A stretch of 29,604 nt of DNA from Opitutia bacterium (GTDB lineage Bacteria > Verrucomicrobiota > Verrucomicrobiia > Opitutales > T3Sed10-336), in assembly GCA_050506795.1 (NCBI GenBank), contig JBJHCF010000049.1, positions 1-29,604 of the forward strand, given 5' to 3'. Each line of letters begins with the position of its first letter. Position 1 is the stretch's first letter. Positions 1 to 29,604 of the stretch are shown here, piece after piece. Both the position numbers and the translations under genes were made by a program. A model generated the notes under the pieces. The model ran no database searches, had not been told where the DNA came from, and worked only from the letters and a program-made list of their open reading frames with translations.

Positions 1-92
1 CATACACGCAACACTCGGTAGTTGTTACTGGTTAGGTTTTACAACGTCCGGACTTTCACCGGACAAGAAGCGCCTTGCTTCGCTCGGCGCAC
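1..92 (-). mobile_element. 5' end (domain I start) of a group II intron, running off the left edge of the window
   Basis: The minus strand from 92 reads GTGCGCCGAGCGAAGCAAGGCGCTTCTTGTCCGGTGAAAGTCCGGACG. It has the GUGYG 5' consensus, a GCGCC/GGCGC hairpin, and the GGTGAAAGTCC motif inside a TCCGG/CCGGA stem typical of bacterial group II intron 5' ends. The RT ORF and domains V/VI would lie outside the window. Confidence 0.75.
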
Positions 93-145
93 GAACGTCT
101 CGGGTCAGGATGGGCTATCTCCCGTTGCGTGCATCCGGTTCGCTC
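93..145 (-). other. degenerate attC-like integron recombination site, interrupted at its R' box by the intron
   Basis: Minus strand GAGCGAAC-C-GGATGCA-CGCAAC-GGG-agatag-CCC-ATCC-TGACCCG-AGAC-GTTC|GTGCG. It shows an R''-like GAAC, an L''-like GGATGCA with an extra base versus the L'-like TGACCC, a central stem and R' GTT. The R''-L'' spacer is shortened, and the site overlaps the 3' end of the hydrolase gene. Confidence 0.5.
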
Positions 146-1014
146 CGCAGTGTCGGTTCACCTTCCAAGTATCCCAGTGATGCAAGGAAACGATCCATCT
201 CGATCACGGTCTTCAGATAGTTGTCCCTTTGGTTGTAATTGAAAAACCCGTGCGGCTGTCCCTCGTACAAGTGCAGATCGCACCGACGTCCGTGCTCTTC
301 CATACGCCGCTTGTATTCCAAGGCTGTCGCCACAGGAATGTGATGGTCCTGCGTGCCAAGAAAGACGATTGTCGGAGGAGTTTCTTCGCCGATGTTGTGC
401 ATCGGGGAAAACTCCCTCCAGTATTCCTCAACCCGGTCGTGGCCATATCCGCCTGGTCCGTTGTCAAAGACAGGATTGAACAGAACCAGAGCATTCGGGC
501 GGGAGGCGACTGTCAGATCCTCCCCTTCTTCCTCAAACCCCGTGATGGTACCCGTGGCCGCGGCCACTTGCCCCCCTGCGGATCCTCCTCCAGCGGCAAT
601 CCGTTCCGGATCGATGCCCAGTTCCGTCGCGTATTGCCTGATCCATCTGACAGCTGACTTGCCGTCCATTACGCACTCGCGCGGAGTTGTGTTGTTTCGA
701 GAACTCACCCGATACTCCGCGCTTATCGCCACCATGCCGCGAGAGGCAAGATATCTGCAATGCGGGAAGAACTGGCTTGGAGAGCCTCTGTTCCATCCTC
801 CGCCAAAAAAGAAAACAATGGCAGGTCGTCTGTCGGTCGGCTCAGCGCTTTCAGGTCTAAAGACATGAAGCTTGAGTTCGGTCTCGCCGATTGTCTTATA
901 CACAATCTCCTGGTCAGGCTTGATTGTTTCCTCCGCGAATCCGGAACAAACAATGAAGAGCATTAGCGCAATTGCGGTTATCCTTCTCATGTGTTCTACA
1001 ATCGTTCTTTTCAT
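115..1014 (-). CDS. secreted alpha/beta hydrolase (esterase/lipase, HSL/BD-FAE-like)
   Basis: Signal peptide, oxyanion FFGGGW, nucleophile GGSAGG, Asp in GTQD and His in HGFF. Alternative start ATG at 990. Confidence 0.9.
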   Translation of the reverse strand: MKRTIVEHMRRITAIALMLFIVCSGFAEETIKPDQEIVYKTIGETELKLHVFRPESAEPTDRRPAIVFFFGGGWNRGSPSQFFPHCRYLASRGMVAISAEYRVSSRNNTTPRECVMDGKSAVRWIRQYATELGIDPERIAAGGGSAGGQVAAATGTITGFEEEGEDLTVASRPNALVLFNPVFDNGPGGYGHDRVEEYWREFSPMHNIGEETPPTIVFLGTQDHHIPVATALEYKRRMEEHGRRCDLHLYEGQPHGFFNYNQRDNYLKTVIEMDRFLASLGYLEGEPTLRSEPDARNGR

Positions 1015-1065
1015 GCTTTTTCAATGCCAAACAAGGGTGTTCCGCTCGCTTTCAACAATCCTTGA

Positions 1066-2292
1066 TTATCTGTCCATTCGGATACGGTAAAGCTCGTAAG
1101 CTAGTCGCCGGTTGGTCTGGATCATATCAAAGTGCGGCGTGTCCGTCGCGTTGATGAACCCGCGGGTCCCGGCTTCTCCATCGGCTCTTCCGGTCAGGGG
1201 CTGATCACGGTATTGAAAGAAATGGGCGCCGACGATCATCGGATGGCTAAATGCGGACTGCAGGTAGCGCTCCAGCCCTTCGGTACGATGCTCGGGCCGC
1301 GGGGATAATTCTCCTTCATACCGGAACGGAGTTTGGACCATGTTGTTTCCCGTGCTGAATTCACCGATCAGAATCGGAACATCGATTTCCCGGTACTGAT
1401 TGGCCCGGCCCGAAGGAGTATTATCGTAGATGTTGTAGGAAACGACGTCGATGTAACGGCTGGCGAGAGCGACAAGCTCGCGGTCGATGTGACCGTGAAA
1501 ACGAACCCCGAGGTAAAGATGATTCGGAGCCACGTCGTCCAGAACTTCCCGAGTATGAGAAAAATAATGTTCCGCAAACGCCATCCCGAAGTCGCCGCAA
1601 TCCTCCAGGATGATTGGATTTCCCATGTCCGGCTCTTCGGTGCAGTCGATCAAGGCGTCCCACGATTCGTGCTCCCTATCCCACGCCGCATTCAAATCTT
1701 CGACACTTCCATACTTCTCCCGCAACATCTCGACGAACTTCAACTTGCTTCCGGTACCCCGCCCTCGCTGAATGGCGACCTGGCCGACATGCGCGGCACG
1801 TGGACGCCAAAGCCAGCCGAGTTCGTTGTCCACGAAATAGCCTATCTTGGGACGACGCACCAACCGAACCCGCAACAAGTCGCTTGCTCCGGGACTGATC
1901 GAGATCGCATTGCGCGTTTGATCCCGGTTTTCTTCGCCGTCGGGATTGGCCGCCCGACCCCAGACGACCACCGGCTCTGTGCCGGTGTTGGTGACTCGAA
2001 AATCGACGGAACCATAGGAGGACAGATCCCAGGTCCGGTTCTCGACACGGCGGAATGTCAGCAGCGTATCGCCGCCATCACCGGTCGCCGCCAAACGAAT
2101 GGCCCATTGCCCTTCGTGGCGAACAGCACTCGCCTCCGCCGTGGTCCCCACATCAACGACCTGATCGTCGAGTTGCGATCGCATTTCCACCAACTCACGT
2201 CCGCGTTCGCCCGTGTAACCCGAACAGTCCAGCGTTACCGCCACACCGGCCAGGATCGCCGTTCCCAACAAGTAACTTCCCCTAATCTCCAT
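1066..2292 (-). pseudogene. GH50 beta-agarase-like glycoside hydrolase with an apparent large in-frame internal deletion
   Basis: The C-half has GH50-type motifs IGYFVDNELGW, PNHLYLGVRF, IDVVSYNIY, PILIGEF and IVGAHFFQYRDQPLTGRADGE. The N-terminal CBM-like segment joins directly at RVRLVRRPK|IGYFVDNE (~1845). At ~408 aa it is much shorter than typical GH50 enzymes. Start set at ATG 2292, ahead of the signal-like segment; the ORF track start is 2346. Confidence 0.7.
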
Positions 2293-2325
2293 AAAGATCC
2301 CATTCATTTCGTATTGATTGGACCG

Positions 2326-2381
2326 AAGAACGTTCGTGGGCGGCACGCCGGCTTCGTCCGGTCGTCACCCGCTGGTTTACG
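2326..2381 (-). other. second degenerate attC-like site, upstream of the GH50-like gene
   Basis: Minus strand GTAAAC-CAGCG-GGTGACG-A-CCGG-acgaag-CCGG-CGTGCCGCCC-ACGAAC-GTTCTT. It has AAC...GTT ends, a 5-nt left spacer, a central hairpin and ~56 nt length. Confidence 0.35.
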
Positions 2382-2453
2382 GCATCCCGGCAACCCCTCG
2401 CCCCTACATCCAACCGTTGAGCGGGAGATCTATGATCGGTACCTTCGGCAAGG

Positions 2454-5400
2454 TCACTCTGCCGCGACAACCCGAACGCGCAGGAATCCTCGCGGCGCCC
2501 CATCCGGGAGAACGGCTTGGACCGTTACTTCATCGTACACCCCCGCTTGAACGCGATTTGCCTCCACGACGCCCTCGGGATTCCAGGCCTCGAGGGTTTC
2601 GGACATCTCAGGAATGTATTCAAGATCCTGTGCATCCCGCAACTCCAGGTAGGTCAGTTCGAGCACGCCGTCCACGATTCTCGACTGCGGAAGCCGAGGA
2701 TCGAGGGAACCGACGGCCACTTTCGGTTCCAGTCCGAAGGCATACTTCAGCAGGTTGGCGAGCCCGTCACCGGCAGGTGTCGCCAGCGGACCGCTGATCT
2801 CCGGTTGGCCCAGCTCTTCAGCGGTGAAATTCTGCGTCAGCCAGGCGTCAAAGGTCGGACCGATCGGGTCGGTCGGGTCAAGCGAATCGATCTGGTCGGG
2901 AGTTCCCATCTGGAAGGTGTGCCAATCGATGGAAACATGTCGGCCCGTTATTCCAAACCGGCTTCCCTGCGGGGAGGCTGCCATATTCGGAATGTTGACC
3001 GAGAGCTCGGCTTCACCTTCGTCTCCGTCCATCAAGAGGCCGACCAATTCAAGGCTGCCATCCGGCTGATGAATACCCCGCACCTCCAGGAGATACGAAT
3101 CTCCAGCCGCAAAGCCGGGCGCGCCGGCAACTCCTGAAAGATCAAGGGTCGCGGCGCCCGCTCCGTCGGTCACATCGGCGGGAGGAACCATCCGCAGTTC
3201 CTGGCTGACCGGGAACCATTCGAATGTGTAGGCGGAATCCGCGTCGGCCTCCCGGCCGAGGAAACTCACCCCAAACCGCGGCGCGGTCTGGATCCATTGT
3301 CCACCGGTAATCACGCCGTCATTGCCGTTCGGCGACAGATCCGCCACCGTCGTTCCCTCACCTTCATTCAACGGCCAGTAGCCGACCAACCCGGTTTCGT
3401 TGCCGGTCAAGCCCTCCAACGCATCCTGCACGTCGGTCTCGGTCAGGGCGATGTTCCAGGCGCTGGCGTCACGGAAGAATCCATTCGGCGCATACTCGTT
3501 ACGGGTCAGGTGACCGATGTTGCCAATCTCGAAGGCATCACTGATCTCGTTCAAACCTCCGTATTCGCCCGAGGCGATCTGTTGGCCGTCCAGGTAAACC
3601 CAGTATTCGCCGGAATCCCAGGCCAGCGCCATGTGATACCAAGTTCCCAACTCAGGCACGAAGCCAACCTCGGAATCCGAACTGCTTCCAAGGCGAACCG
3701 TAATTCCCTGTTCCGGATTCTGGTAAGTGATGTAGATGCGGTTGCTGAAATTATTGCGTGGCGAAACATGGCCGAAGATCGTGCCCCCGGTTTCGCCTCG
3801 CAAATTGAAGGACACCGCGACGGTTCCACTTTCGGGCGTGGCTCCGTTGGTCCCGACGACAATCTCGTTTTCCGGATCACCCCCCGACCTCAACCCCAAA
3901 ACGGTCCCGTCTTCCGGCAGCAGGCGAGTACTGACAAGGCTACGCGCCGCGAAGTCCTGGCCGGGCGTATAGAAAGCGTTGACGTTGGCGGCGGACCTGA
4001 CTTCACCCGCCTGGGTCGCGGCGTCATTAATATTGACCCGCCAGGAAGTATCCTGAAGCGACCACGCACCGGGCGCCGCCGAGTCGATCATGAAATCATT
4101 CGGCGCGTCGCGCCCCCCGGCGTTGCCGAAGCGATAATCGAGGGGCATCGGAGTCGGGAGTTCCGTCAACCAATTCATTTCCCGGAAATCCCAGACCGGA
4201 TTTTCCTGGCTGCGGTGGCGCGCCCCAAAACCGAAGCGGGTCCCAGCCGGCGCTTCCGTAAGCGTCCCGGATACCGCCGCTTCTCCGCCGAACTCATCGG
4301 TTAACACCGCCCAAAAATTCATACCACCGGCTTCCGGATAGCGCGTCAGGAAAGTAAACGTGTAATCGCCGCCTTCGGTCACCTCCGGCGGATTCTTCAA
4401 GTCGGCGAAATCAACCCCGGCCACAATGGCTCCGTTCATTCCTTCCCGCACCGCCACCATGCCGCCGGCTGCTGTGTTTGGCATCCACTGGAAGGTGTAA
4501 TAACCGCTGTCGCCACCGGCATCGAAAACGGACGCGTCATCGTCGCCAAAAAGCACCATTCCCACTCGGTTTTCCGACTCGACCGAATCAAGGGACTCCA
4601 GGCTCATATGCAACTCGAGCATCCGGTAATCCGTTCCTTCAAAATAAGGAATGTGATTCACCGCCAGCGAATTGTAATACTCCTCCGCAGTCGGCTCCAA
4701 TCGCAGCGCATCCGGCGTAACCGTCCAGTCTTCCGCCACGTTCTTCACCAAACGTTCGCCCGAATCGCGACCGAGTTCGGAGCCGAAGGTGAAGTTGAAG
4801 GGCTCCACATCCATCGACAGATTCATGAAACCGAAGGCCGGTGTCGCGTCGTTTTCGATTCGGGAACGGCCCCCGACCCCGAATAAGGTGCCGCCGAGCG
4901 GATCGGCGATTGTTGCCGAAACCGTCTGCCAAACCTCCGCCTCATCCACCATCGTGAAGGAAAGATTCAGGCTGCCGTCGGGCAGATAAAAGCCGTCCGC
5001 CAACATTCGGTACACCGGCGCGTTGGCGGCGAGGACTTCGACATCGTCGATGAACCAACCATCGTAGACATCCCCATCGATGTCGTCGCTGCTCAGGCGG
5101 AACTCCACCACGACCTCGCCGCCGAGCACGGAAGACGGGAGTTCGAAAACCCGTTCGCGCCAGGTTCCCGTCTGATCGTTGTAGCGGGCCAACTCCACCA
5201 ATTCCGAGTTCGTGGCGTCCAGAATAGCAACTCTCGTGAAGTGAAATTCTCCATCCACCCCAAAATCCTCGAGTTCCGTGAATTCCTGGAAGCGCAGTTC
5301 GGCAGCGAGGGCATTCGACAAATCAATCACCGGCGAGCGGAACCACGCGTTCACATTAAAACCATATTTTTCATCAAGTCCGGTGGCCGCGACGTTTTCG

Positions 5401-6719
5401 CCACTAAAGGCGGCCGCAGGGCCGTAGCCGTCCACCGGCTCGCCGATTTCCCAATTGTTACCGGCTCCACCGCTGGTCCAGCCGTCGACATCACCCTCAA
5501 AGTCTTCGAAAAAGACGGTCGTCAGTTCCGCCGCTTCCGGCTCGCCGCCGGGCCAGGGAGCGGAAGCGAGAACGGCACCATCGAATCCTTCCCGTATTTC
5601 CATCACCGAGGACCCGGCGTCACCGGGTGTCCAGGTAAGACCATAAAAACCGTCATTCCGCTCAACATCGAAAGACGCCTCATCCGGTCCTCCCAGAACG
5701 GCCAGACCGACTCGGTGATCGGTGCCTTGCGGTGCTTCTTTGAGCATAACCGCGGTATTCAGAGAAAAATCTTCCCTTTCGCGATGGTTCACTACATGGG
5801 TGAGCGCCGCGGCCGAACCGAAGGATGCGGAAGCCGGCCGAAAGGTAAGACTGCTCACGTCCACCACAAAGCTCTCCGGATTGGCCACGAGCAAACCAGT
5901 GTCTCCCTGGCGTCCGGCACCTTCTCCAAAGGTAATGGCATAGGGAACTTCAAAGTCGAAAAGGGAAGAAACCGTCTGGGTCATAAAGGCCAAGTCGTCA
6001 ATTCCTACAAAGACTCCATGATCGGAGTGCACCCGCACGCGGGTGATCCAGTATCCCTCCGGAGCCACAATCCCGCTAAAACTGTCCTGGGTGCCGTTTC
6101 CATTTTCCATGTCAAAACTGCGAAACGTGGAAGAACTGCCGGAGTCCAAGCCGTTGGTATAGAAAGCGATCACACGAAAGTTGCGTCCCGTGCCCTGACC
6201 GTCGCGCCCTAAAATCGTCACGCCAACGGCCGTAACTCTTTCGTCTGGCTCAAATCCTTGCTCATTGGTCATAACAAGGTCGAAATGGGGGTTCCCGCCC
6301 CGGGTCAAAAATTGATCACCTGAGACGCCGGTCCGGTCTCCAGAGGGGCCCGAAATACTATAGGTTCCGCCATGGCCGGGTTGGTTGACAAAATCGATCG
6401 ATTTCGCCCCGTCCGCAAAGGTGGCGGTAAAGGACTGATTGTCATTAAGGGAACCATTATCGAAATTAATCACCCCGCCTCGGCCTTCGGCGAACGCGGT
6501 GGCGACTTGCGAGGAGAATTCCTCCAGGGTGAGAATCTGGCTGGCGCCGAGTTCCTGTCCGATTCCCGCGGTCCAGGTGGTATTCCCGGAGTAACCCATA
6601 GTGAAATCGACCTCATTCTCAGCTCCTTCGGCATAGATGCCGACGACCGGCAAGGCCGCATGGAGACAAGGTGTCGCGAAGAAGATGGCGGCCAGGATAA
6701 TGCGTTTCAAGTATTTCAT
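2454..6719 (-). CDS. large secreted multidomain protein: N-terminal beta domain, 3 copies of an unrecognised ~200-aa domain, inserted MAM/InhA-like jelly roll, inserted LamG domain, Verrucomicrobia-type C-terminal domain
   Basis: Signal peptide MKYLKRIILAAIFFATPCLHA. FFEDFEG..W..G.P...SPVIDLS...GWFIDDV is MAM/InhA-like. GTWYHMALAWD..YLDG...WNIALT...GLVGYWPLNEGEG is LamG. The C-terminus reads FDAW...SGPLATPAGDGLANLLKYAFGL...FLRVRV. Confidence 0.85.
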   Translation of the reverse strand: MKYLKRIILAAIFFATPCLHAALPVVGIYAEGAENEVDFTMGYSGNTTWTAGIGQELGASQILTLEEFSSQVATAFAEGRGGVINFDNGSLNDNQSFTATFADGAKSIDFVNQPGHGGTYSISGPSGDRTGVSGDQFLTRGGNPHFDLVMTNEQGFEPDERVTAVGVTILGRDGQGTGRNFRVIAFYTNGLDSGSSSTFRSFDMENGNGTQDSFSGIVAPEGYWITRVRVHSDHGVFVGIDDLAFMTQTVSSLFDFEVPYAITFGEGAGRQGDTGLLVANPESFVVDVSSLTFRPASASFGSAAALTHVVNHREREDFSLNTAVMLKEAPQGTDHRVGLAVLGGPDEASFDVERNDGFYGLTWTPGDAGSSVMEIREGFDGAVLASAPWPGGEPEAAELTTVFFEDFEGDVDGWTSGGAGNNWEIGEPVDGYGPAAAFSGENVAATGLDEKYGFNVNAWFRSPVIDLSNALAAELRFQEFTELEDFGVDGEFHFTRVAILDATNSELVELARYNDQTGTWRERVFELPSSVLGGEVVVEFRLSSDDIDGDVYDGWFIDDVEVLAANAPVYRMLADGFYLPDGSLNLSFTMVDEAEVWQTVSATIADPLGGTLFGVGGRSRIENDATPAFGFMNLSMDVEPFNFTFGSELGRDSGERLVKNVAEDWTVTPDALRLEPTAEEYYNSLAVNHIPYFEGTDYRMLELHMSLESLDSVESENRVGMVLFGDDDASVFDAGGDSGYYTFQWMPNTAAGGMVAVREGMNGAIVAGVDFADLKNPPEVTEGGDYTFTFLTRYPEAGGMNFWAVLTDEFGGEAAVSGTLTEAPAGTRFGFGARHRSQENPVWDFREMNWLTELPTPMPLDYRFGNAGGRDAPNDFMIDSAAPGAWSLQDTSWRVNINDAATQAGEVRSAANVNAFYTPGQDFAARSLVSTRLLPEDGTVLGLRSGGDPENEIVVGTNGATPESGTVAVSFNLRGETGGTIFGHVSPRNNFSNRIYITYQNPEQGITVRLGSSSDSEVGFVPELGTWYHMALAWDSGEYWVYLDGQQIASGEYGGLNEISDAFEIGNIGHLTRNEYAPNGFFRDASAWNIALTETDVQDALEGLTGNETGLVGYWPLNEGEGTTVADLSPNGNDGVITGGQWIQTAPRFGVSFLGREADADSAYTFEWFPVSQELRMVPPADVTDGAGAATLDLSGVAGAPGFAAGDSYLLEVRGIHQPDGSLELVGLLMDGDEGEAELSVNIPNMAASPQGSRFGITGRHVSIDWHTFQMGTPDQIDSLDPTDPIGPTFDAWLTQNFTAEELGQPEISGPLATPAGDGLANLLKYAFGLEPKVAVGSLDPRLPQSRIVDGVLELTYLELRDAQDLEYIPEMSETLEAWNPEGVVEANRVQAGVYDEVTVQAVLPDGAPRGFLRVRVVAAE

Positions 6720-7149
6720 TAAGGAAGAGGGTTAGTGATGGATTCCCAAAGCGAGCGGCGGACATAGCCCGAATTGGATTGACGCGAATAAAACCCCATA
6801 GGTCTGCGATACGTCAGGATTATTACCAGAAAGAGTCCACGTAATGGATAGGAAGGATGTATTAATTCTAGCACCGATGATGCAGGTATCAGGATCCCTC
6901 ACGGGGTCAGGCTTCCTGACGGCAAGGTGGAAAAACCACCCCATCAACGCATACGTGCGGCCCGCACATCACAAGTACCGCTATCGATATCAGTGTGCGG
7001 AATGCCGGACGGGAAACCGGGCAGATCGGGGAAACGGGCGATGGACAACTCGTGCCGACAAAAAAGCACAATTCGCAGGGCCGACAGCCGCTTCGGGAAC
7101 GATAATGAATCGCTCCTGAAATTCTTAAACCTGTACGTAACGAAATCGA

Positions 7150-8331
7150 ATGCTGCCTTTCCACGTAATGACCAAACCCATCGGCCCCGTATGTAATCTG
7201 GGCTGCGAGTACTGTTTCTATCTGGAAAAGCAGGATATGTTTCCTTCCGGGCACGCTTTTCGCATGCAGGATGAGGTACTGGAAACGTACATTAGGCAGT
7301 ATATCGAAAGTCAACCCACCCCGGAAGTGACTTTCACCTGGCAGGGCGGCGAGCCGACCCTGCTCGGCCTGGAGTTTTTCGAGAAGGTCATCGCCCTGCA
7401 GAGGAAATACGCCAACGGGAAACGTATCAGCAACGCACTGCAAACCAACGGCACCCTGCTCGACGACGCGTGGGGCGTTTTCCTGCACCGGCACAGCTTC
7501 CTGCTCGGGATCAGCATCGACGGACCGCCTCATTTTCATGACACCTACCGCCCGGACAAGGGCGGCGGGGCTTCGTCCGACCGGGTGCTCCGCGGCCTCG
7601 AAATCCTCCAGAAACACGAGGTCGAGTACAACACCCTGACCGTGGTCAATCGTCAGAACGCCAAATGGCCGTTGGTGGTGTACCGGTACCTGAAAAAAAT
7701 CGGCAGCCGCTACCTGCAGTTCATTCCGGTGGTGGAACGCATCGACGAAACCACGAACCGCCTGGCGGGGCCGCCCGACCTGGACGACGACGGCCCGGTG
7801 ACACCGTGGAGCGTCCGGCCGGAAGACTACGGTGACTTTCTCACAGCCATCTTCAAGGAGTGGGTGAAAAAGGATGTCGGCCGGATCTTCGTGCAGCTAT
7901 TCGACGTCACTCTGGCCGCCTGGGCAGGGGCTCCGCCCGGGCTGTGCGTGTTCGCCCCCACCTGCGGAACCGGCCTGGCCATGGAGTCCAACGGTGACGT
8001 TTATTCGTGCGACCACTACGTTTACCCCGAATACCGCCTCGGCAACCTGCGCGAGCGCCACCTGGCCGACATCGCCGTGACCGAACAACAGCGTAAATTT
8101 GGAAACGATAAATCCGACACTCTTCCCGCCTACTGCCGGCAATGCCCGTATCTCTTCGCCTGCAACGGGGGATGCCCCAAATACCGTTTTATGCGGACGC
8201 CCGACGGCGAACCGGGACTGAACTACCTCTGCCCCGCCTACAAACGCTTTTTCAAGGCTTCCGCCCCTGCCATGAAGAAAATGAAAGCCCTGCTCGACGC
8301 CGAACGCGCTCCGGCTGAAATTATGCGCTAA
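7150..8331 (+). CDS. anaerobic sulfatase maturase (radical SAM/SPASM, AslB/ChuR family)
   Basis: FHVMTKPIGPVCNLGCEYCFY (CxxxCxxC), WQGGEPTL, QTNG, ISIDG and YLQFIPVVE. SPASM cysteines occur in CVFAPTCG, YSCDH, CRQC...CNGGCPK and YLC. Confidence 0.95.
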   Translation: MLPFHVMTKPIGPVCNLGCEYCFYLEKQDMFPSGHAFRMQDEVLETYIRQYIESQPTPEVTFTWQGGEPTLLGLEFFEKVIALQRKYANGKRISNALQTNGTLLDDAWGVFLHRHSFLLGISIDGPPHFHDTYRPDKGGGASSDRVLRGLEILQKHEVEYNTLTVVNRQNAKWPLVVYRYLKKIGSRYLQFIPVVERIDETTNRLAGPPDLDDDGPVTPWSVRPEDYGDFLTAIFKEWVKKDVGRIFVQLFDVTLAAWAGAPPGLCVFAPTCGTGLAMESNGDVYSCDHYVYPEYRLGNLRERHLADIAVTEQQRKFGNDKSDTLPAYCRQCPYLFACNGGCPKYRFMRTPDGEPGLNYLCPAYKRFFKASAPAMKKMKALLDAERAPAEIMR

Positions 8332-8346
8332 TCCACAGGCAACAAC

Positions 8347-8362
8347 ATCGGGGCGTCCCGAT
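8347..8362. terminator. hairpin between the convergent anSME and tonB-like genes (possible terminator)
   Basis: ATCGGG-gcgt-CCCGAT, followed on the minus strand by GTTGTTG. There is no clean U tract. Confidence 0.3.
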
Positions 8363-8447
8363 CAGTCATTCCTGGTCTTGTGTAACATTCGAATACAGAA
8401 GGTAACCGATGAACATTTCATCGGTCGTTGGCGAAGGTCCCTTACTC

Positions 8448-8463
8448 GCTGATCGCGTGCCAA
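8448..8463 (-). promoter_or_regulatory. sigma54-like -24/-12 element with no obvious downstream gene
   Basis: Minus strand TTGGCACGCGATCAGC has a perfect -24 TGGCACG and exact GG-N10-GC spacing. The -12 is CAGC rather than TTGC. Confidence 0.4.
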
Positions 8464-8529
8464 GGGGAGCATTCGTTTTGTTCAAACAACTCCCGCCATC
8501 ATGAGGGACCGGCCTCGTACCCGTTCGGA

Positions 8530-9351
8530 TCAATCGACGCGGAACGTCAGGTTCGGGGTGTAGCTTTGACCGTCGGGCGGGGGATCGAAGGAGGCCAGGC
8601 GTTCGAAGGCTTCTACGATCGACCGGTCGAAGGCATCGCTGCCGGAGGAACGCACCACCTGGGCGCCGGTGATTCGGCCCTGGCTGGAAAGGGAGAAACG
8701 CACGGTGGCGCTCATGCCGGCGGTAGCCGAGGACGGACGGTTCCATGCGCGTTCGATCGCGACGCGCAGCCGGGCGAAATAGCGTTCCAGTTCGCGCTGG
8801 TCACTGTCCGACAGGCGACTGACCAGTTCCTGGTCGGTGGCACTGGACATCACCGACTGCAATTCCCGGCTGATGCGGGAGGTATCGATGCGCGGGGCTT
8901 GAATCTGCCGCGGCTGGGGGGTCGGTTGCGTGCGGGGCTGCGGTGTCGCCGGGGTACCGTGCTGCTGCCGAAACTCCGCCAGTGACATGCGCTCGGGTTG
9001 CGGTTCCGGCTCCGGGCGGGGCTGCTCGCGCCGGGGCTCAGGTTGTGGCCGGGGCTGGGGTTCGGGCCGCGGTTGGGGTTGCGGTTCGGGCCGCGGACGG
9101 GGTTCGGTGGGAGGCAGTTCCACCTCCTGAAACTCAAACTCGGGCAGTTCAATCTGCCGCACCGGCCGGTCGGGTTCCGGCGGGGCCGCCGTGATTTCGG
9201 AAGGCTCGGAAGGCGGAGCAAACAATTCGAGGGTTTGCGCCAGCGGTTCCGGATCCCTCGGTTTCACCAGGTAGCCGGTAAACAGCAACGCGAACAGCAG
9301 GAGGTGCAACACCACCGCGATACCGAATGCCTTGCCTGAACGATCACTCAT
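8530..9351 (-). CDS. TonB/TolA-family energy transducer
   Basis: N-terminal TM helix with His (AVVLHLLL), Pro/Glu/Gln-rich linker and a TonB-C-like domain (IERAWNRP...VRSSGSDAFDRSIVEA). Third gene of the exbB-exbD cluster. Confidence 0.9.
   Translation of the reverse strand: MSDRSGKAFGIAVVLHLLLFALLFTGYLVKPRDPEPLAQTLELFAPPSEPSEITAAPPEPDRPVRQIELPEFEFQEVELPPTEPRPRPEPQPQPRPEPQPRPQPEPRREQPRPEPEPQPERMSLAEFRQQHGTPATPQPRTQPTPQPRQIQAPRIDTSRISRELQSVMSSATDQELVSRLSDSDQRELERYFARLRVAIERAWNRPSSATAGMSATVRFSLSSQGRITGAQVVRSSGSDAFDRSIVEAFERLASFDPPPDGQSYTPNLTFRVD
8995..9110 (-). repeat. low-complexity coding repeat (PEPQP/PRPEP units) in the TonB linker
   Basis: Translates as EPRPRPEPQPQPRPEPQPRPQPEPRREQPRPEPEPQPE. 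The unit ggttcgggccgcgg recurs on the + strand. Confidence 0.7.
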
Positions 9352-9372
9352 ACCTTACCCAATAAACAACAC

Positions 9373-9801
9373 CTACTGGCGAGAATCAACCTGTGTGTCC
9401 AAACTGATTTTACTCAATCCACTGGCCATAATCAAGTTCAATAAATCCACCACATCCTGGTAATCGACGGTGCGCGACGCCCGCACGTTCAGCACCACGT
9501 TCTCCCCGGAAGCCGCCAGAGTCTCCAGCCGCTGACGCATGCCCTCTGAATCCAGCCGTTCTTCACCATAAAAAAACATGCCCGGCCCCTCGACCCCGAC
9601 CGTTTGATACCTCACATCCGGCTGGGTACCCGGGGCCTCCCTTTCCTCCTCCCGCGGCAATTCGATGGGAATGGTCTGTTCCAGCAGCGGCGTGGTGATC
9701 ATGAAGATGATCAGCAGCGAAAACGCCAGGTCGATCAGGGGGGTCACGTTGGGTTCGGCCAACGCGGTCAGTCGAGGATTTCTGCGAAAAGTTCTGGCCA
9801 T
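9373..9801 (-). CDS. exbD: ExbD/TolR biopolymer transport protein
   Basis: EPNVTPLIDLAFSLLIIFMITTP motif with the conserved Asp. The likely start is ATG 9801 (MARTFRR), since the ORF-track start at 9873 overlaps exbB. Confidence 0.92.
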   Translation of the reverse strand: MARTFRRNPRLTALAEPNVTPLIDLAFSLLIIFMITTPLLEQTIPIELPREEEREAPGTQPDVRYQTVGVEGPGMFFYGEERLDSEGMRQRLETLAASGENVVLNVRASRTVDYQDVVDLLNLIMASGLSKISLDTQVDSRQ

Positions 9802-9814
9802 GACCGCGCGCGGA

Positions 9815-10576
9815 TCAGTCGCTCCACTCCTGCTTGCTTTCCATTTCGATTTGATCCGCCAGGGTGCTGGCAAAATTCTCCAGCTCGGCGATCATTTCCC
9901 GGGTGCGGGTCAACAGGATGTTGTACCCGAACACCGACGGAATGGCGACCAGCAGACCGGCCACGGTGGTGAGGAGGGCGCCCGATACGCCCGGAGCCAG
10001 CATCTGCAAGGTCGCAGTCGCCCTGAGAGCGACCGCTCCAAATGCGTCCATCACCCCCCAGACGGTCCCCAGCAGCCCGAGAAAGGGCGCGCCCGTGACA
10101 ATGCTGGCCAAAAATACCATTCGCGATTCGTAGAGCGCGCTGCCCCTGGTCACACAGCGCTGCAGCGCATTTTCCATATGACTGATTCGCAACCGGTTGA
10201 GAGTCTCCGGATCCACCGATCCCGAATCCTCCACCCGCCGGTATGCCACGACCGCCTCATGGTACAGGCGGTTGTAGGGAATACCCGGAGCGTGGGGCAC
10301 CTGTTGGTCCAGCACGGAGGGACCGTTCATCAGCCGATCCTCAAAGGCCCGGTTTAACTCCCCCATGCGCCGCAGGTCGAAGTACTTGCCGATCATAATG
10401 GTCCAGGCGACCAGGCTGAAAAAAATCAGCGCCATCACGATCACCTTGCCCGCGACATTCGACTGCGCGAAGTAATTGATGATATTTGGGGTCGTCGTTT
10501 CAGCCAGCACGGGAACCCAGGAAAATGCCTCGATCATATGGAGGGAAACCATTGGACTATTTTCAGCGGCATTCAA
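9815..10576 (-). CDS. MotA/TolQ/ExbB proton channel protein
   Basis: APFLGLLGTVWGVMDAF and APGVSGALLTTVAGLLVAIPS motifs. The start may be a later ATG. Confidence 0.93.
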   Translation of the reverse strand: MNAAENSPMVSLHMIEAFSWVPVLAETTTPNIINYFAQSNVAGKVIVMALIFFSLVAWTIMIGKYFDLRRMGELNRAFEDRLMNGPSVLDQQVPHAPGIPYNRLYHEAVVAYRRVEDSGSVDPETLNRLRISHMENALQRCVTRGSALYESRMVFLASIVTGAPFLGLLGTVWGVMDAFGAVALRATATLQMLAPGVSGALLTTVAGLLVAIPSVFGYNILLTRTREMIAELENFASTLADQIEMESKQEWSD

Positions 10577-10693
10577 TCCCTAATAAGAGCCGGATTTCGG
10601 GAAATCCATGGATCCGCGCTTGCCGGCGTCATTCCTCAATGAATAAAGATTGAAGTTTCAGCCGCAGACCCTTTTTTATAAACCACATTCCAT

Positions 10694-11809
10694 ATGAATT
10701 TTAAGGATCACACTCTCGAAGAACTGGAAGCAAAGCGAAGCCGTCTTTCGTCCCTTTTGGCCCTGGTCGGCCTGGACGGATTTGTGGACCGAATCGTGAC
10801 CCCCGTGGCCACCCGTTCGGGTCCGGGAGAAAACTTCACTCCCATCGACACCATTTCCGCCTTCGCGCAGCGCATCGGCGATGCCGCCGGCAAGAGCACC
10901 AATATCGAAGTTTATCCCAGGGAAACCCGCCTGGGCGGCAATGGCCCCATCATGGCCAACGCGTTGCTGGCCTCCGGCATGAAAGTCCGCTACGTCGGCG
11001 CCCTCGGAAAACCCAACGTCGATCCGGTCTTCCAGGAGTTTGCCCGGAAAACCGAAGCCGCTTCCATCGCCGATCCCGGGCACACCGACGCGCTGGAGTT
11101 CAACGACGGCAAAATCATGATCAACACCACCGCCACCCTGGAAGCGGTGACCTACGAGAGCATCGTCGCCACCATCGGCGAAGGAAAATTCTTCGACCTG
11201 TTTTCCCGGCTGGATCTGGTGGCCATGGTGAACTGGACCATGGTCCCGGCCATGACGGACATCCTCAGCGCCTTCCTGGACCGGGTCCTGCCCAACCTTC
11301 CGTCACGCGACCAGCGCACCTTTTTCTTCGACCTCGCCGACCCCGCCAAACGTTCGGACAGCGACATTAAGAGCGCGCTGCTCACCATAAAACGTTTTCA
11401 ATCGCACGGCAAAACGATCCTCGGCCTCAACCTGAAAGAGGCCCAAACCGTCAGCCGAATCCTGGGGATCGACGACAGCGGAATCGACGAGTCCGGCCTC
11501 AAAAGCATGGCCTCGCGGATCCGGCAGGACCTCGGTATCAGCGTGGTGGCGGTTCATCCCCGGGAATGCGCGGTGTGCGCCACCCGGGAGGACACCTGGC
11601 ACGTGCCCGGCCCCTACACTGAAAACCCCCGCACCACCACCGGCGCCGGGGATCACTTCAACGCAGGATTCACCGTGGGACAGGTCCTCAATATGAGTCC
11701 CCTCGCCTCCCTGACTCTGGGAGTGGTGTTCTCCGGCTTCATGGTCCGCCAGGGCCGCAGTCCCTCCTTGAACGACGTCGACGCGTTCCTGCGAAACTGG
11801 AAAAACTGA
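10694..11809 (+). CDS. PfkB/ribokinase-family carbohydrate kinase
   Basis: N-terminal GGNGPIMANAL and C-terminal anion hole TTGAGDHFNAGF. Lies 19 nt upstream of tmk. Confidence 0.85.
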   Translation: MNFKDHTLEELEAKRSRLSSLLALVGLDGFVDRIVTPVATRSGPGENFTPIDTISAFAQRIGDAAGKSTNIEVYPRETRLGGNGPIMANALLASGMKVRYVGALGKPNVDPVFQEFARKTEAASIADPGHTDALEFNDGKIMINTTATLEAVTYESIVATIGEGKFFDLFSRLDLVAMVNWTMVPAMTDILSAFLDRVLPNLPSRDQRTFFFDLADPAKRSDSDIKSALLTIKRFQSHGKTILGLNLKEAQTVSRILGIDDSGIDESGLKSMASRIRQDLGISVVAVHPRECAVCATREDTWHVPGPYTENPRTTTGAGDHFNAGFTVGQVLNMSPLASLTLGVVFSGFMVRQGRSPSLNDVDAFLRNWKN

Positions 11810-11828
11810 TTCCCAACCGCCGATCCCA

Positions 11829-12461
11829 ATGCAAAAGGGCACATTTATCTCATTCGAAGGATCCGAAGGCAGCGGCAAGTCGAGTCAAATCGACCGCCTC
11901 GCCGGCTTCCTGGAAAAAGAGGGCTACAGCGTCATCGTCACCCGCGAGCCCGGCGGCACCGAAATCGGCGAGGAGATCAGGCACCTGCTCAAACACAGCG
12001 CGCACGGCAAGGACATGTGTCCGGAAACGGAACTCCTGCTCTTTGCCGCCAGCCGCGCGCAACTGGTGCGCCAGGTGATCGAGCCCGCGCTGCAGGAAAA
12101 CAAAATCATTCTCTGCGACCGATTCCTCGATTCCACCACCGTTTACCAGGGGGTGGCGCGAAAGCTGTCGAAGGATCCGGTCAACGTGATCAATAATTTC
12201 GCCGTCGGAAACCTGATGCCCGACTTGACCGTGGTGCTGGATGTGCCGGCCGAAGTGGGACTCGACCGGGTGCGCCGCCGGGTTTCGGATCTTCCGGACC
12301 GGATGGAAGAGGAAAACATCCAGTTTTACCGCATGGTTCGCGAAGGTTATCTGGTCCTCGCCAAATCGCTGCCGGAGCGTTTCCTGGTGGTGGACGGGAC
12401 CCGTGACGAAGCCAGCATCGAAACGGAGATCCGCGAGGCGGTGACGGAACGCCTCGGCTGA
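11829..12461 (+). CDS. tmk: thymidylate (dTMP) kinase
   Basis: FISFEGSEGSGKSSQ P-loop, TREPGGT, ELLLFAASRAQ, CDRF and PDLTVVLDV. Confidence 0.97.
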   Translation: MQKGTFISFEGSEGSGKSSQIDRLAGFLEKEGYSVIVTREPGGTEIGEEIRHLLKHSAHGKDMCPETELLLFAASRAQLVRQVIEPALQENKIILCDRFLDSTTVYQGVARKLSKDPVNVINNFAVGNLMPDLTVVLDVPAEVGLDRVRRRVSDLPDRMEEENIQFYRMVREGYLVLAKSLPERFLVVDGTRDEASIETEIREAVTERLG

Positions 12462-12465
12462 ACCG

Positions 12466-13398
12466 ATGGAGGATTCACAAGCCGCCAGGATACTGCTGCG
12501 GGCCGCGGAGGAGGATCGTTTTCCCCAAAGCGTCATTCTGACCGCACGCGATTCAATCGCCCTCGAGGCGATGGCCGAGCGCCTGGCGGCGCGCCTCCTG
12601 GAACTGGCCACCCCGGCGGACGCCAAGGCTCCCTCTCTGCAAAACCACCCCGACCTCTTCACCTTGCGGCCGGCGAAAAAGATGCGGCAAATCTCCGCCG
12701 AGAACACCCGTGAGTTGATTCGGAATATCCAGCACTCGCCCCGATTCTGCCGAAAAAAAGTCGCCCTGATTCTCGAAGCCGAACGCATGCATACCGCCGC
12801 GTTCAACATTTTCCTCAAGACCCTGGAGGAACCCCCGGCCGATACCGTCATCCTCCTGGTCACCTCACAACCCTATGGACTGCTGCCCACCATTCGCAGC
12901 CGTTGCCTGACGTTTCGTTTTCCCGACGGAGCGGAAACCAAACCGTCGCCGGCCGTGGACGAATGGGTTCAACTCTACCGTCGGTGGCTCGAACGCTTGA
13001 ACGCGGGAGTGCGCGACGCGCAGACGGTATCCGCCGTAACCCTGTCGGCCTTCGGTCTGTTGACCCGCTTCCAGGAAACCCTGGAGGTGGAAACGAAACA
13101 AACCTGGGAAACCATCAAAGCCAATCTCCCGTCCAATCTGGACGACGATCAGCACAATGCCCTGGAGGAAGGGCTGAAAGTGACGGTGCGCCGCCGGTTT
13201 CTCCTCGAAATCGAACGCGCCACCCACGGTCACGCCCGCGACATCGCCCAACGCGGGGAACCCCTTCCGGCCGCGACCCTGGCGGAGGCCGTGTCGCACC
13301 TTGAAGCCTGTGCCGGATTGTTGCGGGTCAACCTCAAGGAACAGACCGCGTTGGAACATTTCCTCCTGTACTCGTTACGTCTATGGGCAAGACGCTGA
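12466..13398 (+). CDS. holB: DNA polymerase III subunit delta'
   Basis: NHPDL, EAERM...AFNIFLKTLEEPP and LLPTIRSRC motifs, with the conserved tmk-holB gene order. Confidence 0.9.
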   Translation: MEDSQAARILLRAAEEDRFPQSVILTARDSIALEAMAERLAARLLELATPADAKAPSLQNHPDLFTLRPAKKMRQISAENTRELIRNIQHSPRFCRKKVALILEAERMHTAAFNIFLKTLEEPPADTVILLVTSQPYGLLPTIRSRCLTFRFPDGAETKPSPAVDEWVQLYRRWLERLNAGVRDAQTVSAVTLSAFGLLTRFQETLEVETKQTWETIKANLPSNLDDDQHNALEEGLKVTVRRRFLLEIERATHGHARDIAQRGEPLPAATLAEAVSHLEACAGLLRVNLKEQTALEHFLLYSLRLWARR

Positions 13399-13431
13399 AC
13401 CATAAACCGGCCAAAAACGCCAACAAAGACC

Positions 13432-14007
13432 ATGAAAAATAACTCTTTGCTCTCCATCGCCGTTTCCCTCGCGACCCTGTTCGCCCTGGTGCCGTCCCTT
13501 CCGGGCGCCGCCGATACCCGGGCCGATGCCCAGGCTCTGGCCAATCGCGCCAACCAGGCCATGGTGGAAGAAAACTGGGAGGAAGCGAACCGGTTGCTCG
13601 ACCGGGCGCTGGAACTGGCCGCGGATGCGCCCGAGCTCTGGGTTGGCAGCGCCTTCACCCTGATCCGCCTGGACAAGGTGGACGCGGCACGTGAACGCTA
13701 CGAAACCGCACTTGAACTCTACCTACAACGCGTGGAGGCGGACCCCGAAAGCGTGGGAATGATTATGAACGTCGGGTACACGTTGGTGTTGCTGAATCGC
13801 CGGGACGAAGCCATCGAATACCTTCACGCCGCGGCCGAACGGAATCCCGATCAACTGATGTTTCGCAGCTTCGAAGAAATCGTGGAAGGCCTGGAAGCGA
13901 ACTTTTCGGAGTTCATCGTACCGAAAGTGGAAGCCAATGAGGCAACCGTAGAAGAACCCGATGAGGCAGCCACTGAAGAACCCGAAGCGTCCAGCCAGAC
14001 GCCATAG
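13432..14007 (+). CDS. secreted tetratricopeptide-repeat protein
   Basis: Signal peptide, TPR-like helices (WEEANRLLDRALELAADAPELW; AIEYLHAAAERNPD) and an acidic tail. Confidence 0.8.
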   Translation: MKNNSLLSIAVSLATLFALVPSLPGAADTRADAQALANRANQAMVEENWEEANRLLDRALELAADAPELWVGSAFTLIRLDKVDAARERYETALELYLQRVEADPESVGMIMNVGYTLVLLNRRDEAIEYLHAAAERNPDQLMFRSFEEIVEGLEANFSEFIVPKVEANEATVEEPDEAATEEPEASSQTP

Positions 14008-14097
14008 CGGGTCGATTTCCGTTCAGGATAACTCTGCCGGGTTGCAAACCGCTTTTGTCCGGTTTACGACTGTTCTGAAATCCGCAACACAAGACGA

Positions 14098-14466
14098 GTG
14101 TCATCATCCATTTCCAATAATCTGAAAACGCCACTGATTCTCGGTGCCATCGTGGTGATCCACGTCGCCATAGCCCTTTACCTGCTGCTGCCCCGCGGCG
14201 GCGGTTCCCGCGAGGTGGATACCCGAGATCAACAAAACGGCAGCACCCCGGAGGAAGTCGAAATCGAACCCGAAACCGACGAACCGCCCGAGCCCGCTTA
14301 CGAAACGTACACTGTGCAGCGGAATGACAACCTGACGGTCATCGCCCGCCGGCACGGCACCACGATTTCGGAGATCCGGTCACTGAACAATCTGACCAGC
14401 GACACCATCCACCCCGGCCAGGAACTCCGCGTCCCCGCCCGTCCGAATTCCGGGAACGGCAATTGA
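14098..14466 (+). CDS. membrane-anchored LysM peptidoglycan-binding protein
   Basis: N-terminal TM helix, acidic linker and the LysM motif YTVQRNDNLTVIARRHGTTISEIRSLNNLTSDTIHPGQELRVP. Confidence 0.92.
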   Translation: MSSSISNNLKTPLILGAIVVIHVAIALYLLLPRGGGSREVDTRDQQNGSTPEEVEIEPETDEPPEPAYETYTVQRNDNLTVIARRHGTTISEIRSLNNLTSDTIHPGQELRVPARPNSGNGN

Positions 14467-14486
14467 AGCCCGGCGGCCGGCAAGTC

Positions 14487-17060
14487 CTACTCCGGCCGTA
14501 CCACCAGGCTCACCTTATTCTCCTCCCGGAGGTATTTTTCGGCGAAACGTCTGAGGTCCTCCAGGCCGACCGCGTCCACCTGCCGGTCGTACTCCAGCCA
14601 CTCGTTGGGCGGGCGTCCGTAAACGGCATTCAAGCCGGCGAGAACGGCCCGGGATCCGTTGGTTTGCATACTGCTCCGCCGACGGGTTTTCAGCCGAATC
14701 CGGCAGCGCTCCAATTCCTCCACGGTCGCCCCGCCCTCGCGGATGCGCCGCACCTCGTCCTCCATTTCACGCGTCACGGCATCCACCGCTTCCGGGTGAG
14801 TGCCGGCGTAGAGGTAGAACATGCCTTCCCGCAAACCGGTGACCCGGCCCGAACCGACATAGTACGCCAAACCGAGTTTTTCGCGAACCCGCTCGAAAAG
14901 CCGGCTGGACATTCCGCTCAGCAACTCGTCCAGGACCTCGCCCGCGCGAAAGTCGGCATCCAGGACACCGCAATCGGGAAATCCCTGGAGCACCACCGCC
15001 TGCTGTCTCGGCTGCGATTCAACAAACGTCCCCGGTTCGGGCGGACCGGCAAAGGAGATTCTGGATTCCTCGAACCGCTCCGCCGGCAAACGTTCGAGCA
15101 TCTCAGCCAGCGCATCGACGACTTTTCCATCGGCGGAACCGAAATCACCGGCGACACTCAACACCAGATTCTCCGGGCGCACCAGGCGACGGTACTGCGC
15201 GACCACATCCTCCAACCCGATGGCGGTTACCGTTTCCAGGGCACCCGAATCATCGACCCAGAGGGGATGTTCCCCAAAGAACCGGGCGCGGAGCTGTTTC
15301 ATGGCGAAAGAAAGCACCTCGTCCAGATCCTCCCGAATCGAGGCAAGAAGGCTCTCCTGTTCGCGCTGGAAAGTGTCGCGCTGGAAAACCGGATGAGAGA
15401 TCGCCTGTTCCAGTAAATCGCATGCCAGGCTGAGGTCCGCCGGCATGACCTCCAAAGACAGACCGAAACAGTTGTTGCCCGAGAATTCCTCCAGGGCGCC
15501 GCCGATGGATTCGATGGTTTCCGCGACCTCCTCGGCCGATCGTTTTTGTGTATCGCGCGTCAGGAGCGTGGCCAGAAGGGAGGTCACCCCCCGCTTTTCC
15601 GGCGATTCATAGGCGCCGCCGCCGAATGCGACCAGGCGCAGATGAATATTGGGCAAACGAGTGTCGCTTTGGGTCAAAAGGCGCGCGCCATTGGGCAAAG
15701 TCCTCTCCTCGAAGCGGGCGGCGACGGAACGTCTCCCGCCGGCCGTCTGGCCACTGGCCCGCGACGCGGCCGGATTGAGGGAAACCATGGTCAAACGCTC
15801 CGGAACCAGGTAACGCCGGCCCACCGCGACCAGGTCACTGGGCTCGACCCGAATCAGCCGCTGAAAGTAGGAACGTGAAAACGCGAGATCTCCGGCGACG
15901 ACCTCGGCCACGCCGAGCCGCGACGCCTGGCCGCTGACCGTTTTTCTAACGTTGATCTCCGCCACCAGAGCCTGCCGGATCGCCTTGGCCACGGCGGCCT
16001 CCGAGAAACCTTCCCCCATCACCTCGTCCAGAGTGGCGATCACCGCCTCGGCGGCCGCCTCCCGTTTTTCCGGATCGGAAGTAAATGAAACATCCATCAA
16101 TCCGCCGCCGGCCGGTTTCCAGGTCATGGTGTCGATATCGTGCACCAGCCGTTGATCGTCACGCAGCCGCTTCCAAAGCAGGGAACTCTTTCCGCTTCCC
16201 AGGATGGAGGACAGGATGTCGAGCGCGGGCGCGTCCTCGTGGTGCAGGCCGGGGATTTTAAAAGCCAGGGCGCAACGGGAGAGGTTGACCTCGCGAAAAA
16301 GGTGTTCCTCCCGCCGGGAAATCTGCTCCGGTTCAAAGGGTTGCAACACAGGGGCCAACTTTTTCCGCTCGAATCCGCCGAAAGCCGCGGTGACGAGGCC
16401 CTGCGCCAGGTCCGCATCCACATCGCCGCTCACCACCACGACCACGTTGTTGGGGGCGTAGCGCGAACGCTGGTAGGCGACCAGGTCGTCACGGGTCAGC
16501 GCGGAAAAAACATCGCGGTATCCGATCACCGGATAACGGTAGGGATGTTCCCGGAAGGCGGTGGAAAAGAGGGTCTGCACCAGGGTCCGGTCGGGATCGT
16601 CATGACCCATGTCGATCTCGCGCAGAATAACATCGCGCTCGCGCTCGGCCTCATCGGGCGGCAGTACCGCATCAAAAACCGCGTCCGCCAGCACATCCAG
16701 CGCCACTTCGAGATGCTCCGACGGCAGATCGATGTAATAGACCGTGCGGTCGAAGGAAGTGTAGGCGTTCATATTGCCGCCGTGGCGCTGGACTACGGCG
16801 GCGATCTCGGCGCCCGGACGTTTTTCGGTGCCCTTGAACAGCATGTGCTCAAGGTAATGGGACAGGCCCGAGCCGAGGTTTTCCCCTTCATGAATGCTGC
16901 CGGATTTCACCCAGACCTGAACTGAAACCAGGGCCGCGGAATGATCCGGTTTGATAATGGAAACCAAGCCGTTATCGAGGGTTTCGCGTGAAACCCGTTC
17001 TTCGAAAAACGGCTTCAGGAGCAGCTCGGAGTCAATGCCCGGCAGATAAGAACGTGTCAT
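14487..17060 (-). CDS. M16 family zinc metallopeptidase (pitrilysin-like, fused active and inactive halves)
   Basis: GLSHYLEHMLFKGT (HxxEH), NAYTSFDRTVY and ERDVILRE. The second half lacks HxxEH but has RLFERVREKLGLAY. Confidence 0.95.
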   Translation of the reverse strand: MTRSYLPGIDSELLLKPFFEERVSRETLDNGLVSIIKPDHSAALVSVQVWVKSGSIHEGENLGSGLSHYLEHMLFKGTEKRPGAEIAAVVQRHGGNMNAYTSFDRTVYYIDLPSEHLEVALDVLADAVFDAVLPPDEAERERDVILREIDMGHDDPDRTLVQTLFSTAFREHPYRYPVIGYRDVFSALTRDDLVAYQRSRYAPNNVVVVVSGDVDADLAQGLVTAAFGGFERKKLAPVLQPFEPEQISRREEHLFREVNLSRCALAFKIPGLHHEDAPALDILSSILGSGKSSLLWKRLRDDQRLVHDIDTMTWKPAGGGLMDVSFTSDPEKREAAAEAVIATLDEVMGEGFSEAAVAKAIRQALVAEINVRKTVSGQASRLGVAEVVAGDLAFSRSYFQRLIRVEPSDLVAVGRRYLVPERLTMVSLNPAASRASGQTAGGRRSVAARFEERTLPNGARLLTQSDTRLPNIHLRLVAFGGGAYESPEKRGVTSLLATLLTRDTQKRSAEEVAETIESIGGALEEFSGNNCFGLSLEVMPADLSLACDLLEQAISHPVFQRDTFQREQESLLASIREDLDEVLSFAMKQLRARFFGEHPLWVDDSGALETVTAIGLEDVVAQYRRLVRPENLVLSVAGDFGSADGKVVDALAEMLERLPAERFEESRISFAGPPEPGTFVESQPRQQAVVLQGFPDCGVLDADFRAGEVLDELLSGMSSRLFERVREKLGLAYYVGSGRVTGLREGMFYLYAGTHPEAVDAVTREMEDEVRRIREGGATVEELERCRIRLKTRRRSSMQTNGSRAVLAGLNAVYGRPPNEWLEYDRQVDAVGLEDLRRFAEKYLREENKVSLVVRPE

Positions 17061-17078
17061 GGAGGATCTTCCCGAAAA

Positions 17079-17531
17079 TCAGTTGGCGTGATTGCCCTGC
17101 TCTTTGTTCGCACGGCCTTTTTCCCTTTGCAAGGTCCGCCGTTTCTTTTTCGGGAGGAAGGGCATCAGGAAGGCGTCCTCAAAGTCGTACCCGCCGGCAA
17201 AATCGGACTTGCGGTCGTTCTCAGTCTTTCCGAGCACGCCGTACTCCACCAGTTGAAATACGATCTCTCCAAAATCCTCGCAACGCCGGATATTCCACTC
17301 CGAAAACACGGTCATGGCAAGCGGTCCGAACCGGTCCAGGGCGTACTCGCGGATTCCGTCGAGGAGTTCCATCCCGGTGACATGACGCCGCTCGCCGCGG
17401 TCCTTCCCACCTGCCAGCTCATTCAAGGTGTAGTCCAGGGCCTGGCGGACGAAATGGTACGCGTTTTTGTCAAACCGGGGGTCTTCACGGTGAATCAAGT
17501 CGAGAACTTCTGGAAAGTTGTCGGGTTCCAT
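17079..17531 (-). CDS. Minf_1886-type conserved protein of Planctomycetes/Verrucomicrobia
   Basis: DPRFDKNAYHFVRQALDYT...RHVTGMELL.G.REYAL..FGPLA..V..EW.I...DFGEIVFQLVE.GVLGKTE.D...DF pattern. Confidence 0.8.
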   Translation of the reverse strand: MEPDNFPEVLDLIHREDPRFDKNAYHFVRQALDYTLNELAGGKDRGERRHVTGMELLDGIREYALDRFGPLAMTVFSEWNIRRCEDFGEIVFQLVEYGVLGKTENDRKSDFAGGYDFEDAFLMPFLPKKKRRTLQREKGRANKEQGNHAN

Positions 17532-17681
17532 CTGGAGTTCACGCTAGCACAATGGATAAACCGCGTAAACCCCAACGTTGCCGGGTGGCGCCCTTACGCG
17601 ATAATTCGTTTGCATCAGGGAAAGACTCGGGCTACCTGTAACTCTGAGTAAATACGACCCACGCAAAGAGGATTCCGGTCC

Positions 17682-18146
17682 ATGTCGACAGCCGACCACA
17701 GCACAGAAAACGACCCGCGCCTTGATCAGGCCATCGCCATGCTTCATCAGGCCCGCCATCGGGTCACGCAGCCGCGGGTTGCCATCCTCAAGGCCCTGAT
17801 CGAACACGAGGGTCCGATCAAGATCGAGGATATCCACCACAAAGTGGAAGCGCATAACTGTGACCTGGCGACGGTGTACCGTTGCATCGCGGCTTTCGAA
17901 AAGATCGGCATCGTCCGCCGCTGCTTTTTCCCAGACGGTTCGAGTTTATTCGAGTTCGTGGTGGGCGGCGAACACCATCACCACATCATCTGCACCTCCT
18001 GCCAGAAAGTCGAAAATCTGGACGTCTGCGTGGTCGCCGGACTCGAACGCCTGGTGCACGACCGCGGCTACAGCAACGTCTCGCACATGCTGGAATTCTA
18101 CGGCACCTGCGAGGACTGCTCGGAAGAGTCCCCAGACAGGGGCTGA
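17682..18146 (+). CDS. Fur-family transcriptional regulator (Fur/Zur/PerR)
   Basis: RVTQPRVAIL, DLATVYR, HHHHIICTSC and C-terminal GTCEDC. Confidence 0.93.
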   Translation: MSTADHSTENDPRLDQAIAMLHQARHRVTQPRVAILKALIEHEGPIKIEDIHHKVEAHNCDLATVYRCIAAFEKIGIVRRCFFPDGSSLFEFVVGGEHHHHIICTSCQKVENLDVCVVAGLERLVHDRGYSNVSHMLEFYGTCEDCSEESPDRG

Positions 18147-18160
18147 TTCCGGTTATCGCC

Positions 18161-20134
18161 TCACCAGAAAATAAAGTAGAGGATCACGGTCAGGATCACC
18201 ACTCCGAAGCCGCATACCAGGGCTCCTTTGGAAGGCGTCACATCCATGGCTTCGTTGACGGGCAGAACGACCGGTTTGCGCAAGGGATAGAAAATCGTCA
18301 TCACGGTACAGAAAAGCACCACAATGATGAAGCACAGTCCCATTCGATCGAGGAATGACATGGTATCCGAGAACCAGTAACCGTTGGCCACCATCCAATC
18401 CCCCAGGAACCATTTAAACGATCCGTAAAGGATCACATTGAGCACGATGCCCATCCAGCCCAGGAACCGCGGCGCCCTATGCACCAGCAGACCGAAAAAG
18501 AACACGGTCAGAATCCCTGGACTGATGAATCCCTGAAACTCCTGGATGAATGTGAAAATGCCACCAAAGTGCGGGCTCGCCAGCATCGGCGCGATAATGG
18601 CGGCGATCACCACAAAAATCACCACGAAAGTCCGTCCCGCCATCACCAGCGCCGGTTGGCTGGCCTCTTTGAAGAGGCGATTGAAGATATCCATGGTGGC
18701 GATGGTCGACGCCGAGTTCAGCATCGCCGCCAGCGAACTCACGACCGCACCAAAGATCGCGGCGAGCACAAACCAGGACAACCACGGCTTGTCCTTGACC
18801 AGCATCCGCAGTAGCACGGCGAAGGTGAAATCGTAATCGTAACCCGTCAGTTGGGAACTGCGCAGGGTGCGATCCGAGGCCCGGGCCTCGGCCGCACCGG
18901 CCTCCACCAGGGCCCATAGCTCGGCCGGATCGGGTTCCCCGACGATTTCCGGAGGGCTCTGGTCAGCCAGGGAGAAATTGTGCTCGATCACCCGGCGGGT
19001 CGTATCGGGCTGAAGCTCGGCGAAATGGTAGGTCACGGTGAGCACCCGTCGCTCGCCGGATTCCATCTGCGCGATATGAACCGCATTCCGGCCCTGGGCG
19101 GCCTCGTGAAGCTGGTCGGAGAACAGGTTGAAGGCGAGGATGCCGGGTATCACCACCGCAAACGGAATTAAAAGCTTGAGGAACGCCGCCAGGACAATTC
19201 CCTTTTGACCCTCGGCCACCGATTTAGCCGCCAGCGAACGCTGCATGATGTACTGGTTGAGTCCCCAGTAGAAAAAGTTCGGAATCCACAATCCCAGCAA
19301 AAGGACGGTCCAGGGAATCTCCGGATCATCCATCGGCCGCACCATATTCAATTTGCCGCCGGAGGTGTTGGGGCCGGTGCGCGGTTCCCCGTCGTTGAGC
19401 AAAATGAATCTCTCCCAGGGCCCGGCCGCCTCGATTTGTTCCACCGTGGCGGTTGACGTGTCCACCTGGGTGCGAATCAGCTCCTCGGCCGGCGCCTGGC
19501 CGAGAAGATTAAAGGCCAGGAACATCACAATGAAACCGCTGACGATCAGCGATGATCCCCAGACCAGGTCGGTCCAGGCGCAGGCTTTAAGGCCTCCGAT
19601 AAAGACGTAAACCGACGCCGTGATCGCGATCAACCAGCAGGCCACTCCGAGGCTGCCGAGAAAGGGAACGTCCGGATAATAACCGGAAACCACCGTCGCC
19701 CCGGAATAGATCACCGCCGCGGTGGGCACCCCCACCAAAATAACCAGGGTCGCCACCGCCATCACAAACCGTGAGAACGGGCCGTAACGGTACTCGAGGA
19801 ACTCCGGAATAGTATAGATACCCGCCTTAAGGAACTTGGGCAGGAATACAAACGCGACCACCACCAGCGTGATGGCCGCCATCCACTCGTAGGAGGCGAT
19901 CGCCATACCGAGCCAGTCGGAGGCTTTGCCGGACATGCCGACAAACTGCTCGGTGGATATGTTGGCCGCGATCAGCGAGAATCCGACCAGCCAAAACGTC
20001 AGACCCCGCCCCGCGAGGAAATATCCCGAGGCATTGGGGGAATCGCCTCCGGTCCCCCGCTTGCTTTGCCAAATACCGAGACCGACAACCGATATAATCG
20101 CGGCCAGAAAGAGAGTGATCTCCAGTGCGTGCAT
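18161..20134 (-). CDS. sodium/solute (sugar) symporter, SSS family
   Basis: YFLAGRGL, SLIAANISTEQFVGMSG, TIPEFLEYRY, FFYWGLNQYIMQR and FTFIQEFQGFISPG, with many TM helices. The likely start is ATG 20134; the track start is 20179. Confidence 0.95.
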   Translation of the reverse strand: MHALEITLFLAAIISVVGLGIWQSKRGTGGDSPNASGYFLAGRGLTFWLVGFSLIAANISTEQFVGMSGKASDWLGMAIASYEWMAAITLVVVAFVFLPKFLKAGIYTIPEFLEYRYGPFSRFVMAVATLVILVGVPTAAVIYSGATVVSGYYPDVPFLGSLGVACWLIAITASVYVFIGGLKACAWTDLVWGSSLIVSGFIVMFLAFNLLGQAPAEELIRTQVDTSTATVEQIEAAGPWERFILLNDGEPRTGPNTSGGKLNMVRPMDDPEIPWTVLLLGLWIPNFFYWGLNQYIMQRSLAAKSVAEGQKGIVLAAFLKLLIPFAVVIPGILAFNLFSDQLHEAAQGRNAVHIAQMESGERRVLTVTYHFAELQPDTTRRVIEHNFSLADQSPPEIVGEPDPAELWALVEAGAAEARASDRTLRSSQLTGYDYDFTFAVLLRMLVKDKPWLSWFVLAAIFGAVVSSLAAMLNSASTIATMDIFNRLFKEASQPALVMAGRTFVVIFVVIAAIIAPMLASPHFGGIFTFIQEFQGFISPGILTVFFFGLLVHRAPRFLGWMGIVLNVILYGSFKWFLGDWMVANGYWFSDTMSFLDRMGLCFIIVVLFCTVMTIFYPLRKPVVLPVNEAMDVTPSKGALVCGFGVVILTVILYFIFW

Positions 20135-20488
20135 AAGGTGTTGGCTCGATACGATTCGGAAAATATATACCTTTGGCAATGCATTTCAGCCAGGAAACAG
20201 CAAACTTGTTGGCAGGCATTAGAACCGGTCGCGAAACCACTCACCACGCCGACGCAGCAACCGGTTCTGGAACTGGGTCCCGTTGAATTGGCGGCGGCTC
20301 AGATTCCGGCCGGCTGAGGCAATCCCGGACCGGTCGGCCGGCACGGTGAGTCATTCGCACCCGGTCGTCCGCTTGACAATTCGGCCTGGAAAGGGGATAC
20401 GTTCCAGGTAAATCACCATCGTTAACGCCTGACGGCTCCCTGATTTATACCTCCCGCCTCCAATGGACCGCCGGGATACGTTTTCTCT

Positions 20489-23400
20489 ATGCCAACACGT
20501 CTATTTGCTTTCCTCGCAGCCGTTCTATTGTCCACCTCATTCGCGTCAGGCAGCGGCGTCTCCATCACAATCGAAGACCCTTCCTTTGAGGATGCAACGT
20601 TCGGGTCTAACCCGTGGACCCACACCATCACCCCGTGGGAGGAAACGGACGGTCCCGGGAGCACAGGGGCCTTCAAGGAGAGAATCAGCGGTTTTTCGGC
20701 CGACGGATTGAACCACCTCGGTCTGGTCAACGGACACCTGGTTTGGCAGGATCTGGAGGCCGCCTACCAACCCGAAACCCGGTACACACTGACCGTCGCG
20801 GTCGGGCATCGGCCGGGATACAACAGTTCCGGCGGCGAGGCATTATTCCGCCTGGCAACTCCGGCCGGCTCCATTCTGGCGGAAGGTTCCTTCGATGCGT
20901 CGACCATCGACGGAAATGAGTTCATCGACCAGAGCATCACCTTTGAGACCCCCTCCGTGCCCGAGGCGCATGGAGAAACCATCCGGATCGTTTTAACCGG
21001 CTCCGGCCCGCAACGGAGTCATTTCGACCACATTCGCCTGCAGGCGCAAGCGCTCCTGCCGCCCGAGATTCCCGAACTGGGCCCGCTTTCCGCCGAAGCG
21101 CTTTCGTCCTCTGCGCTCGCCATTACCGGTGAAGTGGTTTTCAGCGGCCACCAGACTCCGGAAGTCGTTGTGGTTTACGGCGAATCCGACGGCGGCACGG
21201 ACCGGTCGGCATGGGAATCCGAACAGAGCCTCGGGCCGCGTTCGGGTGTTTTTAGCGCATTTATCGAGGGACTCCAGGCGGAAACCACCTACTACTACCG
21301 GGCGTTCGGGGAAAATTCCGCCGGTGTCGCCTGGGCGCCGGCCAGCGGCGCGATCACCACGGCACCGGCGCAGCCGGCGCGGGCGGTGATCAATGAATTC
21401 CATTACAAACCGTACGACAAGAACGTCCTGGAGGAATTCATCGAGCTGTATAACCCCGGCGACGAAGACCTGGACCTCTCCGGCTGGCAAATTGACGACG
21501 CCGTCGGGTACACCTTCCCGCAGGGAGCGATCCTGCCCGCGGGCGGTTATGTCGTCGTGGGCGAAGACCCGCCGACCCTCCTGGACGTCTACGGTGTGGA
21601 AGCGTTCGGCCCCTGGAGCGGATCCCTTTCGTCGGACGGAGAATCCATCCAACTCCTGGATGCCGACGGCGTCATTCACAACCGGGTCGACTACGACGCC
21701 GGCTTCCCCTGGCCCACCATGTCCGACGGGGAAGGTTCCTCGGTGGAACTCCTGCACCCGGACCTGGACAACACCCATCCGGCCTCCTGGCGGGCTTCCG
21801 GCTTTACGGTTTCGGGCGGCGGCGCCATCGGATCGCCGACACCCGGATCGGTCAATTCGGTCCACATCGCATTCGGCGCCGTGCCGCCCGCCATCGACCG
21901 GGTCGCGCACCACCCGTTGGAACCGCGCCCGGACGAACCGGTCGCGGTATCGGCCCGCATTCTTTCCCACTCGCCCATCGAGGCCGTGACGCTCACCTAC
22001 CAGGTGGTTGACCCGGGATCCTATATCCGAGTCACCGATACCGAGTACGCGACTCAGTGGACGGAGCTTTCGATGCAGGCCGATGAAACGGCCGGTCCGG
22101 GAATCTACGTCGTGGAGCTGCCGGCGGAACTGCAGGAACACCGGCGGCTGGTGCGGTATCGGATCACCGCCGAAGACGTCGCCGGCAACCGGCAGACCGT
22201 TCCCTACGCCGACGACGAGCAGCCGAACTTCGCCTACTATGTCTACGACGTCATGCCCGACTGGCAGGGAGCGTTCGAGCCTGGAAACACCTCCCCGGTC
22301 ACCTATTCCCGCGAATTTCTGGAAACCCTGCCGGTGTACACCCTGATCGCGGCCGATCAGGACGTCATCAATTCCCAATACAACGGTTCCTACGACAGCC
22401 ACCGGTTTCGCGGCACCTTCGTTTACAACGGCGTGGTCTACGACCACATCGAATTCCGCAACCGGGGCCAGGCATCGACCTACGTTGCCGGAAAAAACAA
22501 ATGGCGTATTCATTTCAATACCTCGCGCCGCGGTGTTTTCAGCAAAATCGACGGCGACCTTTACCAGGAGGATTGGGGCATTCTCACCATCAACGCCGCG
22601 GCCAGTCCCTGGGCCGCCCTCAATCGTGGTATCGCCGGGGTCGACGAAATGCTTCCATACGAGCTCTACCGGCTGGCCGGTGTCCTTTCCCCACACACCC
22701 ACTACTTCCACTTCCGAGTGGTACGAAACGCCGAGGAGGCGCCGCCGCCCGGCACCGAACACAGCGACAGCCTGGGCACCGCCGACGGACAGTACCTCAG
22801 TGACTTCTGGGGACTCTATTACGCGATCGAACCGATTCGTGGTCCCTTCATTCGTGAACGCGATCTTCCCAAAGGCAGCATTTACCAAATCGAGGGCGGC
22901 GGAACCGACAAAGAATACCAGGGAATCGGGCAGCCCTCGGATTTGTCGGATTGGCATGCGTTACGCAACTCGGTCAACTCGTCGCCTCCCCTCGAATGGT
23001 GGGAAACCCATTTCGACCTGGAATCCTTTTACACCTTTCACGCCCTAAATCGCCTCCTCGGCAACGTCGACCTCCGGGCCGAACACAACTACCACCTGTA
23101 CCACCGCCCGGACGGCCGATGGTTCGTAATCCCCTGGGATCTGGATATGATGTTTATCGCCAAGAGCCACTGGACCGCCTCCATTGGCGGCACCAGTTAT
23201 CCCGGGGTCACCATATTTCACCGACTGCTTCTTGATCACCCGAATTTCGCTCTGGAGTACCGCAACCGGGCCAGGGAGATCCTCGACCTGGTGGCGGAGG
23301 ACGGGAGTCGCGACGGCGGGCAGATCGGAACGCTGATTTCTTATTTCGCGGACATCGTGGCTCCCGAGGGCACCGCCATCAACTGGGCCAACGCCGACGC

Positions 23401-25885
23401 GGCCATGTGGAATCTCCATCCCCGCACGCGAGGAACCCTGGGCAACGCCAGCGGGCAGACCAATCACCGCGGGAATTTTTTCCGGTCGCCGTTCACCGAC
23501 GATCGTTTTGACGGAAACTGGATCCGCTGGCTCCGGTCCCCGAATTTCGAAGGTCACGGAAACCATGCCGATTTTATGGATTACCTCCGCGATTACGTCA
23601 CCGACACCTGGCCGGGGGGCACCTGGTCGGTAAGCAACGGCGACCAGCGCGGCTACGGCTACCAATATCTCGCTTTGGAAGCGGCGGATCCGGCCATCCC
23701 CGATCGCCCCGTGATCACCTATACCGGCGGAGCCGATTTTCCCGCCGACGATCTCCACTTTTCCGTTTCGGACTTTGCCGACCCCCAGGGGGCCCAGGCC
23801 TATGCCGGAACCGCCTGGCGCATCGCGGAGGTCGGGCGATCGGATCCCACTGAAACGCCGGCCTATGAAATCCAGGCCGTCTGGGAGTCGGGAACGTTGA
23901 CCACCAACACTCCGATGGCGGTTCCCCCGGACACGGTGCACCCCGGGCGAACCTACCGGGCGCGGGTCCGCCACCTGAACGACACCGGACGTTGGAGTCA
24001 CTGGTCCGAGCCGCTGGAATTCGTAGCCGGCGAACCGCTGCCGGCGACACTCATCCATTACTGGAATTTCAACGACACCGCCAATTTGCTCGAACCGACC
24101 CACACGCTCACCGGCGGTTCCCTGGACGCTCTTCCAGGGGCGGTCACGGAGTTTACCCATGCCACCGGACAGGATTTCAGCGCCGAAAACGCCCGCTTCG
24201 GCGATCCCGCCGGCAGCCATTTCCGGGTCAACGATCCGCTGGGGGCGGTATTGACCTTTCACCTGCCCACCGTCGGTTACCAAAACCCGGTGCTGAGATT
24301 CGAAACCCGCCGCTCCGGTCAGGGCGCCGGCACCCAGGTGCTGACCTACACCCTCGACGGAGAACAATTCCAGGAGTTCACGCGCTACCCGGTATTCAAC
24401 GATCCGCCGGTGCGGAAAACCTTTGATTTTTCGTCCGTGGCGGAAGCGGCGGACAATGCCGACTTCGCCGTACGCATCACCTTCCTGATAGACGACGGGG
24501 GAACCTCAGGCAACAATCGTTTCGACAACGTCACGCTCGACGGCAAACCACTTGAGGGAACCCAACCGCCCCCGATCGTCAACGGACCGGTTGCCACCGT
24601 CTTTCTGATCTCCGACGGAGAAGCCGCGGAAATTGACCTTGACGCCGTGTTCACGGTTCATGGAAACGAACCCCCAACCTACACCCACGAAAACGCTCAT
24701 CCGCAAGCCGCCGATGCGACCATCAACGGGTCCACACTCAGCCTGTCCGGCCGGGCCGCCGGTGAGGCGGAGGTCACTGTATCCGTCGACGACGGACACA
24801 ACCCGCCGGTCGCGACCGTGATCCGCGTTCTCGTTTATCCCCCCGCCCACCCGTTGGCCGATTTGACTTTTCGTTTCCATTCCTGGGACCCGGACACCCC
24901 GGAACGCGCCTACCCGGCGAACATGATATTCTTGCAGAGCGAAATCAACGATCCCGGCCCGGACACCCCGCTGGACCGCGCCTACCACATCCCGGAGAAC
25001 GACTATGCGAGCGGGGACACGATCAATTTTCCCTACAACAACCAATCCCGTACCCGGATCAACGGGCTGGGCGAGGACGGTATTTCCTTCATCAATACGG
25101 GCCGCGGACGCGATGTGGGCGCCGCCCTGGCGGCGGTCGACACCCGAAATATCGACAGCGCCCGGCTGGGATTCATCGCGGGAACGGTCACTCCCAACAG
25201 CCGCGTCTACGCCCTGAGCCTCCAATACCGGACGGGCGCCGAGGGACCGTTCGAGGATTTCCTGACCGAAGCGGGACAACCCGTGACGTACCTGCGTTCG
25301 GAAACCGCCGGGGACACCGCCACCTTTGGACCGATCGATCTGCCGGCGCATCTATTGGGTCACGAGCACCTTCAGTTGTCCTGGCGTTATCATCACGTCG
25401 ACGGCGACAGCGGCCCGCGGGCGGAACTGCGGCTCGATGACATCGTGATCGCGGCCGATCCCGGACCGGAAGACGGGTTCGAAGCCTGGCGCCGAAACAC
25501 GTTTCCCGAATGGAACGATTTCGCCGACGACCGGGTTTCGGGTCCGCTGGCCACGGCGCGTGGACAAGGGGTGTCACACCTTTTCCGTTACGCCTCAGGT
25601 CTCGAACTGGAGGAAAACGCCATGGGCCTCCTGCCCTATCTGGAGCGCGCTCCCGACGGCGCCGGGCGCTTCCTTTTCCCGTATGACCCGGAAAAAACCG
25701 ATCTCGGCTGGCGGGTGGAGGGATCCACGGACCTGGACGACTGGTCCGAAATCCTTTTTGATTCGAGCACCGACCCCGCTCCCGATTTCGAGAACGGCTG
25801 GGCGGTGATTACTCTGCCGGAAAACGATGCAGGCGACGGCGAGTTGCTCCGGCAATTTCTGCGCCTGAGCATCCGGCTCAAGTAA
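20489..25885 (+). CDS. secreted CotH-kinase-family protein with lamin-tail, Fn3/Ig-like and jelly-roll domains and a Verrucomicrobia-type C-terminal domain
   Basis: Signal peptide; lamin-tail domain AVINEFHY...EFIELYNPG..DLSGW; CotH motifs FRNRG..S, KNKWRIHF, HNYHLY and IPWDLDMMF; Fn3-like TTYYYRAFGEN and TYRARVRH...WSHWS. Confidence 0.9.
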   Translation: MPTRLFAFLAAVLLSTSFASGSGVSITIEDPSFEDATFGSNPWTHTITPWEETDGPGSTGAFKERISGFSADGLNHLGLVNGHLVWQDLEAAYQPETRYTLTVAVGHRPGYNSSGGEALFRLATPAGSILAEGSFDASTIDGNEFIDQSITFETPSVPEAHGETIRIVLTGSGPQRSHFDHIRLQAQALLPPEIPELGPLSAEALSSSALAITGEVVFSGHQTPEVVVVYGESDGGTDRSAWESEQSLGPRSGVFSAFIEGLQAETTYYYRAFGENSAGVAWAPASGAITTAPAQPARAVINEFHYKPYDKNVLEEFIELYNPGDEDLDLSGWQIDDAVGYTFPQGAILPAGGYVVVGEDPPTLLDVYGVEAFGPWSGSLSSDGESIQLLDADGVIHNRVDYDAGFPWPTMSDGEGSSVELLHPDLDNTHPASWRASGFTVSGGGAIGSPTPGSVNSVHIAFGAVPPAIDRVAHHPLEPRPDEPVAVSARILSHSPIEAVTLTYQVVDPGSYIRVTDTEYATQWTELSMQADETAGPGIYVVELPAELQEHRRLVRYRITAEDVAGNRQTVPYADDEQPNFAYYVYDVMPDWQGAFEPGNTSPVTYSREFLETLPVYTLIAADQDVINSQYNGSYDSHRFRGTFVYNGVVYDHIEFRNRGQASTYVAGKNKWRIHFNTSRRGVFSKIDGDLYQEDWGILTINAAASPWAALNRGIAGVDEMLPYELYRLAGVLSPHTHYFHFRVVRNAEEAPPPGTEHSDSLGTADGQYLSDFWGLYYAIEPIRGPFIRERDLPKGSIYQIEGGGTDKEYQGIGQPSDLSDWHALRNSVNSSPPLEWWETHFDLESFYTFHALNRLLGNVDLRAEHNYHLYHRPDGRWFVIPWDLDMMFIAKSHWTASIGGTSYPGVTIFHRLLLDHPNFALEYRNRAREILDLVAEDGSRDGGQIGTLISYFADIVAPEGTAINWANADAAMWNLHPRTRGTLGNASGQTNHRGNFFRSPFTDDRFDGNWIRWLRSPNFEGHGNHADFMDYLRDYVTDTWPGGTWSVSNGDQRGYGYQYLALEAADPAIPDRPVITYTGGADFPADDLHFSVSDFADPQGAQAYAGTAWRIAEVGRSDPTETPAYEIQAVWESGTLTTNTPMAVPPDTVHPGRTYRARVRHLNDTGRWSHWSEPLEFVAGEPLPATLIHYWNFNDTANLLEPTHTLTGGSLDALPGAVTEFTHATGQDFSAENARFGDPAGSHFRVNDPLGAVLTFHLPTVGYQNPVLRFETRRSGQGAGTQVLTYTLDGEQFQEFTRYPVFNDPPVRKTFDFSSVAEAADNADFAVRITFLIDDGGTSGNNRFDNVTLDGKPLEGTQPPPIVNGPVATVFLISDGEAAEIDLDAVFTVHGNEPPTYTHENAHPQAADATINGSTLSLSGRAAGEAEVTVSVDDGHNPPVATVIRVLVYPPAHPLADLTFRFHSWDPDTPERAYPANMIFLQSEINDPGPDTPLDRAYHIPENDYASGDTINFPYNNQSRTRINGLGEDGISFINTGRGRDVGAALAAVDTRNIDSARLGFIAGTVTPNSRVYALSLQYRTGAEGPFEDFLTEAGQPVTYLRSETAGDTATFGPIDLPAHLLGHEHLQLSWRYHHVDGDSGPRAELRLDDIVIAADPGPEDGFEAWRRNTFPEWNDFADDRVSGPLATARGQGVSHLFRYASGLELEENAMGLLPYLERAPDGAGRFLFPYDPEKTDLGWRVEGSTDLDDWSEILFDSSTDPAPDFENGWAVITLPENDAGDGELLRQFLRLSIRLK

Positions 25886-25906
25886 TCGTTAATCGGCAAC
25901 CCACCA

Positions 25907-27265
25907 TCAATAATAGCCGCCGCCGGATTTTTCGATCAGCGGGACCATGACGCCGTTGCGGAACAGGGTGACCTGGCCGGTGCTGGAGGAAACCACGACG
26001 GAAATGCAACGGGTGCCGAGGGAAATGGCCGAGGCGGCAGCGTGGCGCGCCCCAAGGCCGCTGGGGAGCGAATGATAATAATCCGGGGCGTGAATCAGGG
26101 ATCCGGAGGAAACCACCACCCCGTCGCCGCGAATTATGAACGCGCCGTCGAGAGAGGAGAACTCCTTGATGGTTTCATCCATGAACGGGTTCATGATATT
26201 CCGGTCCTCCTCCTTGTATCCGAAGAACGGATTCATCACCAGGGGTTTCGTCATTTTCTCCACCTTCGCGGTGTCCCCCAGAATAAAAAGGCAACCCACC
26301 GGACGCCCCTCGCGTCCCTCCACGGCGAGTTCGGTGGCGACCGCCAACACCCGTTCCAGGACTTCCGGCTTGACGTCTTCCGGCAGAATATCGGCCTGTT
26401 CGTTGAAGAGGATCTGAAACTCCCTTTCAACGTCAACGACCACGACGGTGTCGAATTGGTTGCTACCGGGAATACCGCCCACACAGCAGAGGCGATCAGT
26501 GAAACCGACCACGCCGCGGGTGAGCCCGACCAGCACCGCGCTTCGAAGCTGGGCCAAACGGTGACGCGAAAACGAGCGCACCTGAATAGTGGCCACGATG
26601 CGTTTGCTTTCGACGGTAAGGTCCGACGAGGTGCGGGTGACCAGAATGGTCTTGTATTCCGGGAAAAACTTGGGCACCTCCAGTCCGCTGGTCATGGTAT
26701 CGGCGAAAATCAACAGCGTGGAGCAGCGCGCTCCCCGGGCAATTTTCTCGGCTTCGCGGAAGATGAGACGGTTGACCCGGCTTTGCTGCGCCTGTACCGG
26801 CTGGGACAGCGCCCCTCCGAAACCCAGATAAACCTTCTCGAAAAGCGCGTCCAGGCCGGGAGCTTCGATCAGGGAGTTGACGAAATCCTTATCCTTTACC
26901 AGGCGGGCGATCGAGGCCAGGACCTTGAGGTAGTCGCGTTCGTTTTCGTTGGCGATCAGCAGAAAAACCAGGTGGATATCCTCGTGTTCCTTGAGGCCGT
27001 CGTAATCGATTCCACGCTGGCTGCGACCGACGGCAAAAACAAACCGGCGAGGCATCTTGATGCGGATGTGCGGAAGAGCCACCCCGTTGCCCAGATAAGT
27101 GGTCATGGACTTCTCCCGCTCCATCAACGCGTTGAACAGCGAGTTCTTGTTGAGGTCCTTAAAACGGCTGACGGAAACCGACAATAATTCCTTAAGCGCC
27201 CCCTTAAGATCAGCGCTTTCCAGATCAATCACCCTGCTCCGGGCAACAAACTTATCTAACCGCAT
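25907..27265 (-). CDS. diadenylate cyclase (DisA_N/DAC, DacZ-like) with N-terminal PTS EIIA-2 domain
   Basis: EIIA: EREKSMTTYLGNGVALPHIR with the phospho-His retained. DAC: EGREGRPVG, IKEFSSLDGAFII, GLGARHAAA and VVSSSTG. The likely start is ATG 27265. Confidence 0.9.
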   Translation of the reverse strand: MRLDKFVARSRVIDLESADLKGALKELLSVSVSRFKDLNKNSLFNALMEREKSMTTYLGNGVALPHIRIKMPRRFVFAVGRSQRGIDYDGLKEHEDIHLVFLLIANENERDYLKVLASIARLVKDKDFVNSLIEAPGLDALFEKVYLGFGGALSQPVQAQQSRVNRLIFREAEKIARGARCSTLLIFADTMTSGLEVPKFFPEYKTILVTRTSSDLTVESKRIVATIQVRSFSRHRLAQLRSAVLVGLTRGVVGFTDRLCCVGGIPGSNQFDTVVVVDVEREFQILFNEQADILPEDVKPEVLERVLAVATELAVEGREGRPVGCLFILGDTAKVEKMTKPLVMNPFFGYKEEDRNIMNPFMDETIKEFSSLDGAFIIRGDGVVVSSGSLIHAPDYYHSLPSGLGARHAAASAISLGTRCISVVVSSSTGQVTLFRNGVMVPLIEKSGGGYY

Positions 27266-27338
27266 AGCCACCAGTGGATTAAAAAACACCCACCGGCGGA
27301 ACTGGCAAGCCGGAAATATTTTCCGGTATCAAATTGCA

Positions 27339-27725
27339 CTACTTTTCCCACTCCAGGGCGCCTTTCTTAAATTCGTAAAGCAACCCAACCACCAGGACAC
27401 CGAGGAAAAACAATACCGGGGTGAGGATAGGTATGCCCGCCGCGAGGAAATCGCGAAACACCAGGACCCAAGGTATGAGAAAGACAATCTCGATATCGAA
27501 GAGGATAAAAAGCATCGCCACCAAATAGAACTTGATGGAAAAACGCATCGCCGTGCGCCCTTCCGACGGGATTCCGCATTCATAGGCGGTGTCACGCCCC
27601 GGAGCGCTTCGTCCACGCTGCCCGAAGATCGTGCTCACCACGAGAATCACCGCGGCCAATCCCGCCGCCATAATGATCTGCACCAAAATCGGCGCGTAAT
27701 CGACCAGTCCGTCTTGCATACCCAT
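27339..27725 (-). CDS. nuoA: NADH-quinone oxidoreductase subunit A
   Basis: AYECG, RFSIKFYLVAMLFILFDIEIVFL and YEFKKGALEW, with three TM helices. Confidence 0.96.
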   Translation of the reverse strand: MGMQDGLVDYAPILVQIIMAAGLAAVILVVSTIFGQRGRSAPGRDTAYECGIPSEGRTAMRFSIKFYLVAMLFILFDIEIVFLIPWVLVFRDFLAAGIPILTPVLFFLGVLVVGLLYEFKKGALEWEK

Positions 27726-27772
27726 TTGCAGACAGCAGAAGTCGCGGTTCGTTTTTTTTCAATCCAAAACCT

Positions 27773-28801
27773 TCAACGGTTTTGCGGCAGTCGAATCCAT
27801 TCCACCGCCTCCGGATCGCTGCGCCCCACGCCCAACTGTTCCGCAAAGTCCAGCAGCGGCAGGTATTCACCCAGGCCGGAAAACCCGCGGTTTCGCCGTT
27901 CCCGGTCGATTTCGGCAGCCATCAGGGCATCCAACAGCACCGGATCGGCGCTCATCCACAAGACCGGTTTGGTTGCCGTATACAGGGATCGAAAGGCCGG
28001 ACCGGCGATAAACTGATAAGGCTCGAGGGTGGTCAGGTTGAGCAGCCACCCCTCCCGCAGTTCCGGGATGGCGGCCATTTCCGCCGCCGCCGCCGAGCCG
28101 GTGGAGCGGCTGGCGAGGAATCGGCCGGTATTGCTCGCGTTCCACAGGGTGGCGTTGAGCAAAGCCCCGTTTACCCCGAGATGCGGATGGTCGGTGTAGC
28201 GCGGCATATTGATCCAGAAATCCAGATTGTGCAGCAGGGGAAAGGCGAGATAACTCAGTCGGTCCACCCCGAAGGCCTCGTCCTCGGCGGGCAGCCCGAG
28301 ACCCGGCAACATCATGCGACGAAAATCCGTCCGCGGCGGCAACGGGCTTTCGTAGTGCCAGTCTCCGTCGTAGTACGCCCCGCTTTCCAGCACATAGACC
28401 GGCGACCCCTCGAACCGGTCCTCGCGGGCCCGTTCGAGAAATCCGGCCTGCTGCAGGCGGAATCGGCTCTGATCGACCAGAAAGATGTTTTCGCGCTGAA
28501 ACCCGCGTCGCTCGAGGGCCACCACCACAGCCCGCACCAGATCCCGGGGCGTGGCCAGACCCGGGCCGGACTGGGTGTAAACCTTCAAACCCACCCGGCC
28601 GGTGGCGCCCGGCTCCAGCGGCCGGTCACGGAGCTCCTCAAAACTGGCGAAGAGTTCCTCCACCGCGCTCACATAATCCCGGTCCCGTTCCTCACCGAAA
28701 CGCCACTCCCAGACCCGGGTGTCCCCCAAGGCATTAGGTTCTGTCGGGAGAAGACCGAGCACGACCGCGATCAGCACGAGCCGCAGACAAAAAATCTTCA
28801 C
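27773..28801 (-). CDS. DUF362-like exported protein
   Basis: VGLKV...LATPRDLVRAVV..L..RG and DFWINMP..DHP.LGVNGAL.N pattern, plus SADPVLLDA. The start is placed at GTG 28801 ahead of a signal-like hydrophobic stretch. The track extension to 29014 runs over the dnaG promoter and leader. Confidence 0.65.
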   Translation of the reverse strand: MKIFCLRLVLIAVVLGLLPTEPNALGDTRVWEWRFGEERDRDYVSAVEELFASFEELRDRPLEPGATGRVGLKVYTQSGPGLATPRDLVRAVVVALERRGFQRENIFLVDQSRFRLQQAGFLERAREDRFEGSPVYVLESGAYYDGDWHYESPLPPRTDFRRMMLPGLGLPAEDEAFGVDRLSYLAFPLLHNLDFWINMPRYTDHPHLGVNGALLNATLWNASNTGRFLASRSTGSAAAAEMAAIPELREGWLLNLTTLEPYQFIAGPAFRSLYTATKPVLWMSADPVLLDALMAAEIDRERRNRGFSGLGEYLPLLDFAEQLGVGRSDPEAVEWIRLPQNR

Positions 28802-28823
28802 CCGGCGCGGGCGGGCGGGACAC

Positions 28824-28852
28824 TTGACAGCGCCTCCGGAGCCGAACACACT
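28824..28852 (+). promoter_or_regulatory. sigma70-type promoter upstream of dnaG
   Basis: TTGACA (28824-28829), 17-nt spacer, CACACT (28847-28852). Confidence 0.5.
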
Positions 28853-29020
28853 TACCTCCGTTGCCGTGAGTCGCCCCTTCCGGCGCCACGTCGTACGCCA
28901 ATCGATGTATCGCCATACGGTGGTTAACACGATCGATTCCCGTTTCGCACGATGGTGCTCGGCAAATTCCGGCAGCCGGTTTTCGCCCGAGCTAATCGTT
29001 TCCTGATTCTCCACACCACC

Positions 29021-29604
29021 ATGGGTATCATTAAAAAGAGCAGTATAGAAGAATTGAAGAACCGGATCAACATTGTCGACGTGGTTTCTCAGGTTGTTTC
29101 GCTTAAACGTGCCGGTTCACAATTTAAAGGGTTGAGCCCCTTCAATCCGGAAAAAACCCCCTCGTTCTTCGTGTCGCCCGACCGCAACATGTTCAAATGT
29201 TTCAGCAGCGGCATGGCGGGGGATATTTTCACCTTTGTCATGGAGACCGAGCGGCTGAATTTCCAGGAGGCGGCGGAAAGCCTGGCGCAGCGTTTCGGCG
29301 TGCCTCTGGAGTACGAAAAGGGCGCCCTGCCCCGCGAGGAGCGTTCTCTTCGGCAGATGCTTTTCGATATTCACGACCTCGCCACAGCTTATTTCCAGGA
29401 ATATTTTAAATCTTCCGGAACCGAACCGGAGCAGGTCCGCGAGTATTGGACCCGGGAACGGGGCTTCGACCTGGACCTGGCGGAATCCTTCCAGATCGGA
29501 CTGGCGCCGGTGGACGGCTCCGAGCTCCGCCGCCGCCTGACCGACCGCAAATTCACCCTGGAGGCCCTGGCCAAGTGCGGTCTTTTTTACCAGCGGGGCA
29601 ACGG
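29021..29604 (+). CDS. dnaG: DNA primase, 5' part (runs off the window; absent from the ORF track)
   Basis: Manual translation from ATG 29021 gives MGIIKKSSIEELKNRINIVDVVSQVVSLKRAGSQFKGLSPFNPEKTPSFFVSPDRNMFKCFSSGMAGDIFTFVMETERLNFQEAAESLAQRFG, the primase N-terminal domain. Confidence 0.96.
   Translation, partial: MGIIKKSSIEELKNRINIVDVVSQVVSLKRAGSQFKGLSPFNPEKTPSFFVSPDRNMFKCFSSGMAGDIFTFVMETERLNFQEAAESLAQRFGVPLEYEKGALPREERSLRQMLFDIHDLATAYFQEYFKSSGTEPEQVREYWTRERGFDLDLAESFQIGLAPVDGSELRRRLTDRKFTLEALAKCGLFYQRGN

Follow-up and report, generated by a model that had tools for sequence, protein, structure and literature searches.

Is the DNA at the left edge of this locus the end of a mobile intron, and does that intron occupy an attachment site (attC) of an integron? 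The window analysed here, that is the whole stretch of 29,604 nucleotides (G000:C49:1-29604), starts at the first base of its contig, and the original prediction placed a group II intron exactly at the R' box of an attC-like site behind a hydrolase gene. Here, we report that positions 92 to 1 of the minus strand are the 5' end of a true group II intron. It is probably a recently mobile, endonuclease-less and class E-like element (IIB-type ribozyme, RF02005) of a lineage that homes to attC, whose site in the window is ectopic or decayed.

The hydrolase ORF occupies positions 1014 to 115 of the minus strand (299 aa, stop codon TAG at 117-115) and encodes an alpha/beta hydrolase of the esterase type, as judged from its Pfam matches (BD-FAE 7.6e-23, Abhydrolase_3 5.3e-21). 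A spacer of 22 nt (114-93), ending with ACGTTC at 98-93, separates it from the intron, which begins with GTGCG (92-88) and the start of domain I in the same sense as the gene. The intron stretch, 92..1 on the minus strand, includes GGTGAAAGTCC and runs off the contig at base 1. Both the predicted position of the junction, 22 nt past the hydrolase stop, and the sense orientation were confirmed, the former by the sequence itself, by RF02005, by a second copy on contig C72 and by relatives in other genomes. The covariance-model match proposed as a check was obtained in truncated form: in a permissive Rfam scan of positions 1-400, RF02005 (group-II-D1D4-6) matched 56..1 as a 3'-truncated hit of 23.3 bits (E 7.8e-5). 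This is under the gathering score of 49 because the intron is cut by the contig end, and no match was obtained when the whole window was scanned at the gathering threshold. The same 92 nt are present with 100% identity at C72:127..1 of the same genome behind an unrelated flank, and it is this identity up to GTGCG that sets the boundary of the element there. The blast match between the two contigs extends over 98 nt at 99%, the sole mismatch being the exon base at -1 (C in C49, T in C72). On C72 a pilN-like ORF runs antisense to the copy. The 5' end in the window is also 85-90% identical to the 5' ends of full-length introns in relatives.

Further copies in the genome were compared, as had been suggested. 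A degenerate remnant of about 270 nt without RT extends downward from C2:49672. It starts with TTGCG in place of GTGCG, as does an independent copy in a relative, L031 (G005:C250:25722), and UUGCG is also the 5' boundary given for the intron UHB.I2 in the excerpted text of PMC7923331. Contigs C7 and C79 share an identical start of 126 nt, made up of a 125-nt intron end and the exon base G, and then continue into unrelated flanks. Domain V was recognized at 51-125 of both (RF00029, 41.5 bits at a cut-off of 40), domain VI is present and the intron ends with AAT at base 125. These 3' ends and the 5' ends on C49 and C72 belong to one intron family, since the full-length intron G005:C90 carries both: its 5' end is 85% identical to the C72 copy over 128 nt, and its 3' 95 nt are 96% identical to the starts of C7 and C79. 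The anticipated domains V and VI are hence found, on C7 and C79, whereas the anticipated RT is missing from the G000 assembly and is present in the relatives. C7 and C79 are equally possible as the 3' exon, and the junction reads GTTC/GCA or GTTC/GGT. The 3' exon had been expected to complete an R' box; both candidates start with G and resemble the R' form found on contig C46 of this genome, not the textbook GTTRRRY.

The presence of at least two near-identical copies in the genome would explain why the assembly broke inside the intron. No contig overlapping the start of the window reaches past 35 further bases that are present on C72. Six-frame reading of the four possible joins between C49 and C7 or C79 gave no ORF continuity, GC content was indecisive as to the 3' partner of C49, synteny searches in five relatives gave nothing useful, and contigs from runs X1-X3 aligned to positions 1-900 showed no joint across the intron. 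When the G000 assembly was searched by tblastn for the interior and the RT, the best match, at 31%, was with a different intron that lies on C9. Other families account for this intron and those of C14 and C31, as well as for the 3' ends on C3 and C8, all of which were rejected. At least three further group II intron families are present in G000 (C9:55762-57000, C14:87842-88223, and C3:1-990 with C8:130500-130767), and the C3/C8 pair is likewise a repeat at which the assembly breaks.

Among 301 genomes of the order, 20 harbour homologous intron 5' ends, G000 included, and several of these lead full-length introns with RF02005 matches (70.4, 72.6 and 57.7 bits), RT ORFs and domain V. The intron of 70.4 bits, G005:C90, has an RT ORF and a domain V of 45.6 bits (RF00029). 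Derivatives of about 480-840 nt that keep both ends and have no ORF are L033 (G059:C47), L085 (G070:C5), L075 (G066:C3), L081 (G182:C23) and L057 (G126:C310), some of them at attC-like sites. Within one RF02005-type intron, L036 (G048:C1:795800-800000), an RF01999 match of 114.7 bits was found together with an RT frame of just 338 aa, and this may be a nested intron.

It is in these relatives that the association with integrons is documented. Three intron copies of genus g4 have as their 5' flank a conserved repeat, matched 27 times in G005 and 21 times in G008, which starts at TAA and ends with CTGACCTCGACGTT followed by C or G. These repeats are arrayed on one strand at distances of about 530-1600 nt, and ORFs of the same orientation lie between them, beginning 12-35 nt after several of the repeats. 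Integron integrase genes (intI) above the TIGR02249 cut-off, or fragments of such genes, are divergent from the repeats (G005:C65, G005:C250, G008:C44 and G008:C170). In G103 the distance between intron and intI is 1.9 kb for the copy at C18:92395 (intI at C18:89574-90518, 427.8 bits) and 2.3 kb for that at C23:55440 (intI at C23:52215-53147, 361 bits). The introns are opposite in strand to intI, which identifies the intron-sense strand as the cassette-sense strand. In these relatives the insertion follows GTT or GTTN of the R' box at the 3' end of attC, on the top strand, with the junction ACGTTN/G. At 6 of 12 3' junctions the intron is followed, after 8-15 nt, by an ORF of 79 to over 170 aa that starts with ATG.

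The genome under study itself contains two integron integrases above the TIGR02249 cut-off, on C46 (412.7 bits) and C50 (382 bits). To the right of the C46 intI and on the opposite strand are a small ORF and a pair of attC-like repeats, each about 100 nt long, that both end with ACGTTCG, exactly the intron's last six exon bases plus G, with the R' boxes GTTCGTG and GTTCGGG. The intI, the cassette ORF of 113 aa and the two repeats fit into C46:37144-39569, before the contig ends. The intI of C50 is found within C50:1-1626, and the first 45 nt of that contig overlap the start of C31, where a degenerate group II RT (GIIM 68.6 bits), with no domain V found, lies antisense to the expected cassette direction. 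A strict genome-wide attC scan of G000 produced 237 scattered matches and no cluster of three or more; it missed both C46 attCs, was uninformative for this reason and was discarded. In run X2 a loose end matches an attC flank of the G005 type.

About 28 junctions were gathered from the 20 intron-bearing genomes and assessed by a home-made, crude test of attC architecture (AAC...GTT enclosing one end-to-end hairpin) that has a background of 12%. It was passed by 10 of the 19 junctions ending in GTT, as compared to 182 of 1500 random ACGTT sites in G000; nine further junctions, from sub-families with another IBS1 and no GTT, were left out. Most of the sites that passed carry their bulged bases on the 5' arm. 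In DNA this rich in GC, counting ORF orientations over the 400 nt upstream gave no information. The relatives assembled in few contigs, G066, G124 and G166, carry the intron at a great distance from any intI or on different contigs, while the intI match of G048 is below the cut-off and G095 has none; the sites in these five genomes would be solitary or integrase-less attC sites. The prediction of a different attC-targeting mode is hence supported by the g4 arrays beside intI, by G103 and by the R' boxes of C46, and not by the window's own site.

How such sites may be recognized is suggested by the intron RNA. The consensus fold has a conserved terminal loop, nt 287-292 of the G005 copy L034, which is the predicted EBS1. 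This loop covaries with the last six exon bases in the pairs GAACGT/ACGTTC, TAACGT/ACGTTA and AAGAGT/ACTCTT. Nine rows of the alignment, representing three EBS1 sequences, pair at 6/6 positions, three at 5/6 and three at 4/6; misalignment at the EBS1 columns makes seven rows, which stem from deleted or fragmentary copies, uninformative. The copy in the window would, judging from its relatives, carry GAACGU as its EBS1, and ACGTTC at 98-93 (minus strand) is the predicted partner. The difference at -1 between C49 and C72 is compatible with this, as a G in EBS1 would tolerate both C and T. The first base of the 3' exon is G in 9 of 12 junctions.

A second, IBS2-like contact made by a loop of domain I is a possibility. 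A 14-nt single-stranded loop of domain I in the G005 intron holds AGGUCA, which is complementary to TGACCT at -14 to -9 of its attC target, and the window has TGACC at 107-103 (minus strand), a weak candidate for such an element that lies one base further upstream than in G005. TGACC is not present at the C72 and C2 copies. The IBS2-EBS2 pairing was seen for G005 and for some sites with CTTG and not for L074, L075, L067, L077, L082 or L057, and the consensus fold contains no EBS2 hairpin.

We propose that the DNA target is found by RNA-DNA pairing between the six-nucleotide EBS1 loop (GAACGU type) and ACGUUY at -6 to -1, with a +1 exon base that is usually G and a possible IBS2-like contact by the single-stranded loop of domain I. 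In this bacterial order the sequence ACGTTN/G would correspond to the spacer and the R' core at the 3' end of attC on the cassette-sense strand. From this it would follow that the intron homes into cassette arrays co-oriented with their genes and could be spliced from their transcripts.

At the site in the window, ACGTTC and TGACC are both present, and either candidate 3' exon would supply a G at +1. Its identity as an attC-like site, as originally claimed, was nevertheless not sustained, and the label is weak. All three G000 copies, on C49, C72 and C2, fail the crude attC test. An nhmmer profile built from 18 g4 repeats did not detect the site at E values up to 100 and has no member in G000. 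The inner 59 nt fold at -6.8 kcal/mol as compared to -7.6 +/- 2.0 for shuffled sequences (z +0.39), and an end-to-end hairpin is absent from the minimum-energy and near-optimal folds. The argument that an extra base in the GGATGCA box defines the top strand is not sustained either, as it depends on a stem of 5 bp that is absent from the minimum-energy fold. No neighbouring attC or cluster of candidate sites was found by the site, and no intI is present on C49, C7, C79 or C72. The insertion is most likely an ectopic one at an attC look-alike or one into a solitary attC that has decayed, the look-alike being the more probable of the two.

That the site is instead a genuine, perhaps solitary or decaying attC, and that hydrolase, intron and two small ORFs on C7 make up a CALIN-like cluster without integrase, we consider rather unlikely, although several observations speak for it; on that view the original prediction would be wholly correct. 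R''-like heptamers are present at 162-156 (GGTGAAC, followed by CGACA and CTGCGG) and at 144-138 (AGCGAAC, the complement of GTTCGC should C7 provide the 3' exon), and the 3' end, GAC GTTC/G, is shaped like the local R' boxes, with C at position 4 as in the C46 attCs and in departure from the textbook motif. The arrangement GGTGAAC-5 nt-CTGCGG-AGCGAACC mirrors the CTTCAAC-5 nt-TCGTGTC-AGCGAACC of the g4 repeats in spacing. Such short motifs, however, often arise by chance. The inner of the two heptamers is a weak one, of a kind that about 8% of comparable windows should contain at random, and a pairing of CTGCGG with CCGAG (103-99), with one bulged G, is speculative and does not appear in the minimum-energy or near-optimal folds. 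The weak fold does not in itself speak against an attC, since bona fide repeats of the g4 arrays fold weakly too (-6.8 to -9.5 kcal/mol), and the G005 repeat likewise fails the crude test, its inner part being shorter than the limit of that test.

The surroundings are similarly divided. Searches with DNA of the hydrolase gene region in G001, G002, G004, G005 and G008 returned a single 50-nt match, and C7:126-1230 is likewise without counterpart in five relatives, while C7 has one from about position 1232. At the start of C7 are two ORFs (122 and 172 aa), of which the first begins 15 nt past the junction, with a bulged hairpin between them; this hairpin, however, ends with GTC and not GTT, and C79 is as possible as C7 for the 3' exon. 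On the other side, the 52-nt gap between the hydrolase gene and the upstream 426-aa gene holds neither a hairpin nor an attC, and the genes neighbouring the hydrolase gene are large (426 and 1421 aa). Together with the failure of the site in the attC test, the profile search and the comparison with shuffled sequences, this speaks against a genuine attC.

The class of the intron bears on whether a familiar attC-targeting intron is seen here in an unusual orientation. The RT of the G005 relative (P0001) matches RVT_1 with 112 bits and, weakly, GIIM with 19.5 bits (cut-off 23), and Pfam found no endonuclease or HNH domain in it. Its similarity to proteins in the PDB (phmmer) is ambiguous as to class, with 145 bits for LtrA, which we take to be class ML, 125-133 bits for the IIC RTs 6ar1, 7uim and 5hhj, and 122 bits for 6me0, a 562-aa maturase-RT chain that we presume to be class CL. 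Assignment from these scores was abandoned in favour of class D and class E anchors from S. meliloti. P0001 is 41% identical (318 bits) to the S.me.I4-type RT, the class E anchor, and colinear with it to the C-terminus; it is 33% identical (190 bits) to the 419-aa RmInt1-type RT (class D) of the same plasmid, pRmeGR4b. The best plasmid relatives of P0001, at about 40% identity, are from rhizobia, Burkholderia, Pseudomonas and Bacillaceae, and the one from S. meliloti is the element with a disrupted copy on pRmeGR4b of strain GR4. A scan of four of the five 50-kb stretches of this plasmid and of 63.8-67.7 kb revealed a disrupted RT and one intact ltrA of 419 aa, presumably the length of the RmInt1 protein, which was taken as RmInt1. 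According to the excerpted text of PMC5894124, pRmeGR4b carries a disrupted class E intron, S.me.I4, and one RmInt1 (class D). RF02005 matches an intron on a plasmid of B. cenocepacia with 189 bits, one on a Peribacillus plasmid with 149, the S.me.I4-type intron with 140 and the G005 intron L034 with 70 bits, while the RmInt1-type intron matches RF01999 instead. In the literature searched for a class of RF02005 the Rfam 15 paper alone was found, and it names none. The lineage thus appears class E-like and not IIC, class E being the nearest in pairwise comparison with one anchor each for classes D and E and with the RTs of the PDB. Beside these comparisons, the RF02005-type intron of B. cenocepacia J2315 (L095, NC_011003.1:9550-9590) begins right after a CTGT-N8-ACAG palindrome that resembles an SOS box, beside imuA.

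A strand-switched variant of the class C introns known as IIC-attC is, in the light of these scores, very improbable. Such a variant would account for the small ribozyme, with ORF-less relatives of 477-556 nt, for the absence of an endonuclease domain and for the consensus fold without an EBS2 hairpin. The RT, with 318 bits to the class E anchor as against 125-133 bits to solved IIC RTs, sets the lineage apart from IIC-attC. Its EBS1-IBS1 pairing of 6 bp contrasts with the 3-4 bp given for IIC in the excerpts of PMC7923331, and its target is neither TTGT/T nor on the bottom strand nor antisense. The original view that this is not a classical IIC-attC intron holds on the RT anchors, the 6-bp IBS1 and the R' junction.

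In the textbook picture, as far as we are aware, class C introns alone target attC, and do so on the bottom strand and antisense to the cassette gene. The excerpts of the published accounts describe IIC-attC introns accordingly, as class C elements that cut at TTGT/T of the bottom strand and lie antisense (PMC3001079, PMC4424553, PMC7923331). The lineage reported here shares with them, specifically the S.ma.I2 type, the lack of an endonuclease domain, attC as the landing pad, a core containing GTT and the 3' side of a folded hairpin. It is class E-like, inserts at R' of the top strand in the sense of the cassettes and has an IBS1 of 6 bp, whereas IIC-attC introns, as described in those excerpts, insert at R'' of the bottom strand, recognize a stem-loop, have an IBS1 of 3-4 bp and have no IBS2.

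A full-text literature search for sense-strand introns of other classes at attC found PMC7923331 as the sole report, as far as the accessible text of the retrieved papers goes, and the corresponding portions of the review PMC4424553, which matches the search terms, contain no report of class E introns at attC. The accessible portions of the former describe a CL1/IIB1 intron, UHB.I2, that lies sense and just downstream of attC (Sonbol and Siam 2021, Mob DNA 12:8, PMC7923331), and two class E fragments, H.ha.F1 and H.ha.F2, in the cassette direction of a CALIN of Halorhodospira halochloris (PMC7923331). Like these three, the present introns are non-IIC, endonuclease-less and oriented in the cassette direction beside attC or attC-like hairpins. 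Unlike H.ha.F1 and H.ha.F2, which in the portions consulted are 5'-truncated with their insertion point and EBS-IBS pairing undefined, they include full-length relatives that define both. They also differ from the Halorhodospira introns in host order, and the window copy is not in a demonstrable attC.

Outside integrons, the closest resemblance is to the S.me.I4-type elements (L096, L097), which share RF02005, the lack of an endonuclease domain and an RT colinear over 418 aa. The identity is only 41%, and the rhizobial copy has an IS256-family transposase gene as its neighbour and shows no sign of targeting attC. RmInt1 (class D) is similar in being endonuclease-less and in retrohoming by EBS-IBS pairing into a repeated target on mobile DNA; it differs in its RT (33%, 190 bits) and in a ribozyme that matches RF01999, not RF02005.

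What the relatives add to the published record is a defined point of insertion (top strand, behind GTT or GTTN of R'), a covarying guide pairing of 6 bp and two further genera with a clear integron context. These additions support the idea that the use of attC sites was acquired independently by several intron classes. The feature is an added member of a sparsely published kind, and the window alone is of modest value, being a partial copy at a doubtful site. Introns on the sense strand would leave cassette expression free of polar effects, yet would interrupt the recombination core, which bears on the stabilising or reshuffling of cassette arrays.

We lean towards a more specific reading of the lineage, namely that it is class E-like, widespread across the order and specialised on integrons, as a mirror image of IIC-attC, that its EBS1 (and in g4 the second loop) co-evolved with L'-R' of the host attC, and that the window copy is a spill-over onto a chromosomal look-alike. 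If so, homing would take place on the cassette-sense strand, a few bases from the crossover point of IntI, and would split R', with the intron still able to be spliced from the cassette transcripts. An occupied attC would then be frozen against recombination by IntI while its cassettes were still expressed.

It is hardly credible that the similarity to an intron end is due to chance or to an assembly artefact at the contig edge, for although it covers 92 nt only and its Rfam score is under the gathering threshold, C72 has an identical copy behind another flank, 20 of 301 genomes contain homologous 5' ends and contigs from an independent assembly of run X1 carry the intron 5' end too. Other repeats break the assembly of G000 as well: a family of repeats about 100 nt long, both interspersed and tandem, with two short hairpins each and not attC-like, is present on dozens of its contigs and at many contig ends (for example C1:1-300, C27:940-1340, C72:13240-13460 and C6:1-200). 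In run X1 the summed contig depth was 940-1420 over the intron (window 1-90) as compared to 14.7 over the hydrolase gene (121-900), a contrast indicating that the intron family is far commoner in that sample than the unique DNA of the genome, owing to many copies or to other hosts.
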